A stretch of DNA of 62,860 nt, the filler included. It is 5 parts of 5 records of this genome, joined end to end, with 100 filler letters (N's around TTAATTAATTAA, not from the genome) between each part and the next. Parts side by side here need not be neighbours in the genome. Positions count along the whole stretch, not along the records: positions 45,156 to 53,953 come from SRR20825006_254; 4 more parts are not named here. One strand, given 5' to 3'. The position numbers were made by a program, and so were the translations under genes. Below the pieces are notes generated by a model. The model was not told the DNA's origin. It saw only the letters and a list, made by a program, of their open reading frames with translations, and searched no databases. Position 1 is the first letter of the stretch; every line of letters begins with the position of its first letter. This document shows, one piece after another, positions 1 to 62,860 of the stretch.

Positions 1-332
1 AGCAGGCGCAGATAGTCGTAGATTTCGGTGATGGTGCCCACGGTGGAGCGCGGGTTGTGGCTGGTGGACTTCTGCTCAATGGAAATGGCGGGGCTCAGCC
101 CTTCGATGTGGTCCACATCGGGCTTTTCCATCATCGACAGGAACTGGCGGGCGTAGGTGGACAGCGATTCCACATAACGGCGCTGGCCTTCCGCGTACAG
201 GGTGTCGAACGCCAGAGAGGATTTGCCGGAACCGGACAGGCCGGTGATCACCACCAGCTTGTCCCGGGGTATATCCAGGTCCACGTTCTTCAGGTTATGG
301 GTGCGTGCGCCACGAACCAGAATGGTATCCAT
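1..332 (-). CDS. uvrA: Excinuclease ABC subunit A, N-terminus (partial, runs off window start)
   Basis: Manual translation from ATG at 332: [55 protein letters not shown], the UvrA Walker A region; not in the ORF track. Confidence 0.97.
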
Positions 333-348
333 CTACTGCCCCTGAGTA

Positions 349-364
349 CTGTCAAAATGAACAG
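349..364. promoter_or_regulatory. LexA (SOS) box upstream of uvrA
   Basis: CTGT-CAAAATGA-ACAG matches the gammaproteobacterial CTGT-N8-ACAG consensus, 16 bp upstream of the uvrA ATG. Confidence 0.85.
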
Positions 365-376
365 GGCAGTATAAGG

Positions 377-451
377 GACGCTGGACGCCCGACGCCAGAC
401 GCAGGATGCGAAAAGCCGGCGTCAGGCATTTGGCGTCTTGCGTCAGGCGTG
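377..451. repeat. Inverted array of heptamer repeats (hairpin)
   Basis: GACGCTG GACGCCC GACGCCA GACGCAG GATGCGA followed by five complementary units (CGGCGTC AGGCATT TGGCGTC TTGCGTC AGGCGTG). Confidence 0.8.
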
Positions 452-452
452 G

Positions 453-1103
453 TTACAGATTTTCCTGGGCCCAGTTCACCGCTTGCAGGCGGTTGGAAGC
501 GTTGATTTTCTTGAAGATATTGTAGATGTGGGTCTTGATGGTGTGCGGGCTCAGGTTCAGGCTGCTGGCGATTTCCGAGTTCTTGGCGCCGGTGGCCATG
601 ACTTTCAGCACTTCCACTTCCCGGTCTGTCAGGCTGACTTCGCTGCGTGAGAAGGTCTTGTTGAAGGTTCGGCTCTTCATCAAGTAGGTCTGCAATACGG
701 CGCGCGGGAACCACAGCTCGCCGTCGAAAATGGCCTTGATACCTTTGCTGAGCAGGGCTTGGGGGCAATCGTGCTGAAAACCGCCGTTGACCATGGGAAG
801 CCCGGCCAGTTTGGAGAGTGACTCATCGCTGTCCACGTTGAAAACGGCGATCAGAACATCGCTTTCCACTTCCTGGTCGGCTTCCAGCAAGTGGGCGATG
901 ACTTCATTCACGTCCACTGAGTGGTAGTCCACCAGAAACAGGTTTTGGTTCTGTTCGCGCAGGATCTCGGTGGTGATATCCAGAGCGGTGGGAATGCTTT
1001 TGGCTGCCACGTCTTCCTTGACGAGAAATTCTGTAAGCAGGGCGTTTTGCAGCTGTTGGCTGCCGACCACGTAAACTTGCTGGGTATGTTCTTGGCTATT
1101 CAT
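453..1103 (-). CDS. LuxR-family transcriptional regulator (CsgD/VpsT-like)
   Basis: Receiver-like N-terminus, GELWFPR linker, C-terminal LTDREVEVL...GAKNSEIA..LNLSPHTIKTHIYNIFKKINASNRLQA HTH. Confidence 0.9.
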   Translation of the reverse strand: MNSQEHTQQVYVVGSQQLQNALLTEFLVKEDVAAKSIPTALDITTEILREQNQNLFLVDYHSVDVNEVIAHLLEADQEVESDVLIAVFNVDSDESLSKLAGLPMVNGGFQHDCPQALLSKGIKAIFDGELWFPRAVLQTYLMKSRTFNKTFSRSEVSLTDREVEVLKVMATGAKNSEIASSLNLSPHTIKTHIYNIFKKINASNRLQAVNWAQENL

Positions 1104-1368
1104 TGGCCCCGTCCGTGATTACTCAGGCAAACACCTAAGAAAAAAAACTGATCAGCCTGTCAATTTATCACCGCTTTGGCGGGGGTTCAATTTGATGCAC
1201 TCGAGTTTTACCGATTTCACGATCGGAGGTTGTGGGCCGGCTCTTCGGGGCACTGGTTCTGACGGGGCCGGAATCTGCTACACTGCGTGCCCTTTTGTAT
1301 CGGCCGGGGTTGCGGCAGCTGTATGCTGCGGTGCAGCGGCCTCTCCGGGTTAGGAGCGATCACGGTTC

Positions 1369-2736
1369 ATGACGGCATCATCTTCCCATGCCCTGCAGCG
1401 GACAGAACTGAAAACCACGGGTTATCTGGCAACCATTTTCGCGTTGCGGATGTTTGGTTTGTTCATGATCCTGCCGATTTTTGCAGTCTACGGGCAGGCC
1501 CTTGAAGGGGCTTCCCCGCTTTTGATCGGTACGGCCATTGGCGCCTATGGCCTGATGCAGGCGCTGCTGCAGATTCCTTTTGGCATGCTGTCGGACCGTT
1601 TTGGTCGTCGCCCGTTGCTATTGATTGGCCTGTTGCTGTTTATTGCCGGTGGCGCAGTGGCGGCCATGAGTGACCATATTTACGGAGTGATTGCGGGGCG
1701 GGCGCTGCAGGGAGCCGGGGCCATCGCCAGCGTGATCATGGCGTTGATTGGTGATGTGGTGACGGAAAAGCACCGTACCCGGGCCATGGCGCTGATTGGC
1801 ATGTCCGTGGGCGGCTCTTTTGTTCTGGCACTGATTCTGGGCCCCTTGCTGGCGGGATGGTTGGGTTTGTCCGGCCTGTTCTGGATGACCTCGGTGCTGG
1901 GGGGCTTTGCCTTGCTGGTTGCTTTTGTGGTGCCGGCTCCGAAAGCCTTGCAGGGTGAGGCATTGCCCGCGTCGGAACGTTTCCGCCGAGTATTGGGCAG
2001 TAAGACATTGCTGCGTTTTGATGTGGGTATTTTCAGCCTGCATCTGATCATGACCGCATCCTTTGTGGTGGTGCCTGCCCTGCTTAGCGATCGCCTGGGG
2101 CTGACGCTGCAAAGCCACAGCTTGCTGTATCTGGCGGTGCTGGTGGCAGGGTTCTTGGCCATGGTGCCGTTGATTATCCGGGCGGAGCGCCGCGGAGCGG
2201 TGCCCATGAAACGTCTGGCGGTGGTATTGCTGGCAGTTTCCCAGTTGTTGCTGGCGCTGGCCGGCGCGCAATTGTGGCATTTTGTCCTGGCCTTGCTGGT
2301 TTTCTTTACGGCTTTTAACCTGCTGGAAGCCTTGTTGCCCTCGCTGGTGGGGCGCGCTGCGCCTGCCGGCACCCGCGGAACAGCCATGGGGGTGTACTCC
2401 ACCAGCCAGTTTTTGGGCGTGTTTGTCGGCGGGCAAATGGGGGGCGCGCTGTATCAATGCGTGGGCGCGGAAGCCGTTTTTTATGGCTGCGGGTCACTGG
2501 CGCTGGTCTGGTTGCTGGTGCTGGTGGGCATGAAAGAACTGCCCAAGCTGGATAACCGGGTTCTGTCGTTGTCCCCCGGGCAGGACTGGCAGGCCCTGAC
2601 TGAGCGGCTGAAATCCGTGCCCGGGGTGGTAGAAACAGTGATTGTAGAAGAGCAGGCCCTGGCTCTGCTGAAGGTGGATGCTGGCCAGTTGGATGAGCAA
2701 CAGTTACAGGGTGTCGCCGGAGCCGGACAAAGCTGA
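1369..2736 (+). CDS. yajR: MFS transporter, YajR-like
   Basis: About 12 TM segments, motif A GMLSDRFGRR, C-terminal YAM-like domain, conserved position between uvrA and ssb. Confidence 0.88.
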   Translation: MTASSSHALQRTELKTTGYLATIFALRMFGLFMILPIFAVYGQALEGASPLLIGTAIGAYGLMQALLQIPFGMLSDRFGRRPLLLIGLLLFIAGGAVAAMSDHIYGVIAGRALQGAGAIASVIMALIGDVVTEKHRTRAMALIGMSVGGSFVLALILGPLLAGWLGLSGLFWMTSVLGGFALLVAFVVPAPKALQGEALPASERFRRVLGSKTLLRFDVGIFSLHLIMTASFVVVPALLSDRLGLTLQSHSLLYLAVLVAGFLAMVPLIIRAERRGAVPMKRLAVVLLAVSQLLLALAGAQLWHFVLALLVFFTAFNLLEALLPSLVGRAAPAGTRGTAMGVYSTSQFLGVFVGGQMGGALYQCVGAEAVFYGCGSLALVWLLVLVGMKELPKLDNRVLSLSPGQDWQALTERLKSVPGVVETVIVEEQALALLKVDAGQLDEQQLQGVAGAGQS

Positions 2737-2826
2737 CACAATGGACAGCTTGATTGAGTTTGTCGTCCAGCGGCGATGACGAGAAGATAGACAGTAGTCA
2801 GACCATAAGAAGTCACGGAGAGAAAC

Positions 2827-3342
2827 ATGGCGCGCGGCGTTAACAAGGTAATTTTGATCGGTAACCTGGGGGCGGATCCGGAAACCCGCTTTATGCCCAG
2901 CGGTGGCGCTGTCACGAATGTGCGGCTGGCCACCAGTGAAAGCTGGAAAGACCGTCAGAGCGGCCAGATGCAGGAACGCACCGAATGGCACCGGGTGGTG
3001 TTTTTCAACAAGCTGGGCGAGATTGCTGGCGAGTACCTGAAAAAAGGCTCCAAGGTGTACATCGAAGGCTCCATCCGTACCCGCAAGTGGCAGGGGCAGG
3101 ACGGCCAGGATCGTTACACCACCGAAATCGTGGCCAACGAGATGCAGATGCTGGATGGGCGCGGTGATGGCGGCGGCCAGGGCGGCGGGTATACCCAGTC
3201 TTCCCCGGCTCAGGGCAATCAGGGTGGCTACGGTAATGATAGCCAGTCCGGAGGCAGCCAGCCGGCGCAGAACCAGAATAGCAACCAGGGCGGCGGTTTC
3301 AGCGGCCCGGCGGATGACTTCGACGACGACATCCCGTTCTGA
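2827..3342 (+). CDS. ssb: Single-stranded DNA-binding protein
   Basis: [19 protein letters not shown]...DDFDDDIPF. Confidence 0.99.
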
Positions 3343-3368
3343 TCGGTAGACAGGAAACCGGCTCCGTT

Positions 3369-4097
3369 ATGCCACGAAAAATAACACTGGCGCTGCTTTT
3401 CAGCGTCAGCCTGCTACTGTTCCTGCTGCTGCTGATGCCGGCAGCCGTATTGGTGGAGCGCGTCCCGGCCCTGCGGCCTGGCGGTGCACCGCTGGTCATT
3501 ACTAACCCGCAGGGGCTCTGGTGGGACGGGCAGGCGAACTGGCAATGGCAGCGCCGCCAGGGAACAGTGCAGTGGGCGCTGGACTGGCACGGGCTGGTGC
3601 CAGGCCTGGCACTGAAGACCCGCAGTGATGATGACGCCGCGCGCCTGTCCGGTTGGCTGGGTGCAGATTGGGGTGACTGGCAATTGCAGCAGGCCCGGCT
3701 TTCGTTGCCGGTGGCGCTGGTAGCTGACCATATTCCCCAGGGCAGTGCAGACGGGCGTGTGGACGCGACCCTGATGCAGATTACCTTTGGTGATGCCAAG
3801 ATCAAGGCATTGCAGGGCACGTTGCAGTACGGCGGCGGCACGGTCAGCTGGGGCCGCAATGGCTCCGCAACGGTACCGGTGCTGCAGGGCCGTTTAAGCA
3901 TGGAAAATACGCAGCCGACATTGCAAGTGGTGGGGCCGGAGAGTGAGGCGCTGGTGGATGCCCGGCTGGCAGATGGGCGCTTCGAACTGGAAGTGCGGCG
4001 TGCCTGGCCCATGCTGTTGGGTGTGAGCCAGGGAGGTAATCCGGAGGATGTGGTATTCCAGATGTCGCAACCTTTTGCTCTGCCGGGTGGTCAGTAA
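3369..4097 (+). CDS. gspN: Type II secretion system protein N
   Basis: N-terminal TM then MPAA, GLWWDGQA motif; directly upstream of gspC-gspD. Confidence 0.75.
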   Translation: MPRKITLALLFSVSLLLFLLLLMPAAVLVERVPALRPGGAPLVITNPQGLWWDGQANWQWQRRQGTVQWALDWHGLVPGLALKTRSDDDAARLSGWLGADWGDWQLQQARLSLPVALVADHIPQGSADGRVDATLMQITFGDAKIKALQGTLQYGGGTVSWGRNGSATVPVLQGRLSMENTQPTLQVVGPESEALVDARLADGRFELEVRRAWPMLLGVSQGGNPEDVVFQMSQPFALPGGQ

Positions 4098-4192
4098 CAC
4101 TATATTGCAATAATAAGCCGTAGAATCCGGTAGGTTGTAGCCTTTGCCATATCGGTAATCGGTAAAACGATAAAGGAAGTCGCAGGACAGTT

Positions 4193-5056
4193 ATGTCGCA
4201 ACTGGCGAGTTGGGGAAAGCAGCAGCAATGGGGCGCACCGCTTCGGTGGGTGATCTCTGTATTGCTGGTGGTCGTGCTGGCCTATGTGTTGGCGCAGACC
4301 GTGTGGCTATTGTGGTATGGCCCCAGTGAGCCCGTGCCGGCGAATACCCGGACGCGCCTGGAGGTCTCCTCTTCTGGCGATGCTCCGACCCTCTCCCAAG
4401 CCCAGATCGATAACTGGCAACTGTTCGGTAACTATGAGCCCGTGGCCAGCACCGGCAATGACAAGCCCACCGACGCCCCCGATACCCGCCTGCGCCTGGA
4501 GCTGCTGGGGGTCTTCCAGAATGCCGATACCAAGCGCGCCACGGCGATTATTGCCGAGAAAGGCAAAGAGGGTGAGCTGTACCATATCGGTGACAGTATT
4601 CCCGGTAACGCTAAACTGGAAGAAGTGTACCCCGACCGGGTGATCCTGCGCCGGGCGGGCCGACTGGAAACGCTGCGCTGGAGTGACAATGCCTTGGGCG
4701 GTGTGACTGAAGTGACGCGTGATCCTGCACCCCGACCGGCGCCCACGGCACCTGCCGGCAATGAGGGCGGGGCGGCCGATCTGGCACGCCAGCGTACCAC
4801 TATTATTGGTCAGCTGGGGCTGGAGCCTGTCACTGAGGGTGGCAGCGCCGGTTACCGGTTGGGCAAACGTGCTCCAAAACAATTGCTTGCGCAGGTTGGC
4901 CTGCAAAGCGATGACGTAATTCTCTCGGTTAACGGACACCCGCTGGGAACAGAAAGCAACGACATGGCGGCTCTGCGTTCGTATCAGGACACCCAGCAGG
5001 CATCCATCGTGGTGCAACGGGGTGACCAGCAATTTACCGTGAACTATCCGCCTTAG
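4193..5056 (+). CDS. gspC: Type II secretion system protein C
   Basis: TM, APDTRLRLELLGV HR domain, EVYPDRVIL, C-terminal PDZ-like GLQSDDVILSVNG. Confidence 0.92.
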   Translation: MSQLASWGKQQQWGAPLRWVISVLLVVVLAYVLAQTVWLLWYGPSEPVPANTRTRLEVSSSGDAPTLSQAQIDNWQLFGNYEPVASTGNDKPTDAPDTRLRLELLGVFQNADTKRATAIIAEKGKEGELYHIGDSIPGNAKLEEVYPDRVILRRAGRLETLRWSDNALGGVTEVTRDPAPRPAPTAPAGNEGGAADLARQRTTIIGQLGLEPVTEGGSAGYRLGKRAPKQLLAQVGLQSDDVILSVNGHPLGTESNDMAALRSYQDTQQASIVVQRGDQQFTVNYPP

Positions 5057-7188
5057 TGAGTGGTTTTATGACGCCTTTTTTCAGAACGTCTCTATCAAGA
5101 ATAATATTGCTGTTGGCACTGTCGGCCGTCATGGTGACGGCTCATGCGCGGACCACCAATGAAGTGCAGGCCAGTGACGACGGCAAGAGCTGGACGGTGA
5201 ATATCCGCAACGCGGACATTCAGGCGTTTATCAGCCAGGTGGCTGACATGACCGGCAAGAATTTCGTGGTGGACCCCCGGGTACGGGCCCGGGATGTGAC
5301 GGTGGTGTCCACCAAGTCACTCACCTCCAGCGAAGTCTATGAGCTGTTCCTGTCCGTGCTTCAGGTGCACGGTTACGCGGCGGTGCCGGCCGGCGACATC
5401 ATCAAGATTGTGCCCAACACCACGGCCAAGCAGAGCAATCTGCCGCTGGTAGGCAAGAATGCAGCCGGTGGAGAAGAGTTGGTGACCCGGGTGATTCCGG
5501 TGGAAAACTCGCCGGTGGAAGAGTTGGTGCCAGTACTGCGCCCGTTGGTGCCCCAGTACGGCCATCTGGCGGCGGTGGGGTCTGCCAATGCGCTGATCAT
5601 CAGTGATCACATGGACAACATCCGTCGCATGGAAGCGATTATTGCCAGCCTGGATAGTGCGGAATCCGAAGACGTTCAGGTGATCAAGCTCAAGTATGCC
5701 TTCGCTGGTGACATGGTGAAGATGCTCGAAAGCCTGACGCCACAGACCGGTGGCCGCCGTGGTAAAACGCCGGAAGGTGGCGTTACGGTGGTGGCGGATG
5801 AGCGCACCAACCGGTTGATCATCAAAGGTGACCGGGTCACCCGCCAGCGCATGGTGCAGATGGTGAACAGCCTGGACACCGAAGAAAGCGACAATGGCGG
5901 TGTACAGGTAATACGTCTTAGCCATGGTGATGCCAAGACCCTGGCCGAATTGCTCAAGAACTTTGCTGACGGTGCCTCGGTGACCAAGGCCGGAGGTGAC
6001 GGCAAGGCCGTCACAAGCACGGTATCGAACAACAGCAAGGTATCCATCCAGGCAGACGAATCGCTCAATGCCCTGGTGATCCGGGCTGAACCGGCAATGA
6101 TGAAAGAGCTGCAATCGGTGATCAGCCAGCTGGATGTGCGTCGGGCGCAGATCCTGATTGAAGCGGCGATTGTGGAAATTTCCGGGGAGCAGGGCAAGAA
6201 CCTGGGCTTTCAGTATGTGGCCGGCAGCGATGATAGCGGTGTGGGCGCAGTGAATTTTGGCGGTAACGGGCTAAGCATCAACTCTGTACTGCAGGCTGTG
6301 GCCACAGATGATCCTTCCAGTCTGAGTCTGGGGGATGGCATTACCGCCGGGCTTGGCGAAACCGATTCCAATGGTGACTTGAAGTGGGGGGCGTTGATTC
6401 AGGCGCTGTCCACATCATCGGATGTGAACCTGTTGTCCACGCCCAGTATCCTGACCCTGGACAACGAAGAGGCGTCCATCGTGGTGGGGGAAAACGTGCC
6501 TTTCGTGACCGGGCAAAGCACCAACACCGGCTCCGGGGTGTCTAATCCGTTTACCACCATTCAGCGGGAAGACGTGGGTCTGACTCTCAAGGTCACCCCC
6601 CATGTGGCGGGCTTGTCCACCATTCGCCTGGAGCTGGAGCAGGAAAACTCGGCGGTGAAAGATTCCGCCGGCGATGCAGTGGATATCGTTACAACCACCC
6701 GCAAGCTGCAAAGCACGGTGTTGGCTGATGACGGTGAAACCATCGCGTTGGGTGGCCTGATCAAGGACGATATTCGCGTTACGGTGCGCAAGGTGCCGTT
6801 GCTGGGGGATATTCCGCTGTTGGGCTTCCTGTTCCGCTCTACCAGCAAGGATCGGGTGAAGAGTAACCTGATGGTGTTCCTGAAGCCGACCATTCTGGCC
6901 AATAATGATCGCCTGGTGAAAATGAGCCAGGAAAAGTATATGGGTCTGACAGCCCTGCAGTTCCGTCTTAACAAAGAAGGCGAGCTGGAGCAGGTGGAGA
7001 AAAACCCGATTCCGCAGACGCTGGATCATATTTTTGAAGGGCGTGCACCAGTGCCGCAGGATTTCCGTGATGCCTACTTCAAGGAGCAGGATGCGCCGAT
7101 TCCGGCCACTGAAAAAGAGGCTAAGGATAAAGAGCCGCGCCATGTGCCCGGTGTCGATCTCAAGGCGGCGAGTGAGCCCGATATTTGA
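5056..7188 (+). CDS. gspD: Type II secretion system secretin D
   Basis: NADIQAFISQVA..TGKNFVVDPRV N0 domain; NLLSTPSILTLDNEEASIVVGENVP and KVPLLGDIPLLGFLFRS secretin motifs. Confidence 0.97.
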   Translation: MSGFMTPFFRTSLSRIILLLALSAVMVTAHARTTNEVQASDDGKSWTVNIRNADIQAFISQVADMTGKNFVVDPRVRARDVTVVSTKSLTSSEVYELFLSVLQVHGYAAVPAGDIIKIVPNTTAKQSNLPLVGKNAAGGEELVTRVIPVENSPVEELVPVLRPLVPQYGHLAAVGSANALIISDHMDNIRRMEAIIASLDSAESEDVQVIKLKYAFAGDMVKMLESLTPQTGGRRGKTPEGGVTVVADERTNRLIIKGDRVTRQRMVQMVNSLDTEESDNGGVQVIRLSHGDAKTLAELLKNFADGASVTKAGGDGKAVTSTVSNNSKVSIQADESLNALVIRAEPAMMKELQSVISQLDVRRAQILIEAAIVEISGEQGKNLGFQYVAGSDDSGVGAVNFGGNGLSINSVLQAVATDDPSSLSLGDGITAGLGETDSNGDLKWGALIQALSTSSDVNLLSTPSILTLDNEEASIVVGENVPFVTGQSTNTGSGVSNPFTTIQREDVGLTLKVTPHVAGLSTIRLELEQENSAVKDSAGDAVDIVTTTRKLQSTVLADDGETIALGGLIKDDIRVTVRKVPLLGDIPLLGFLFRSTSKDRVKSNLMVFLKPTILANNDRLVKMSQEKYMGLTALQFRLNKEGELEQVEKNPIPQTLDHIFEGRAPVPQDFRDAYFKEQDAPIPATEKEAKDKEPRHVPGVDLKAASEPDI

Positions 7189-7212
7189 TATTTACGGGGC
7201 TTGGTTGTCGGC

Positions 7213-7244
7213 ATAAAAAAACGCGCTACGGCGCGTTTTTTTAT
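7213..7244. terminator. Bidirectional intrinsic terminator
   Basis: ATAAAAAAACGCGC-TACG-GCGCGTTTTTTTAT between convergent genes. Confidence 0.9.
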
Positions 7245-7299
7245 AGGCTTGAATATGTGATGGGGAAGAGCTGGCGAATATCTTGGTAGCAGAATCAGA

Positions 7300-8319
7300 T
7301 CAGGATTGCTGAAGGCTACGCAGGTTGGTCAGTACACGTTTGCTGCGTTCCAGTTTCTTGTTGAGTTCTTCATTGTCCGGGTACAGCGGCGCGACCTGCT
7401 TCCATATTCGGTAGGCCTCGCGGTACTGGCCTCGGGCATAGAGGGCCTCCCCGGTGTTCATCTCTTCTGCAAACCGGCGGCGGCACCATTGCTCGAGCTG
7501 TTTGCGATGGCTGGCCAGAGCCGGGTTGCCCGGGTGTCGGTTCAGGAAGGCGCGGGCGGCGAGCAGCGATTGCAGCTGGCCGTTGCGCTGGTAACGGCTC
7601 ATCCGTTGTTCTGCTTCGGTTTGCAGGGCCAGGTTGCGCTTGGCGCGGGCGCGCTGTTCTTCGTTGTTCAGCACTTGCTGGGCCTGGGCCAATACCGGAG
7701 ATGGTTCGGTCTGGGGGGCCAGCTGATGGGCAGAGCGCAGCAAGTCGCGGGCCAGCATCCACTGTTCCCGTTCACCAAAATATTCGCCGAGCGTGGTCAG
7801 GTCCAGGATCAGCTGCTGGCGTTCCTCGGCCAGGGTCTGACGTTCTTGCTTGGCGTCGACCGCGTGAAAGTTGGCCAGTTGCTGTTCCAGCCTGTCGTTG
7901 GCCAGCATGGCAGTCGCCTGGGCCTGGCGTCTCTCTGCCAGTAGCTGGTTCAGCTGGCGCTCTTCCAAAGTCGTCAGGGCGGCGCTCAATTCATCCATGG
8001 CCGCCGGGTTCAACACCTTGTCGCGGTTATCGTCCAGCAGCCTGAAGGCGTCCTCCCACTGCTGTTTCCTGCCCAGTTCCTGTGCCTGCTGAATGATGTG
8101 CTGGCGGTAGGCCTTGCTGGCCTGGCGAATACCGGGGTATTGCTCCTGCAGGGCGGGGTATTCCGGGTGCCTGGGTTTGGTCTGTTCAATAATGGCTGCC
8201 GCCCGGGCGTAGTCGTGCTGCTCCAGGGCGGCGCTGATATCGCTTTCCGGGTGGGGGTTGCCGAAGGTTGCACAGCCAGCCAGTACCGTGGCCAGGGTCA
8301 GGCTACTCGCCTTGTACAC
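7300..8319 (-). CDS. Helical/TPR-like lipoprotein, function unknown
   Basis: Lipobox VLAGC; TPR-like C-terminus GEALYARGQYREAYRIWKQVAPLYPDN. Confidence 0.75.
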   Translation of the reverse strand: MYKASSLTLATVLAGCATFGNPHPESDISAALEQHDYARAAAIIEQTKPRHPEYPALQEQYPGIRQASKAYRQHIIQQAQELGRKQQWEDAFRLLDDNRDKVLNPAAMDELSAALTTLEERQLNQLLAERRQAQATAMLANDRLEQQLANFHAVDAKQERQTLAEERQQLILDLTTLGEYFGEREQWMLARDLLRSAHQLAPQTEPSPVLAQAQQVLNNEEQRARAKRNLALQTEAEQRMSRYQRNGQLQSLLAARAFLNRHPGNPALASHRKQLEQWCRRRFAEEMNTGEALYARGQYREAYRIWKQVAPLYPDNEELNKKLERSKRVLTNLRSLQQS

Positions 8320-9802
8320 GTTGATGCTCCGTGTTCAGTTTTGCCAGAAACTGGGCAATACGTTGTTCCATCAGGGTTTCCGACAGGGCATGAACACCGT
8401 CAATGCGGTGAGTGCTGACCGGTTCGGCCTTGCCGCGAATGCGCATGGCGCCGAATTCCGTGGCGCGCACCCGGGAAGCAATGTTGGGGTTGGACAGGAG
8501 GGGGGCGGCAGCAATGATCTCGTTGCCGCCAGCCATGTTCGACAGTCGCGAAGCCAGGTTAACCGCATCGCCAACCACGGTGTACTGCATGCGATCACGC
8601 GAACCCAGGTTGCCGGCCAGCATGTCGCCGGAATTGATGCCGATGCGGAACGCCACCGTGGTTTCGCCACGGGCGTTGCGGTATTCATTAAGCCGTTCCA
8701 CCAGCCGCTGGATCATCACCGCACAACACAAGCCGTGGAACAGGTGCTCGTCATCTTTCTCCGGTACGCCAAAGACAATCATGGCGCAATCGCCCATGTA
8801 TTTGTCGATGGTGCCTCGGTAAAAGCTGGTGGCGGTGGTGATAGCATCAAAGTAGACGTTGAGCATGTCGGCAATGGCATCCGGGGCCAGATTCTCGGAC
8901 AGCCGGGTAAAGCCGACAATATCCGCGAAGACCACGGTGGCGGAAACGTCGCGGCCACCTAGCTGCACTTGATCCAGGTCAGCCATCATGTTGCGGGCCA
9001 CAGAGGGGCTGACGAAACGTTGTAGCACCCGTTCCACCTGGTCTTTTTCCAGCATGCCGTGAGCCATGGTGTTGTAGGCCTCGATCAGGCCGCCGATTTC
9101 ATCGTTACGGCGGTCCTGAATGCGATAGTTCAAATCGCCTTTGCGCATGGCGCTGGTGGCGGCCAGCAGATCATGAATGGGCTGGGCGAGCCGGCGGCTG
9201 ATCAGGAAGGCAACGATAATGGCAATCACGCTCATGATCAGAGTGGCAGTCACCATGGTGTCCTGCACGGCCTGGCGGGCCGCCATGATCGGGCGGTCAG
9301 ACAGGGAGATGGCAGTGTGCCCGGCCACTGCATCGCTGATCTTGATGGGGGCGTAGTAGGTGGTGACCGGCTCGTCTTCCAGGCTCCAGCGCTTTACCTG
9401 CTCGTGCAGTGGGCTGGCGGCCAGCGGCAGAATGCCGGCCTTGTCGATCAGGTTTCCGTCCCGGCCGAACAAGGCGGCGCCGCGCACACTGTCGCTGCGG
9501 CTCAGGTTGTTGAGCTGAACTTTGAGAAAGAAGGTGTCGTCAGCGAGCAGGGGTTCGCGGGCGGTGTTCGCCAGCTGCTGGGCAATGGCGGTGCCGAAGC
9601 TGTCGGCCTGGTCGCGCATGCGGCTGAGCTGGTTATTGAGCAGCAGGGTGCCGAGGATGGTCATTCCGCAGAGGATCAGCAAAGAGATGGACAGCCCCAG
9701 TTTCCAGGCCACCGGGAAATACGCAGGCACATAGGGAGCCAGCCACTCGCCGAGGCGGGTGCGTGGGGGGCTGGATTGTTCAGGTCCCTTTGGCGTATTC
9801 AC
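8303..9802 (-). CDS. Membrane class III adenylate/guanylate cyclase with HAMP domain
   Basis: 2 TM + HAMP (DEIGGLIEAYNTM), VFADIVGFT, IDKYMGDC, YTVVGDAVNLASRL. Confidence 0.93.
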   Translation of the reverse strand: MNTPKGPEQSSPPRTRLGEWLAPYVPAYFPVAWKLGLSISLLILCGMTILGTLLLNNQLSRMRDQADSFGTAIAQQLANTAREPLLADDTFFLKVQLNNLSRSDSVRGAALFGRDGNLIDKAGILPLAASPLHEQVKRWSLEDEPVTTYYAPIKISDAVAGHTAISLSDRPIMAARQAVQDTMVTATLIMSVIAIIVAFLISRRLAQPIHDLLAATSAMRKGDLNYRIQDRRNDEIGGLIEAYNTMAHGMLEKDQVERVLQRFVSPSVARNMMADLDQVQLGGRDVSATVVFADIVGFTRLSENLAPDAIADMLNVYFDAITTATSFYRGTIDKYMGDCAMIVFGVPEKDDEHLFHGLCCAVMIQRLVERLNEYRNARGETTVAFRIGINSGDMLAGNLGSRDRMQYTVVGDAVNLASRLSNMAGGNEIIAAAPLLSNPNIASRVRATEFGAMRIRGKAEPVSTHRIDGVHALSETLMEQRIAQFLAKLNTEHQRVQGE

Positions 9803-10014
9803 GTTGCATCCCTGGTGTTGCTGTGGGGGTGGATCTCCGTGTTTCTGTCAGCAAGCAGGTTGGCGCAGACCGGAACCCGTGGGCTTCGGTCTGTGCTTGT
9901 CAGCGGCAGTTCTTGCTGTCAAATTCAGGCATGTGTCTTATGCCAACAATAGCATTTTCGTCGTGCCGGGTAAGTAGCCGTCTGGCTGTTTATTGCCCGG
10001 CCCTGAATTAGGAT

Positions 10015-10989
10015 ATGAGTATGGCGTTTACGCGAGAGCGGCAGGTCCCCGCGAATGGGCTGGATTTCTTTGTGGCGGAGGCCGGTGAAGCCGGCGCCCC
10101 GCTGGTGCTGTGCCTGCATGGGTTCCCCGAATGCTGGGCATCCTGGCGATACCAACTGCCGGTGTTGGCGCAATCTGGTTATTACGCGGTGGCGCCGGAT
10201 CTGCGGGGGTATGGCTTTACCGGTGGCCCCAAAGAGGTAGATGCCTACCGGCAGAGTTTGCTGGTCGAGGATGTGATGGCGCTGATTCAGGCGCTGGGTT
10301 ATGAAAGCGCTATCTTGATGGGGCATGACTGGGGATGCGGTCTGGCCTGGCAGGTCGCACGGCAACATCCGGAAGCTATCAAGGCGGTGATTGGTATGTC
10401 GGTGCCCTATGGTGGGCCGGCTCCGGAACCGCCCACTGCGGCCATGCGCAAACTGTTTGAAGACCGTTTTTTCTACATGCTCTACTTCCAGCAGCCGGCC
10501 TTGCCGGAGCAGGAGCTGGAAGCCGATGTGGCCCATAGCTTGCGATGTATCTTCCATGGTTTGTCGGCGGATGGCATTGCGGATTTCAATGTGAAGCCGG
10601 ATGACACCGGTTTCCTTCAATCCATGCCGGTGCCGGAGGCTCAGCCGCGCTGGATGCGCGAGGAAGATCTGGCTTATTACGTGGAACGTTTTGAGCACAG
10701 TGGCTTTACCGGGCCAATCAACTGGTACCGTGGCATGGATGCGTCCTGGCAAGAAAGTCGTGACGACAGCAACTGGCAGATCACGATGCCGACCTTGTTT
10801 ATCGGGGGGTTGCAGGACCCGGTAATCATGTTTGGCCAGAAAGCGCTGCAGCGCATGCCGGATTATATTCCGGACCTGCGCACCGTGATGCTGGATCAGT
10901 GCGGTCACTGGATCCAGATGGAGCAGGCGGCCGAAGTGAATCGGGAAATCCTGGCGTTCCTGGAGGAGATTCAGGTCGATGGGGAATAG
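10015..10989 (+). CDS. Alpha/beta hydrolase, soluble epoxide hydrolase-like
   Basis: LHGFPE, APDLRGYG, GHDWG nucleophile motif, CGHWIQME. Confidence 0.92.
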   Translation: MSMAFTRERQVPANGLDFFVAEAGEAGAPLVLCLHGFPECWASWRYQLPVLAQSGYYAVAPDLRGYGFTGGPKEVDAYRQSLLVEDVMALIQALGYESAILMGHDWGCGLAWQVARQHPEAIKAVIGMSVPYGGPAPEPPTAAMRKLFEDRFFYMLYFQQPALPEQELEADVAHSLRCIFHGLSADGIADFNVKPDDTGFLQSMPVPEAQPRWMREEDLAYYVERFEHSGFTGPINWYRGMDASWQESRDDSNWQITMPTLFIGGLQDPVIMFGQKALQRMPDYIPDLRTVMLDQCGHWIQMEQAAEVNREILAFLEEIQVDGE

Positions 10990-11476
10990 CGTCAGCAATT
11001 TTGACAAGGTGGGAGTGTTTCATCGGGCCTTTTCCTTGCCGGTGGAACCGACGCCGATGGTGCCAGACGATGCCACTGTGCGTTTGCGGCTGGCCCTGTT
11101 GCTGGAGGAGTTTCATGAGCTGGCCGAAGCGACCTGCCAGGAGGCCAACGAGAATCAGCAGGCGTTTCTAGCGACTCTGGCCAAGGCCCGCGAGCAGCTG
11201 GAAACGCTGGACGGTTTTCGGGTGGACCTGGTGGAGGTGGCGGATGCGCTCACCGATATCAACTATGTCACCTACGGTGCCGGGCACACCTTTGGTATTG
11301 ACCTGAATGCCTGCTGCGAAGAAGTGCATCGCAGCAATATGAGCAAGCTGGGCGCTGATGGCAAGCCGGTGAAGGATGCACGCGGCAAGGTATTAAAGGG
11401 GCCTGATTATTCGCCGCCGGAACTGAAGGCGGTATTGGCGGCGCAGGACGAAGGTGGCGTGCGCAACGATCCGTAA
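10979..11476 (+). CDS. NTP pyrophosphohydrolase (MazG/PRA-PH-like)
   Basis: LLEEFHEL, EVADALTDINYVTYG, EVHRSNMSK, GKVLKGPDY. Confidence 0.9.
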   Translation: MGNSVSNFDKVGVFHRAFSLPVEPTPMVPDDATVRLRLALLLEEFHELAEATCQEANENQQAFLATLAKAREQLETLDGFRVDLVEVADALTDINYVTYGAGHTFGIDLNACCEEVHRSNMSKLGADGKPVKDARGKVLKGPDYSPPELKAVLAAQDEGGVRNDP

Positions 11477-11574
11477 TCCTGATCCATATCAAGGCGAGGT
11501 GGGGGCATGCGCGGCACTATGGCTGCGGGATTTGATCCCGCTGCGTATGCTTCCGGTTGTCTCCGGAAACAGTT

Positions 11575-11601
11575 AAGGCCCCGTTTTCGGGGCCTTTTTT
11601 T
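11575..11601 (+). terminator. Intrinsic terminator
   Basis: AAGGCCCCG-TTTT-CGGGGCCTTTTTTT. Confidence 0.85.
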
Positions 11602-11619
11602 GCTGTTCTGCGGTCGCAA

Positions 11620-11670
11620 CACGCTTCACGCAGCACGCTGTGATGCCAGGTGCGTGTCGCGTGAAGCGTC
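11620..11670. repeat. Inverted heptamer repeat hairpin
   Basis: CACGCTT CACGCAG CACGCTG ... GTGCGTG TCGCGTG AAGCGTC. Confidence 0.65.
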
Positions 11671-11675
11671 TCCCT

Positions 11676-13682
11676 TTACCAATGGATCCCTTTGAACAAC
11701 CGTGAGAAAGCGGCCTGTTCGCGGCGAATCTTCTTCGGTGTCCCTTCTTTGCCCCCCAGGGCGGCAGAGGAATCAGAGAATAGTTTGTACCCGGTATTCA
11801 TGATGGTTTCGGTGACCCTGGGGGTGATGAAGTGCATCACCTGTCCCATGACACCAAGATTGGTGGCGATGCGTTTGGGTTGACGCACAATGGCGTCGCA
11901 GATCATGTCCGCCGCCTGGGTGGGGCTGATGGTTGGCACGTGGTTGTAGATCTTGGTGGGCGCGATCATCGGTGTGCGCACCAGCGGCATGTTGATAGTA
12001 GTAAAACGAATTCCCTCGTGGGCCAGCTCGCTGGCGGCGCAACGGGTGAATGCATCCAGTGCGGCTTTGGACGCCACGTAGGCGGAAAAGCGGGGCGCAT
12101 TGGTGAGCACGCCGATGCTGGAAATATTGATCACGTGGCCGCTGCCATTCTCGATCATGCTGGGCATCAGTTGCATGATCAGCCGTAGGGCGCCGAAGTA
12201 ATTGAGTTGCATGGTGCGTTCGTAATCGTGGAAACGGTCAAACGCATGCACCACGGAACGGCGAATGGAGCGCCCGGCGTTGTTCACCAGAATATCCACA
12301 TGGCCATGGTCGGCAAGAACCTGTTGCACCAGGTTGTCCACGTCGGTCAGGTCGGAGACATCACAGCTATAGGCCTGTGCGGTGCCGCCCAGCTGGTCGA
12401 TCTCGTGCAGGGTTTCTTCCAGTTTTTCGGCAGTACGAGCAATAACCAGTACCGTGGCACCGGCGCGAGCCAGCTTCAGCGCGCTGGCCTTGCCGATGCC
12501 GGATGTGGCACCGGTGACCATGACGACTTTGCCTTCCACTCGTTCGGGCAAGGTGGGCAGCGGTTGCAATTCATCCTTGCGCTCGCCGCGGTCCGGGTCC
12601 AGGTGGTTTTCCCAGAAGTCCCACAGTTGCTGGATATAGCTTTCCAGCTCGGGGGCCGCGATGCCGGTGCCTTCCAGGGCCGCTTTGGCGCGGCTGTTGT
12701 CGTACTCGGTGGGGAAGGTGAGGAACTTCATGGCCGAGGGCGGAATGTCCAGATTGTCCAGGGCGGCATTGACCAGCAGGTTGGGGGTCATGGCACTGAC
12801 GCCTTTGCGAACAAAGCCGGGCACGACGTCGAATAGCCGGTTTTCCAGCTTCAGGGCCATGCGCGGGGCCTGGGCTGCACCGGCGATAATGTCCATGATT
12901 TCGCCCAGGCTGTAGCTGCGGTCTGCGGTCAGGTGGAAGCATTGGCCGTCGTGGTCAGGCTGGCGGGCAATGTGATCCAGGGCATCCGCCACGAAATCCA
13001 CCGGCACCACGTTGAAGTGGCCGCCCTCCACACCGATCAGAGGCACCCAGTTGGGCAGCACGTCTTTCAGCTTCTGGATGAACTTGAACAGGTAGTAGGG
13101 ACCGTCCACCTTGTCCATGGCGCCGGTTTCGGAGTGGCCGACGACCATGGCAGGGCGGTAGATACGCCAGGGGATTTTGCTTTCCTGGCGCACCAGCGCT
13201 TCGGATTCGTGCTTGGTCAGCAGGTAGGCGTCATCCAGCCCGGTGGCTTCCTCGAACATGTCTTCGCTAAAGGTGCCGTCGTAAAGGCCGGCGGCGGCGA
13301 TGGAAGAGACATGATGAAAGTGACCGGCCTGAATTTTTTCAGCCAGTTTCAGCGTTTGTCGCGTGCCTTCGATGTTGGTGTAGCGCTGGGTGTTTTCATC
13401 GGCGGTGAGATCATAAATGGCGGCCAGATGGAAGAAATGATCGATTTGTCCGTTCAGGTCATCCTGATCACGCTTGCTCACGCCCAGCAGCTTTTCGTTG
13501 ATGTCGCCATGAATGGCCACCAAACGGTCGGCATCCACACCAAGCCGGCTGCGCAGGGCATCCAGCTTGTACTCGGAGCCACAGCGAACCAGGGCAAAAA
13601 CACGCGCATCGTCGCGTTTCAACAGGCGGCCAACCAGAAAACGGCCGATAAACCCGGTGGCACCGGTAACGAAATAGTTCAT
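11676..13682 (-). CDS. Two-domain fatty acyl-CoA reductase (SDR fusion, wax-ester pathway type)
   Basis: N-terminal MNYFVTGATGFIG extended SDR plus C-terminal VTGATSGIG, NNAGRSIRR, YVASKAALD; start corrected to ATG 13682. Confidence 0.88.
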   Translation of the reverse strand: MNYFVTGATGFIGRFLVGRLLKRDDARVFALVRCGSEYKLDALRSRLGVDADRLVAIHGDINEKLLGVSKRDQDDLNGQIDHFFHLAAIYDLTADENTQRYTNIEGTRQTLKLAEKIQAGHFHHVSSIAAAGLYDGTFSEDMFEEATGLDDAYLLTKHESEALVRQESKIPWRIYRPAMVVGHSETGAMDKVDGPYYLFKFIQKLKDVLPNWVPLIGVEGGHFNVVPVDFVADALDHIARQPDHDGQCFHLTADRSYSLGEIMDIIAGAAQAPRMALKLENRLFDVVPGFVRKGVSAMTPNLLVNAALDNLDIPPSAMKFLTFPTEYDNSRAKAALEGTGIAAPELESYIQQLWDFWENHLDPDRGERKDELQPLPTLPERVEGKVVMVTGATSGIGKASALKLARAGATVLVIARTAEKLEETLHEIDQLGGTAQAYSCDVSDLTDVDNLVQQVLADHGHVDILVNNAGRSIRRSVVHAFDRFHDYERTMQLNYFGALRLIMQLMPSMIENGSGHVINISSIGVLTNAPRFSAYVASKAALDAFTRCAASELAHEGIRFTTINMPLVRTPMIAPTKIYNHVPTISPTQAADMICDAIVRQPKRIATNLGVMGQVMHFITPRVTETIMNTGYKLFSDSSAALGGKEGTPKKIRREQAAFSRLFKGIHW

Positions 13683-13784
13683 TGCTTTCCCCTTGTGCTT
13701 CCTTGCTGCCTGCTCGGGCAGGCAGGTTGTGTTGTAGCGCTGTCTGATCATGCGCCGTGATCAGGCCGTGTGCCAAATCTTCGG

Positions 13785-13907
13785 CCTTACATTTGTAAGG
13801 TGAATTCTCTTCCAGCTAACAAGTGTTTGTCAAAGATTGTTTTGTAACCGCTGTTCTGTTGCGCTATGGCCGTCGTTTATGGGATTATTTAACTAACATT
13901 CGTTAGT
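13785..13907. promoter_or_regulatory. Three palindromic TetR(FabR/DesT)-type operator candidates
   Basis: CCTTACATTTGTAAGG (13785), AGCTAACAAGTGTTTGTC (13814), ACTAACATTCGTTAGT (13892) in the divergent intergenic region. Confidence 0.55.
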
Positions 13908-13916
13908 GATACTGTT

Positions 13917-14549
13917 ATGGCTGAAACAGCGCGACAGCGCCAGAAACGGCAAACCCGGGAGCGGATTCTGGAATCCGCCCGACATTTGATGGCGGGGGGG
14001 CGTGGCCTGGACAGCCTGGGCCTGCGAGAGGTGGCCCGGGAAGCCAGTCTGGCAGCCACGTCCCTGTATAACCATTTCCCGGATATGGAGGCGCTGGGGC
14101 TGGCGCTGATCGATTCCTGCTGTTTTCGGCTGCGCTCTGCCATGGAATACGAGCGGCGCAGCATGATTGAGATCGGTGCGGCCCAGGCAGTGCAGGAGCT
14201 GGTCGGACGGTTTTCCCGTTACATCGCAGAGAACGGCAATGATTTTCGCCTGCTGGTGCAGCAGCGTCTGGGTAGCCATGACCGCTACCGGTTGAGAATT
14301 CAGCGCGAATTACAGTTGCTGGTGGACGAGCTGGCCGAAGACGTGCGACAGGCCGTGGCCAGCCAGGGGCGTGCCCAGGTGCCAGCGGAACAGGAAGCGC
14401 AAGCGGCCATTGCGATCATGTTCGGCGCCGGCATTTCCATGCTAGATAGCAGCCCTGCTGCACGCCGTGTGCTGGCCGATCATGCCTGCCTGCAGCTGGA
14501 AATGATGGCATTGGGCGGCAGGCAGATGGCAGTAGGTAATCGGCTATGA
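13917..14549 (+). CDS. TetR-family regulator, FabR/DesT-like
   Basis: RQRQKRQTRERILESA...LGLREVAREASLAATSLYNHFPDMEALGLALID. Confidence 0.9.
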   Translation: MAETARQRQKRQTRERILESARHLMAGGRGLDSLGLREVAREASLAATSLYNHFPDMEALGLALIDSCCFRLRSAMEYERRSMIEIGAAQAVQELVGRFSRYIAENGNDFRLLVQQRLGSHDRYRLRIQRELQLLVDELAEDVRQAVASQGRAQVPAEQEAQAAIAIMFGAGISMLDSSPAARRVLADHACLQLEMMALGGRQMAVGNRL

Positions 14550-14664
14550 AATGGCGGTTTGTGACGTGATTCGTGGGTTTGTGCCGCAAAATGCACTAAA
14601 AAGGGTCGCTAACTCAGCAACGTTAATACCGCAACGTTGCCGCCGATTGCCACAGGAGGTGGCG

Positions 14665-14994
14665 ATGCCTTTCGATCCCAAGGACCCGTACGACGCCGCT
14701 GCACTGTATGACATGTGGCTCAATTGCAGCCGTTGTCCTGCCACCTTTGATTTTGAACCCGGTGGTGAAGTAAATCTGGATTATTACCACCGTATCGGTC
14801 AGCAGGCTCGGCTTGATAAGTGGGCGGTGCTGCCGGCCCGCAATCACGGTGATGAACTGGTGTTCAACGTGCTTTGTCCTGACTGTGCCCGGCGCTTTGG
14901 GGTGGATGGCTGCGACGGCCGCATGGAGCTGGCGGCACCGGTGATTGATCAAATCTGCCAGGCCATGCGTGACGCGTCCGAACAAGCGGCCTGA
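14665..14994 (+). CDS. Hypothetical protein with two CxxC pairs (putative Zn-binding)
   Basis: RBS AGGAGGT before ATG 14665; CSRC and CPDC. Confidence 0.75.
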   Translation: MPFDPKDPYDAAALYDMWLNCSRCPATFDFEPGGEVNLDYYHRIGQQARLDKWAVLPARNHGDELVFNVLCPDCARRFGVDGCDGRMELAAPVIDQICQAMRDASEQAA

Positions 14995-15062
14995 TCGCTA
15001 CGGTCATCGTGTCTGTCCTCTTGCCCCGGTAGACTCGGAGCGAGTTTTGACAGGAGCCCCTG

Positions 15063-15746
15063 ATGACCGCCCACGATATTTCCCTGGCTGATGCCATGAT
15101 CCAGCGCCGCTCGGTACGCGGCTTTACCGATAAACCGGTGCCCAGCGAGGTGCTGGACGCGGTATTCTCACTCGCCCAGCACTCCCCCTCCAACTGCAAT
15201 ATCCAGCCCTGGAAAGTGTGGGTGGCTTCCGGTGCCGTGCGTGATGCGCTGCGCGAGCGCATGGTGGAGAAGGTTACCCAGGGCGTCCCTTTTGCTCCGG
15301 ATTACGACAGCCTGCCCCGTTTCGAGGGAGTGTACCGGGAGCGGCAGGTGGATTGCGCCATGGCGCTATACGGCAGTATGGGGATTGCCCGCGAAGACCG
15401 CCCCGGTCGCCAGCGTGCAGAGCTGCGTAATTTCCAGTTGTTTGATGCACCCCATGTGGCGTTTATCGGCATGGAGCGGGACTTCGGTGTCACCGTGGGT
15501 CTGGATGTGGGCATGTATGTGCAGTCATTGCTGCTGTCGATGAGTGCCTATGGGTTGGGCGCCTGTGCCCAGGGGAGCATGCGTTATTATCCCGACGATG
15601 TGCGGGAAATGCTGGGGATTCCGTCCAGCACGGCCATCGTGTTGGGGATCAGCTTTGGGTACGAGGACCCGGATGTCGCGGCGAACAGGGCTCGCGTAGA
15701 TCGGGTGCCGGTCTCCGACTCAGTGCAGTTTTGCGATAGCGTGTAG
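15063..15746 (+). CDS. Nitroreductase family protein
   Basis: RRSVRGF, SPSNCNIQPW, GISFGYED. Confidence 0.93.
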   Translation: MTAHDISLADAMIQRRSVRGFTDKPVPSEVLDAVFSLAQHSPSNCNIQPWKVWVASGAVRDALRERMVEKVTQGVPFAPDYDSLPRFEGVYRERQVDCAMALYGSMGIAREDRPGRQRAELRNFQLFDAPHVAFIGMERDFGVTVGLDVGMYVQSLLLSMSAYGLGACAQGSMRYYPDDVREMLGIPSSTAIVLGISFGYEDPDVAANRARVDRVPVSDSVQFCDSV

Positions 15747-15836
15747 CCGTCGGGGCCACGCGCTGAAGACAGGGAGGGCCGGCAGTCGCAGCGCGATTGT
15801 GCTACAATGGTCGTTTTCCCAGCGTAGTGACCCTCA

Positions 15837-16199
15837 ATGATCATAGTGAAAGGCTCCTTTCCCGTGAAAGAAGACGAACAGCCCCAGGCATTGGAGCTGG
15901 TGCAGGCGCTTGCCAGTGCGTCGCGGGGAGAGGGAGGGTGTCTGGCCTATGAGGTCTATCTGCAGGCGGATGCGCCCAGGGTGATCATGGTGTGGCAGCA
16001 GTGGTCAAACCTGGATGCGCTGGAAATCCATTTTGGCTCCGAGCATGTGGACGCCTTTCTCGATGCCATTCCCGACATGATTGATGGCGATGTCACCTCG
16101 GCCCGTTTTGATGTGTTGAGCATGGATGGCGATCCCATTGTGGAGGATGTCAGCGAGATCGCCCCTGTGGTGCTGGCGGATAACATCATTCTGCATTGA
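15837..16199 (+). CDS. Antibiotic biosynthesis monooxygenase (ABM) family protein
   Basis: SRGEGGCLAYEV...WSNLDALEIHFGSEH. Confidence 0.88.
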   Translation: MIIVKGSFPVKEDEQPQALELVQALASASRGEGGCLAYEVYLQADAPRVIMVWQQWSNLDALEIHFGSEHVDAFLDAIPDMIDGDVTSARFDVLSMDGDPIVEDVSEIAPVVLADNIILH

Positions 16200-16387
16200 T
16201 GCACAGGACGAGCCGTTCTGTGCCCGTCTATTGATCCTTCTTCTTCGCTGATTTTTGGCATGCCGCCGTTTCCGGTCGGTGTTGTGTCGTGGTTGGCCAG
16301 TGTCTCCCGTCGTGCTCTGCGTTACTCTGTCTGGCTCAGGCAAGGTCCGGCTCTCGCTGTGCCTTGGCAAGGTTGTCAGGAGTGCCC

Positions 16388-17317
16388 ATGAAAACCCGTA
16401 TCGACTCCGTCGAAGACATTATTCGCAGCTTCTCCGAGCAGGGCTACATTTGCAGTGAGCGCATTGCGCTGGCGGTGTACCTGGCGGCGCAGCTGCATAA
16501 GCCTGTGCTGGTGGAAGGTCCGCCGGGCGTCGGTAAAACCGAGCTGGCCAAGGCTGCCGCCGCATTTCTGGAGGCGCCGCTGATCCGCTTGCAGTGCTAT
16601 GAAGGGCTGGATGAAAGCCGGGCGCTGTACGAGTGGAAGTACGGCAAGCAGTTGCTGTACACGCAACTGCTGCGTGACAAGCTCGGTGGCATGCTGGCCG
16701 ATACGGATAGTCTGGAAGCCAGCATGGATCGCCTGGGCGACCTGGGTGAGGCTTTCTACAGTGAAACCTTCCTGGAGCCGCGCCCCTTGTTGCATGCGTT
16801 GCGCAGTGAGGAACCGGCAGTATTGTTGATCGATGAGATCGACAAGGCGGATCAGGAGTTCGAGGCGTTTCTGCTGGAGCTGTTGTCAGATTTCCAGATT
16901 TCCATTCCCGAGCTGGGCACGGTCAAGGCTCGCCATCAGCCCCTGGTGTTGCTGACCAGTAACGACCAGCGTGAGCTGTCCGATGCGCTCAAACGCCGCT
17001 GCTTGCACTTGTATATCCCCTATCCCGAAGCCGAGCTGGAAGCAAATATCGTGGCGGCACGAGTGCCAGATCTGGATGCGCGTCTGCGTGATCAGTTGGT
17101 GGCGTTTATCCAGTACCTGCGCGAGCAGGACATGAAAAAATTGCCGGCCATTTCCGAAACCCTGGACTGGGCCCGGGCCCTGGTGTTGTTGCATGCGGAT
17201 TCGCTGGAGCAGGAATTGGTGGCGGATACGCTCAATCTGGTTTTGAAGACCGAGCAGGACGTGACGTTGGCGCGGGAATTGTTGCCTGCCTGGTTGCGCA
17301 AACTGGGCAAACGCTGA
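16388..17317 (+). CDS. MoxR/CoxD-like AAA+ ATPase
   Basis: EGPPGVGKT, RLQCYEGLDE, LLIDEIDKAD, ALKRRC; start corrected to ATG 16388. Confidence 0.93.
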   Translation: MKTRIDSVEDIIRSFSEQGYICSERIALAVYLAAQLHKPVLVEGPPGVGKTELAKAAAAFLEAPLIRLQCYEGLDESRALYEWKYGKQLLYTQLLRDKLGGMLADTDSLEASMDRLGDLGEAFYSETFLEPRPLLHALRSEEPAVLLIDEIDKADQEFEAFLLELLSDFQISIPELGTVKARHQPLVLLTSNDQRELSDALKRRCLHLYIPYPEAELEANIVAARVPDLDARLRDQLVAFIQYLREQDMKKLPAISETLDWARALVLLHADSLEQELVADTLNLVLKTEQDVTLARELLPAWLRKLGKR

Positions 17318-18690
17318 TGCCGGTTCGTCGCCTTTCAGAATTTGTGCAGGCGCTGCGTGGTGCGGGCTTGCGGATATCGCCGGATGAGGCCACCCAGGGC
17401 ATGGATGCGGCGGCGCTGGTGGGGTATCAAGGGCGGCAACGCTTCCATGATGCGTTGGCGATGACGCTGGTGAAGCGCGAAGAGGATCGCCCTGCATTTG
17501 AGGAAACCTTTGCACGTTTCTTTGCGGTGACGTCCGGCGTGGCGTCGGCCGGACCGCAAGACGGCGCCATGCCGGCGCCTGTAGAGGATGCGTGCGACCC
17601 GGCTGCGCAGGTGGATGACGGGCAGGCGGGGGATGGCGCAGAGAGCGATACTCCCGACCTGACGACACAAACCCCTGCCGAGCTGGACCAGCGGCTGGCC
17701 GAGGCCGCGGCACAAATGGATTTCACCCAGATGGAGGTGATTACCCAACAGGGCCTGTACACCCGTCGTTTGCTGATGAACATGGGCATGGGTGCGGTGG
17801 ACGACCGTATTCTGCAACTGGATCAGGGCGATGCGACGCGGCAGGCGCGGGCGGAAACACTGCGTCAGTGGCGGCGGGAGGTGCGTGAGCAGGCCGCCGA
17901 CCATGTGCGCCGCCAGTTTCTGCTGCACGGTGCCGGCAAGGGCCGGGCGTTGCGCGAGCAAACCATGCGCGCGGTGCCGTTCCGCCACTTGCGTGAATTC
18001 CAGGAAGTGAAAACCCTGGTGCGTCGCATGGCTCGACGCCTGGCCAGCCTGCACCAGCGGCGCATGAAAAAAAGTCGTCGCGGCATGCTGGATGCCCGGC
18101 GGACCCTGGTGGCCGGTATTCGTCACGATGGGGTTCCTGCCCGATTGCACTGGCGCCAGCGGCCTGTGCAGAAAAGCAGGGTGATGGTGATTTGTGATGT
18201 TTCCAGCTCGGTGAGTGATGCCGCCCGCTTTCTTCTCCAGTTTCTCTACGCCATGAATGATGTGCTGCCACGGGTGCGCAGCTTCGCGTTCGCATCACGG
18301 TTTGATGAAATCAGCGAGGATTTTCAGCGCTACAGCCCGGACGTGGCGGTGGGGCGGGTACTGGATCGGCTTTCCGGCAGTGGTACCGATTACGGTGAAA
18401 TGTTTGCGGATTTCTGGCGCCGTTGCGAGCGGGAGCTGGATAGCCACACCACCGTTATCATTCTCGGCGATGCCCGCAACAATTATCTCCCGGAAGGTGC
18501 GGAAGTGTTGCAGCAGATTCGTCGGCGGGTGAAGCAGGTCTGGTGGCTGAACCCGGAAGCTCGCTCTCGCTGGAACAGTGGCGATGCGGTGATGGATCGT
18601 TATTTGCCCCACTGCCGGCTGGCGCGCCAGTGTGCGTCGTTGGACGATCTTGAGCGGATTGTGGATTCGTTGCTCAAGGGGTTTAACTAG
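17317..18690 (+). CDS. VWA-domain CoxE-like protein
   Basis: MIDAS CDVSSSV, GTDYG, ILGDARNN, WLNPE; translationally coupled to the MoxR gene. Confidence 0.92.
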   Translation: MPVRRLSEFVQALRGAGLRISPDEATQGMDAAALVGYQGRQRFHDALAMTLVKREEDRPAFEETFARFFAVTSGVASAGPQDGAMPAPVEDACDPAAQVDDGQAGDGAESDTPDLTTQTPAELDQRLAEAAAQMDFTQMEVITQQGLYTRRLLMNMGMGAVDDRILQLDQGDATRQARAETLRQWRREVREQAADHVRRQFLLHGAGKGRALREQTMRAVPFRHLREFQEVKTLVRRMARRLASLHQRRMKKSRRGMLDARRTLVAGIRHDGVPARLHWRQRPVQKSRVMVICDVSSSVSDAARFLLQFLYAMNDVLPRVRSFAFASRFDEISEDFQRYSPDVAVGRVLDRLSGSGTDYGEMFADFWRRCERELDSHTTVIILGDARNNYLPEGAEVLQQIRRRVKQVWWLNPEARSRWNSGDAVMDRYLPHCRLARQCASLDDLERIVDSLLKGFN

Positions 18691-18726
18691 CAGGTTGCTA
18701 GCATAGTGTTATTCAGGGATTAGTCA

Positions 18727-21165
18727 TTACGGTTTTTTGGGCGGCCGTGTCCCGCCATCACGGAGGATTTGTCGCAAGGTGGTTTGCAGGCGTGCCAGGT
18801 TCACCGGTTTGGCCAGATGCCCGATCATGCCCGCATCGTGGCAGGCATGGATCTTGTCCGGTATGGCGTGGGCTGTGAGGGCAATAATGGGCACCCAGGG
18901 CAGGCGGCCTTCCTGCTGCAGCTTGATCACTGCCCGCGAGGTCTCAAAGCCGTCCATGTCCGGCATTTCGCAATCCATTAGTACCAGGTCGAAAGGCTGT
19001 TCTGCGGACATCAGTACAGCGATAGCTTCCAGCCCGCTCTCCGCAACTTCCGTCTCGTAGCCCAGCTTCTGGCACAGCCCTTCGGCCACCATCAGGTTGA
19101 TGTGGTTGTCGTCCACGATCAGCAGGCGGCCGCCGGACAGGCCTGGCAGGCTGTCTGCGACGGGTTCCGAGGTAAAGGTATCGGCACGTTCCGTGGATGG
19201 GATGGGGAGCCGGAACCAGAAGCGCGAGCCCTGTTTGGGTTGGCTGTCCACACCGATTTCTCCTCCCATGATCTCTACCAGTTGCCGGCAAATGGCAAGC
19301 CCTAGGCCGGTGCCGCCATAGCGTCGACTGGTGGAGCTGTCGCCTTGCTGGAAGTGATCGAAGAGTCGGCGTTGTTGTTCTTCGGAGATGCCGATGCCGC
19401 TGTCCTGTACCTCAAAAAAAGCGTAATCCGCGTTGTCCGAGTCCCGTTGTACCCGCACGGTGATGGTGCCGTTGTCGGTGAATTTCACTGCGTTGCTGAC
19501 CAGGTTTACCAGAATTTGTCGTAGCCGCACCGGGTCGCCAAGGCAGCGTTCACCCACGTGAGGGGCAATTTCCAGGGTCAGGGTGTTGGAGTGAACGTGC
19601 GCCTTGTGCTGGAACAGGGCCAGGGATTCATTGATCAGGTTAAACAGGTTAAAGCTGGTTTGCTCAATGGGCATTTTGCCCGCTTCGATACGGGAATAAT
19701 CGAGAATGTCGTTGATCAGGTTTAGCAGGCTGTTGCCGGACTGTTCAATCACGTTCAGGTTGTGGCGTTGGTCATCATCCAGAGGGGTGCCCTTGAGCAT
19801 GTCCACGGTGCCGATAATGCCGTTTAGTGGTGTGCGGATTTCGTGGCTCATGACTGCCAGAAATTCGCTGCGTGCACTGAGTGCGGCGTTCAGCTCGCCG
19901 GTGCGTTCGGTGACGCGCTGCTCCAGCTCTTCGTTGGCTTCACGCTGAATGCGCGCGTTTTCGCTTTTCAATACGGTCATGCGATGGGCCAGCGCAAACG
20001 ACAACAACAGCGCTTCCGTAAAGGTACCAAGCTGCATGACGTTTTCCAGTATCCAGCCGCCATCGATAAGCTGAAAGGTTTTCAGAATATAGGCGGTGGT
20101 CGCCAGTGCCACGGCAGTGAATGCCAGCAAAAAATAACGGGCCGGGCTGTAGCCCTGTCGGATCAACCAGATAGACAGGGCGATGGCGATAAGCGGCCAG
20201 GGCAGGATAACGGCGGTGCTGGCCTGGATGAAAAAATGAAAATTGACCAGAGTTAGCGGTGCAAAGAGCGCCAATACGCTGGCGGTGGCCACCAACCAGC
20301 GGTTGATGGCGGGCGCGCGCTTTTTCAACTCCAGAAATTGGCAAGTAAACAGAATGGAAAATGCCAGCGTGAGCAGATTCAGGATGGGTAATGAGTAATG
20401 GTTCCACAGCGTGGCCTGGGGCCAGAGCCACTGATAGCTCAGGCCTTCCCGGGTAAACAGGTTTAGGGTGAACGTGCCCAGATAGAGAACATAAAGCAGG
20501 TAACTGCGGTCCCGGATGGAGACAAATATCAGCAGGTTGAACAGGAAAATGGCCACCATGGCGCCGAAATACAGCCCATGAAAAATGGACACCTGGGTGT
20601 CTTGCTGATTGAAGGCGATGGGAGACATCAGCGAGATTGGCAGCTCAATGACATTGTCGCCCTGGGCACGCAGCAGTAGATAACGTTGCGCATTCACCGG
20701 CAAATCAAGGGTGGACACCAGGTGATTGTGGGCAAAGGTGCGGGTGTCGAAGGGAACGCGATCACCAAGTCGGTTGTGCCACAGCCGTGTGCCTTGCCGG
20801 TCGAACAGGTAGAGGTCGAGATAGTCTAGATGGGGGCGTCCCAGCCGGACAAACCACAAGGCCTGTTGGCTCTGGTTGTCGATCGGTACCAGAAACCACT
20901 GCAATCCTTCACGAAAGCCCAGTGAAGGGTACTTGTCGTGAATTTCTTCGCCTTCGCCATCGATAAAGGCCTGCAGGGCCATTTTCGGGCTATAGGCGTG
21001 CTGGCTATCGGCGAGCCATTGCATGCCGAGGGACGCCTGGTAGCTGTCCTGGTTGTCGGTGAGGGTCAGGCTGTGGGCTGACGTGGCCAGCACGAGCAGC
21101 AAAAGGCTGGCAATCCCCTGCCTGAAGATGACGAATCCCTGTGTCATTCCCGATCCTGTTATCAC
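18727..21165 (-). CDS. Hybrid sensor histidine kinase (7TMR-DISMED2 / 7TM / HisKA / HATPase / REC)
   Basis: FLAVMSHEIRTPLNGI, NLVSNAVKFT, GGTGLGLAI, LVLMDCEMP; start could be 21147. Confidence 0.95.
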   Translation of the reverse strand: MITGSGMTQGFVIFRQGIASLLLLVLATSAHSLTLTDNQDSYQASLGMQWLADSQHAYSPKMALQAFIDGEGEEIHDKYPSLGFREGLQWFLVPIDNQSQQALWFVRLGRPHLDYLDLYLFDRQGTRLWHNRLGDRVPFDTRTFAHNHLVSTLDLPVNAQRYLLLRAQGDNVIELPISLMSPIAFNQQDTQVSIFHGLYFGAMVAIFLFNLLIFVSIRDRSYLLYVLYLGTFTLNLFTREGLSYQWLWPQATLWNHYSLPILNLLTLAFSILFTCQFLELKKRAPAINRWLVATASVLALFAPLTLVNFHFFIQASTAVILPWPLIAIALSIWLIRQGYSPARYFLLAFTAVALATTAYILKTFQLIDGGWILENVMQLGTFTEALLLSFALAHRMTVLKSENARIQREANEELEQRVTERTGELNAALSARSEFLAVMSHEIRTPLNGIIGTVDMLKGTPLDDDQRHNLNVIEQSGNSLLNLINDILDYSRIEAGKMPIEQTSFNLFNLINESLALFQHKAHVHSNTLTLEIAPHVGERCLGDPVRLRQILVNLVSNAVKFTDNGTITVRVQRDSDNADYAFFEVQDSGIGISEEQQRRLFDHFQQGDSSTSRRYGGTGLGLAICRQLVEIMGGEIGVDSQPKQGSRFWFRLPIPSTERADTFTSEPVADSLPGLSGGRLLIVDDNHINLMVAEGLCQKLGYETEVAESGLEAIAVLMSAEQPFDLVLMDCEMPDMDGFETSRAVIKLQQEGRLPWVPIIALTAHAIPDKIHACHDAGMIGHLAKPVNLARLQTTLRQILRDGGTRPPKKP

Positions 21166-21283
21166 TGTTATGTGGATACGGAGTTGGTGTTATTGATTCA
21201 TTTTACAGAATTTACCGTAGTCACTGGAACTGTGCGACAAACAACGTCTCGAAATGGGTGACTTAACGGAAAAGGAGTCCTGT

Positions 21284-21835
21284 ATGAAAGTCATTATGCG
21301 TAATGCACTGGTTCTGTCCTGTTCACTGATTGCTGCTCCGGGTGCGTTTGCGGCCGGTCCTTACATTGGTGGTAACTACAGCCAGATTCAGTACGACAAT
21401 GAAGAGTTTGACACGGACACCCTGAAAATTGACTCGGCCACGGTGAGTGCCGGGTTTGAGTTTACCGATTTTCTGGCGCTGGAAGCGCGTGGTGGCTTGG
21501 GGTTTGATGAAGATTCCCAAGGTATCGCGGACTTCGAAATGGACCACCTGTACGGGGGGTACGTGAAGCTCGGCGCGCCCATTGGCGAAACAATCCGCCC
21601 GTATGTCATCGGCGGTTATACCAAGGTGAAAGGCAAGGTGTCGGCCAATGGTACGGTAGCCGGTGTAGATTACTCCTTCAGCGATACCGAAACGTTTGAA
21701 GACGAGTCTTATGGTGCGGGCCTGGATTTCAATATTACCGATACCGTTGGCGCCAACCTCGAATACATGCGCTATGTGGATACCGATGAAGAAGAAATTT
21801 CCGGTATCAGCGTGGGGTTGCGTTCCGCGTTCTGA
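21284..21835 (+). CDS. Outer-membrane beta-barrel (OmpA-like TM / porin family) protein
   Basis: Signal peptide, alternating beta strands, C-terminal Phe; RBS AAGGAG before ATG 21284. Confidence 0.88.
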   Translation: MKVIMRNALVLSCSLIAAPGAFAAGPYIGGNYSQIQYDNEEFDTDTLKIDSATVSAGFEFTDFLALEARGGLGFDEDSQGIADFEMDHLYGGYVKLGAPIGETIRPYVIGGYTKVKGKVSANGTVAGVDYSFSDTETFEDESYGAGLDFNITDTVGANLEYMRYVDTDEEEISGISVGLRSAF

Positions 21836-21860
21836 TTGCCGTAGCCAACTCAAGGATACG

Positions 21861-21889
21861 AAAAGCCCCTCCGAGTGAGGGGCTTTTTT
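21861..21889. terminator. Intrinsic terminator
   Basis: AAAAGCCCCTC-CGAGT-GAGGGGCTTTTTT. Confidence 0.88.
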
Positions 21890-21919
21890 GTGGTGGCTGG
21901 GGCTGCCTGTTGGCGGGCT

Positions 21920-23254
21920 TTAATCTCCGGGTGCTGCTGCGTTGATCGCTTTTTCCAGGTTGGGACGGAATGCGGTGTTCACCCCGAGTTTCATCATGGT
22001 CCAGTAATGCCCGCTGATGACCCGTTCGACCAGCAGACTGCGCGATGAGGGCTGGAATTTGAGCATCTGCTCCAGCGGGGTGCGTTTCACCTGACGCATG
22101 ATGTCGGTATGCAGCTGTGAATCTGCGAAATCGTAGGGCTCGTCATCAAAGGCGCGCAGCAACAGCTCGATCCAGACGGCATAAAAATCATCGCTGACCC
22201 GGGTATCTTTTTTGCGGGCGCCTAGCTCCAGTAGCAGGGTGTCCAGAGCGCCCCATTCCCTGTTGATGGCGGTGCGCACCAGGCGTTTCAGCAATTCGGC
22301 ATCCTGCTCGGGCAGGCGCTTTACCGCGCCAAAGTCGTAGATCACGATGGTGCCATCCGGGCGGAAGGCAAAGTTGCCCGGGTGAGGGTCACAATGGACT
22401 GCACGTAACTGAAAGATTTGCTGGCCGATGGCATCGAAGAGTCGTTCGCCCAACTGGTTACGGGTGCTCTGGTCGAAGCCGTGGGCATCGTCCACCTGGT
22501 CCAGAGGGGTGCCGGTTTCGTAGCTCAGTGTCAGCACCTTCTCGCTGGAGAGGGCGGGGAAAACCTGGGGGATCACCAGCCAGGGCTGGTCCTGGTGGAA
22601 GACCTGAAAATGCTCCAGGTTATTGGCTTCCTGCCGGTAATCCAGCTCCTCATGGAGCTGATTGCGAATTTCCCTGAATACCGCATCCAGTGCTGCTTCA
22701 TCCACTTTCAGCAAGCTGCCCAGGCGTAGAATGCGGCGTAGGTGTTTCATGTCCGAATCAATGGATTCCTTGACCGCTGGGTATTGCACTTTTACCACTA
22801 CCTCGGAGCCGTCCGGAGTCAGCGCATAGTGCACCTGGCCAATGGAGGCTGCGGCAAAGGGTTGTTCATCGAACCGGGTGAATAATTCGTTCAGTGGCGC
22901 GCCGAGTTCGCGCTCCAGTTGCCGGCGTATCACATGGAACGGCATGGGGGCGGAGGCGTTCTGGAGTACTTTCAGTTGATCACTGATTTCGGCGGGCAGG
23001 ATGTCCTGCATCTGTGAGGCAATCTGGCCGACTTTCATGACCGCGCCTTTCATTTCCCCAAGCGTCGCCGCCACTTCCTTGCCGATGTGTTGCAGCAGCT
23101 TTTCCCGGTCAGCGGCTTTTGATTGGTCCGACTGGAACAGCCCCTTGACCTGATGGCCCGCCACGCGGGTGGCGATAGAGGTGGTCATGCCGGTGAGCCG
23201 GAACAGTCGGCCGGTAGCGGTGGTGGGGCGTTTTCGGCGACGATCGTCGGCCAT
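21920..23254 (-). CDS. ABC1/UbiB/AarF family kinase
   Basis: MKGAVMKVGQ, AAASIGQVH, VVVKVQYP, HCDPHPGN, YDFG. Confidence 0.95.
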   Translation of the reverse strand: MADDRRRKRPTTATGRLFRLTGMTTSIATRVAGHQVKGLFQSDQSKAADREKLLQHIGKEVAATLGEMKGAVMKVGQIASQMQDILPAEISDQLKVLQNASAPMPFHVIRRQLERELGAPLNELFTRFDEQPFAAASIGQVHYALTPDGSEVVVKVQYPAVKESIDSDMKHLRRILRLGSLLKVDEAALDAVFREIRNQLHEELDYRQEANNLEHFQVFHQDQPWLVIPQVFPALSSEKVLTLSYETGTPLDQVDDAHGFDQSTRNQLGERLFDAIGQQIFQLRAVHCDPHPGNFAFRPDGTIVIYDFGAVKRLPEQDAELLKRLVRTAINREWGALDTLLLELGARKKDTRVSDDFYAVWIELLLRAFDDEPYDFADSQLHTDIMRQVKRTPLEQMLKFQPSSRSLLVERVISGHYWTMMKLGVNTAFRPNLEKAINAAAPGD

Positions 23255-23380
23255 GATAAAACCTCGTGGGGTTTCTCGTTATGTTTGCGATTGCGTCAAG
23301 GCTAGCGCCATGCAAGGCGTGGGCACAAGGTGCGATAGTGCCAGAAGAGATGGGTGGCGGTTGTGAGAGGGAGAGCAAAG

Positions 23381-23408
23381 AAAAGGGGCCCAAATCGGGG
23401 CCCCAAAA
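23381..23408 (-). terminator. Intrinsic terminator downstream of phasin
   Basis: Minus strand GGGGCCCCGATTTGGGCCCCTTTT. Confidence 0.7.
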
Positions 23409-23463
23409 GGAGAGTAAGCAGAATTAAAACAACACGGTTTACATCATTAACGGTCAAACAGAA

Positions 23464-23892
23464 TCAGGCGCGTTTTTCGCCGGTGGAAACCAGTTCGTTG
23501 AACAGTTTCTCGCCTTCTTCGCGGGCCGTGGCAACAGCGCCCAGTCCAGCCAGCAGGTACTCATTGGTTTCTTCGGCTTTCTCGCCGCGCTCTTTCTTGC
23601 CGGCTTCCAGCAGCTTTTCGTACAAGGCCTGGCGTTTTTCCGGCGCGCTGTCGAGCAGTTCGCGGGCGGCAACCAGAGCGCCACGGCTAGCCAGCAGGGC
23701 TTTAGGCTTGTTCTCGGCGTCGTCGCCAAAGGCTTTGGAGCCGTTTTCGACGTATTTGTTGAGCAGCTCTTCAGAGCCTTCTTCAGCCTTTTCGTAGGCG
23801 CCCAGACCAGCCAGGTACAGCTTGTTACCCAGTTCCTTGGCACGGTTTACCAGAGATTCGCTTTGTTCGCGGAGATCTTTCAGTTCGCCCAT
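23464..23892 (-). CDS. Phasin / granule-associated protein (PhaF/PhaI-like, internally duplicated)
   Basis: KLYLAGLGAYEKAEEG and YLLAGLGAVATAREEGEKLFNELVSTGEK. Confidence 0.8.
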   Translation of the reverse strand: MGELKDLREQSESLVNRAKELGNKLYLAGLGAYEKAEEGSEELLNKYVENGSKAFGDDAENKPKALLASRGALVAARELLDSAPEKRQALYEKLLEAGKKERGEKAEETNEYLLAGLGAVATAREEGEKLFNELVSTGEKRA

Positions 23893-24151
23893 TTCGATCG
23901 TTCCTTAACGTTGTCCGGTGTAAAAAAAGAAAAAATATCTGTGCAACGTTTGTCGCGCTGCGTGGACAAAGAGTAAGGATTCTCGTGGGTAGAGCGCGCC
24001 CTAACTGTCTAACAATTAGACATGAGGAAAGTGACGGCGAAGTTCCAAGGTGTGATATCCATCAAAGTCAGTACGCCAAACCGACCATGGTCGGGATTTC
24101 GTCTCATGCGTACACTGGCAAAAAAGACTGTACCGGCTTAGAGAGAGCGAC

Positions 24152-24532
24152 ATGATTGAAAAGTTTATCGCCAAGGTGCCCTCCCGAATCTGGGCGGATG
24201 GCCGCCCGGCCCGTGCTCGCCAATGGGAGGCCGAGTTCAATGTGGCATCCTGGGTGCGTATCGCGGGTTCACCGGGCAAGGTGCAGCTGCTGGTGCGCTA
24301 TATTGATAACAAGAATGACAAGGCGGTGTTGGTGGATACGGCTGATGTGGGCGGTGAGGGCAGTGCTTTGCTGTCCGGGTCAATCCGACTCAAGCTGAGC
24401 GCCGAGGTGGAGCAGGTGCAGATTTCCCTGCGTCTGGCGGACCCCGCCATGACCCATGTGGTGGAGGAGCTGTTCATGCAGCGGCGCGGTGCGGCACTGA
24501 AGTCTTCCGACAAGTTGATTTCCAACTACTGA
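24152..24532 (+). CDS. Hypothetical beta-rich protein
   Basis: Clean ORF with host-like codon use and purine-rich RBS; no motif recognised. Confidence 0.7.
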   Translation: MIEKFIAKVPSRIWADGRPARARQWEAEFNVASWVRIAGSPGKVQLLVRYIDNKNDKAVLVDTADVGGEGSALLSGSIRLKLSAEVEQVQISLRLADPAMTHVVEELFMQRRGAALKSSDKLISNY

Positions 24533-24570
24533 CTCTGCGTTCCGTACAGTCGGTTGCCTAAAGGCTTGTG

Positions 24571-24762
24571 TCAGCCTTGTCGGCTGACGCGTTGCGGGGT
24601 GGCCGGCCTGTCCGTGTCTTCGCTGTCCTGCGGGCGCACTGTGGCGTCACCGTTGTCGATCAGCGATTCCGGCCAGCTCTGAAAATCCAGCCCGGTGAGC
24701 CGGTTCAGGTTCTGAAGGGCCGCTTCTGGGCGGTGTTTGTGTAAGGTCAGTATCTTGCTCAT
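24571..24762 (-). CDS. Small hypothetical protein
   Basis: 63 aa, ALQNLNRLTGLDFQSWPESL; RBS AGGGA; sigma54-like promoter upstream. Confidence 0.65.
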   Translation of the reverse strand: MSKILTLHKHRPEAALQNLNRLTGLDFQSWPESLIDNGDATVRPQDSEDTDRPATPQRVSRQG

Positions 24763-24793
24763 GGCACTGTTCCCTGGGGTTTGGGATCAATAA

Positions 24794-24850
24794 AGCGAGA
24801 ACTGTGCCAGTCGCGGACTGCTAATTTTCTCTTTTTATAACAAAGACTTA
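24794..24850 (-). promoter_or_regulatory. Putative sigma54 promoter with IHF-like site
   Basis: Minus strand CTGGCAC-AGTTC-TCGCT (24810-24794), one mismatch to TGGCAC-N5-TTGC; TAACAAAGACTTA (24838-24850) resembles IHF consensus WATCAANNNNTTR. Confidence 0.5.
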
Positions 24851-24958
24851 AAAGTTTGCTATGAAAAAGTGCACAGGGCGGCCGGCGGGGGGCGGCAGCA
24901 AGTGACAATTTTGGTAACCCCTGCCTGCAAGCCGGCCCTGTGCTGTTGTCTGGCCTGT

Positions 24959-25795
<837 letters not shown>

Positions 25796-25953
25796 GCTGC
25801 TCTCTCCCGAGCCTGTATGTAGATAAACATGAAACCTACCAAGCGCTTGGTTTGTTGGCAAGTAAACGAGAGTTACTTGTCTCTGCAGCGCGGTGACGCT
25901 ATGGTGGCCTATTCGGTCATTTGGGGCCAGTGTAGCGTAATCGGAATGCAGTC

Positions 25954-26970
25954 ATGACAATTCTAAAAATGGACCCGACGGAGTACTCCGTATCAGCAGA
26001 ATATCTGGCGTTGTTGCTGGATGTGTTGTCCCGGCGCGGTGTGGCCACGGAAACGTTGTTGGCAGATACCCGTATTGAACCCGGTTGCTGGCGTGATCCC
26101 CAGGCGCGCATCACCGCCCAGGATTTTGAAGTGGTGGCGACACGGGCCATGGCGTTATCCGGTGAGCCCTGGCTGGGCTGGGAGCTGGGCGCGTCCATGA
26201 CGTTGTCGTCCCATGGTTTTCTTGGCTATGCGGCCATGAGCAGTGCCACTCTGGGAGAGGCGCTGGAGCTGGCGGTGAAATATTTCCGTACCCGCAGCAC
26301 CCTGGTGCAGCTGGAAACCTTTACCGATGGCGACATGGCCGTGATGCAGATCAACGAGCTGTTGGCATTGGGGGACTTGGCTCCGCTGATCATGGAGAGC
26401 TTGTTCTCCAGTTTCCATTTCATGGGCGAGAAGCTGGTGCCGGGGCTGGATGTGATTGGCGAGTTGCGTTTTTCCTACCCCGAGCCTGACTATTTCGCGC
26501 GTATGCGCCCGGTGATGCCGGTGCCGGTGTATTTCGATTGTGCCTATAACCAGATGCGTTTTCCGGTGGAGCGGATGCAGTACCCGCTGCAGTTTGCGGA
26601 TCCCCGCCTGGCGAGAATGGCGGCGGACCAGTGCGAACAGGAAATGGCCAGCATCAAGCTGCCGCCGCCGTTGTTGGGGCAGGTGCGGCGCATCATTCTG
26701 GGCGGTGGCGGCCGCTTCCCCGGGGTGGAGGAGGTGGCTGGCGAGCTGCATATGTCATCGCGGACCCTGAAGCGCAAGCTGCAACAGCTGGGTACCAGTT
26801 ACCAGGAGGTACTGGATGGGCTGCGCAAAGGGCTGGCGGTGGAATATCTCACTCAGTCGGAAAAAACGGTGGACGAGATTGCGATGACGCTGGGGTATTC
26901 CGATGCATCGAATTTCGCCCGCGCGTTCCGCCGCTGGACCGCGCGGAGTCCCTCAGATTATCGCCCATAG
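25954..26970 (+). CDS. AraC-family regulator (Arabinose_bd_2-type N-terminus)
   Basis: SHGFLGYAAMSSATL; HMSSRTLKRKL; LGYSDASNFARAFRRWT. Confidence 0.93.
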   Translation: MTILKMDPTEYSVSAEYLALLLDVLSRRGVATETLLADTRIEPGCWRDPQARITAQDFEVVATRAMALSGEPWLGWELGASMTLSSHGFLGYAAMSSATLGEALELAVKYFRTRSTLVQLETFTDGDMAVMQINELLALGDLAPLIMESLFSSFHFMGEKLVPGLDVIGELRFSYPEPDYFARMRPVMPVPVYFDCAYNQMRFPVERMQYPLQFADPRLARMAADQCEQEMASIKLPPPLLGQVRRIILGGGGRFPGVEEVAGELHMSSRTLKRKLQQLGTSYQEVLDGLRKGLAVEYLTQSEKTVDEIAMTLGYSDASNFARAFRRWTARSPSDYRP

Positions 26971-27075
26971 CGTGGCGCCTGAGCCGTAGGCTGGATGGTA
27001 GGTTCGCGCTGGTTTGGCGTTGAATCCGGCCATGTGGCATGTGGTGCCATGGGTTGCGTTATTTAAGGAGAGATT

Positions 27076-27486
27076 ATGGCCTCGCTTCACCCCCGTCTTG
27101 CTGCCGACACCCGGGCTCTGGGAGAAACAGAGCTTTGCTGGTTGCGATGGATGAACGATCAGCGGTTTGCCTGGATTATTGTGGTGCCCAAGCGGGACGG
27201 ACTGCGCGAATGGCATCATTTGCCTGAGGATGAGCAGCAGGCGTTGCTGGCGCAGGTGAATGCGCTGGCTGGCCAGCTTGAACAGGTGACCGGCGCAGAC
27301 AAGATCAACATTGGCGCGTTGGGCAATATGGTGCCGCAGCTGCACATTCATATTATTGCCCGTTTTGAGGGTGACGCTTGCTGGCCCGGGCCGGTCTGGG
27401 GTCAGGGTCAGCCTGAGCCCTGGGTGGGCGACCAGGTGCCTGACTGGATTGCCCGGTTAACCTTGCCAGCGGCAGGGAAGGCCTAA
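27076..27486 (+). CDS. HIT-family protein
   Basis: KINIGALGNMVPQLHIHIIARF, WPGPVWG. Confidence 0.93.
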   Translation: MASLHPRLAADTRALGETELCWLRWMNDQRFAWIIVVPKRDGLREWHHLPEDEQQALLAQVNALAGQLEQVTGADKINIGALGNMVPQLHIHIIARFEGDACWPGPVWGQGQPEPWVGDQVPDWIARLTLPAAGKA

Positions 27487-27680
27487 TGGACGGATTGCTG
27501 CCAGTGACAGTCCAGTGTCCACATTGTTGGGAGTCCATCGAGGTGTTGGTGGATCCTTCGGTGGAAGAGCAGGAGTACGTGGAAGATTGCCAAGTATGCT
27601 GCCAGCCGTTGTTGTTTACGGTGGCGGTGCCGTTTGGCAGTGAAGAGCCGCAAGTGGATGTGCGGCCGGAGAATGAGTAG
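27486..27680 (+). CDS. CPXCG-motif cysteine-rich protein
   Basis: CPHCWE ... YVEDCQVCCQP. Confidence 0.9.
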   Translation: MDGLLPVTVQCPHCWESIEVLVDPSVEEQEYVEDCQVCCQPLLFTVAVPFGSEEPQVDVRPENE

Positions 27681-27838
27681 CCGGTTCCATCAGGCGTTGA
27701 TCTGAAGCCGTTTTAGGAGCGTCGCTGGCGGTGTGATAAATCAGTCGCTTACGCGGTGCGAGGTGCGAGAAACGAAAATCATCAGGCTATATCGTGTTTT
27801 GGGGTTGCTTTTCGAAACTCGCTTCTCGCAACTCGATA

Positions 27839-27938
27839 NNNNNNNNNNNNNNNNNNNNNNNNNNNNNNNNNNNNNNNNNNNNTTAATTAATTAANNNNNN
27901 NNNNNNNNNNNNNNNNNNNNNNNNNNNNNNNNNNNNNN
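27839..27938. other. Artificial contig linker
   Basis: N-run + TTAATTAATTAA + N-run. Confidence 0.99.
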
Positions 27939-29230
27939 AGAATACCGAGGCGCCGACCCAGCGTGTTTATCTGGGCCGGGACTTCCGATCGTCGAGCCGG
28001 GATATCGCCCAGGATTGTGCTGTTGCCGTGGCGGCGGCTGGTCTGGTCCCCGTCGATTGTGGTGCCTTGCCGACGCCGGCATTGGCATTACATGCCCAGG
28101 CTAATGACGGGGCAGCGATCATGGTGACCGGCAGCCATATTCCGGCCGACCGCAATGGCCTGAAATTCTATGGGCCGGCAGGTGAGATCAGCAAGGCCGA
28201 CGAAGCCGGAATTTTGGCGGCGCTGAATGAAGAAATCATCGGCGACCGTGATGATGATCCTGTCAACCAGTCGGAGCAGGCCGGCGAGCGCTATTTCGAG
28301 CGGTTCATATCTGTGCTGCCTCCCAATGCCCTGAGTGGCATGCGCATCGGCGTATTCGAGCATTCTAGCGTTGCACGCGACATCTTGGGCCAGGTGTTGG
28401 GCCACTTTGGTGCCGAGACGGTCGGCCTGGGGCGGATTGAAGGCTTTGTACCCGTTGATACCGAGGCTTTTGGCGATGTTGTATTTGCGCCCATTGCGGG
28501 CTGGATACGCGAATATGGTCTCGACGCGGTCATTTCTGCCGATGGCGATGGCGACCGGCCATTGCTGGTAGACGAGACCGGCCGGTTCATTCGCGGTGAT
28601 GTTCTGGGCTTGCTCGCGGCGCGCCATTTGGGAGCACAAAGCGTCGTGACGCCGGTGACATCCAATTCGGCAATCGAAGGACTTGGACTTTTTGGTCAGG
28701 TGTTGCGCACGCGGGTTGGCTCACCTTTCGTGGTCGAGGCTATCAATGGAGCCTCGGGTTCCGTGATTGGCTTTGAAGCCAATGGGGGCACTTTTGTGGG
28801 GCGGGGCGTTGTCGCCAATGGTCGGTCGCTGGAGCCATTAATTACCCGTGATGCTGTGTTGCCCATCCTGTGTGCCCTGGGCGAATGCGTGCGCCACAAC
28901 TTGCCCTTATCCGGGATCGTCACAGGGCTGGCGCTCAAGCACGCTCTGGCGGATCGGCTGCAGAACGTCTCCAGCGAACGCAGTGGCCGGTTCCTGATGC
29001 GCCTGAGGGACGAAGCCGAAGCGGCACGGTTATTCGGTTCGCTGGGGATTTCACGACGCGCCGAAATCGATGGGCTGCAGTTCTGGACCGAAGCCGGGGA
29101 AATGGTGCATTTCCGTGCATCGGGCAATGCGCCGGAGTTGCGCTGCTACGTGGAGGCTGGATCACCTGAGGTCGCTCGGGAACTGCTCGATTGGGGCATG
29201 CAAATGGCGGCCCAGGAAACTGCAAGGTAA
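27939..29230 (+). CDS. Phosphomannomutase (5' truncated by contig end)
   Basis: YLGRDFRSSS, MVTGSHIPADRNGLK, DGDGDRP, GFEANGG, HFRASGNAPELRCY. Confidence 0.95.
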
Positions 29231-29231
29231 G

Positions 29232-29258
29232 AAAAAGGCCACCCGTAGGTGGCCTTTT
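29232..29258. terminator. Bidirectional intrinsic terminator
   Basis: AAAAAGGCCACC-CGTA-GGTGGCCTTTT. Confidence 0.88.
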
Positions 29259-29261
29259 GGA

Positions 29262-31052
29262 TTATTTGGCCTCGGCGCTGATATTGACCTTGCCGAGCAG
29301 CGATGTGGGATCGTCTTCGGCCTGCATGAAATCCATCATGCCCAGTCCAGGCTCGGTCTTGGCTTCGATGCCGATCATCAGGGTCTTGGCATTGCCAGCG
29401 ACAAAACTGTTGATGGCCTCGCCCAGTTTGGCGGCTTCGGCCGCGCCCCCCATCATGCCGATGACGCTGCCTTGGGCGAGCCCGGCAAAGACCGGCCGGA
29501 GGGTGGCCGGATCGGCTCCCTGTTCGGCGGCGACGACCGCCAGAATGATGTCGGAGAGGCCTGCGTCAGTGACGGTCAGATCAAGGTTCTGCACGGCCAC
29601 CGCCATGCCGGCCGCGACCGAGGCGTCCATGTCAAGGGCGAACAAGTCCTCGGTTGCATTGGCGATCGTCCCGGCCAGCAACACAGTGGCGAGGTCGACG
29701 CCCGTAACCGAGGCCTCCTCAACGGCGATGGTTTCGCTCGCTGCATCCCAGACAGCGGCAAGGCGGAATCCGGCATTGATATCGGTGATGCCCAAGGCAA
29801 GCAGTTGCTCGAAGGTCTCATCGCCTGTGCCTGGCGGGATTGCCGCCTGAATCTGGGAGGCAGAAACGTCGAGATCGGTGGGAACGCCGTTGAGGTAGCT
29901 GGCAAGCGAGATGTCGAATGCGCCGACCTTGGCCTGAATACGGGCGCCTTCATTGTCCGGATCGGGGATGTCGATGTCGAGCCCTGCCAGTGAGAGGCCC
30001 TCCATGGCAGGGATCAGGGCGCGGGCATTCTCTTCCAGCCACGCCTCGCTGACCTCATCTGGTGCGGCTTCGAGCGTTGCGATGGTCGAAGTCAGGTCCA
30101 TCGGCTTGATGACAAGGCTGTCCATGGTGAAGGCCCCATCGCCTTCCACGACGATGTTAAAGCCGTCCATGGCAATCGACGGATAAACGCCGGGGGCCAT
30201 GCCGCCCATCGTCATGCCGGCCACTGCGAAGGTCATCGGCCGTCCATCGTCGTCTAATCCATTGCAGTCAAAACCGTCGAAGTTCACTTCGGACGTCTCG
30301 AACGCGGTCAGGATGTCGGCGTACATCTTGAGGAACTGGCCCATGGTGGCCGGATCCACATCATCGCCCTGGTCCTCCATGGCCTGGCCAATGGCCATCA
30401 TCTCAACAAAAGAGGTCTGGAGCGGCCGGGCCTTGAACTCGGCGCCGGTGACTCCACCAATATTGCAGGTGACTTCCTCGGATTGCAGCGTGCCACCTTC
30501 GGACACCAGATCTGTGTAGATGGTCTGCAGTTCAGTCTGACCGTCCGTGTCCACCAGTCCATAAATGCCCAGGACGCCGGCAATATCGAAATTGGCTGCT
30601 GACATGGCGGCAAAGGAGAAGTCCGCGTCATCGGCCAGAAGGTTGATGCCAGACAGGCTGATGCTGCCGGCCTGGCCGTCCACCACGTCTTCGAGCATCA
30701 GATCGGAAAAGGTGATCGTTGCATCATGCGTTTCATCATCGGATTGCGAGGTAATGCTGAGCCTGATTTCGGGAACTGCAATACTGGTCGCGTCCAGGTT
30801 TGACAGGGCCTCGGCATTCTCGACGATCTTGCCGCTGAGGATTTCCGTCAGCAGGGCGTCATCGAGATTAGACCCGACCGCATCAATGGTTGGAATGGAG
30901 ACCGAATAGTCCATCTCCAGCGCGACCGGAGCGGCATCTGTGGTCTTGACCTTATCCTTGGCCAGGCCACCGGTTGCGGGCAGGGCAACACTGAGCATGC
31001 AGGCCGCCGCTATGGCGGGCAACCGACCGCCAGTGGTCACGTTCATCGACAT
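29262..31052 (-). CDS. Large acidic secreted hypothetical protein
   Basis: Signal peptide after ATG 31052; long acidic beta-rich ORF with biased codon use. Confidence 0.8.
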   Translation of the reverse strand: MSMNVTTGGRLPAIAAACMLSVALPATGGLAKDKVKTTDAAPVALEMDYSVSIPTIDAVGSNLDDALLTEILSGKIVENAEALSNLDATSIAVPEIRLSITSQSDDETHDATITFSDLMLEDVVDGQAGSISLSGINLLADDADFSFAAMSAANFDIAGVLGIYGLVDTDGQTELQTIYTDLVSEGGTLQSEEVTCNIGGVTGAEFKARPLQTSFVEMMAIGQAMEDQGDDVDPATMGQFLKMYADILTAFETSEVNFDGFDCNGLDDDGRPMTFAVAGMTMGGMAPGVYPSIAMDGFNIVVEGDGAFTMDSLVIKPMDLTSTIATLEAAPDEVSEAWLEENARALIPAMEGLSLAGLDIDIPDPDNEGARIQAKVGAFDISLASYLNGVPTDLDVSASQIQAAIPPGTGDETFEQLLALGITDINAGFRLAAVWDAASETIAVEEASVTGVDLATVLLAGTIANATEDLFALDMDASVAAGMAVAVQNLDLTVTDAGLSDIILAVVAAEQGADPATLRPVFAGLAQGSVIGMMGGAAEAAKLGEAINSFVAGNAKTLMIGIEAKTEPGLGMMDFMQAEDDPTSLLGKVNISAEAK

Positions 31053-31175
31053 GGTCTTCTCCCTATTTGATGCACAAGCATCTGGGCTCGGTTCGAGCGC
31101 CATTCAAGTGGAAGACCTATCTGCCTGCAAGTTGTTGCGCAATTGAGACAGCTTTGGACGCGAGGGGCGCGAAGC

Positions 31176-32147
31176 TCAATAGACCGAGGTCAACACTTCG
31201 ATCTCGCGTGGACCGCCGGGTTGGACCTGAATCTGGCGGTTGTAGACCTGCTCGCCGAGCTTGGCGAGCACCAGATACTCGCCCTCCGACAGCACCGTGG
31301 AGGGAAAAGCGCCGCGTTCGCTGAATATGGTGGCGCCTTCCGCTGTCTTGACCGTCCATTCGACGTCGGCGATCGCTTCGCCGGCTTCTTCCGAGACCAG
31401 CTTGAAGGAGATTTCGGCGGCGTGGTGGTAAAGGGTTGCATCGGTGAGCTGGCCCGGCTCGACCCTGAGGTCGGCGCGCACAACGGCATTGATCTCGCCG
31501 AAACGCGAGACGATCTCGTAGGTGCCGGCGTTGAGCGTAACAATTTCATTGGGCGGCAGGTCTTCTGCCACCAGGGCGCGGCCGGTTTCGCCGCCTGTGG
31601 TGAAGATGTCGAAATGCAGCAGTGCAGGCGAAATGGGGATATCGCCCGTCACTGCCGAATTCAGCCTGAGGGCACCAGCTTCCAGAACAACGTCATGCAT
31701 ATTGGCGCCAGGCACTACCGACAGGGTGTCACTGATTTGCGCCTGCCCATAGGCGACATGCACGACATAATCGCCGGGTGGCAATTCGAGCTGCACATTC
31801 CCCGTGTCGGCCTTGGCCACCAGGGCCATTTCACCATTCTCGTCCGGAGTGCCTTCAAAGATGCGCCAGATCAGACCATCGGGAATCGGGGCGCCTTCGG
31901 CGGTAATGCGGGCAGTGAGGGTGACGGGCTGGGGCACGCTGGAGACGGCGGCGATCGCCTCCGTCGCGGTGTTCTCTTCGGTCCCACTTTCGCCCGTGGG
32001 TGAAGGCAGAGCAGTCCTGTCCGGACGCGGGCGAGGCAGAGGGGGAATTTCGGCAGCGTCCTGCGCAAAAGCGACTTGAACCGCCGGCATTGGGCAAAGT
32101 GCCATCGCCACGCTGAAAAGGATTGCCAATAGTCTTGCCGAACGCAT
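31176..32147 (-). CDS. Periplasmic hypothetical protein with repeated beta-sandwich units
   Basis: Signal peptide, PPLPRPRP linker, repeats LPPGDYVV / LNAGTYEI / LSEGEYLV. Confidence 0.82.
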   Translation of the reverse strand: MRSARLLAILFSVAMALCPMPAVQVAFAQDAAEIPPLPRPRPDRTALPSPTGESGTEENTATEAIAAVSSVPQPVTLTARITAEGAPIPDGLIWRIFEGTPDENGEMALVAKADTGNVQLELPPGDYVVHVAYGQAQISDTLSVVPGANMHDVVLEAGALRLNSAVTGDIPISPALLHFDIFTTGGETGRALVAEDLPPNEIVTLNAGTYEIVSRFGEINAVVRADLRVEPGQLTDATLYHHAAEISFKLVSEEAGEAIADVEWTVKTAEGATIFSERGAFPSTVLSEGEYLVLAKLGEQVYNRQIQVQPGGPREIEVLTSVY

Positions 32148-32326
32148 GTGGTCTCCAGCTTGCGGCGTCGTTGTCAGGGCCGAATCCGAGATTGGCCTAG
32201 ACCCCGATTGGGGAAAAGCTGTGTCACAATCGGTTCCGGTTTTAAACTACTGCATGGCACTTCAAGGGATTTTTACAGCAGCGATGGGCCCGGTGGCGCC
32301 ATAGAGCCGAATGCGGACTCTGGTGG

Positions 32327-32342
32327 TTAACAGGGTGTTAAC
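32327..32342 (+). promoter_or_regulatory. CtrA binding site
   Basis: TTAA-CAGGGTG-TTAAC is a perfect TTAA-N7-TTAAC upstream of the SLT-like gene. Confidence 0.7.
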
Positions 32343-32400
32343 GGGCTCTCGTGCTATGGTGACGCCATTGATTCTCGGATTTTCGGCGCGAAGACCGTCC

Positions 32401-33207
32401 ATGGGTGTGCAGTCCATCTCCATCTCGCAGAGCCTGGCCAATGCTCTGAACGCAGCGGGCAACCGCAGCGGGGTGGATTTCGACTATCTGCTGCAAACCG
32501 CCATGCGCGAAAGCAGCCTTAACCCCGAGGCCCGTGCAAGCACCTCTTCTGCGGTAGGGCTATTCCAGTTTCTTGAAGGCACCTGGCTGCAGGTGATGAA
32601 GGAAGACGGGCCGCGGCTGGGCTACGAGACCTATGCCAATGCGATTTCCCGAACCGCAAGTGGCGACTATGTCGTTGCTGATGCCTCGACGCGGGCACAA
32701 ATCCTCAAACTGCGAGAGAACCCGCAGGTTGCCGCCGATCTCGCCGCGGCCATTACCCGCTCCAATGGAGACTATCTGCGCAATGAGTTCGGGCGCATGC
32801 CCAGCGCAGGTGAACTCTATATAGCCCATTTCCTGGGGGCTCGGGGGGCCGAGAAAATGTTCAAAGCGGGATTGGAAAATCCCGACCAGGTAGCCGTAAA
32901 CCTGTTTCCGCGGCAGGCGGATGCAAACCGGGCGATCTTTTATGACCGTGAGGGGCAGGCGCGTACCATTCGCCAAGTCTATCAGGTGTTGGTGGCCAAG
33001 CATGGCCAGGATGAGAATGCCGGATTTGCTGTCCAGCAACTGACTGGTACCAGCACCGCCCCGGAGCGTTCATCCGAGCCACCGCTTCCCTCACGTTTCT
33101 CGCAAGAAAACATGTCTTTTACCGGCCTGTTCAAGACCGAACCCGAGACTGCGGACGAAACGGGAGACGCGAATGCTGCGTTTTTTACCCAGCTCTACGC
33201 GCAATAG
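32401..33207 (+). CDS. Lytic transglycosylase (SLT-like) protein
   Basis: GVDFDYLLQTAMRESSLNP, SSAVGLFQF, LYIAHFLGA; start taken as ATG 32401 downstream of the CtrA box. Confidence 0.88.
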   Translation: MGVQSISISQSLANALNAAGNRSGVDFDYLLQTAMRESSLNPEARASTSSAVGLFQFLEGTWLQVMKEDGPRLGYETYANAISRTASGDYVVADASTRAQILKLRENPQVAADLAAAITRSNGDYLRNEFGRMPSAGELYIAHFLGARGAEKMFKAGLENPDQVAVNLFPRQADANRAIFYDREGQARTIRQVYQVLVAKHGQDENAGFAVQQLTGTSTAPERSSEPPLPSRFSQENMSFTGLFKTEPETADETGDANAAFFTQLYAQ

Positions 33208-33327
33208 GGACGGGGTTGGATGATCTAAGCCAAATGGTCGGGTTGGCGAAGTCGATCCATGCGCGTTTAGTTCAATCATTGGCCGACGAGCGTCCAATGG
33301 GCCCAAAGGGGCCGAGGGAGAAGAATA

Positions 33328-33480
33328 ATGGCAGAGCCAGTGCACATTGTGCGCGGTCGTTCAGCAAGCCATCTGCCCAGCGGCGTGGTTATCCTTGCCC
33401 TGGCCTTCTTGTCCTGGGCGGTGCTGATCGGGGCTTGGCAGGCACTGTCCATCTCCTTCTCGTTCATCGGCGGGAACTGA
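33328..33480 (+). CDS. 50-aa single-pass membrane protein (not in ORF track)
   Basis: MAEPVHIVRGRSASHLPSGVVILALAFLSWAVLIGAWQALSISFSFIGGN; RBS GAGGGAG. Confidence 0.6.
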   Translation: MAEPVHIVRGRSASHLPSGVVILALAFLSWAVLIGAWQALSISFSFIGGN

Positions 33481-33584
33481 CGGCGTCATTGGGCGCTATG
33501 CAGCGTGCGCGCGCCGCCCACTTATGGTGAACCGTTCCTTAAAGTTTGGCCGCTAGCTTCCTCTGCACTGGTGCGGAGTATGGA

Positions 33585-34791
33585 ATGATTGGCTACGAGG
33601 CATTTGCTGAGCTGTCACAGTCGAAGGACAGTGATGAAAGAGGGCATGCCGCCCATCTGGCTGCCTTGGCCTATCTGGATCATAGCGGGCCGGCGGATGA
33701 GCATGCTGCACTCTACGCCGCGCTGATTGGCTTTCTCGACGATAGCTCGGTCAAGGTGCGCGCGGCCTTGGCCTATGGCCTGCTGCATTCGCATCAAGCG
33801 CCTCGTTCCGTCATCCTTTCGCTGTTGCAGGACAGCGCCGTGATTGCGCGTGCCGTGCTGCAATACTCTCCGGTGCTGGTAGAAGCGGACCTTCATCCCA
33901 TTGTTGCCCGCGGGGACATCATGGCGATGACTGCCGTGGCGCAACGCGCCAGCATCAGCCCACGGCTGGCTTCGGCCCTGATCGGCAAGGCGGATCGCGC
34001 ATTGACCCTGCGCCTTCTGCGCCGCGAGGATGTGCGTCTGGAAGCAGCGGTGCTCGATCAGCTTGCGCGAAGCCAGGGAGACGATGCCGAACTGCGTGGT
34101 GCTTTGCTCGCCCGCAAGGAATTGCCGGGCAGCTCGCGGCTGGTCCTGGTTCATCAGGTCACCGCCAGCCTGCGCGCCTGCCGAATAGTCAAGGGCGCGC
34201 TGAACCCTGATCGGCTAAGCCGGCTTTTGCGGGATGGCGCTGATACAGCCACTGCCGTCATTGGCGAATCCGACGTGGTCGAGGGCAGGGCAGCTTATGT
34301 CGATAGCCTTATGGGGGCGGATCAGGTCAATGCCAGATTGCTGCTCCACGCCATGGTCACCGGGCGGGTGATGTTTTTTGCCGCCTGTATCGCCGGGCTG
34401 GCCAATTCCAGCGCCGATAAGGTCTTTACCCTGCTCGAGAGCGGCAGCCGTGCGGCTCTTGGGGCCTTGTTCGCTCGTTGTGGGCTGCCTGGCACGGTCA
34501 GCGGTCTGCTGGTTCGCCTGGTCATGCATGCCCGCATAACTGATCTGGCCGACGACGCAGCTGCGCGCCACTATGTCATCACCGTGCTGACCGAAGAACT
34601 GATTGCCGAGTTTGAAAGGCGACATTCCCGCCGAGCTTGAAGAAGTGTTCTGCTATCTCAACGAGCAGAATATCGCTTTGGCGCGTCAGGCCGCGCGCGG
34701 TGTCATGGCAGCATTTGCCCGGTCGAGCCAGGCGGAATTGTCGTTGCCACCCGCTGCCGGACCCATACCCATGCAGCTCCCGGCCGCCTAG
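33585..34791 (+). CDS. DUF2336-family protein, frameshifted near 34617
   Basis: LDDSSVKVRAALA, VLQYSPVL..ADL; C-terminus GDIPAELEEVFCYL... continues in another frame (ORF 34603-34791) after GAAAGGC. Confidence 0.8.
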
Positions 34792-34869
34792 CATTCTGTG
34801 CTGAGAAAAAGAATCGCCCGACCGCTTCAATGCATTGAAATGTTTTAGAAATTGGGGGGGGAGCGCGGC

Positions 34870-35631
34870 CTAGAAGCGGAACTGTTCGCTCAATACCCGC
34901 TCTTCGAGGCTTGTGCCCGGATCAAACAGCAGCGTTACGCCATGTGAGCGGTCCTCGCGGACGGTGACTTCGAGCACGTTGTGGAATTCGACATTGTCAG
35001 CCACAGCGCTGACCGGGCGCTTGTTCGCTTCATGCGCGACAAACTTGACCACGGCGCGATTGGACAGAATTGCACCGCGCCAGCGGCGGGGGCGAAAAGG
35101 CGAAATCGGTGTCAGGGCCAGCAGGGGCGCCTCGATGGGCAGAATGGGGCCGTGAGCGGACAGATTGTAGGCCGTGGACCCAGCCGGTGTCGCCAACAAT
35201 GCGCCATCACAGATCAGTTCCTCAAGGCGCACCTCGTCGTCCACAGAGATCTGCAGCTTGGCGGCCTGGTAGGTGGAGCGGAAAAGGGACACTTCGTTGA
35301 TGGCAAGGGCCGTCTGCCGGCCGCCGGAAGCATCCAGCACGTCCATGGCCAGGGGATAAATCTGAGTGCGCTGACTGGCATCGAGACGTTCTGGCAGGTC
35401 TTCTTCGCTGAAGGCGTTCATCAGAAATCCCACGGAGCCGAAATTCATTCCGTAGACGGGAATGGTGCGGCCCATGACCTTGTGCAGCGTTTGCAGCATC
35501 AGGCCGTCGCCGCCAAGGGCGACCACGAGGTCGGCTTCGCCTATGGAATAATCTCCATAGCGCTCGCGCAATCGGGTGGCGGCTGCCTCGGCAGCCGGTG
35601 TTTCGCTCGTCACCACGCAGATTTTGCTCAT
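34870..35631 (-). CDS. nadK: NAD kinase
   Basis: [37 protein letters not shown]. Confidence 0.97.
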
Positions 35632-35743
35632 GTGGGCGATAAACCTCGTGGCAGAATGTTGGACGCCTCCCTATCACGCTCCTTGTCGTCACGCCAACAG
35701 CGTTGGTGTGGTGGCGCCAACTGTCCGAGGCTTGTTCGATGCG

Positions 35744-36058
35744 TCAGTGGCCGGTGATTGCAGAACGCTGAAGGGATAATACGAGGGCGATTGAGTCGGA
35801 AACCGCCTGATTTCGAGCGTTCGGGTAGCGGCGGCACGGATCGCGCATGAAGCGTGTCAAAGCGTTCTCGCCATTCGGAAGGCGTCCGTTGAAGGTTATT
35901 TCAAGCTCGCCCAATTCACCGGGGGCGCGTCGGTCAAGACTTACCGCATGTGAAATCTGCCGCAGTTGATCGTTGGTGCGGCCAATAAGGAGAGGTGTCT
36001 CACCGGCGTCAGTTAGCTCACGCCATTTCTTCACCAAGGCATCGATCGCCTTGGGCAA
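35744..36058 (-). pseudogene. Probable fragment of a TraA/MobA-type relaxase-helicase
   Basis: AIDALVKKW...PLLIGRTNDQLRQISHAV resembles the TraA helicase segment; short and degenerate. Confidence 0.35.
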
Positions 36059-36248
36059 GTTCGTGCCAAAGTGGACATGCTTGCGTCGGATCAGCTCGCT
36101 CAGGGCCTTGAGCGCGCGCCTTGACCCACGTCAAACACGACCTGGCGAAGCCAGGTCTCACGGTGCCGAACAAAATTCTCGATACGATTGACGTCCACGG
36201 CTCGGCCGACCAGACCTAGTCCAGGGCCAGCAGAAGTCGGCTGGATCT

Positions 36249-36470
36249 GATTTCGATGAGTTCTAACGCCAGGCGCCGAAACTGTCAGCAGCCGTCAGTA
36301 TGACGCATTATGGGGACGAGCTTGACCCGTGGCCAGAACGCCTGTTCGCGCCGCAAACCATCGCCAATGGACTGGGCGAGACAGTAGCGCTCGCCGAACG
36401 CACGCGGCTGCGCCTTGCAGAGTCAGAGAAGTATCCGCATGTCACCTATTTCTTCAATGGCGGCAGGGAG
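36249..36470 (+). pseudogene. gpmI: 2,3-BPG-independent phosphoglycerate mutase internal fragment
   Basis: LAESEKYPHVTYFFNGGRE motif; in-frame upstream DFDEF-TAA(36264)-R; N-terminal half absent. Confidence 0.8.
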
Positions 36471-36570
36471 NNNNNNNNNNNNNNNNNNNNNNNNNNNNNN
36501 NNNNNNNNNNNNNNTTAATTAATTAANNNNNNNNNNNNNNNNNNNNNNNNNNNNNNNNNNNNNNNNNNNN
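36471..36570. other. Artificial contig linker
   Basis: N-run + TTAATTAATTAA + N-run. Confidence 0.99.
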
Positions 36571-38061
36571 CACCTTGAAGTCCATGTCGCCGAGGTGATC
36601 TTCATCACCGAGGATATCGGACAGGACCGCATAGCGACCGTCTTCTTCCTTCACCAGCCCCATGGCAATACCGGCCACCGGCGCGGTCAGCGGCACACCC
36701 GCGTCCATCAACGCCATGGAGGTACCACACACGGACGCCATGGAAGACGAACCGTTGGACTCGGTGATCTCGGAAACCACACGAACCGTGTAAGGGAAAT
36801 CCTGCACGCTCGGTACAACCGCTTCCACACCACGACGTGCCAAACGGCCATGGCCGATTTCACGACGCTTCGGAGAACCAATAAAGCCGGTTTCGCCCAC
36901 ACAGTACGGAGGGAAGTTGTACTGCAGCATGAAGTGATCCTGGCGGGACCCTTCCAGTGCATCGATAAACTGGGCATCACGCATGCCACCCAGAGTCGCG
37001 GTCACGATAGCCTGGGTTTCACCACGGGTGAACAACGCAGAACCGTGAGTCTTGGAGAGGGTGCCGACCTGACAATCGATCGCACGAACCGCATCCAGAG
37101 CACGGCCATCGATACGCGGCTTGCCGGATACCACGGCTTCACGCACCACGCTCTTCTCAATCTTGCCGAACAGTTCTTTCACTTCGCCGGCTTCAGGAGC
37201 ACCTTCTTCGCCAGTGGCAAAGGCCTCAACACACGCATCGCGCAGCTCGCCAACCTTGGCGTAACGGGCCATCTTCTCGGTGATGGTGTAAGCCTCACCC
37301 AGTGCCGCGGCGAACTTGTCCTTGATGGCTGCTTTCAGGGTTTCGTTCTGCTCGGCCGGTTTCCAGTCCCAGGTTTCCGTGCCCACTTCGGCAGCGAACT
37401 CCTTGATGCCCTGGATCAGCGGCTGCATTTCCATATGACCGAACAATACCGCACCCAGCATCTGATCTTCAGACAGCTCCTGCGCTTCGGATTCCACCAT
37501 CAGGACCGCAGGCTCAGTGCCGGCAACAACCAGATCCAGTGCAGATTCGGCCAGCTCGGAGTAGCTCGGGTTAAGAATGTACATGCCATCCTTGTAACCA
37601 ACCCGTGCAGCGCCGATAGGACCATTGAACGGAATACCGGAAATGGACAGCGCCGCAGAGGTACCGATCAGGGCAGCGATATCCGGATCACGGTTCTTGT
37701 CAGAGGACATCACCGTAGCCACAACCTGTACTTCGTTCATGAAGCCTTTGGGGAACAGGGGGCGAATCGGGCGATCGATCAGGCGACAGGTCAGCGTTTC
37801 TTTTTCGCTGGGGCGGCCTTCTCGCTTCAGGAAGCCACCGGGGATGCGGCCGGTTGCGTAGGTCTTTTCCTGATAGTTAACGGTCAGGGGAAAGAAGTTC
37901 TGCCCTGGGTTGGCTTCTTTTCTGCCCACTACGGTGACCAGCACCTCGGTGTCACCGATACGGACCATGACCGCGGCAGTTGCCTGGCGGGCAATCTGCC
38001 CGGTTTCCAGGGTGACGGTGTCACGGCCAAACTGAATTTGCTTGGTGATTTTATTAAACAT
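36571..38061 (-). CDS. pnp: Polyribonucleotide nucleotidyltransferase (3' truncated)
   Basis: [39 protein letters not shown]. Confidence 0.99.
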
Positions 38062-38262
38062 ATCTCGTCTCTTCTCTCTTCTTCACGACAGTCTTCGAGG
38101 CCCATGCCTCTAATAAACAACTTTCTAAACAATCTTCTTTCGTTCGCGCATCATAACCAGAAACGCATCACGCATCACGCCCCCACGCTGCCAGGTAGCG
38201 GACCCTGCAACCATCCCAACACCGCCTTGTGAACGGGACATGATTTATTGCCTGCCCCAAAA

Positions 38263-38294
38263 CAACAGAAGCCCGGCAAATGCCGAGCTTCTGT
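38263..38294 (-). terminator. Terminator after rpsO
   Basis: AACAGAAGCCCGGC-AAAT-GCCGAGCTTCTGTT. Confidence 0.75.
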
Positions 38295-38318
38295 TGTGGT
38301 TACCCGATCTGCAGCCTG

Positions 38319-38588
38319 TTAGCGACGCAGACCCAGCTTTTCGATCAGCTGGAGGTAACGGGTGCGGTCTTTCTTGGCCAGGTAGTCCAGCAGCTTACGA
38401 CGCTGGTTTACCATGCGGATCAGACCACGACGGCTGTGGTGATCCTTCTTGTGGCCTTTGAAGTGATCCTGCAGACCATTGATGTTGGCGCTCAGCAGAG
38501 CCACCTGAACTTCCGGGGAACCGGTGTCGTTCTCTTTGCGGCCATGCTCTTTCAGGATCTCAGCTTTCTGTTCAGCGGTTAACGCCAT
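38319..38588 (-). CDS. rpsO: 30S ribosomal protein S15
   Basis: [28 protein letters not shown]. Confidence 0.99.
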
Positions 38589-38669
38589 GTTGCTTCTCCA
38601 ATATGCTCAATTAAGGTCACGGCCAGCCATGCATATTTATAGCTGCCGTCATTAATCAGGCCAGTCTCC

Positions 38670-39596
38670 TCAGGAGGCTCCGCCTGCGATCAGACGACGG
38701 GGGGCAATCCGCCCGTCTTCCAATACTTCTCCGACACCCAGAAACTCACCGCTGGATGCCTGATAAACGCTGACCCAGCCGTCCAGAGGACGGTCTGAGG
38801 CCATCACTGGCTGCCCCTGCTGCAGGTAATAAGCAGCATTGTCACCCAATTCAACGCGCGGCCAGTCTGCCACGCTGGTAGATAAAGGCAAGAGCAGCTC
38901 GTCGATTGCCTCGACCCCGCCGGTTTCCTTGATCTTGCCCAGCTGCTCCAGAGTCAGCATGCGCTCCGACGGATAAGGCCCGGCCGACAGACGGTGCAGC
39001 GCCGTTACATGGCCACCACAGCCCAATATCGCACCGGTATCTTCCACCAGAGAGCGTACATAGGTGCCCTTGGAGCAATCCACCTCGAATTCCACCTCAT
39101 CACCATCGATGCGCAAAATTCGCAGGTCGTAAATGGTCACCGGCCGCGGCTTGCGCTCCACGGTCTTGCCCTCGCGGGCCAGCTTGTACAGCGGCACACC
39201 CTCGTGCTTGATGGCCGAATACATGCTGGGGATCTGTTCGATATCGCCCTTGAACGACAGCAAAGCAGCCTCGATCTGGTCTGGCGACGCGGTCACGTCG
39301 GTGGTTTCCACCACATCACCGTCGGCGTCACCGGTTTCCGTAGTCACACCCAGCTTGGCAGTGACCCGGTAACTCTTGTCGGATTCCAGCAAAAACTGGC
39401 TGAACTTGGTGGCTTCACCAAAACAAATCGGCAACATGCCGGTGGCCAGCGGATCCAGACTACCGGTATGCCCCGCCTTGGCAGCGGCAAACATTTTCTT
39501 GGCCATTTGCAGCGCGCCGTTACTGCTCACGCCAGACGATTTATCCAATAGCAGGATGCCGTTGAGATCACGGCCTCTGGGACGACGCTTTGCCAC
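38670..39596 (-). CDS. truB: tRNA pseudouridine(55) synthase
   Basis: KAGHTGSLDPLATG, CSKGTYVRSL. Confidence 0.98.
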   Translation of the reverse strand: MAKRRPRGRDLNGILLLDKSSGVSSNGALQMAKKMFAAAKAGHTGSLDPLATGMLPICFGEATKFSQFLLESDKSYRVTAKLGVTTETGDADGDVVETTDVTASPDQIEAALLSFKGDIEQIPSMYSAIKHEGVPLYKLAREGKTVERKPRPVTIYDLRILRIDGDEVEFEVDCSKGTYVRSLVEDTGAILGCGGHVTALHRLSAGPYPSERMLTLEQLGKIKETGGVEAIDELLLPLSTSVADWPRVELGDNAAYYLQQGQPVMASDRPLDGWVSVYQASSGEFLGVGEVLEDGRIAPRRLIAGGAS

Positions 39597-39610
39597 CTGA
39601 CAGCTCCGAG

Positions 39611-40024
39611 TTACTCGTTGTTTCCGGTTTCGTCGTCTTCCGGACGCAGCACCCGGTCTTCGGCACGGGCATCATCAATCAACTGCGACAGATGTGCCGC
39701 CCGCTCCGGGGTCATGTCGTAATGGAAACGCAATTTGGGGGTAGTGCGGGTATTGAGGCTCTTGGCCAGGCTACTGCGCAGGAAGCCGCTGGCCTTGACC
39801 AGCGCTTCTTCGGCTTCCGCGCCGGCTTCCTCGCCCTGCCCCAGCAAGGTGAAGTACACCTCGGCATAGGACAGGTCCCGGGAAACCGTCACATCCTGAA
39901 TCGTCGCCAGATTGACCCGCGGGTCTTTCATTTCAAACTGCAGCAACCGCGACAGTTCACGCTGAATCTGATCAGCAATACGGTCGGTGCGGTTAAAGCC
40001 CTGGGGGCGGCGATGACGGCTCAT
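39611..40024 (-). CDS. rbfA: Ribosome-binding factor A
   Basis: RTDRIADQIQREL..KDPRV, VSRDLSYA, PKLRFHYD; start corrected to 40024. Confidence 0.97.
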   Translation of the reverse strand: MSRHRRPQGFNRTDRIADQIQRELSRLLQFEMKDPRVNLATIQDVTVSRDLSYAEVYFTLLGQGEEAGAEAEEALVKASGFLRSSLAKSLNTRTTPKLRFHYDMTPERAAHLSQLIDDARAEDRVLRPEDDETGNNE

Positions 40025-40046
40025 AAAAGGGTTCGGGCACACTCCT

Positions 40047-42749
40047 TTACAGGAAGCGCGCCACCTCCTTCACTTCGAAGACTTCGATCTTGTCGCCTTC
40101 TTTCACGTCGTTGTAGCTCTTCACCGCGATGCCACACTCCATGCCGTTACGCACTTCAGGCACATCGTCCTTGAAGCGACGCAGGGATTCCAGCTCGCCT
40201 TCGAAGACCACTACATCGTCGCGCAGAACGCGGATCGGACGGTTCCGGTACAACGTACCTTCCACCACCATACAGCCGGCAACAGCACCGAACTTGGAAG
40301 AACGGAACACGTCGCGCACCTGAGCCACACCAAGGATCTCTTCGCGTTTTTCCGGCGCCAGCAAACCACTCATGGCCTGCTTCACATCGTCAATCAGCTC
40401 ATAAATCACGCTGTAGTAACGCAGGTCGATGCCTTCCTGCTCGCAGGTTTTCTTGGCCTTGGAATCTGCACGAACGTTAAAGCCCAGCAACACACCTTCA
40501 CTGGTCATGGCCAGGTTAACGTCGGATTCGTTGATCGCACCAACGCCGCTGGAGACCAGATTCACCTTCACTTCATCGGTGCCCAGATCATTCAGGGCAC
40601 TGGTCAGCGCTTCCAGTGAACCGCGCACATCGGTCTTCAACACGATGTTGACGGTCTTGGTTTCTGCGCTGCCCATATTTTCAAACAGGTTTTCCAGTTT
40701 GGATGCCTGTTGACGCTTGAGCTTGAGCTCACGGTCACGTTCCTGACGGAATTCGGCCACTTCCCGCGCTTTACGCTCGTCGGTCACAACCTGGATCTGT
40801 TCACCGGCTTCCGGTGCGCCATTCAGGCCCAACACTTCCAGCGGAATAGACGGGCCAGCTTTTTTGATTGGCTTGCCATTCTCATCGATCATCGCCCGCA
40901 CACGGCCAAAGTGAGCACCGGCCAGCAGCATGTCACCGATCTGCAGCTCACCACCTTGAACCAGGATGGACGCAACGGTACCGCGACCTTTCTCGATACG
41001 GGACTCGATGACCACACCAGTGGCTGAACCAGACGCCTGAGCCTGCAGCTCCAGCAATTCAGATTGCAGCAGAATGGCATCCAGCAGATCATCGATGCCT
41101 TGGCCAGTATGGGCCGACACATTAATGAACTGGTACTCGCCACCCCACTCTTCCGGGATCACATCCTTGGTCGCCATCTCGTTACGCACGCGATCAGGAT
41201 CCGCCTGTTCTTTATCGATCTTGTTGACCGCAATAATGATCGGCGCACCGGATGCTTTCGCGTGGTTGATCGCTTCTTCGGTTTGCGGCATCAGGCCATC
41301 ATCGGCCGCCACCACAATCACCACGATATCGGTGGCTTTGGCACCACGGGCACGCATGGCGGTAAAGGCCGCGTGACCGGGAGTATCGAGGAAGGTAATC
41401 ATGCCCTTCTCGTGCTCGACGTGGTACGCACCAATGTGCTGGGTAATGCCGCCCGCTTCACCGCTTGCCACCTTGGCTTTACGGATATAGTCCAGCAGGG
41501 AAGTCTTACCGTGGTCCACGTGGCCCATGATGGTAACAACAGGAGCACGGTGCTCGGAATCCACGCTGTCACGGGTAACCAGATCCGCGGCCAGATGATC
41601 TTCAAGCAGCTCTTCCTGCCCTTTGCTGGCAATGGGCTTGTGCCCCATCTCTTCCACCAGCAGGAAGGCGGTTTCCTGATCGATCGGCTGATTAACCGTG
41701 ACCATCTCGCCCATCTTCATCAGGGACTTGATCAGCGACTTGGCCTTGACGTTCATACGCTGGGCCAGGTCGGTCACAGTAATAGTATCTGGAACTTCGA
41801 CTTCGTAGATTTTCTTCTCCGTCGGCGTTTTAAAGCCATGCTGCTTGTTCATGGAGCTCTTCATCTTGCCGTGCACAACACCCGCAACCTTGGGTTTGCG
41901 ACGACGACGGCGAGACTGACGCTCTTCACGCTGATAGCTGGCTTCCTGGGCAGCATTAACGATGGACGAACCCTTGTCCTTTTCGTCTTCCGCAGCAGGC
42001 TTTTTCTCTTCCTGCTCGCCACGCTTTTCCAGTTCTGCCGCAATGCGGGCCGCTTCTTCGGCCGTGCGGCGAGCAGCTTCTTCTTCCGCTTTCTTGCGAG
42101 CTTCCGCTTCCTGTTTGCGCTTGGCTTCGTCAGCTTCACGCTGCTTGCGCTCGGCTTCTTCGCGCTTGGCTTTTTCTTCCGGCGTTTCTTCCTTGGCTGG
42201 TTTCTTGGTTGCAGAAACCTTTGGCACAGAAACGCGCTTACTCTTTTCTTCCGCCGCTTTTTCGCCGGCAGCCTTGCGTTCCTGCTCAGCTTTGGCGCGG
42301 GCTTCGTCTTCCTTCAACCGTGCCGCTTCATCATCCGCAGCACGTTTCGCGGCCTCTTCTGCCGCGCGTTTCTCTTCTTCCGCAGCACGCGCAGCTTCTT
42401 CAGCCGCCAGGCGTTCTGCTTCTTCACGCTCTTCCGCTTCCAACACATCGCGTTTCACGTAGGTGCGTTTCTTGCGCACCTCCACGTTCACGGTCTTGGA
42501 CTTGCCGGCAGCGCCGGTGGTCTTGATGGTGCTGGTGGATTTACGCTTCAGCGTAATTTTCTTTCCACTGCTTTCGTCCTGGGCACCATGAGACTTGCGC
42601 AGATGCGCCAGTAGCTGCTGCTTCTGTTCATCGGAGACCACTTCGCTGGCATCGCCATGGGGCAACCCTGCGTCTTTCATCTGCGTGAGCAGCTTCTCGA
42701 CGGGCGTCCCTACGATGTCGGCCAGTTTCTTTACGGTCGTTTCTGCCAT
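40047..42749 (-). CDS. infB: Translation initiation factor IF-2
   Basis: [35 protein letters not shown]. Confidence 0.99.
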
Positions 42750-42811
42750 GTCAGCAACACTCTCCTGTCCGTCTCTGATGGTGCCTGCTTGATCAGCCTG
42801 AAAAGGGGCAG

Positions 42812-44320
42812 TTATGCCCCGGCTTCGTCTTCGCCTTCAAACCAGGGCGCCCGTGCAGTCATGATCAACTCGGCTGCACGCTCTTCGCTCAGGCCTTCAA
42901 TTTCCAGCAGGTCATCCACCGCCTGTTCGGCGAGGTCTTCCATCGTGACAATGCCACGGGAAGCCAATTCAACGGCCAGCTCACGGTCCATACCTTCCAT
43001 GCGCAGAAGGTCTTCCGCAGGCTCGGCCTGTTCAAACTTCTCTTCAGAGACCAGGGCTTTGGTCAGCAGCGCGTCTTTGGCGCGCTGGCGCAACAGCTCC
43101 ACGATCTCTTCATCAAATCCGTCAATGGCCAGCATCTCTTCCTCGGGCACATAGGCCACTTCTTCGAGGGTAGAGAAACCTTCATCAACCAGCACGCCCG
43201 CCACATCTTCGTCCACGTCCAGCTCATTGATGAACGTCTGCAGGGCCTGCTCCGCTTCTTCTTCCTGTTTGGTCTCAGCGTCATCAATGGTCATGACGTT
43301 GAGCTCCCAGCCGGTCAGCTCGGAGGCCAAACGAATGTTCTGCCCGCTGCGACCAATGGCCTGTGCCAGTGCGGATTCGTCTTCCACGGCAATATCCATG
43401 GAATGACTTTCTTCATCCATCACGATGGAGGCCACTTCCGCCGGCTGCATGGCGTTAATCACCAACTGCGCCGGGTTGTCGTCCCACAGGACGATATCGA
43501 TACGCTCACCCGCCAGTTCGTTGGACACCGCCTGAACACGCGCGCCGCGCATACCCACACAAGCACCCACCGGATCGATGCGCTGATCGTTGGTCTTCAC
43601 GGCAATCTTGGCGCGGGAGCCGGGATCACGGGCGGCGCCCTTGATCTCGATCAGCTCTTCACCGATCTCCGGCACTTCAATCTTGAACAATTCGATCAGC
43701 ATGTCCGGGCAAGCACGGCTGGCGAACAGCTGCGGGCCACGGTTTTCTTCATTCACGCCCAACAGATAGGCACGAATGCGATCGTTCTGGCGAACGGCTT
43801 CACGCGGGATCATGTGCTCGCGGGTAATCAGCGCTTCGGCATTACCACCGAGATCCAGAATAATGGAATCGCGGCTGGCTTTTTTCACTGTGCCGCTGAC
43901 CAGATCACCGATGCGATCACGGTATTCTTCAACAATCTGACGGCGCTCGGCTTCACGTACCTTCTGTACGATAACCTGCTTGGCAGTCTGTGCAGCGATA
44001 CGACCAAAGGCTTCGGATTCGACTTCCTCTTCCCAGATATCACCGATCTGCAGCGACGTATCCTGCTCGTGCGCTTCATCCAGAGTCAGCTGCTTGCCAA
44101 ATTCGTAGAGCTCCTCGTCCGGCACCACGTGCCACACACGGAAACTCCTGGCATTGCCGGACACCCGGTCAATATCCACACGAATCTCTACGTCTTCTTG
44201 CTTGAAACGTTTCTTGGTGGCCGCCGCGAGCGCCAGTTCAATGGCCTCGAAGATTACGTCCCGGCTTACACCTTTCTCGTTTGATACTGTTTCCGCTACC
44301 AGCAGGATCTCTTTGTTCAT
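42812..44320 (-). CDS. nusA: Transcription factor NusA
   Basis: [41 protein letters not shown]; start corrected to 44320. Confidence 0.99.
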
Positions 44321-44360
44321 GGCCAGGCCTTTACAAAGACTAAAGTTCTTCAGGGCGTGC

Positions 44361-44816
44361 TCAGTCGAAGCGAGGCTGCAACCGGGCACGATCTACCTGA
44401 CTGTAAGGAACACGCAAGGTTTCGCCATCCAGCTCAACCACCAGCGTATCGCCATCCACGGCCACAATGGCCGCCGTCATTTTGCGCTTGCCGCTTACCG
44501 GCGCCAGCAGCTTGAGCTGGACATCTTCACCGATGTAATCGACATACTGCGCAATTTCGAACATGGGCCGATCCATGCCCGGTGAAGACACCTCAAGGTT
44601 GTATTCACCGTTAATCGGATCTTCCACATCCAGCACGCCGCTGACTTCGTGACTCACGGCCGCGCAATTATCTACCGAGATACCGTCTGCATGGTCAATA
44701 AACACACGCAAAACAGCCCCGCGCCCCTGGATGTATTCAACACCCCAGAGCACGAAGCCCAGATCTTCCACTACCGGAGCCAGCAGCTCCGTTAATTGTT
44801 CCGTGCGTTTTGACAT
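44361..44816 (-). CDS. rimP: Ribosome maturation factor RimP
   Basis: [25 protein letters not shown]; start corrected to 44816. Confidence 0.98.
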
Positions 44817-44937
44817 AAAACTTTCCGACGGTACAAACAAAAAATGGGCCCGAGGATGTCACAGCGATTGCAGCTTTGCTGCACAACGACCGTGTATCCA
44901 CCGCCCATTCCCACTAACCGGGTCGGTTTGCGGATAA

Positions 44938-44967
44938 CAAAAAGCCCCTGCTAGAGGGGCTTTTTGT
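44938..44967 (-). terminator. Terminator downstream of tRNA-Met
   Basis: CAAAAAGCCCCT-GCT-AGAGGGGCTTTTTG. Confidence 0.85.
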
Positions 44968-45005
44968 CCGCTTTGAACCAGAGGTGTTTTTCTGGTTCAT
45001 CTAAG

Positions 45006-45055
<50 letters not shown>

Positions 45056-45155
45056 NNNNNNNNNNNNNNNNNNNNNNNNNNNNNNNNNNNNNNNNNNNNT
45101 TAATTAATTAANNNNNNNNNNNNNNNNNNNNNNNNNNNNNNNNNNNNNNNNNNNN
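45056..45155. other. Artificial contig linker
   Basis: N-run + TTAATTAATTAA + N-run. Confidence 0.99.
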
Positions 45156-45940
45156 AGGTTCATCTTGGCCAGTTTGTAGGTGGTGCTGGTTTGCTCCTGA
45201 CCGTAGATGGAGATGTCTTTCTTGTTGCCCTGATGGTTGTCGATAAACTTAACGGACTGCACGAACATGCCGCCCGAGCCACAACAAGGGTCGTAGATTT
45301 TGCCGTGGTAAGGTTCGATCATTTCCGCCAGCAGGTTAACCACGCACTTGGGAGTATAGAACTCGCCCCCGCCCTTGCCTTCGGTGGCGGCAAACTTGCC
45401 CAGGAAGTACTCATACACCCGCCCGACAATATCCAGCTCGCTGGCGGCCTGCTGCTCCGGGCTGGCCATATCGCTGCGCACCAGGGTGTCGATATTGTTA
45501 ATGGAGTCGATCAGCGCCGACAGCTTGCTCACATCAATACCCAAGCGTGAGAAATAGTTGTCGGGCAAGGCGCCTTTCAGTGCGGGGTTGTTCTTCTCCA
45601 GAGTGTGCAGGGCAGTGTCGATTTTCACCGCGATGTCGTCTTGCTTGGCCTGCTTCTGGATAGATGACCAGCGGGCCGCTTCCGGCAGGTAGAACACGTT
45701 TTTCATGGTGTAGAACTCCACCATGTCCACATAGTCGCCCTGCCCCTCGTCGATAAGCTGCTGCTTGCGCTGTTCGAAGGTGTCACTCACAAACTTGAGG
45801 AAGATCAGGCTGAGCACCACGTGCTTGTACTCAGAGGACTCCACCGTACCGCGCAGCTTGTCGGCGGTGTCCCACAGGGTTTGCTCAAAGCTTTTTTGTT
45901 TAGCGGGGGCTTTCTTCTTGGCGCTTGTCGTCCTGGCCAT
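45156..45940 (-). CDS. hsdM: Type I restriction-modification methyltransferase M subunit (3' truncated)
   Basis: LWDTADKLRG, GRVYEYFLGKFA..EGKGGGEFYTP, IYDPCCGSGGMF, IYGQE. Confidence 0.97.
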
Positions 45941-46247
45941 ACTGCTTCCTTATGCTGCCATATAAGTGTGGCATGGGGTGTTGTGATTAAGCCAAGAATT
46001 GTAGCAGTAATCGTTACTGACTAGGCAACGCTATACGCCACAACCGAACGCTCCCAGCTGCACCACCCCACCCTGAGGCGTGCAGCGCCCAGTGCCCCAA
46101 GTCGGGAGTGACGAATGAAGCCGGTGAAGGCCAGGCAGCGACGGTGCGGCGGAGCCGCCCTAGCTGCACTGGCCAAGCCTGCTGAGTGATGAGCGAGCGG
46201 CGCTGGGAGCACGGCGGCGAGGCACGCCGCTATTAATAAACCAAGAG

Positions 46248-46321
46248 ATTTAACATAGGACTGATTATGTGGCGAACGCAGACAGTGCTCGCACTGCACA
46301 TAATCCCGTCTTATGTTTAAC
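46248..46321. other. Inverted pair of dif-like (XerC/XerD) sites
   Basis: ATTTAACATAG-GACTGA-TTATGTGGCGA (46248-46275) and ACTGCACATAA-TCCCGTC-TTATGTTTAAC (46293-46321); compare E. coli dif GGTGCGCATAA-TGTATA-TTATGTTAAAT. Confidence 0.65.
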
Positions 46322-46342
46322 CTCGCAGGCCATTATTTGTGT

Positions 46343-46392
46343 AAAAAAAGAGACTCCAGATACACGCCTGAGCGGCGGTATCTGGAGTCTCT
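46343..46392 (-). terminator. Terminator of radC
   Basis: 15-bp stem AGAGACTCCAGATAC/GTATCTGGAGTCTCT with a T-run on the minus strand. Confidence 0.8.
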
Positions 46393-46402
46393 GATGAGTG
46401 GT

Positions 46403-46894
46403 TTATAAGCGCCCTTCTTGAGCTAGGGAGCAACAGCCCGTGTCACCCACCACGATATGGTCAAGTACTCGCACATCGACTACACCGAGGGCTTCTCTGA
46501 GCTTACGGGTGATACGGATGTCGGCATCGCTGGGGTCAACTTTTCCTGATGGATGATTGTGAACCAGTATCACTGCTGCCGCATTAAGCTCAAGAGAGCG
46601 ACGTACCACTACGCGTGGGTGAACGCTGGCACCATCTATGGTGCCCCGGAACAGGCGCTCAAAGGCAATCATGCAGTGCTGGTTGTCGAGAAAGATGCAG
46701 CAGAATTGCTCGTCCCTTTCTGCTGAAACCTGGAGGCGGCAGTAGTCTTTAACAACTTCAGCTGAGGTGAGTTGCTCTCCTTTCTTCAGTCGGTCACCGA
46801 GTATTTCAATCGCTGCTTCGACGACCTGGCGTTGATTGTGAGATAAGTCGGCGAAGTATTGAGGGGCCTTGGTTTCATTGAGTTCGTTGATCAC
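46403..46894 (-). CDS. radC: RadC-like JAB/MPN domain protein (short mobile-element type)
   Basis: EQFCCIFLDNQH, LFRGTIDGASVHPR, HNHPSG..PSDADIRIT, LDHIVVG; RBS AAAGGAG. Confidence 0.95.
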   Translation of the reverse strand: MINELNETKAPQYFADLSHNQRQVVEAAIEILGDRLKKGEQLTSAEVVKDYCRLQVSAERDEQFCCIFLDNQHCMIAFERLFRGTIDGASVHPRVVVRRSLELNAAAVILVHNHPSGKVDPSDADIRITRKLREALGVVDVRVLDHIVVGDTGCCSLAQEGRL

Positions 46895-46935
46895 GGTAGC
46901 TCTCCTTTGCGGTACGTACTGCGCTGAATTGCGCG

Positions 46936-46956
46936 TCCTTATTTGCGCGTGAGCGC
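46936..46956 (-). promoter_or_regulatory. Hairpin promoter-like motif, copy 1 (upstream of radC)
   Basis: Plus (template) strand TCC-TTATTT-GCGC-GTGA-GCGC; near-identical to copy 2. Confidence 0.55.
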
Positions 46957-47008
46957 CAAGACCGTCGTGTGCGAGCTGGCTACAGGTGGAGACTGTCTGA
47001 GATGTGTA

Positions 47009-47028
47009 GAAAAAAGCCCCGAAGGGCT
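47009..47028 (-). terminator. Terminator of the 58-aa gene
   Basis: Minus strand AGCCC-TTCG-GGGCTTTTTT directly after the TAA. Confidence 0.85.
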
Positions 47029-47204
47029 TAGATAGATGTGAGTTCTTTTAATCGCGCTTGACGCTTAACAGTGGCCTCGTCGGCGAAGCTTGCCGCTTCT
47101 TCCTCGGCCACTCGGGCGAGGTGTTCAAACGCTGTGGCACCACGCTCAGCTGCACTGCACAGGGTGGTAAGGGTTGCCCATATCTGAGCGATAAAGTTCC
47201 GCAT
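47028..47204 (-). CDS. 58-aa helical phage-like hypothetical protein (not in ORF track)
   Basis: MRNFIAQIWATLTTLCSAAERGATAFEHLARVAEEEAASFADEATVKRQARLKELTSI; RBS AAGGAG 7 nt upstream; own terminator. Confidence 0.82.
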   Translation of the reverse strand: MRNFIAQIWATLTTLCSAAERGATAFEHLARVAEEEAASFADEATVKRQARLKELTSI

Positions 47205-47226
47205 TGGTATTCTCCTTGGTTTGGTT

Positions 47227-47247
47227 TCCTTTTGTGCGCGCGAGCGC
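47227..47247 (-). promoter_or_regulatory. Hairpin promoter-like motif, copy 2 (upstream of 58-aa gene)
   Basis: Plus (template) strand TCC-TTTTGT-GCGC-GCGA-GCGC. Confidence 0.55.
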
Positions 47248-47363
47248 TATGAGGTGAAGAGCAAGACTAGAGGGGGGGTACCTCAAAAACCTGTGTTTTG
47301 AGGAGCGTTACTAGGGCCGTAGGCAGGTGAGCAATTTCTGAGAACCCGCGAGCCGAGTTAGGC

Positions 47364-47532
47364 TATCGCCTGATATCGCCGTTTTGCTTGTTTAGCGGTG
47401 AGTTAGAATGTCGGTAGTGAGGTACCAAGCTTGTCTTGAAACCAGAAAGCACAGGCCAGCATGGGTGTAGATAGAATATCGGTGTATATCGGTTGAGTGC
47501 TCGATAGGGTTAGCCTATCGGTGTGTATCGGT
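47364..47532 (+). repeat. Three pairs of 10-bp-phased TATCG repeats
   Basis: TATCGCC at 47364/47374; TATCGGT at 47477/47487 and 47516/47526. Confidence 0.75.
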
Positions 47533-48037
47533 ATGCACTAAAACGCTGACCGCAGAGCCACTCTGCCCCCTACGAATACATAGCGCACCAAAATAAAAAT
47601 CCCTGTAAATCAATAACCTACACGCTGCCTATATATAAGGGGGACTCCAGCCCCTCCCTTCCGGGTGGCCGGTCCTATCCCTCCGGGCTAGGAACGTCCT
47701 TTGGCACACTCGATGAGTGCCCCCACGGGGCACCATCTCCTGACCATCAAGGTCATTCCCTTCCCTCTCCCTCTGAAGCCAGTCACACCTAGCCGACACG
47801 CAGAGTGCCCCAAGGGTTCGCGCAGCGAAGCCCGCCGGGAGCACGGATTGCGTGGAGGTTTGGTGTGGGAGGAGAATATATTTATAAATAAAGCAGATTT
47901 TTCTACGTACTGAGGTTCGTCACGCTACCTCCGTGACTGGCGCGGCGTCCGCAAGCGGAGCCGCTTGTCACTCGTAGCGTTCCTCACCGCCTAGGGCAGG
48001 CCAGAGAAAGCGGAAACATGGCATTACCCTACCTGGC

Positions 48038-48222
48038 AACTGCTACAATACAACATATCTTTAAATTCAATGAGTTACAGGACACGCAAGTGCGACAGAT
48101 AATGCGACAGGCCCACGACAAGTTATTGGTGTTGTACTCATGTCGAGCTTTTGTTGTGGACTTGTCGCACTTTGGCTTCCCGCTATCCCTTACATAGCGG
48201 GAGTTGTAGCGATGTAGCAGTT
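48038..48222. repeat. Nested inverted repeats downstream of DUF3631 (putative replication origin)
   Basis: AACTGCTACA/TGTAGCAGTT, AAGTGCGACA/TGTCGCACTT, CCACGACAA/TTGTTGTGG, TCCCGCTA/TAGCGGGA. Confidence 0.7.
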
Positions 48223-48225
48223 CAA

Positions 48226-49557
48226 TCAGTCAGTGAGATACCGGGCGAAGGCATCATCAAACTGGTCCCGTTCATAGCCCCTCCGAACTCCGTCAGCGAA
48301 ACGTATGTCTTTCGTCTTGATATTGAACGCCCCGAGAAGGCGTGCAATTGCGTGGGCTGTGATGTTTCCTCCACCACGAAAGGATCGCCATGGCTTAGTA
48401 TCGTCAGCACACAGTGCAGTTCTTAATTCACTTGAGCTAATACGATCCCCATTATGCCCCCGCCAAATTTCCTGTATGTCCATTAACAGGCAGCCTTTGG
48501 TGTCCGGCTCAGGTATGTCCGTGATGTCCCGATAAGCCCGATCGCAGCGAGTTAACCAGTCGCCTCCAATGACCTCAGCAACCTGAAACAGAGCGTGCCA
48601 GTTATCGATTGCCCTATCGCTGCCAATATTGGGAGGTTGCACCCGACACTGCTCAACTGCCGCCCGATTATCTAGACACCAACGAAGGATCTTTTGTCGA
48701 GATGGCTTGCATGTTTCAACCAAGTTATTTGGGGGGCTCTGCACCCGCTCAGTAGCAAGCTTGCGGCGAAGATTAATAACTATACTGCGATCCATGATGG
48801 TCGGTGCTAAGTCGCCTATCGACCCTAGCGCCATAGGCATCCAGGCGCTGTAGCCACCGGCATCATGACTGTCACCACTGCACCGCAGAATCACAGAGCC
48901 GCTTCGCGTATGGCCTGCATTCAATATGTTGATGAGTGGTGAGTCACCAGATCGAATTAAAGAGTCTGCTTCATCCAAAAATAGCGTTGGTTGGAAGCTC
49001 TCCGTCATCCGAAAGATCACCGCTGGAGATACATTTGATGACATCACGCAGTCCCTCGCGAAAGCACTTACGACCTCCATTGTGGTCGTTTTGCCGCATC
49101 GCATCATAGGGCTCCGGAAGAAGAGCTTTCCAAACACCCTGAACGAGTTGATGAGGTAACTGGCAAACAGCCACAGGACGATGGCATCAATTTCTCTTTG
49201 TGTTAAGACACAGTGCCTCTGGATAAAATCAGCAATTTCATCAGCCAATTTGGTCCCATCAACTTTAGCTGGCCAGGCATTGAGGTCTTCAGGTATCTGT
49301 CGAACGACTGGCGCTAGTTCGTCAGCACTGGCTTTCTCGCTAGAGCATTGCTCGTTGCCTTTCCTTGTACCTGTAGATTCTAAGCCTGGGGTTATGGGCT
49401 CTGGAGGCGGAATATCCGCCTCCAATGTGTTACTTTCACTTGTGGGGGTATCACTCATAACGGTCTTATCCTCGTTCAAAATTAGGGGCTGTTTCTGCTG
49501 CCAGGCGGGCAGCCCCTTCTCATTTTCTGGTTTCAGTTTGTCTGCGTGCATCGGCAT
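48226..49557 (-). CDS. DUF3631-domain P-loop replication protein
   Basis: SPMMRCGKTT Walker-A-like, PTLFLDEAD Walker B, TIMDRSIVINLRRK, DRAIDNW, C-terminal RGYERDQFDDAFARYL. Confidence 0.85.
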   Translation of the reverse strand: MPMHADKLKPENEKGLPAWQQKQPLILNEDKTVMSDTPTSESNTLEADIPPPEPITPGLESTGTRKGNEQCSSEKASADELAPVVRQIPEDLNAWPAKVDGTKLADEIADFIQRHCVLTQREIDAIVLWLFASYLINSFRVFGKLFFRSPMMRCGKTTTMEVVSAFARDCVMSSNVSPAVIFRMTESFQPTLFLDEADSLIRSGDSPLINILNAGHTRSGSVILRCSGDSHDAGGYSAWMPMALGSIGDLAPTIMDRSIVINLRRKLATERVQSPPNNLVETCKPSRQKILRWCLDNRAAVEQCRVQPPNIGSDRAIDNWHALFQVAEVIGGDWLTRCDRAYRDITDIPEPDTKGCLLMDIQEIWRGHNGDRISSSELRTALCADDTKPWRSFRGGGNITAHAIARLLGAFNIKTKDIRFADGVRRGYERDQFDDAFARYLTD

Positions 49558-49862
49558 TTAACCTCCCTTAAGAAATAGCGAGCCACGTTGTAGTGAGGGT
49601 GCCCGTCGCTGTCCAAAACAGTGCCGTATGTGACCGCTATGCATAACCCTCGCTCTCGTAATGCTTTGATTTTTTGGGGAGGCGCATGAACGCCTCCCTC
49701 ATGCAAATCGAAGGTTGTGACACCTCGATCACCAGCTTCAACAAGCATCGCGTATGCAAAGGCTTGCGCCCTTGGCAACCTGTCCCTATGGACGAGATAA
49801 GGGCATGACACAGTTAAGATTTTTGGCACAGCTGTAGTCGCGAGATAGGGAGACGTGATCAT
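49533..49862 (-). CDS. Winged HTH protein (HTH_39-like)
   Basis: VTTFDLHEGGVHAPPQKIKALRERG...DSDGHPHYNVARYFL; overlaps the alpA stop and DUF3631 start. Confidence 0.7.
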   Translation of the reverse strand: MITSPYLATTAVPKILTVSCPYLVHRDRLPRAQAFAYAMLVEAGDRGVTTFDLHEGGVHAPPQKIKALRERGLCIAVTYGTVLDSDGHPHYNVARYFLREVKCRCTQTN

Positions 49863-50080
49863 TGAGCCACCTCCTGGCCGCGTGCAGCGATACGTGATTC
49901 AATCCAATCGATTACCTCTTCCTCTACCCATCCCTTACTAGAGCCACCTGGCACTAGAGAAACAGGTTTGGGAAATTGGCCTTTCGATACCATGTGGTAA
50001 ACGTGAGACTTAGAGATTCCGGTAAGGTCACAGACTCGCTTCATGCGGAGTAAGCGTGGAGAGGTAGATGTTAGACTCAT
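49859..50080 (-). CDS. alpA: AlpA-family regulator/excisionase
   Basis: RLLRMKRVCDLTGISKSHVYHMVSKGQFPKPV..GWVEEEVIDWIESR. Confidence 0.95.
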   Translation of the reverse strand: MSLTSTSPRLLRMKRVCDLTGISKSHVYHMVSKGQFPKPVSLVPGGSSKGWVEEEVIDWIESRIAARGQEVAQ

Positions 50081-50253
50081 AAATAGTCACCTATATTTGG
50101 TTAAAAAAACGTCCATTGAGGTCCATAGACTGAACAGGACAACTATATGCTGAGCCAATCAAAAAGCGTTTTCTGAGTTTTTTTGCCTTTTGGAGCAAAA
50201 ATATTTACGGCAGATATCTATGAAAAACAGGCGGGGTTCTGTTACGGAGCTGA

Positions 50254-51465
50254 CTATTCGTCCCGGAGCTTATCTAGGTAGTCAGCCCACTCTTGCATCA
50301 TCTTGATGCGCTCGTCCATCAGCTGGGCTTTGTTGTAGGTAGCGCGAATGCGGTCTTTGTTGACGTGGGCCAACTGCAGCTCTATCGCATCGGGTGAGTA
50401 CCCCATCTCGTTGAGAAATGTGCTCGCCGTATGACGAAAGCCGTGGCTGGTCATGAAACCAGTGCCATAGGGTTTGTTGGTTTTGGGGTTAATAAGCCGC
50501 TTAATAGCCATAGTCGTGGTGTTCTCGCTCATTGGCTTACCATGACCGTGGCGAGTAACAAATACATAGGGGTGCTTACCAGTTAGGGGTTTCAACGCCT
50601 TCAGTATGGTTATTGCCTGGCGAGCCAATGGCACCTGCAGCTCCCTGCCGGCTTTCATTTCGTGTTTGGGGATCGTCAACATCGCGGAATCAAAGTCGAT
50701 ATACTCCCAACGCATATACCTTATGTTGAATGGCCGAAGAAATAGCAACGGCATCAACTGCAGAGCATAGCTAGTGACCGGGCTCTGGCGAGCCGCCGGC
50801 TGATGTATTTGCTTGATCAAGTTCGCTAGGTCCTCTTTTTCAGTAATATGCCCAAAGTTGCCTTTTGTTCGGTGATCAGGCTTTGGCAGTAATTCTGTGA
50901 GGCCCTGTGCGGGGTTGTTCTCTATGACACCGAGTATCAGCAGCTCGTTGAACACATGCCTGAGAATGCCGGCCATGCGTTTTGCTGTCTCACGAGCACC
51001 TCTTTCAGCAATCGGGGTGAGAATCTGCAACAAGTCTCGGGTGCTGTATTGGTCAACACCTTTTTTATCCAAAGAGGGGTAGATATTGGTTTCTAGACGC
51101 TGCACAAGATCAATGCGGGTTGTCTCGGCATAGTTCTGTTTTTCGATCCAGAGCTTGGCAAAATCACTGAAGCGCTGTTGGCTGGCCTGCTGCTTAGCCA
51201 CCCTCTCCCTTTTAGCTTCGGTAGGGTTAAGCCCTTCTGCAACCATCTTGCGCGCCTGCAAGTGGGCCTCACGTGCTTCTGCTAAGGAGTACTCAGGGAA
51301 TGCGCCGATGGTGTACGTCGCCCTCTTCCCGCCCAAGCGATAGTCATACTTCCAGGACTTGGCGCCTGAAGGGCGGACACTCAAGTAAAGGCCCCCACTA
51401 TCGGTCATCTTGTATGGCTTGCTTTGAGCTTTTGCGTTGCGCACTGCAGTAGCTGTTAATGGCAT
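50254..51465 (-). CDS. Tyrosine integrase, P4-like
   Basis: MPLTATAVRNAK..PYKMTDSGGLYL arm-binding domain; LFLRP, SHGFRHTAST, LAH, YNKA catalytic residues; start corrected to ATG 51465. Confidence 0.97.
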   Translation of the reverse strand: MPLTATAVRNAKAQSKPYKMTDSGGLYLSVRPSGAKSWKYDYRLGGKRATYTIGAFPEYSLAEAREAHLQARKMVAEGLNPTEAKRERVAKQQASQQRFSDFAKLWIEKQNYAETTRIDLVQRLETNIYPSLDKKGVDQYSTRDLLQILTPIAERGARETAKRMAGILRHVFNELLILGVIENNPAQGLTELLPKPDHRTKGNFGHITEKEDLANLIKQIHQPAARQSPVTSYALQLMPLLFLRPFNIRYMRWEYIDFDSAMLTIPKHEMKAGRELQVPLARQAITILKALKPLTGKHPYVFVTRHGHGKPMSENTTTMAIKRLINPKTNKPYGTGFMTSHGFRHTASTFLNEMGYSPDAIELQLAHVNKDRIRATYNKAQLMDERIKMMQEWADYLDKLRDE

Positions 51466-51502
51466 GAGCGTATGAATCCCGTCTTCACCGCCACACACTG
51501 GA

Positions 51503-51560
51503 ACCGTCAATGAGACCGTCACCGGAACCGTCAGGCGTGTCGGATGCTATAAAACCGTCC
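51503..51560 (+). repeat. Integrase arm-type binding repeats
   Basis: ACCGTCA at 51503, 51515, 51527 (12-bp period) and ACCGTCC at 51554. Confidence 0.7.
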
Positions 51561-51652
51561 GGACAGTATAAGACAGTAACACATTGTTTTACATATACTT
51601 TATTGAGTATTTTACGTCCTATATTTTCCGAGGAAATATGTGTTTTGACGTT

Positions 51653-51666
51653 CTCCCTCACCGCCA
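51653..51666 (+). other. att site: duplicated 3' end of tRNA-Ser
   Basis: CTCCCTCACCGCCA matches the end of gammaproteobacterial tRNA-Ser(GGA) (..CCCTCACCGCCA); no full tRNA upstream; followed by a terminator. Confidence 0.75.
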
Positions 51667-51710
51667 TAAATAAAAAACCCGGCCTTGAGCCGGGTTTTTT
51701 ATTTATGGCG
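51662..51710 (+). terminator. 22-bp perfect-stem terminator (native tRNA terminator)
   Basis: CGCCATAAATAAAAAACCCGGC-CTTGA-GCCGGGTTTTTTATTTATGGCG. Confidence 0.85.
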
Positions 51711-51891
51711 TGTGGGTCGGTGAGAACCCTCGCCAAGGTTCGATAAAACGCATCGCGTTTTAGACGCCACCGCAACGCGAAGGCGCCCCGAAGGGATAAG
51801 CAAATAGCTATTCATCGTGTAGTAAGGGCTGGGCTGGACTAGCCGGGCTAGGCCGCTCAACCTGCGGATCCAGCCCTTTCTCTAAGTCTGC

Positions 51892-53953
51892 TCAAGACTT
51901 GGGCACTGGCTCCAATTTGCGACGGAAGCTGCCCGAGATACGCACGACATTGTCGCCACCGGGCATGATTTGCTCACCGTCGATAATCAGCGCTGTGGCC
52001 TTATAGGTGCCGGTCACATAACCATTGTCATCGGTAAGAATTTCTACCTGACAGGCTGCACCATCCAGCGTCAGCTCTGCCTTGGCGTCACGATCATACT
52101 GCGTAGTCTGGTACAGCGCGCCAATCGCCTGCAGATTCACCTGCACCGCGCGATTGTCGGCACTGTTTACATCGGCGCAGTTATACACACCCACTGCACG
52201 CGGCATATTGATCACATCCAACTTGAGGCCTTTGCGGCGATCCAGGGTGCGATAACCGTACTGACTGTAAGAACTCTCATAGCTGTAAAGCTGATCGAAG
52301 GGGTCATAGATAAATTTGAAACGATCGCCCGTCTGCCAATGGCCGCTGCCGTCTTCAACACGCATGGTAATGCCGACTTCGTCGGGCGCCAGTTCGCCTT
52401 CGTCACCGCTGTCATTATCAGGGCGCGTCAGCACAACGGCATAGTTACGGAATTTGCCACTGATTTCCAAACGGCGATCGTCACCCTCCAATAAGTTTTC
52501 CTGGGCAAACAACGTCGCGGTGTAGCTAGCGTCATAGAATTTGCCACCACGCGACACGGTTACGATTTCACACTCACCACCGGCATCATCTGAGGTATAG
52601 CGTTGCTCCAGCAAATAGGTACCGACTTTTACCCACATGTGCATAGCGCCAGCACGATTTCGGTACTCGGTGCCACAGTGGTAGGTTGCATCCCCAGCAA
52701 AGCCACCCTGTGGCTGGGTGCCCGCATGCAGGCTCATGATATCGGAGGCATTGCCGGTAAACGGAGGCGTGCCGTCATCCGGGCTGGTACCGCCGAGACC
52801 AACAGGGTTATCCAACAGGAAGTGCTGATCTGAACCCAGTTCATAACTTGGATTATCGGCCAGTTCGATACTGCCAAAATAGTCCCGAGGCAAGTCACCC
52901 TCAAGTGTTCCTGGTACACCCTCGTGGTCATATACGCGGAACGGCACATTTTCAAGCTGAATAGCGTAGTCGTCCTTCTCCAGTGTGGCCGCAAGAATAA
53001 CGCCTTGAATACCCCCCAACTCGCTGACGTAGTCAGTGCGTAGCCTACAGTCGCTGGCCGTGTAATCGCCGCGATTAGCTGGCGCTCCGGTAACGGCATT
53101 CATTGACAGCACCATCTGTAGCTGATCGTCGCAGATTTGCTCGCCCAGAACATGAGGAATATTCAGATACATGGCCGCAGGCACTACGCCTTCGTACTCC
53201 GTGGTATCGATGTTGTTACGGGTATCGACATTAAACCGCAGCTGCCGAACACCACCCAACGTGGTATACACGCTGGCATAATCCAACAAATAGCGATAAT
53301 TACTGCCTGCAAACTTCAAGTAAGCGCCGTTCTTACCATTCAGAGAATCGTAAACCGGATTGTCGAGTTCGCCCGCGACACCACCGCCGCCGGTCTCGCC
53401 GCCGGTTTCACCGCCGCCGCTATTTTCGATCGTCGCCTTAAAGTAGCCATTGCTCACTACGCGACGAGGCTCCTCGCCCAAGAAATTCCCGGAGAAGTAA
53501 CCCTCGTAGACAGGGCCGGCCTGCACCACCTTAATCACGCAGTCGCCATTGTTCGAAGCCAGTCCTGACTGATCGAGATCATCGGCATTGATGTACTGCA
53601 GTACCGTGTCGTGGCCGTTATCGTCGCAGGAATAGGTGCCTATTGTTGCCGGCACGTGCACTCGCCACTTCTCGCGTCGCTCACTATCCAGCCCCTCGAG
53701 ATAAACCAGCCCGTTGCCGTTGTTACTTCTTAGGACATCGACAACATCGGTGAAGGTATAGCTCACTCCATCGATATCGCCAGTGAAACCATCGCCAGTG
53801 AAGCGGCCTTTGCCTTGATTATCGACTTCCGGGTCGGTTTGGCCGCCGGTTTCCCCGCCAGTCTCACCACCGGTTTCTCCACCAGACTCGCCTCCGGTAT
53901 CTCCACCAGACTCGCCTCCGTTATCTCCGCCAGTCTCTCCTCCGGTTTCTCCG
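51892..53953 (-). CDS. Large extracellular-type protein with GGET linkers and four Cys-pair beta domains (5' truncated)
   Basis: Frame is open from the contig end through a GETGGETGGDNGGESGG repeat into ORF 51892-53766. Confidence 0.85.
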
Positions 53954-54053
53954 NNNNNNNNNNNNNNNNNNNNNNNNNNNNNNNNNNNNNNNNNNNNTTA
54001 ATTAATTAANNNNNNNNNNNNNNNNNNNNNNNNNNNNNNNNNNNNNNNNNNNN
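53954..54053. other. Artificial contig linker
   Basis: N-run + TTAATTAATTAA + N-run. Confidence 0.99.
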
Positions 54054-55397
54054 TATCGCGATGCGGATTTGCGCATTCTGGTGCTGGCGGCCGATCTGGG
54101 ACTGGCGAAAAAGATGGTGCGCAATGTCAAGCGCGTGATCGAACGCCATCCGTTGCTGGTGGGGCTTCTGCCCGAAAAGCGGGTCGATTGGGGCACGCAG
54201 CGTTTTACGGTCGAGCGACCGGGCGTATTGCGGGATCCGTCGATGCAGGCGGCGGGAATTGGCGGCAATATCACCGGGTCGCGCGCCGATGTGGTGATTT
54301 GCGATGATGTCGAGGTGCCCAAAAACAGCGATAGCGCCCATAAACGCGCCGAATTGCGCGAGAAGCTGGGCGAGATTGCCTATGTCCTGTCGCCCGATGG
54401 CACGCAGATTTATGTCGGAACCCCACATAGCTATTATTCGATCTATGCCGACGAAATCCGGGCCGAAACCGGGGAAACCGCCCCGTTTCTGGCGGGGTTT
54501 GAGCGGTTCTGCCTGCCGATCCTGGATGAACAGGGGCAATCGAACTGGCCAGAGCGGTTTCCGACCCTCAAGATCGAGGAAATCCGCACCCATACCGGGG
54601 AGCGGAAATTTGCCAGCCAGATGATGCTGAAGATGCTGGCCCCCAGTGACGGGATCCTCGACCCCGCGCGGTTGCACCGTTATGGCGATGATGCGGTGAT
54701 CGAGCAGGCCAACGGGGCGCTTCGGCTGTCGATTGCGGGGCGGCGGATGGTGGCGGGCGCATGCCATTTTGATCCGAGCTTTGGGGCCAGCGGGGGCGTA
54801 CCTGGTGGCGCAAATGGGGGCGCACATGATGGCGCGGTGATTGCGTGCGTTTATGTCTGCGAGCGCGGGGAATACTGGCTGCATGATATGGCGTGGCTGA
54901 CATTTGATCCGACGCGCCTGCATGAGGCCGATGAAGCCAGCCAGATTTGTGCCAAGGCTGCAGCATTCATCCGGCAGAACCATTTGCCGTCGGTGCGGGT
55001 CGAGACCAATGGCGTCGGGCGGTTTTTGCCCAATATCCTGCGCCGCGCCTTGAAGCAGGCCGACTGGGCGGCAAGTGTGGTGGAGCATCACGAGGCGAAA
55101 AACAAGGATGCGCGGATCGAGGATGCATTTGGCGCGGTGTTGAGTGCGGGGTTGCTGCATGCGCATGCGCGTATCTGGCAAACGCCGTTCATCCGTGAAA
55201 TGCGCGAATGGCGACCCGGCGAGGGACGGGGGCGGGGAAGGAGCAAAGCGGGCCAGCATGATGACGGGCTGGATGCGGTGGCGGGCTGCCTGATCCATGA
55301 GCCGGTGCGCCTGCCGCGGGTGGAAAAAGCCCGGTCCGGGGGCGACTGGCGGCCTGCCGGGGCGGCTTTTTCGGCGCGAAACGGGTTTCAGCCCTAA
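54054..55397 (+). CDS. Phage/GTA-type terminase large subunit (5' truncated)
   Basis: GGNITGSRADVVICDDVE Walker B, YVGTPH, nuclease FDPS, VETNGVG, HDDGLDAVAG. Confidence 0.93.
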   Translation, partial: YRDADLRILVLAADLGLAKKMVRNVKRVIERHPLLVGLLPEKRVDWGTQRFTVERPGVLRDPSMQAAGIGGNITGSRADVVICDDVEVPKNSDSAHKRAELREKLGEIAYVLSPDGTQIYVGTPHSYYSIYADEIRAETGETAPFLAGFERFCLPILDEQGQSNWPERFPTLKIEEIRTHTGERKFASQMMLKMLAPSDGILDPARLHRYGDDAVIEQANGALRLSIAGRRMVAGACHFDPSFGASGGVPGGANGGAHDGAVIACVYVCERGEYWLHDMAWLTFDPTRLHEADEASQICAKAAAFIRQNHLPSVRVETNGVGRFLPNILRRALKQADWAASVVEHHEAKNKDARIEDAFGAVLSAGLLHAHARIWQTPFIREMREWRPGEGRGRGRSKAGQHDDGLDAVAGCLIHEPVRLPRVEKARSGGDWRPAGAAFSARNGFQP

Positions 55398-55673
55398 AAA
55401 GTTTCGTGAATTCACAAATGCTTATGCAATCCGTCGATCACAAAATCGAGAAATTCATGGAAAATTCAATATTCGTGATTACCTTAACTATATGGTTGAA
55501 TAGTAATTGCGAAAATTAACTATACCAAGGAATAATTTGCATCCTTTGAGTCGATACGGGTTTGTTGCCGCAAGGCGCGGCGTTGGTCAATTTAGCAGTG
55601 CCGGAACACAAGACGCCCCTGCCGTTCATCCCGGGCGCACCGCACTGCCTGTCCCTTAAAGGAGGGCCTGACC

Positions 55674-55985
55674 ATGTGGAAAACTGTAAGCCTGATTGCC
55701 GTAATGGCCGGTGGCATCACCCTTGCCAGTCCGGTTACGGCGCAGACCGTATCGCCGGTTTGCGGCGACCGCACCAAGGTGATCAACAGCCTGAGCGCGA
55801 AATATTCCGAGGAACCGGTCGCGGTTGGCGTGACCGCCAATGGCGGCGTGATCGAGGTGCTGAAAGCCCCCGATGGCAAGACATGGACCATCCTGTTTAC
55901 CTCGCCCAACGGGGCAAGCTGCCTTGTGGCATCGGGCGAGGCGTGGCAGGAGCTTGAGGTAAAGCTTAACGGGCCGCACGCCTGA
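55674..55985 (+). CDS. Small secreted hypothetical protein with a Cys pair
   Basis: RBS AAGGAGG; signal peptide; CGDRTKVINSLSAKYSE...GKTWTILFTSPNGASCLVASGEAW. Confidence 0.85.
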   Translation: MWKTVSLIAVMAGGITLASPVTAQTVSPVCGDRTKVINSLSAKYSEEPVAVGVTANGGVIEVLKAPDGKTWTILFTSPNGASCLVASGEAWQELEVKLNGPHA

Positions 55986-56161
55986 ATTTTCGGCGCGCCC
56001 CGGACCGAGACACCAGCCCCGCAACCGACCCTATCCTCCCGGTGGGTGCTTGCGGACCCGGCTGGTGACCATTGACGGATGACTGAGACGAAGACAATCG
56101 GGACGATTGAGACGACGGCTGATCCTATCTTATCTGGTTTTGATGAGTGACCTCCTTGACT

Positions 56162-56195
56162 GACCCGCAAGCCTTTCGGTTTGCGGGTCTTTTTT
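56162..56195 (+). terminator. Intrinsic terminator
   Basis: GACCCGCAA-GCCTTTCGGT-TTGCGGGTCTTTTTT. Confidence 0.85.
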
Positions 56196-56326
56196 GTGCC
56201 GGTCTTTTTTGTGCCGGGGCGGGGCGGGAGAGGGGGCGGGCGGCTTGGTAAAATTTCATGTGGGTCCGCATTTCCGATGCGGGCCCTTTTTCATGGGCGA
56301 TTTATGCAAAGGGGCAGGAGGATGTG

Positions 56327-56620
56327 ATGAGTGGACCGGTTGATCTGATCTGGTGGATTACGGCGGTGGAAATTCCCGCCGTGGCGGGGCTTTTCTGGCT
56401 GAACTGGCGGATGCGGAGCGAGCTTTCGGCGCGGCTGGAAAGCCAGCGCGAGGGCCATGACGCGGAGATGATCGCGCTTCGCGATGGCTTGGCGGACTTC
56501 AAGCTTGATGTGGCGCGAAACTACGTTTCGATCCCGTACCTTAAAGATATTGAAAAACGCCTGACCGCGCATCTGCTGCGGATCGAGGCGAAGCTTGATC
56601 ACAATGTACCGGCAGCGTGA
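56327..56620 (+). CDS. Single-TM coiled-coil protein (phage lysis-region type)
   Basis: RBS AGGAGG before ATG 56327; WWITAVEIPAVAGLFWL TM; FKLDVARNYVS..YLKDIEKRL. Confidence 0.8.
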   Translation: MSGPVDLIWWITAVEIPAVAGLFWLNWRMRSELSARLESQREGHDAEMIALRDGLADFKLDVARNYVSIPYLKDIEKRLTAHLLRIEAKLDHNVPAA

Positions 56621-56652
56621 GGCCGGTTTTGAACCCTAGAAAGGAAACAGCG

Positions 56653-57108
56653 ATGAATGATGTTCTGATGATGGAAGCCGTTGCCGACCCGCAGGAATTG
56701 CCGGTCGCCGAGGTGCTGGCAAGGACGCTTTATGGTGAGGCGCGCGGCGAGGGTTTGCCGGGGATCGAGGCGGTGGCCTGCGTGATCCTGAACCGGGTGG
56801 CATTTGCCAAAGCGCGCGGGCGCTATTGGTGGGGCAATACGGTGTCGCAGGTGTGCCTGAAACCGGGGCAGTTTTCCTGCTGGAACGCGGGCGATCCGAA
56901 CCGGGTGAAGTTGCTTAAGCTCAGTGCGCGCGACCCGGCATACCGGCTGTGCAAGCGGGTGGCGACACGGGCATTGGCCGGGGAGATTGCCGACATGACC
57001 CAGGGGGCGACGCATTATCACACCCATGCGGTTGATCCCTATTGGGCGCGCGGACAGGTGCCGGTGGCCGAGATTGGCGGGCATCTGTTTTTCAAAAACA
57101 TAGGGTGA
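56653..57108 (+). CDS. Cell wall hydrolase (SleB/Hydrolase_2), putative endolysin
   Basis: LARTLYGEARGE, VILNRV, QFSCWN, GATHYH, IGGHLFF. Confidence 0.93.
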   Translation: MNDVLMMEAVADPQELPVAEVLARTLYGEARGEGLPGIEAVACVILNRVAFAKARGRYWWGNTVSQVCLKPGQFSCWNAGDPNRVKLLKLSARDPAYRLCKRVATRALAGEIADMTQGATHYHTHAVDPYWARGQVPVAEIGGHLFFKNIG

Positions 57109-57123
57109 ACGTAAAGCCCCATC

Positions 57124-57720
57124 TCAATTGGCGATAAAGGCCCCGGACCACATATGGGCGATGTTCTGGAACGGGACGGGCTGGGTGAAATAGGCCAGCG
57201 GATCATTGATATAAAGTACTGCTGTCGGCCCCATCGGGGTTTGCACCCATGCCATGCCGCGCAGAACCACAACATGCCCGGAATAGGGGGTGTTTTGCAG
57301 TTTGAGGATGATGGCGCGACCCGATGCCAGGGTGTTGTAAAGCACCATCGGATGGGCGGGCATGCCGTAACCTGCGGCATTGTTGCTGACCAGGCTTAGC
57401 AATTGCATGATTTCGGGGTCCTGTCCGGTGCGCACGCATTGCTGTGCCAGCATCGGATTGGCGTTCACCGCGGCAGCATTGCAGCAAAACGGCTGCGGCA
57501 TGCCGTTTGCGGCGGAGACAAGCTCGCACTGATGCGGCGATGAATTGGGGGAGGTCTGGCTTTTCCAATGGGCGATCTGTTCGACCACGGCGACCCAGCA
57601 CCAGACCTGTGTCTGTTGCGGGATATTGACAATGCCAAGGTCAATCGGCGGCGGGAGCTGCTGCGCGGTGGCCTGATTCATCCCCAGAAACAGTAGCACT
57701 GCGGCAAGAAGTCTTTTCAT
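57124..57720 (-). CDS. Secreted papain-like cysteine protease (C39/C70-like)
   Basis: Signal peptide; PQQTQVWCW, GHVVVLRG, YINDP catalytic-triad pattern. Confidence 0.75.
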   Translation of the reverse strand: MKRLLAAVLLFLGMNQATAQQLPPPIDLGIVNIPQQTQVWCWVAVVEQIAHWKSQTSPNSSPHQCELVSAANGMPQPFCCNAAAVNANPMLAQQCVRTGQDPEIMQLLSLVSNNAAGYGMPAHPMVLYNTLASGRAIILKLQNTPYSGHVVVLRGMAWVQTPMGPTAVLYINDPLAYFTQPVPFQNIAHMWSGAFIAN

Positions 57721-57866
57721 GGCGGCCCCCTGATATCCCCTGTATTAAAACGCGAACATTAGATTTGAAAAATAAATCTATTGGTTTTTTATTTTCGCGT
57801 CAATTCATTCAGGGTTGTGTTGGCGGGGCGAGGAAACCGGCATTTTTAAAAGGAAGGAGGTATCAC

Positions 57867-58367
57867 GTGATACCAGCATTACTGGCACAGATCGGCCTGC
57901 CGCTTTTGATGAAGGCGGTCGGCGCGGGGCTTGAAACCATTGATCATCCGGTCGCGAAAACCGCGGCCGAGGGGCTTAAACAGGTGGGGGATGCGGTGAC
58001 CAAGGGCGATGTCACGCCCGCCCAGATCATCGAGGCCAACCGCCATTCCGAACGCATGGCGGAAATCGAGCTTTCGCGGGACCGGAGCGTTTTGGCAACC
58101 GTCAACCGCACCATCCGGGCCGAGGTGCAAAGCGAGGATGCGTTTGTGCGCCGCTGGCGACCGAGCTTTGGCTATGCGGTGGCACTCACCTGGATCATGA
58201 CCATGGGATCAATTGCGGCCGCCATCATCTTAACCCCGCTTCAGGCCCCGGCGATTATTGCCGCATTGGTCAATACCAGCCCGATCTGGGGCATTGCGCT
58301 GGGCGTTTTGGGGGTCAGTGTGGTGAAGCGGAGTGCGGATAAGAAGATCGGAGAGGGTGGCGCGTGA
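57867..58367 (+). CDS. 3TM-type holin (GTA_holin_3TM-like)
   Basis: RBS AAGGAGG before GTG 57867; NRTIRAEVQSEDAFVRRWRPSFGY, GVSVVKRSADK. Confidence 0.8.
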   Translation: MIPALLAQIGLPLLMKAVGAGLETIDHPVAKTAAEGLKQVGDAVTKGDVTPAQIIEANRHSERMAEIELSRDRSVLATVNRTIRAEVQSEDAFVRRWRPSFGYAVALTWIMTMGSIAAAIILTPLQAPAIIAALVNTSPIWGIALGVLGVSVVKRSADKKIGEGGA

Positions 58368-58497
58368 CGGGGTGATGGCCTGTTTGCGGCGGTGATTGCG
58401 GGTTGTCACGGGTGGTGTGGCTGATATGATCGAAAACACCACCCAGGGGGCTGACAGGGGGCTTGAGATTTTGCTGGCCTCCGCAGACGAGGCCGCC

Positions 58498-58956
58498 ATG
58501 TCTGATCAAACGTCGTCATTGCATTTACCATCACGGCCGATTGCGGCGACAATTGCCGTTGTCGTGCGTGATCAGCAGGTTTTGCTGGTGCGCCGCGCCA
58601 ATCCGCCCGATCAGGGCATGTGGGGATATCCCGGCGGCAAGATTGATGCCGGGGAAACCCTTGCACAGGCCGCATTACGCGAACTTCACGAGGAAACCGG
58701 CATTTCGGCGGAAGCCATCGGTGTTTTGACGGCACTCGATGCCTTTGATCGCGATGCGGACGGGCAGGTTAAACGCCATTTCATCCTGATTGCGATGCTG
58801 TGCCGCTGGAATGGTGGGGAGCCGGTTGCGGGGGATGATGCACTGGATGCGGGCTGGTTCCCGGTTGCCGGTCTTGAGGAAAGCGGCGTTGAATTGAGTG
58901 CGGATGTGGCGTGGGTGGCGCGGAAGGCGGCGGATGTTCTGGCGGAGGGGGCATGA
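58498..58956 (+). CDS. NUDIX hydrolase
   Basis: PGGKIDAGETLAQAALRELHEETGI. Confidence 0.95.
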   Translation: MSDQTSSLHLPSRPIAATIAVVVRDQQVLLVRRANPPDQGMWGYPGGKIDAGETLAQAALRELHEETGISAEAIGVLTALDAFDRDADGQVKRHFILIAMLCRWNGGEPVAGDDALDAGWFPVAGLEESGVELSADVAWVARKAADVLAEGA

Positions 58957-59002
58957 TTACCAATATCCTTCGCGAATTGCCACGGCGGTTATTGCCGCGT
59001 TA

Positions 59003-59071
59003 TGGATTCCCCGCGCGGGAACGACGGGCAGGATATCTAGTTTAGTAATGCCCGCGAAGGAGGGTATCCAG
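59003..59071. repeat. Degenerate REP/RPE-like palindromic units
   Basis: TGGATTCCCCGCGCGGGAACGAC and GTAATGCCCGCGAAGGAGGGTATCCAG resemble GTCATTCCCGCG..GCGGGAATCCA repeats. Confidence 0.55.
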
Positions 59072-59136
59072 TTTGTTCGTCAAATTGTTTGATGCACGGT
59101 GTCTGACGCGTGTGGCTAGGTCTAAAAAGAGACTTA

Positions 59137-59850
59137 CTATCCGAAGAAATGTTTGATCCAATCAGTCTTCACTGAGTTGAAGTGAATTTGGCTCTTATGT
59201 GGGGAAGAGCAAACATCTGATATGAAAATGCTAAGATTTTCGCCTACTTGAACCGCAAGCTTACCCATTTCCGCTAAAACCGCTTCTAAAGAAGATGGCT
59301 CAAGAAAAGGGCCAAGAGCTATTTTGCTATCAGGCGTTGGTCTGAGCATGTCGGCCATCCTCACATTCGGATGGCCTGCCAGTTCACAGAAAAGATCGTA
59401 GGCCTCATCTCGCTTTCCACTTGTGAAGCCATCTCTCTTATCAAGTGCTTTACGAATTTTTGCTGGTCCAAATTTTCCGAGCCGCGTTTTTTTATCCGCA
59501 TTTCTCCACAGCGCGATATCGTGTTTGTTGGTTGAGAAATAGCTCAATAAGAAGATTGTTTCCAAAACATCACGCATGACTAATGCTGCATTTTGTTGAT
59601 ATCCGGAGAAACTGAGCTTTAAACTTGCTCCGAAGGCATTAAATGTTCTGATCCCTAAAACCTGTACAATTCGCACATCCTCACATTCAATTTCAAATTG
59701 TCTGTAAACATCTGCAAGGTCCATTGCAGCTTCAATTACAGTCAAGTGGAGATGGCAATTCTTGCTCTGATTTAGAGTAATTAACGCCTTTTCTCGGAGC
59801 ACTTCTTCTTGTGTGTGTAGGCTTAGCAAGTTATTGGGAATAAAAGACAT
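59137..59850 (-). CDS. Low-GC hypothetical helical protein (DUF5677/HEPN-like)
   Basis: AT-rich; SGY..NAALVMRDVLET and YDLFCELAGHP motifs. Confidence 0.75.
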   Translation of the reverse strand: MSFIPNNLLSLHTQEEVLREKALITLNQSKNCHLHLTVIEAAMDLADVYRQFEIECEDVRIVQVLGIRTFNAFGASLKLSFSGYQQNAALVMRDVLETIFLLSYFSTNKHDIALWRNADKKTRLGKFGPAKIRKALDKRDGFTSGKRDEAYDLFCELAGHPNVRMADMLRPTPDSKIALGPFLEPSSLEAVLAEMGKLAVQVGENLSIFISDVCSSPHKSQIHFNSVKTDWIKHFFG

Positions 59851-59887
59851 GGAAGTTATTCTTTCTTAAGAGAGCCGGTGCCTGGAT

Positions 59888-60214
59888 TTAAGTGTTTTGT
59901 GTCCTCATGGGGGACCAATAATCCTGCCTTCCATGTCGTATATGCAGGACTGAAACCTGATCTTCCTCGACACAATAAAACACCCGCCAAGGCGTTCCGC
60001 GCCCATAGAGCAATTGCCGGATTTCACTATCGAAGGCGTTACTTTCCGGGGCAATTGCGTGGGCAAATGGGAAGGTTTTCAGGTTCATTACAGCTTCTTG
60101 CAAGCCATCCCGCCACTGATCGGCATAGAGCGGGTTTTCTTCCTGCAGCCAGTCATAGGCCGCAATGATATCCGCGACGGCCTTGGGCGATATGACGACC
60201 CGATAATGCTTCAT
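59888..60214 (-). CDS. RelE/ParE-family toxin
   Basis: YRVVISPKAVADI, IRQLLYG..WRVFY, VSVLHIRHG. Confidence 0.92.
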   Translation of the reverse strand: MKHYRVVISPKAVADIIAAYDWLQEENPLYADQWRDGLQEAVMNLKTFPFAHAIAPESNAFDSEIRQLLYGRGTPWRVFYCVEEDQVSVLHIRHGRQDYWSPMRTQNT

Positions 60215-60489
60215 TTATGCCGGGTGGAGAGGTCGTCAAAGAAGCTTTCCGCGTCCTGTCCCTGACCGTCGGCAATCTGGTTCAGGCCTGTGCGGATGCC
60301 CGCGACCGTCTCGTTATATTCCAGACGATTTTGCATGTCCTGCCACGCCTTGGCATCCATCACCACCACCGATGCCTTGCCATTGACGGTCAGGATTGCG
60401 GGTTGCTGCGTTTCACGCAGGCGTTTGGTGAAGGTCGCCGTATCGCGTTTGAATTCGGTCAGCGGGCGAATATCCTTGGTGATATCCAT
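60211..60489 (-). CDS. Phd/YefM-family antitoxin
   Basis: MDITKDIRPLTEFKR, PAILTVNGKASVVVMD; ATGA overlap with the toxin; start corrected to 60489. Confidence 0.92.
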   Translation of the reverse strand: MDITKDIRPLTEFKRDTATFTKRLRETQQPAILTVNGKASVVVMDAKAWQDMQNRLEYNETVAGIRTGLNQIADGQGQDAESFFDDLSTRHK

Positions 60490-60661
60490 ATTTGCACCTT
60501 TAAAGCATCGAATTGAATGCGAATTTAGCATGTTTTTCGTGGTGGTGCGATGGAAATTCCCGGTGAAACGTCAATGCTGGCTTGGCCCACCCTGAAACAA
60601 ACCCGCCCGCCCCGCGTTGCAAAGGCAACATCATTGTGCAAACAGGCAGCGAGGATTTGGC

Positions 60662-61261
60662 ATGGCAGGGGCAGAACCGTTTTCCGTTGGCGGGATTGTC
60701 GCGCGGATACGGGATCGGGCGGCGGCGGGGCAGCGGACGGTTTCGGTTGATGATATGGTGGCCGTGCTGGGGCGGCGGAGTTACGGGCCGTTTTTGTTCG
60801 TGCCCGGATTGATCGGGGTTACACCCCTATCGGGGATTCCGATGGTGCCGGCGATCCTTGCGGTGATTGTCGCCGTGTTTGCCATTCAGATCGTTCTTGG
60901 GCGGTCGCATTTATGGTTGCCGGATATCCTTGGCCGCCGGTCGTTTGACGGGGCCACGGTCGCCGATGCGATGGCGCGGATCGAACCGGTCGCCGAGAAG
61001 CTTGATCGCTGGTTTTACGGGCGGTTGCCGGGATTGACCGGGCGGCATGGGGTGCGGGTGGCGGCCCTTGTCTGTGTGCTGCTGGCGGCATTGGTGCCGT
61101 TTTTTGAAATGGTGCCGTTTGCCGGTATGGCGCCGATGAGTGCGATTGCCGCCTTCGGGCTTGCGATCCTTGTGCGCGACGGGGCGCTGATGCTGGCCGC
61201 GATATTGATTTCGCTGACATCAATGGCGGGTCTGGTGTGGGTGCTGCTGGCGGCGGTGTGA
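60662..61261 (+). CDS. exoD: Exopolysaccharide biosynthesis protein ExoD family
   Basis: LGRRSYGPFLFVPGL, PLSGIP, HLWLP, RDG. Confidence 0.88.
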   Translation: MAGAEPFSVGGIVARIRDRAAAGQRTVSVDDMVAVLGRRSYGPFLFVPGLIGVTPLSGIPMVPAILAVIVAVFAIQIVLGRSHLWLPDILGRRSFDGATVADAMARIEPVAEKLDRWFYGRLPGLTGRHGVRVAALVCVLLAALVPFFEMVPFAGMAPMSAIAAFGLAILVRDGALMLAAILISLTSMAGLVWVLLAAV

Positions 61262-61275
61262 GGTGATGAGGCGGA

Positions 61276-61590
61276 TCAGGATGCGATCCGGGCCAGTTCG
61301 CTATAAAGATAAAACAGGACGCAGGCGGTGCCGATGGCCGCAATCAGGCGGGCGACAAGTCGGGGCAGGTCAGCATTGGGCCAGATGTTGGGCACATTCG
61401 GACCGCTGAAAGCGCGGAAATCCTTGTGAATGTCGATGATCTCTGTCGCCGGGCGGCGCTGGTTCTGTGTAACGTGGTCCGGCGAGCCGCGACGGAAGGC
61501 GGCCGGTTTCGGGGCCTGATCATTTGAAACCCATTGGCGGGTGGTGTCGGGAAGGTCTACAGGGGCGCGTCGGGCCTGTCTGGTCGTCAT
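61276..61590 (-). CDS. Hypothetical protein with C-terminal TM
   Basis: ORF with hydrophobic C-terminus; AT-rich promoter region upstream. Confidence 0.55.
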   Translation of the reverse strand: MTTRQARRAPVDLPDTTRQWVSNDQAPKPAAFRRGSPDHVTQNQRRPATEIIDIHKDFRAFSGPNVPNIWPNADLPRLVARLIAAIGTACVLFYLYSELARIAS

Positions 61591-61807
61591 GTTCTGCGTG
61601 CTCGTGTCCGGTTTGGTGGTCTGGTCTTCTGATTTTGCCGGATGATTTTAGTTGGTATAATTTAACTATACATAAGTATCTTATATTTCCTCATCGGTAT
61701 AGGCTTTTCGCGCGAGAGGCAAGAGAGAAAAAGCACAAAACCGGTTTTTTTGTGCTTTGGCATTTCGCCTGCTTGCCGAATGGGCCAGGCGACCTTATTT
61801 TCCCCGG

Positions 61808-62188
61808 ATGACAAATTCATCACACACCATGATTTACCGTGTATTGGGCTCGGACGAGTGGGCGGAAGCGCTTGCGACCGGGCATTATGCCGGTGCGCCG
61901 CATGATATTGCGGACGGTTTTATCCATTTTTCGACGATTGATACGCTGGCAGAGACGCTTGCGCTGCATTACCCGAAACGCGGGGGATTGCGGCTTTTGC
62001 ATGTGCCGGTCGCGGCGGTCGATGACAAGCTGAAATGGGAACCGGCGCGCGGCGGCACGCTGTTTCCGCATCTTTATGACCAGCTTTCGGTCGAGCATGT
62101 CGCACGCGTTGATGACCTTAAGCTTGATGATAACGAGGTTCACATCCTGCCCGAGGATCTGCGCCCCGACCATATGCGCAGAGGGTAA
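61808..62188 (+). CDS. DUF952 family protein
   Basis: DIADGFIHFST, LKWEPARGGTLFPHLY. Confidence 0.9.
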   Translation: MTNSSHTMIYRVLGSDEWAEALATGHYAGAPHDIADGFIHFSTIDTLAETLALHYPKRGGLRLLHVPVAAVDDKLKWEPARGGTLFPHLYDQLSVEHVARVDDLKLDDNEVHILPEDLRPDHMRRG

Positions 62189-62428
62189 TCATACCCGGCG
62201 ATAGACGCGCCCGCCGCCCCGCTTTTGGCCGGTATCCTCGACCGTGGGGAATTTACCGGCCCGGACCGCATTGAGAAATTCCCGCCCGATCCTGACCTTG
62301 TCGCCGATATAAAGCGTGTCCCAGCCGGGGCCGTAGATTTCCGGGAAGTGAAATGTGCCGGGCGCACGGGCGGCGAGGCGGCTTTGCAGGCGGGTGATTT
62401 CGTTGGCATCCATGAGAGGAGCCATGAT
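62189..62428 (-). CDS. DUF1413-like small protein
   Basis: FHFPEIYGPGW...RIGREFLNAVRAG; RBS AAGGAGG. Confidence 0.7.
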   Translation of the reverse strand: MMAPLMDANEITRLQSRLAARAPGTFHFPEIYGPGWDTLYIGDKVRIGREFLNAVRAGKFPTVEDTGQKRGGGRVYRRV

Positions 62429-62484
62429 GGCCTCCTTTTTTTGCGGGCGGCTTTCCTTCAGGTAGTTTTCAGGCGGGCATAAAG

Positions 62485-62516
62485 AAAGGGCGATGCCGGG
62501 ATGGCACCGCCCTTTT
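62485..62516. terminator. Intrinsic terminator
   Basis: AAAGGGCGATGCC-GGGAT-GGCACCGCCCTTTT. Confidence 0.7.
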
Positions 62517-62535
62517 GCCTTCGAGATCGGCAGGA

Positions 62536-62860
62536 TCAGACCAGTTCGCCCAGCGTTGCCGGATCAAAGCCGAGCAGGGCATCGGTTTGATTGTCGCGCA
62601 CCTTGGCCGTCCATGCCGCATCGGTGATCAGCGCACGGCCGACCGCGATCAGATCGAATTCGTTGCGTTCCATGCGTTCGATCAGGGCATCGAGGCTGGT
62701 GGTCTTGGAGCCTTCGCCCGCGAAAGCGGTCAGGATGTCGCCTGAAAGCCCGACGGAGCCAACACTGATGGTGGCTGCCCCGGTCAGTTTTTTGGCCCAC
62801 CCGGCACAGTTCAGGCCCTTTTCGCCGTCCAGTTCGGGGAATTCCGGTTCCCAGAAACGG
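62536..62860 (-). CDS. NADH:flavin oxidoreductase (OYE family), C-terminal part
   Basis: Manual translation RFWEPEFPELDGEKGLNCAGWAKKLTGAATISVGSVGL...EFDLIAVGRAL. Confidence 0.92.
   Translation of the reverse strand, partial: RFWEPEFPELDGEKGLNCAGWAKKLTGAATISVGSVGLSGDILTAFAGEGSKTTSLDALIERMERNEFDLIAVGRALITDAAWTAKVRDNQTDALLGFDPATLGELV

Follow-up and report, generated by a model that had tools for sequence, protein, structure and literature searches.

P4 is a satellite whose helper is phage P2, with promoters that respond to a helper-encoded transcription factor and with use of the helper's packaging site; it relies on a cos site together with a sigma-70 activator rather than on a virion-borne RNA polymerase. 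PICMIs, found in Vibrionaceae, use a virulent helper, which for PICMI115 has a genome of ~49 kb (PMC10803314). VEIMEs are packaged as concatemers in full-size heads, and the described work assigns them neither a helper family nor a cis-signal (PMC9618062), while the Pseudomonas tmRNA islands I23, I44 and I55 are flanked by a 14-bp direct repeat that originates in the end of the targeted RNA gene (PMC12595487). In the N4-like phages LUZ7 and LIT1/PEV2, hairpin promoters are described ahead of gene 1 (PMC3715699), and our literature search found no published satellite of phages of this type.

We analysed a window of 62,860 nt, in which five contigs are joined via N44-TTAATTAATTAA-N44 linkers. 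The island lies on an 8,798-nt contig (45156-53953) whose left end cuts hsdM, the left edge at 45156 being an assembly joint and not a biological boundary. We give somewhat better than even chances to the reading that this is an island integrated at tRNA-Ser(GGA), with a PICI-like backbone, an equivalent of the left-end (terminal-repeat) module found in N4-like phages and a presumed helper-phage mechanism. Because it combines its own excision and replication genes with a copy of an N4-like genome-end module, this island of a marine bacterium makes a strong candidate phage satellite, one whose helper family has not previously been described. Pfam searches returned the gene content and order put forward by the sequence-only reading, which run on the minus strand as follows:

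50254..51522, minus strand: tyrosine integrase gene int (Pfam Arm-DNA-bind_3 E 5e-24, Phage_int_M 2e-15, Phage_integrase 5e-20)
49859..50080, minus strand: AlpA-type excisionase/regulator (Pfam Phage_AlpA E 4.6e-14)
49533..49862, minus strand: HTH_39 winged-helix protein (Pfam E 8.6e-5, slightly above the curated cut-off)
48226..49557, minus strand: DUF3631 protein, predicted replicative initiator-helicase without a primase domain (Pfam DUF3631 E 4e-30)
47028..47204, minus strand: 58-aa protein, predicted member of the N4-like phage gp01 family (tblastn, hhalign, phrog_6483)
46403..46894, minus strand: RadC-like JAB-domain protein (Pfam RadC E 5e-43)
45156..45940, minus strand: type I methyltransferase HsdM, N-terminal 261 aa (Pfam HsdM_N and N6_Mtase; PADLOC MTase_I E 5e-77)

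The int product also matches the phrog_1 integrase (PHROGs), and the HTH_39 gene overlaps its neighbours on both sides and has homologues at the equivalent position in L034, L036, L043, L044 and L050. No terS, capsid, sid/psu or relaxase gene was found in the visible part with Pfam and PHROGs, in agreement with what had been noticed from the letters. On the right, the island ends as follows:

51654..51667, plus strand: att core (attR) and right boundary of the island, CTCCCTCACCGCCA, 14 nt identical to the tRNA-Ser(GGA) 3' end
51662..51710, no strand assigned: terminator hairpin on the chromosomal side with perfect 22-nt arms, directly after the tRNA-end copy

The tRNA-Ser att proposed earlier stands as regards the 14-nt copy, which matches the tRNA-Ser(GGA) 3' end of the nearest genome (G001), but not as regards a tRNA gene, of which ARAGORN detected 0 in the whole window and an Rfam search found none. 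The three loci with the closest integrases (L034, L063 and L059) share the layout: a tRNA 3'-end copy, then AACG(T/C)C, ~130-150 nt upstream of int. Matches of the right flank to same-genus genomes are essentially limited to the terminator hairpin, which is a generic repeat in the genus.

In the DUF3631 protein, the Walker A motif reads CGKT and the Walker B motif LDEAD, and the top PDB match of its AlphaFold model (pLDDT 81) is 7pds, the SaPI1 Rep1-DNA complex deposited as PriRep1 (E 4e-8), followed by MCM, NrS-1, D5 and AAV Rep40. Judged by this model, the protein is an SF3-type initiator-helicase whose fold resembles that of the self-loading SaPI satellite Rep helicase. Its putative cognate origin lies next to it:

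48042..48218, no strand assigned: six GC(T/G)ACA iterons, three per orientation, directly behind the rep gene

GCKACA has 6 matches within these 177 nt versus 74 in the whole window, and in one related metagenome contig, rep and the iteron segment have been swapped as a unit. The layout agrees with SaPI origins as described, where the iterons bound by Rep directly follow the rep gene, lie on both sides and are oppositely oriented (PMC9371898). The PICI-like int-alpA-replicase core suggested earlier is thereby borne out, with a SaPI Rep as best match of the replicase model and inverted iterons directly downstream. Among 80 related metagenome loci, alpA occurs upstream of the DUF3631 gene in 36 and int in 29, and radC lies downstream of rep in 6. 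More distant relatives are classic satellites, namely L087 (int-alpA-Toprim/DUF3631-terS) and L030, an IMG/VR contig of 11 kb that encodes Toprim, DUF3631, an HK97-type capsid and an integrase and, alone among the fetched loci, has a terminal overlap (119 nt).

The label 'minimalist' given to the satellite earlier is not supported, because the contig end cuts the island: the visible portion is 6.5 kb, the full island may be 12-15 kb or more with further genes, and a related 15.2-kb metagenome contig adds 8.7 kb of unlike sequence past the shared part. Genes in the unseen part could alter the overall picture. Since the left part lies outside the contig, and large structured noncoding regions can hold transfer origins, we considered conjugative transfer by a helper plasmid or ICE from an origin located either in the noncoding block or beyond the contig end. 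This appears very improbable, given that no relaxase or coupling protein occurs in the visible part or in the 4 related islands examined over 9-13 kb, and that, in fold, the replicase comes closest to a satellite Rep.

The link to N4-like phages starts from the 58-aa protein, for which a search gave 357 cluster representatives at E<=1e-3. From 212 IMG/VR stretches that matched a pattern, we retained all 6 loci passing tblastn with the 58-aa family (35-50% identity). Three of these 6 gp01-type loci lie in 62-74 kb records of uncultured phages, each with a 3,029-3,479-aa ORF and a T7-like RNAP, and the giant ORFs score as virion RNA polymerase (phrog_2206, E 0) in two of the three, the two tested. 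One IMG/VR homologue matches 55 phage records, including phi50-12 gp101 and PEV2 gp01, the latter annotated as 'in terminal repeat, transcribed in early infection'. Both are Schitoviridae, PEV2 being a Pseudomonas phage and phi50-12 a Vibrio phage. Comparison of the island profile with PEV2 gp01 by hhalign gave a probability of 97.5% (E 6e-12), and the 58-aa protein matches phrog_6483 at E 8e-4. A direct search of the window's block and 58-aa protein against a collection of 50,697 phage records found no match, nor did one with the L126 homologue, and the gp01 link emerged solely via the family profile and intermediate sequences. By that route the expected sharing of the 58-aa gene with phages was recovered in PEV2, phi50-12 and the IMG/VR loci. 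Judging from these profiles, the gene is a member of the gp01 family, gp01 being the first early gene that lies within the N4-like terminal repeat.

As noticed earlier, the 58-aa ORF and radC each have a terminator of their own, for radC a perfect 15-nt inverted repeat with a T-run (46349-46392) and for the 58-aa gene the following:

47014..47029, minus strand: intrinsic terminator of the 58-aa gene, a terminator-like hairpin, then CTACACA

A T-run followed by (CT)ACACA..ACA was found by pattern search after the homologous gene in 3/4 islands (not the window's) and 3/7 phage loci; by eye, the element is also seen in the window, L126, L127 and PEV2.

Between the 58-aa ORF and rep, the gene-free block of ~1 kb described earlier measures 1,021 nt (47205-48225) and has no ORF with a Pfam match. 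The elements of interest in and next to it are:

47797..47854, minus strand: long hairpin with loop motif TCGCTGCGC
47360..47532, no strand assigned: CCGATA-type direct repeats, four exact copies and variants
47307..47321, minus strand: block A, TACGGCCCTAGTAAC, counterpart of the sequence abutting the terminal-repeat start in PEV2
47272..47278, minus strand: poly-C run (C7), 28 nt downstream of block A
47227..47247, minus strand: hairpin motif 1, GCGC-TCGC-GCGC, then ACAAAAGGA, 43 nt ahead of the 58-aa ORF start
46936..46956, minus strand: hairpin motif 2, GCGC-TCAC-GCGC, then AAATAAGGA, 62 nt ahead of the radC start

The module thus reads block A, 28-nt spacer, poly-C run, small GC hairpin, gp01-family gene and terminator. 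The loop motif TCGCTGCGC recurs within other stems in L036, which also has the CCGATA repeats, and in PEV2, where the hairpin is located just upstream of the right terminal repeat. With the PEV2 genome ends taken as in the deposited record, the right terminal-repeat copy begins immediately after GCAGTACTT, the end of block A; for LUZ7, genome ends were fixed by sequencing (PMC3715699). Using a block A pattern defined after the sequences had been viewed, with the 4 islands aligned to 5 phage loci, we found block A, a 27-29 nt spacer and poly-C in 4/4 islands (the window's and three related ones) and 5/7 phage loci; the others are L130, cut by the contig end, and L127, where the element is absent. 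A poly-C of 6-11 stands at the equivalent place in 4/4 islands and 6/7 phage loci, one related metagenome contig having four extra letters at the run; in the window, only 3 C/G runs reach at least 7, this one among them. Compared without gaps, islands and phages share 30.7% identity upstream of the poly-C, a value reached by 0/2000 shuffles, versus 25.3% (sd 1.6) for shuffled sequences. DNA similarity to the phages in this region is modest overall and lies mostly in block A and the poly-C run.

The hairpin motif before the 58-aa ORF and radC is indeed shared, GCGCTCNCGCGCANANAAGGA having exactly two occurrences in the window, both on the minus strand (chance expectation 0.11; 2 occurrences in 1/100 shuffles). 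Hairpins with T..C loops lie 43-68 nt from the start codon in islands and 47-115 nt in phages. The GG of the window's motif is 12.5-13.5 nt from the hairpin centre, and mapped LUZ7 early promoters start at a G 13-14 nt from it (PMC9163698). L036 and L045, two of the related islands, have TCC or TTC loops, which read GGA or GAA on the template strand as in the N4 type described (PMC4496689), whereas the two hairpins of the window have 4-nt loops on 4-bp stems and the N4/LUZ7 early promoters described have 3-nt loops. The full 21-nt motif had 3 single matches in IMG/VR, which is chance level, and none of the 41 loci from a poly-C and hairpin scan had a gp01-family gene or an island protein. The claim of N4-like cis-signals is supported for the elements common with phages (gp01-family gene, boundary block, 27-29 nt spacer, poly-C and small hairpin) but not for the 4-nt loops or the exact motif, which our searches found in no phage; likewise, conservation of the block across homologous islands extends to block A, spacer and poly-C in 4/4, but not to the exact 13-nt motif core, present in 0/114 loci.

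That departure from the 3-nt-loop type would suit an ordinary PICI-like or 'hitcher' island in which the N4-like stretch is a passive remnant of phage recombination. Any helper would then be an unrelated phage, and AlpA or the HTH protein would use the hairpin motifs as operators or ordinary promoter elements. SatelliteFinder's authors describe int-alpA-rep elements with three of five PICI core genes as ambiguous (PMC10085698), and a jumbo phage is reported to transduce comparable islands that carry intY, alpA, RadC and defence genes (PMC12595487). Nevertheless, rep, noncoding block, gp01-like gene and radC are syntenic in four islands, the small proteins of which share only 33-41% identity with the one in the window, and the duplicated hairpin motif ahead of both genes differs in version from island to island. 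Such synteny with island-specific motif versions is not expected of a decaying remnant, and we judge this explanation decidedly doubtful.

At the junction of backbone and cargo, the dif-like pair reported earlier is present and inverted:

46249..46321, no strand assigned: inverted dif-like pair in a conserved noncoding stretch (arms 46249-46273, minus strand, and 46295-46321, plus strand)

One arm departs from the genus dif consensus at 3/19 specified positions. The stretch is 76% identical to L042 over 124 nt (E 2e-14), the arms show compensatory changes by eye, and the z of the DNA fold is -3.9. Beyond it, the type I R-M system is cargo of the island; relatives carry a type I R subunit (L042), an OLD-family ATPase with a UvrD helicase (L045) and GmrSD with a reverse transcriptase (L063).

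This defence-like cargo, together with the absence of a packaging gene and a gp01 look-alike that could compete with the phage protein, would fit a defence island for which N4-like early signals are only a sensor or decoy, and which interferes with the phage, is not packaged by it and moves by another route. As a sensor, the hairpin promoters would let the virion RNA polymerase of an infecting phage switch on the gp01 look-alike and radC; as a decoy, they would titrate that polymerase. A promoter alone would suffice for a sensor, yet block A, the 27-29 nt spacer and poly-C are also kept in 4/4 islands, the block A/poly-C elements sit at and outside the PEV2 repeat boundary, and the backbone has its own replicon, like satellites. 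Taken jointly, the two variants are unlikely, if worth keeping in view.

Under the satellite reading that we prefer, infection by an N4-like phage would trigger excision via Int and AlpA, Rep would then replicate the island from the iterons, and the phage packaging machinery would recognise the block A/poly-C boundary-like element and load phage heads with the DNA of the island. Once in the next cell, co-injected virion RNA polymerase would initiate at the hairpin promoters; since transcription by this polymerase is described to pull N4 DNA into the cell (PMC3715699), the module would double as an entry signal. The island would then integrate at tRNA-Ser, and its cargo would protect the host. 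Packaging, helper dependence and virion-polymerase transcription of the island are what we infer; our searches found no cognate helper phage, no packaging gene in the visible part and no sign of encapsidation, circles or concatemers.

Compared with PICIs, including SaPIs, the island shares the integrase, an AlpA-type regulator, a self-loading Rep helicase whose gene is directly followed by an iteron origin, integration at a specific site and the lack of lysis and tail genes, and has distant DUF3631 relatives with terS (L087) or a capsid gene (L030). It differs in showing no terS, capsid-morphogenesis or other hijacking gene, in a Rep without a primase domain and in its presumed packaging and entry signal; if the satellite reading is true, a look-alike of a phage terminal repeat serves the island as both. 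In the SatelliteFinder scheme as described, it would have at most 3/5 core genes, a 'Type C' set aside as ambiguous (PMC10085698). With PICMIs it has in common the marine setting, an int-alpA-replication core, the absence of capsid-remodelling and packaging genes and defence cargo, but the PICMI model demands a DUF3987/DUF5906 primase and fis-adjacent integration where the island has DUF3631 and tRNA-Ser (PMC10803314). VEIMEs resemble it by description only (marine, tyrosine integrase, AlpA, primase/helicase, no major capsid genes; PMC9618062). I23, I44 and I55 share a tyrosine integrase, AlpA, RadC, HTH proteins, defence systems and the lack of transfer genes, but are larger (shared region ~18 kb) and have a jumbo-phage helper, with no phage-end module reported in their description (PMC12595487). 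Compared with the left terminal repeat of N4-like phages (LIT1/PEV2, LUZ7, phi50-12), the island has a single copy within a chromosomal element, hairpin loops of 4 nt and no virion RNA polymerase or other phage gene, while boundary block, poly-C, hairpin promoter, gp01-family gene and terminator follow one another in the same order in both.

The window contains four N44-TTAATTAATTAA-N44 linkers (27839-27938, 36471-36570, 45056-45155 and 53954-54053) and thus consists of five concatenated contigs; neighbourhood across a linker point is therefore not biological. The island lies on one 8,798-nt contig (45156-53953), the end of which is its left edge. The preceding contig, which also carries an S15 leader (38532-38650), ends by eye in a cut tRNA-fMet (45010-45055, minus strand) beside genes that, judged by operon order, look like rimP-nusA-infB; that it adjoins the island contig is assembly order only. 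The gene list of an earlier sequence-only reading of the island was borne out by Pfam, as follows.

Genes of the island (Pfam annotation)
45156-45940, minus strand: N-terminal 261 residues of the type I methyltransferase HsdM (PADLOC agrees)
46403-46894, minus strand: RadC
47028-47204, minus strand: 58-aa ORF, no Pfam family
48226-49557, minus strand: rep gene, DUF3631 protein of 443 aa (only PF12307 matches at E<=0.01)
49533-49862, minus strand: HTH_39 protein
49859-50080, minus strand: AlpA (PF05930, E 4.6e-14)
50254-51522, minus strand: integrase (PF00589, E 5e-20)

The truncated HsdM is the only type I restriction-modification component on the contig, and neither Pfam nor PHROGs detected terminase, capsid, sid/psu or relaxase genes in the 6.5 kb that are visible. 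Right of the island lies a 624-aa ORF without Pfam family (51892-53766), and behind it an ORF of 12-nt repeats (53818-53949) that the contig end cuts off. At the DNA level, none of 24 genomes of the same genus has the 624-aa gene; it is 99.8% identical in one marine metagenome and also occurs in an RNA library contig. Searched against the nearest genome and 41 relatives, the island contig DNA gave no match except a generic terminator. Island parts lacking cover in runs X3 and X14 (RNA) are not evidence of absence or silence.

No tRNA gene is present in the window; what stands of the tRNA-Ser att of the sequence-only reading is a 14-nt sequence at 51654-51667 (plus strand), identical to the 3' end of tRNA-Ser(GGA) in the nearest genome and directly followed by a perfect terminator hairpin. 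Loose read ends at 51668-51702 stem from this repeated terminator. The three metagenome loci with the closest integrases (L034, 69% identity; L063, 59%; L059, 56%) carry upstream of int the 3' end of a tRNA in reverse complement (tRNA-Ser in L034 and L063, tRNA-Arg in L059) and then AACG(T/C)C, and in L059 the full tRNA-Arg is found at the far end of a tandem island pair. Because the tRNA 3'-end copy and the same layout recur in these three loci, we placed the right end of the island at 51667. The integrase occupies the tRNA-distal end of the island, and the tRNA-Ser gene is expected leftward, beyond the contig. In L059 (1-12922) the tandem islands sit at a single tRNA-Arg(ACG) and are separated by a 45-nt copy of the tRNA; the second island encodes a YagK/YfjJ-type protein and an integrase of its own. 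More distant relatives have a tRNA or tmRNA directly upstream of int and form islands of about 10-14 kb bounded by direct repeats.

With a profile of relatives, 205 metagenome stretches were retrieved and 80 loci retained. The DUF3631 gene has alpA upstream in 36 of the 80, int upstream in 29 and radC downstream in 6, many of the loci being too short to reveal neighbours. In the longer related loci the cargo is, by its predicted products, defence-like: a type I R subunit (L042), an OLD-family ATPase with a UvrD helicase (L045), GmrSD with a reverse transcriptase (L063), and SNF2 helicases (L045 and L070). Two distant members are, judged by gene content, recognisable satellites. L087 has the order int-alpA-Toprim/DUF3631-terS. 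The IMG/VR contig L030 (11,053 nt) has a 119-nt terminal overlap; Toprim and DUF3631 are split over its ends, and it also carries genes for an HK97-type capsid, an integrase, MerR and HTH_17. It resembles a PICI-like element that forms capsids and has a DUF3631-type replicase. Packaging and structural genes were absent, by Pfam and PHROGs, from all four islands examined in the radC-bearing sub-family. Among cellular genomes, DUF3631 relatives at 31-38% identity were found in 10 of 400 genomes of the class (a tally that takes in the unpublished genomes G337 and G349) and in 2 of 24 genomes of the genus. A single-protein scan of genome contigs yielded only two distant loci, a word-indexed protein search only one near-identical protein, and the protein atlas no usable match.

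The noncoding stretch after radC (46040-46330), which includes a dif-like inverted pair, is 76% identical to positions 4749-4870 of L042. Defining a XerC/XerD site (dif, cer) by two 11-nt arms, a 6-8 nt centre and a match to the host dif, we found that one arm pair departs from the genus dif consensus at 3 of the 19 positions specified. In L042 the counterpart resembles dif less and keeps the inverted repeat, with compensatory changes in both arms as seen by eye. This suggests a selected hairpin or cruciform at the junction of backbone and cargo rather than two independent Xer sites. A dif scan allowing 6 mismatches was discarded as noise.

The 58-aa gene is kept between the origin region and radC in three related islands (L036, L042 and L045; 33-41% identity), and in each island the same island-specific motif, the common core of which is a small GC hairpin, precedes both the small gene and radC. 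The family profile of the protein comprises 357 cluster representatives, all unnamed, and the proteins of the window and L036 both weakly match phrog_6483. The sequence-only reading had suggested comparing the noncoding block and the 58-aa protein with phages, and direct searches gave no match: tblastn of the window protein against the phage collection returned nothing at E<=1, the homologue from locus L126 likewise had no match in that collection, and blastn of 46895-48225 against phages was empty. A link to phages was made through the family alignment, which in a scan of IMG/VR led to six confirmed loci. Three of these lie in records of 74,119, 61,618 and 68,059 nt, each of which encodes one giant ORF (3,479, 3,440 or 3,029 residues) as well as a T7-like RNA polymerase of about 410-428 residues; both giant ORFs that were tested score as virion RNA polymerase (phrog_2206, E 0). 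One phage homologue matched 55 phage records, 53 from Pseudomonas phages and 2 from Vibrio phage phi50-12. The match in PEV2 (Schitoviridae, Litunavirus) is gp01 (200-454), for which the record notes the terminal repeat and early transcription; the phi50-12 (Schitoviridae) counterpart occupies the outermost position, with small early genes and the two RNAPII subunits behind it. The island profile aligned to PEV2 gp01 with a probability of 97.5%, and the 58-aa gene is, like gp01, positioned first, behind the boundary-like element of the island. By this homology we assign the 58-aa protein to the gp01 family (phrog_6483), which lends independent support to the central idea of the sequence-only reading, a connection with N4-like phages. 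The gp01-family gene of phi50-12 (NC_055824.1 67606-67848) is noted as 'site-specific integrase' in its record; for this 80-aa protein of the gp01 family we consider the note unsupported.

Upstream of the 58-aa gene, the island has three elements in a fixed layout common to islands and phages.

Boundary-like element of the island
47321-47307, minus strand: block A, which in PEV2 abuts the start of the terminal repeat
47306-47279, minus strand: spacer between block A and poly-C
47278-47272, minus strand: C7 poly-C run, one of three C/G runs of at least 7 in the window

In PEV2, the poly-C run is found 28 nt in from the record's left end, a hairpin read from the sequence (AGCC-TTC-GGCT) lies 68 nt before gp01, and at the right end the repeat copy begins immediately after GTACTTGTGATTGCAGTACTT. 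The common layout can be written as a block ending AGTA(A/C)(C/T)T or a close variant, 27-29 nt, and a poly-C run. It is present in 4 of 4 islands and in 5 of 7 phage loci; of the other two, one lacks the element and the other is truncated by its contig end 26 nt ahead of the poly-C. Blastn of the noncoding block against all loci gave only short weak matches. In a fixed register upstream of the poly-C, island-phage identity was modest, at 30.7% vs 25.3% for shuffles, and lay above all 2,000 shuffles. At window position 47271, a related metagenome contig lengthens the poly-C by four letters (11 vs 7), a variant within the range of 6-11 observed among islands and phages.

Islands and phages also share elements outside the boundary. 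A search pattern for a terminator followed by (CT)ACACA..ACA after the gene matched in 3 of 4 islands and 3 of 7 phage loci, and CTACACA in the window and three further cases of this motif were seen by eye. In the window (47854-47797), a long hairpin has the loop motif TCGCTGCGC, and such a hairpin recurs in L036 and immediately ahead of the right repeat of PEV2. Searching for the motif TCGCTGCGCGA gave real cases only in the window and L036/L037, too few for a covariation test. A strict scan of IMG/VR for block A and poly-C returned two matches, a 72,697-nt record of the length of PEV2 and locus L151, the latter without an open gp01-like frame.

We compared the hairpins before the 58-aa gene and radC with N4-type promoters. 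N4 early promoters are described as hairpins whose stem spans 5-7 bp and whose 3-nt loop reads 5'-G, central purine, 3'-A on the template strand (PMC4496689). For LUZ7 and LIT1/PEV2, hairpins with 4-5 nt stems and 3-nt loops are predicted before genes 1, 12 and 13 (PMC3715699). In the mapped LUZ7 early promoters the stem has at least 4 bp and the loop 3 nt, and the start is a G that lies 13-14 nt away from the centre of the hairpin; the LUZ7 middle promoters have loops of 3-4 nt (PMC9163698). The GCGC/GCGC stems of both window copies are of the N4 type, taken as a GC-rich stem of 4-7 bp. Their loops are of 4 nt rather than 3 (template GCGA and GTGA) and keep the 5' G and 3' A; the loops of L042 are also of 4 nt, the template readings of window and L042 together being GCGA, GTGA and GGAA. 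The phage loci and islands L036 and L045, whose coding-strand loops read TCC or TTC, fit the N4 type. In both window copies, the GG of a conserved AAGGA was read 12.5-13.5 nt from the hairpin centre. The window hairpins would thus resemble N4-type promoters in stem, closing pair and distance, and differ in loop length. IMG/VR scans gave only three single matches with the window hairpin motif, 41 loci with poly-C plus hairpin, none having related genes, and no cognate phage.

The DUF3631 protein carries Walker A and Walker B motifs and has relatives at up to 57% identity (Spongiibacter nanhainus), many of which are fused to Toprim or prim-pol domains; the island protein is without a primase domain, and its first 72 residues are predicted to be disordered. 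A PDB sequence search gave no match. The best fold match of its structural model (pLDDT 81) was 7pds, SaPI1 Rep with DNA (E 4e-8, TM 0.37), followed by MCM, NrS-1, vaccinia D5 and AAV Rep40; by these matches the protein is an SF3-type replicative helicase. SaPI Reps act as initiator-helicases that load themselves, and the SaPI iterons lie immediately 3' of rep, flanking an AT-rich centre in opposite orientations (PMC9371898). We defined a SaPI-type replicon as an SF3/SF6 helicase with a C-terminal DNA-binding domain and opposed iterons immediately 3' of rep. The island has this helicase fold and opposed-iteron layout: six GC(T/G)ACA sites, three per orientation, occupy 48042-48218 (177 nt), the first 8 nt from the rep stop codon, against a background of 74 sites in the whole window. 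A 15,235-nt contig from a seawater metagenome matches the island at about 97% identity on either side of 47988-49895; in that contig this segment, which holds the alpA end, the HTH gene, the rep gene and the iterons, is replaced by 1,757 unlike letters. A second metagenome run breaks at the same two points, and the replication module is thus swapped as one.

Direct repeats of the CCGATA type are common to the window (47360-47532) and L036 (about 11560-11700) despite different rep-proximal iterons (GCKACA in the window, GCAACA in L036), and may bind a second, conserved factor. An IMG/VR scan with the CCGATA pair gave three matches. The IMG/VR loci L122 and L124 have a GGTGTA/ATCGGTGTA iteron run similar to that of the window, and around 1990-2030 their run GGTGTAGA...ATCGGTGTATATCGGTGTA resembles window 47466-47495 beyond the searched 17-mer; their adjacent 460-aa ORF is unrelated to DUF3631.

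The features of the island are real, and from them we infer how it might act as a satellite. N4-like phages are common in the sea and used against Pseudomonas, and their entry depends on a virion-carried polymerase. We tentatively propose, with somewhat less than even confidence, that N4-like (Schitoviridae) phages have their first satellites in these islands, which would encode no packaging protein and would use a look-alike of the helper's terminal-repeat module twice, as packaging site and as virion-polymerase promoters. The look-alike would first be the cut or recognition site for packaging and would then, in the next cell, provide promoters for the co-injected virion RNA polymerase, whose transcription would draw the satellite DNA into the cell. 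To our knowledge, no known satellite faces a cis-acting entry requirement, so that the island, if the proposal is true, would meet one that is new among satellites, and by copying a phage genome end would satisfy packaging and entry by DNA signals alone. The island module (block A, spacer, poly-C) would point to the packaging and terminus signal of N4-like phages, give a handle on gp01 function, and assign a helper family to one group of marine int-alpA-rep islands with defence systems.

Within the limited library searched, we found no description of satellites of N4-like phages or Schitoviridae. Compared with the PICMI model (PMC10803314), the island has the integrase (PF00589 or a serine recombinase; here PF00589, E 5e-20) and AlpA (PF05930 or PF12728; here PF05930, E 4.6e-14), and fails two of the four requirements: in place of a DUF3987 (PF13148) or DUF5906 (PF19263) primase it has only PF12307, and its attachment core is the tRNA-Ser(GGA) 3' end rather than a site next to fis (PF02954). 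Of the five PICI core genes of SatelliteFinder (PMC10085698) it would have at most three, namely Int, AlpA and, as replicase, the DUF3631 helicase with its SaPI-Rep-like fold; the small terminase and capsid-morphogenesis genes are absent from the visible 6.5 kb by Pfam and PHROGs. No phage-end module is reported in the available parts of PMC9618062, for marine VEIMEs, or of PMC12595487, for the tmRNA islands that a jumbo phage transduces and that carry intY, alpA, RadC and defence genes. The island resembles both of these groups as they are described there, and its backbone is PICI-like.

Follow-up and report, generated by a model that had tools for sequence, protein, structure and literature searches.

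The window, i.e. the whole stretch of DNA that was analysed (62,860 bp), holds a bacterial integrative island with an integrase, AlpA, a DUF3631 protein and a type I restriction-modification (R-M) methylase. Read along the minus strand, the genes and motifs follow in the order integrase, AlpA, winged-HTH protein, DUF3631 protein, about 1 kb of non-coding DNA, two units each made of a hairpin motif and a gene, and the type I methylase. Within this island lies what resembles the left-end early cassette of an N4-like phage, and the second putative promoter of this cassette precedes a radC-like gene. The features, from upstream to downstream, are the following.

48226 to 51522, minus strand: island backbone identified by domain search, with a DUF3631 protein, a winged-HTH protein, AlpA and a tyrosine integrase (51522-50254).
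47350 to 47540, no strand assigned: iteron-like direct repeats, a candidate island origin, in the ~1-kb non-coding gap upstream of the cassette.
47281 to 47293, minus strand: CAGGTTTTTGAGG block, which matches the conserved left-end block cAGGTTTTTgGG of the N4-like phages L240, L243 and L244.
47272 to 47280, minus strand: TA followed by a run of seven C, which matches the (T)ACCCCCCC run before the first hairpin in N4-like phages and N4.
47227 to 47247, minus strand: hairpin motif copy A (TCCTTTTGTGCGCGCGAGCGC; coding strand GCGC-TCGC-GCGC-ACAAAA-GGA), putative promoter of orf58 of the virion RNA polymerase (vRNAP) type, with a proposed +1 at 47229.
47028 to 47204, minus strand: orf58, an ORF of 58 aa whose family is the first early gene in N4-like phages (phage-only HMM).
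47008 to 47029, minus strand: intrinsic terminator AAGCCC-TTCG-GGGCTT with a T run, overlapping the orf58 stop codon.
46991 to 47009, minus strand: CTACACATCT-CAGACAGTC box, directly after the orf58 terminator, as in N4-like loci.
46936 to 46956, minus strand: hairpin motif copy B (TCCTTATTTGCGCGTGAGCGC; coding strand GCGC-TCAC-GCGC-AAATAA-GGA), putative vRNAP-type promoter of radC, with a proposed +1 at 46938.
46403 to 46894, minus strand: radC, a short RadC-like gene with a JAB domain, 163 aa (PF04002, E 5e-43; TIGR00608, 140.8 bits against a cut-off of 133.85).
46349 to 46392, minus strand: terminator after radC, a 15-bp perfect inverted repeat then a T run.
45157 to 45940, minus strand: hsdM, a type I R-M methylase gene cut by the contig joint (PF12161 and PF02384; PADLOC MTase_I, E 3e-76).

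The RadC-like protein scores 158.8, below the equivalog cut-off of 180, because its N-terminal part is absent. Next to hsdM, an N-run at 45057-45156 carries the TTAATTAATTAA linker, and we take it to be a joint between contigs. On the other side of this joint are a 3' fragment of a tRNA-Met and rimP-nusA; NusA and RimP both belong to 90%-identity clusters whose named members are Alcanivorax. A related copy of the island was found on a 15-kb contig of run X1. The cassette is about 97% identical there and the replication module has been replaced. The cassette, kept despite this swap, is therefore stable cargo. Pieces of run X3 over 46856-47329 represent divergent copies as well.

The original prediction had described two motifs, at 46936-46956 and 47227-47247, identical at 18 of 21 positions, and both the coordinates and the identity proved correct. 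It also called them identically spaced, which is true of the internal spacing of the motifs, but not of their distance to the genes: the last A of GGA lies 22 nt upstream of the orf58 ATG (47204) in copy A and 41 nt upstream of the radC GTG (46894) in copy B. As orf58 and radC are both on the minus strand, the plus strand is the template, and the placement of the motifs on the template strand, upstream of the ribosome sites of consecutive genes (both of the AGGAG type), was equally accurate. The consensus of the two motifs on the coding strand is GCGC-TCRC-GCGC-6 nt-GGA. When written as a degenerate 21-mer with up to three mismatches, it has exactly two sites on both strands of the window, copies A and B (0.00 expected), and two matches were reached in none of 100 dinucleotide shuffles. 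The 12-nt hairpin core alone has three matches with at most one mismatch where 2.45 are expected, and at least as many were obtained in 48 of 100 shuffles. The core is therefore not unusual, and the signal resides in the complete unit, from the stem with its loop through the 6-nt spacer to the GGA. A generic architecture (four G-C pairs, a loop of 3-4 nt, 6-7 nt, GG) occurs 39 times on both strands of the window; architecture alone thus proves nothing.

We then folded the template strand as single-stranded DNA. For both copies the minimum-energy structure is a hairpin with a 4-bp stem and a 4-nt loop, with energies of -4.9 and -5.1 kcal/mol (z of -2.5 and -1.5). The stem, GCGC/GCGC, is of the short GC-rich inverted repeat kind (4-7 bp, forming a hairpin on the template strand). 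The template-strand loops, GTGA and GCGA, have 4 nt, as had been noted at the outset, and are not the 3-nt loop with a central purine (-11G in N4). A fixed short spacer then leads to a G start in both copies (6 nt and GGA), and the two near-identical copies stand on the same strand, 22-41 nt before terminator-ended genes. The sequences flanking copies A and B differ completely, while perfect stems and the GGA are kept in both.

Host transcription signals were also examined around the cassette. No sigma70-like site (-35/-10 with a spacing of 16-18 nt) was detected on the minus strand of 45900-48400, in a kind of scan that is weak outside E. coli; the only site found lies on the plus strand, at 48074. 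A sigma54 reading of the motifs was rejected by eye: the spacing of TGGCGC-N-GC is wrong in copy B, and GG is absent from copy A. The contigs of the sequencing runs revealed no transcript ends. RNA-run contigs cover only 46344-46512 (the 3' end of radC) and 48149-49731 (the DUF3631 region), and neither transcription nor silence can be inferred from them.

The origin of orf58 was first sought with the protein itself. It has no match to a Pfam, NCBIfam or PADLOC family, and a tblastn search against phages found no relative. A single-sequence protein search retrieved one relative, P0001, which differs at 3 of 58 positions. An unbiased scan of metagenome contigs detected three loci with distant homologues. 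One of them, L233 (5.8 kb), encodes downstream of its homologue an N4-like RNA polymerase subunit (phrog_2166, E 2.3e-96), for which tblastn returned 469 phage records; the top ones listed are N4-like, some of them annotated as RNAP1-like or RNA polymerase small subunit. An alignment used as query gave five viral loci with an orf58 homologue, and phrog_2166 is present on the contigs of three of these five. Two further candidate loci, L156 and L157, were discarded as spurious (a 28-aa match of 10 bits in an Ala/Arg-rich frame of 612 aa, on contigs without an N4-like RNA polymerase), and a viral scan with P0051, which is with P0077 and P0119 among the closest relatives of orf58, found nothing. 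The family comprises 131 proteins, many of them on contigs of 62-79 kb.

An HMM built from seven phage homologues only recognised orf58 with 71 bits (E 4e-21), the next best among the 1240 ORFs of the window having an E of 2. Together with the syntenic non-coding blocks described below, this links the motifs to early genes of Schitoviridae. In a complete genome of 74,703 nt (G077), the homologue is the first early gene, and an ORF of 3418 aa matches the virion RNA polymerase phrog_2206 (E 0). The homologue of L232 matches cultured Schitoviridae, where gp31 of phage Littlefix is the first rightward gene and adjoins genes similar to N4 gp69 and gp68. The seven homologous contexts examined as DNA all prove to be early regions of phages of the N4-like kind. 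In each of the N4-like loci, the conserved left-end region leads to the homologue as the next ORF, with a small GC hairpin in front of it. In 401 sampled genomes of the host class, the family gave a single weak match, inside a frame of 628 aa. No relation between N4 gp1 and orf58 was detectable (0.5 bits).

The likeness to these phages extends to the DNA around the gene. Copy A is preceded in the window by CAGGTTTTTGAGG and TACCCCCCC, where the phages have cAGGTTTTTgGG, 55-60 nt, (T)ACCCCCCC and the first hairpin; the ~55-60 nt between the two left-end blocks are thus missing in the window. The C-run upstream of the first hairpin is found in L233, L240, L242, L243, L244, Littlefix and N4. On both strands of the window, CAGGTTTTT occurs once, in the order and orientation of the phage loci, TACACATCT also occurs once, and runs of at least seven C occur three times, one of them at 47272-47280. 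The homologue is followed by a terminator with a TTCG loop in L232, L240 and L244 and with a TACG loop in L243. After the terminator, L240, L242, L243 and L244 present a T run, CTACAC/ACATCTACAC repeats and a GAGAnAG block. As the left-end blocks, the C-run and the terminator box stand in the phage order, the homology spans the whole cassette, beyond the ORF. On the minus strand, this cassette would read as left-end blocks, hairpin promoter, orf58, terminator, CTACAC box and second hairpin promoter, an order shared with the N4-like early cassettes (left-end blocks, hairpin, gene, TTCG-loop terminator, CTACAC box, next hairpin).

Each phage locus carries its own repeated version of the hairpin, with copies on the coding strand only. 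The units are as follows.

L233: four copies forward and none reverse; NCGC-tMtc-GCGN, 7 nt, GG.
L232: three copies forward and none reverse; GYGC-tcc-GCRC.
L243: four copies forward and none reverse; CNRC-tYc-GYNG-TTGNNAT-GG.
L240: four copies forward and none reverse; RCSC-ttc-GSGT-GTG.
L244: five copies listed; RGCC-aNa-GGCY, 7 nt, GGA (GGG in one copy).

Overall, these early hairpins have a stem of 4-5 bp, a loop of 3-4 nt, about 7 nt and GG. In the aligned phage promoters, the spacer is 7 nt followed by GG in 19 of 20, the twentieth being ambiguous, whereas the window has 6 nt followed by GGA; as MAFFT aligned the promoters on GG without gaps, stems of differing loop or stem length fall in different columns. 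In G077, the hairpin consensus occurs four times in 74.7 kb, always within the 1 kb just upstream of the RNAP1/RNAPII gene. Because RNAPII needs transcription by the injected enzyme, these hairpins can be taken as early promoters. The loops of L233 have 4 nt (coding TATC/TCTC, i.e. template GATA/GAGA), like the GTGA/GCGA of the window, and its stem is nearly the same (GCGC-tctc-GCGT). Four hairpins with 4-nt G-N-N-A loops in one phage locus indicate that loop length varies within the promoter family. By analogy, the G-N-N-A loops of the window and of L233 may be a four-base counterpart of the G-N-A loop of N4, with a sheared G:A pair.

N4 itself provides the closest characterised comparison. 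Its genome (NC_008720) shows a C-run, GTTGC-ttc-GCAAC-ttat-GGA and gp1, this first early gene coming directly after P1 and being followed by a terminator, and then GAAGC-tcc-GCTTC-tttt-GGA before gp2; the P2 template, which the original prediction had quoted, is thereby verified. The window shares with P1-P3, which are read by the injected gp50, the GC hairpin on the template strand, the short spacer and the GGA start. In N4, the stems have 5-7 bp (4 bp in the window), the G-N-A loop with its -11G has 3 nt (4 nt in the window) and the spacer has 4 nt (6 nt in the window). The N4 promoters also lie in a phage genome and the window motifs in a bacterial island; gp1, as noted, has no detectable relation to orf58. 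According to PMC4496689, the N4 promoters form 3-nt-loop hairpins, which gyrase extrudes and on which SSB acts before -11G and -8G are recognised, and plasmid-borne N4 early promoters are transcribed in vivo in an SSB-dependent manner. It is therefore plausible that the injected polymerase can act in trans on DNA already present in the cell. In the early promoters of Pseudomonas phage LUZ7, mapped by ONT-cappable-seq (PMC9163698), the stem has at least 4 bp, a lower bound that the window motifs just reach, the loop has 3 nt, and transcription starts at a G located 13-14 nt from the centre of the hairpin; the two G of the GGA in the window, where the starts are predicted, lie at 12.5 and 13.5 nt. 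Loops of 3-4 nt are given in the same paper only for middle promoters, whose stems have at least 6 bp.

We also looked for a phage that would use the window motif. The scan of viral contigs for the exact motif, which the original prediction had suggested, did not yield a cognate phage: it returned 74 stretches with a single match each, about chance level by our estimate. When 71 of these 74 contigs were compared with the RNA polymerase profile, one matched, through an ORF of 907 aa, and its motif is single and lies inside an ORF of 285 aa. Among the viral matches placed before a ribosome site, the motif is in single copy in four of the five contigs checked, and the fifth has two copies against three control matches. 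A pattern derived from L233 gave ten single matches, which is chance-like. The window itself encodes no virion polymerase, its largest ORF being 900 aa and its context a bacterial island. The N4-like RNA polymerase family was found in none of 70 genomes of the host family, and the same profile detects it in phage contigs.

Searches from the island side were conducted with the DNA of 46300-48300 and with its proteins. The DNA gave only five weak radC matches among plasmids, none among phages, and one radC match at 68% in the genome G001. The relatives of radC (80 genome loci and 72 viral loci) share at most 59% identity and are therefore too distant for testing the conservation of the motif; in 81 radC loci (the 80 genome loci and L001), the core motif occurs three times, never just upstream of radC. 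As far as the best 47 of the 72 viral radC loci tell, where the contig of one matches the RNA polymerase profile weakly and none does so strongly, radC does not appear to be a typical N4-like gene. Among further protein queries, a viral scan with the DUF3631 protein found nothing and the ESM Atlas gave no usable match.

Taken as a whole, these results lead us to the reading, with a probability of about 0.6, that both motifs are N4-type (Schitoviridae) vRNAP hairpin promoters within a cassette of ~400 bp that an Alcanivorax island acquired, the source being the left end of an N4-like phage. The resemblance to N4 virion polymerase promoters, already proposed from the motifs, is supported by the homology of orf58, by the phage hairpins, by the synteny of the non-coding blocks and by the layout of N4 P1 and P2. 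That the motifs descend from N4-type vRNAP promoters is very probable. For their continued function as promoters triggered by infection, we put the odds slightly short of even.

The serious rival to a working promoter pair is an inert relic: the cassette would have been gained by recombination from an infecting N4-like phage, the hairpins would be fossils, and any expression of orf58 and radC would be due to the host polymerase acting from weak or read-through promoters. Such a relic would fit the failure to find a cognate phage or polymerase in the viral contigs and the 70 family genomes searched. The missing nucleotides between the left-end blocks suggest a decay of the phage flank, and the rarity of the family in bacteria (one weak match in the 401 genomes of the class) suggests that the capture may be a one-off. 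Against it, both hairpins keep perfect stems and the GGA while their flanks differ completely, and one of them stands before a non-phage gene. Each unit also retains its ribosome site and its terminator, an island variant whose replication module differs still has the cassette at ~97% identity, and the close relative P0001 has three substitutions. We regard a relic as unlikely, at a level that still calls for serious consideration.

The other explanations are much less probable. The segment might belong to an N4-like provirus, integrated or degraded, whose left end it would form, and not be carried as cargo by an island of other origin. PMC10654107 reports N4-like proviruses that are integrated and have integrases, IMG/VR classes the L240 contig as a provirus, one source assigns the orf58-family protein of L240 (P0050) to a 405-kb contig of an uncultured Marinobacter, and the contig of the window ends 1.7 kb past the cassette. 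Yet downstream the cassette is followed by a type I methylase and not by RNAPII or another N4 early gene, the AlpA, DUF3631 and iterons upstream are typical of integrative islands, and no N4 hallmark gene is present in the window, which makes a provirus very improbable. Hardly more credible is an operator of an island or host regulator, or an RNA element of the 5'-UTR (a GC hairpin and a GGA which, together with that of the Shine-Dalgarno sequence, could bind a protein of the CsrA type), with no link to a phage polymerase. In each RNA leader the hairpin does come with an A-rich stretch and a GGA, the ribosome site supplies another GGA, and in the radC leader several GCGC blocks permit alternative pairings. 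But an element of this kind requires an upstream promoter, none of which was found on the minus strand of 45900-48400, and it leaves the homology of orf58 and its flanking blocks to N4-like early regions unexplained. Moreover, the motif with up to two mismatches is found in just one of 70 genomes of the host family (none for the reversed-pattern control) and the cassette DNA (46895-47300) in none of them, so that it is not an element of a host regulon. Most remote of all is a promoter of the Frpo/ssi type, active on single-stranded DNA in a conjugative leading region, which the original prediction had named among the findings that would refute it. RadC-like genes are common in the leading regions of plasmids and ICEs, but the hairpin here has 12 nt and is not the long imperfect stem mimicking -35/-10 by which such promoters are defined. 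Furthermore, no relaxase or transfer gene was seen among the island ORFs scanned, and the plasmid search gave only the weak radC matches.

If the motifs are captured N4-type promoters, the cassette would come from the left, first-injected end of an N4-like phage and could work as follows. Since no sigma70-like site was detected on the minus strand of 45900-48400, the host polymerase would find no recognisable promoter, and neither orf58 nor radC would be transcribed before the polymerase of a cognate phage enters the cell. Negative supercoiling would extrude the GCGC/GCGC hairpins on the template strand, with GTGA and GCGA as loops of the G-N-N-A kind. The polymerase injected by a cognate N4-like phage would then initiate 6 nt beyond the stem, at the GGA (47229 and 46938), and produce two short monocistronic RNAs, each stopped by its own terminator. 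More tentatively, and with some doubt on our side, the island may have wired orf58, a copy of the first early protein of the phage, and the RadC/JAB enzyme to the injected polymerase, so that injection would be sensed within seconds through the promoter code of the phage itself. The benefit, if any, might be defence: we can speculate on a decoy or dominant-negative early protein, or on a titration of the few injected polymerase molecules needed to pull the genome in. A satellite-like activation of the island is another possible effect.

This last possibility recalls the phage satellites P4 and PICI: a resident integrative element (integrase, AlpA, replication protein, origin) answers a factor of the infecting phage. 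Known satellites respond to transcription activators or antirepressors of the helper that act on the host polymerase, and no satellite is known to carry promoters for a phage-injected polymerase. The island in the window shows no capsid or packaging genes. The uncultured marine and freshwater N4-like phages (L233, L240, L243, L244), and Littlefix through gp31, share the gene family with the island, but they encode RNAPII, and G077 also vRNAP, and their second promoter precedes a phage gene and not radC.

The promoter class is known, and what is new is its location in a bacterial integrative island, with one copy before a non-phage gene beside a restriction system. Virion-polymerase hairpin promoters are known only from the genomes of N4-like phages, and a literature search of partial coverage retrieved no description of them outside phage genomes. 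If the proposed reading is true, it would be a natural case in which a cell or a mobile element reads the injected enzyme of an invader as an alarm or a trigger. Two families so far orphan would also gain a function to test, namely the first early protein found in many N4-like phages of marine origin and the short RadC of the island type.

Among the N4-like phage loci whose first early gene belongs to the family of orf58 (the 58-aa gene of the cassette), the early hairpins of two, proposed as virion-RNAP promoters, are set beside the textbook form here.

L233, 2060-4364: four early hairpins with 4-nt loops, of the GCGC-tatc-GCGT type.
L232, 154-1446: three hairpins with a TCC loop.

The 4-nt loops of L233 are a variation on the textbook loop of 3 nt. 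The TCC loop of L232 resembles that of N4 P2. Repeated CTACAC/ACATCTACAC boxes were found 10-80 nt past the stop codon of the first early gene in four other loci of this set (L240, L242, L243 and L244). In the window, as in several N4-like phages, they come straight after the terminator of the first early gene. L240, a 73-kb record, is a provirus by classification, and its first early protein, P0050, is attributed by one source to a 405-kb contig of an uncultured Marinobacter. This locus may represent an N4-like phage in integrated form, or else a contig of a phage that was binned together with a host.

At the 3' end of radC, the gene that stands behind the second hairpin of the cassette, a 169-nt marine metatranscriptome contig (about 96% identity) spans window positions 46344-46512 and ends within the T run of that gene's terminator. 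As this match comes from a single study and from contigs only, it does not count as evidence for where a transcript ends.

Other observations concern the surroundings of the integrative element of Alcanivorax (the island) that carries the cassette. At window positions 45000-45156, a TTAATTAATTAA linker sits midway in an N run, which looks like the joint of two contigs. Directly before the N run stands a tRNA-Met gene of which the 3' part is present, truncated by the joint (its CAT anticodon was identified by eye); ARAGORN found no tRNA in the window. Because the joint lies between them, the adjacency of the island and rimP-nusA may be an artefact of contig order. Beyond the integrase, the following features were recorded.

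51892-55415, minus strand: two large ORFs, of 624 and 469 aa, lying just past the integrase.
56617-58367: a cell-wall hydrolase, a papain-like peptidase and a GTA-type 3TM holin, grouped.
59888-60531: a ParE/Phd toxin-antitoxin pair, farther along than this group.

The 624-aa and 469-aa ORFs had no match in Pfam, NCBIfam, PHROG or PADLOC, where tested.

The remaining observations concern the putative replication module of the island.

47350-47540: iteron-like direct repeats, in the 1-kb gap adjoining the DUF3631 gene.

These repeats form the pairs TAGAATATCGGTGTATATCGGT / TAGCCTATCGGTGTGTATCGGT and GAGTTAGGCTATCG / GGGTTAGCCTATCG, and are a candidate for the replication origin of the island. 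A related copy of the island is carried by a 15-kb contig of a metagenome run (X1), in which window positions 47988-49895 (1906 nt, with the DUF3631 and wHTH genes) are swapped for 1757 other letters, while the flanks are about 97% identical. This substitution suggests that island variants exchange their replication module.
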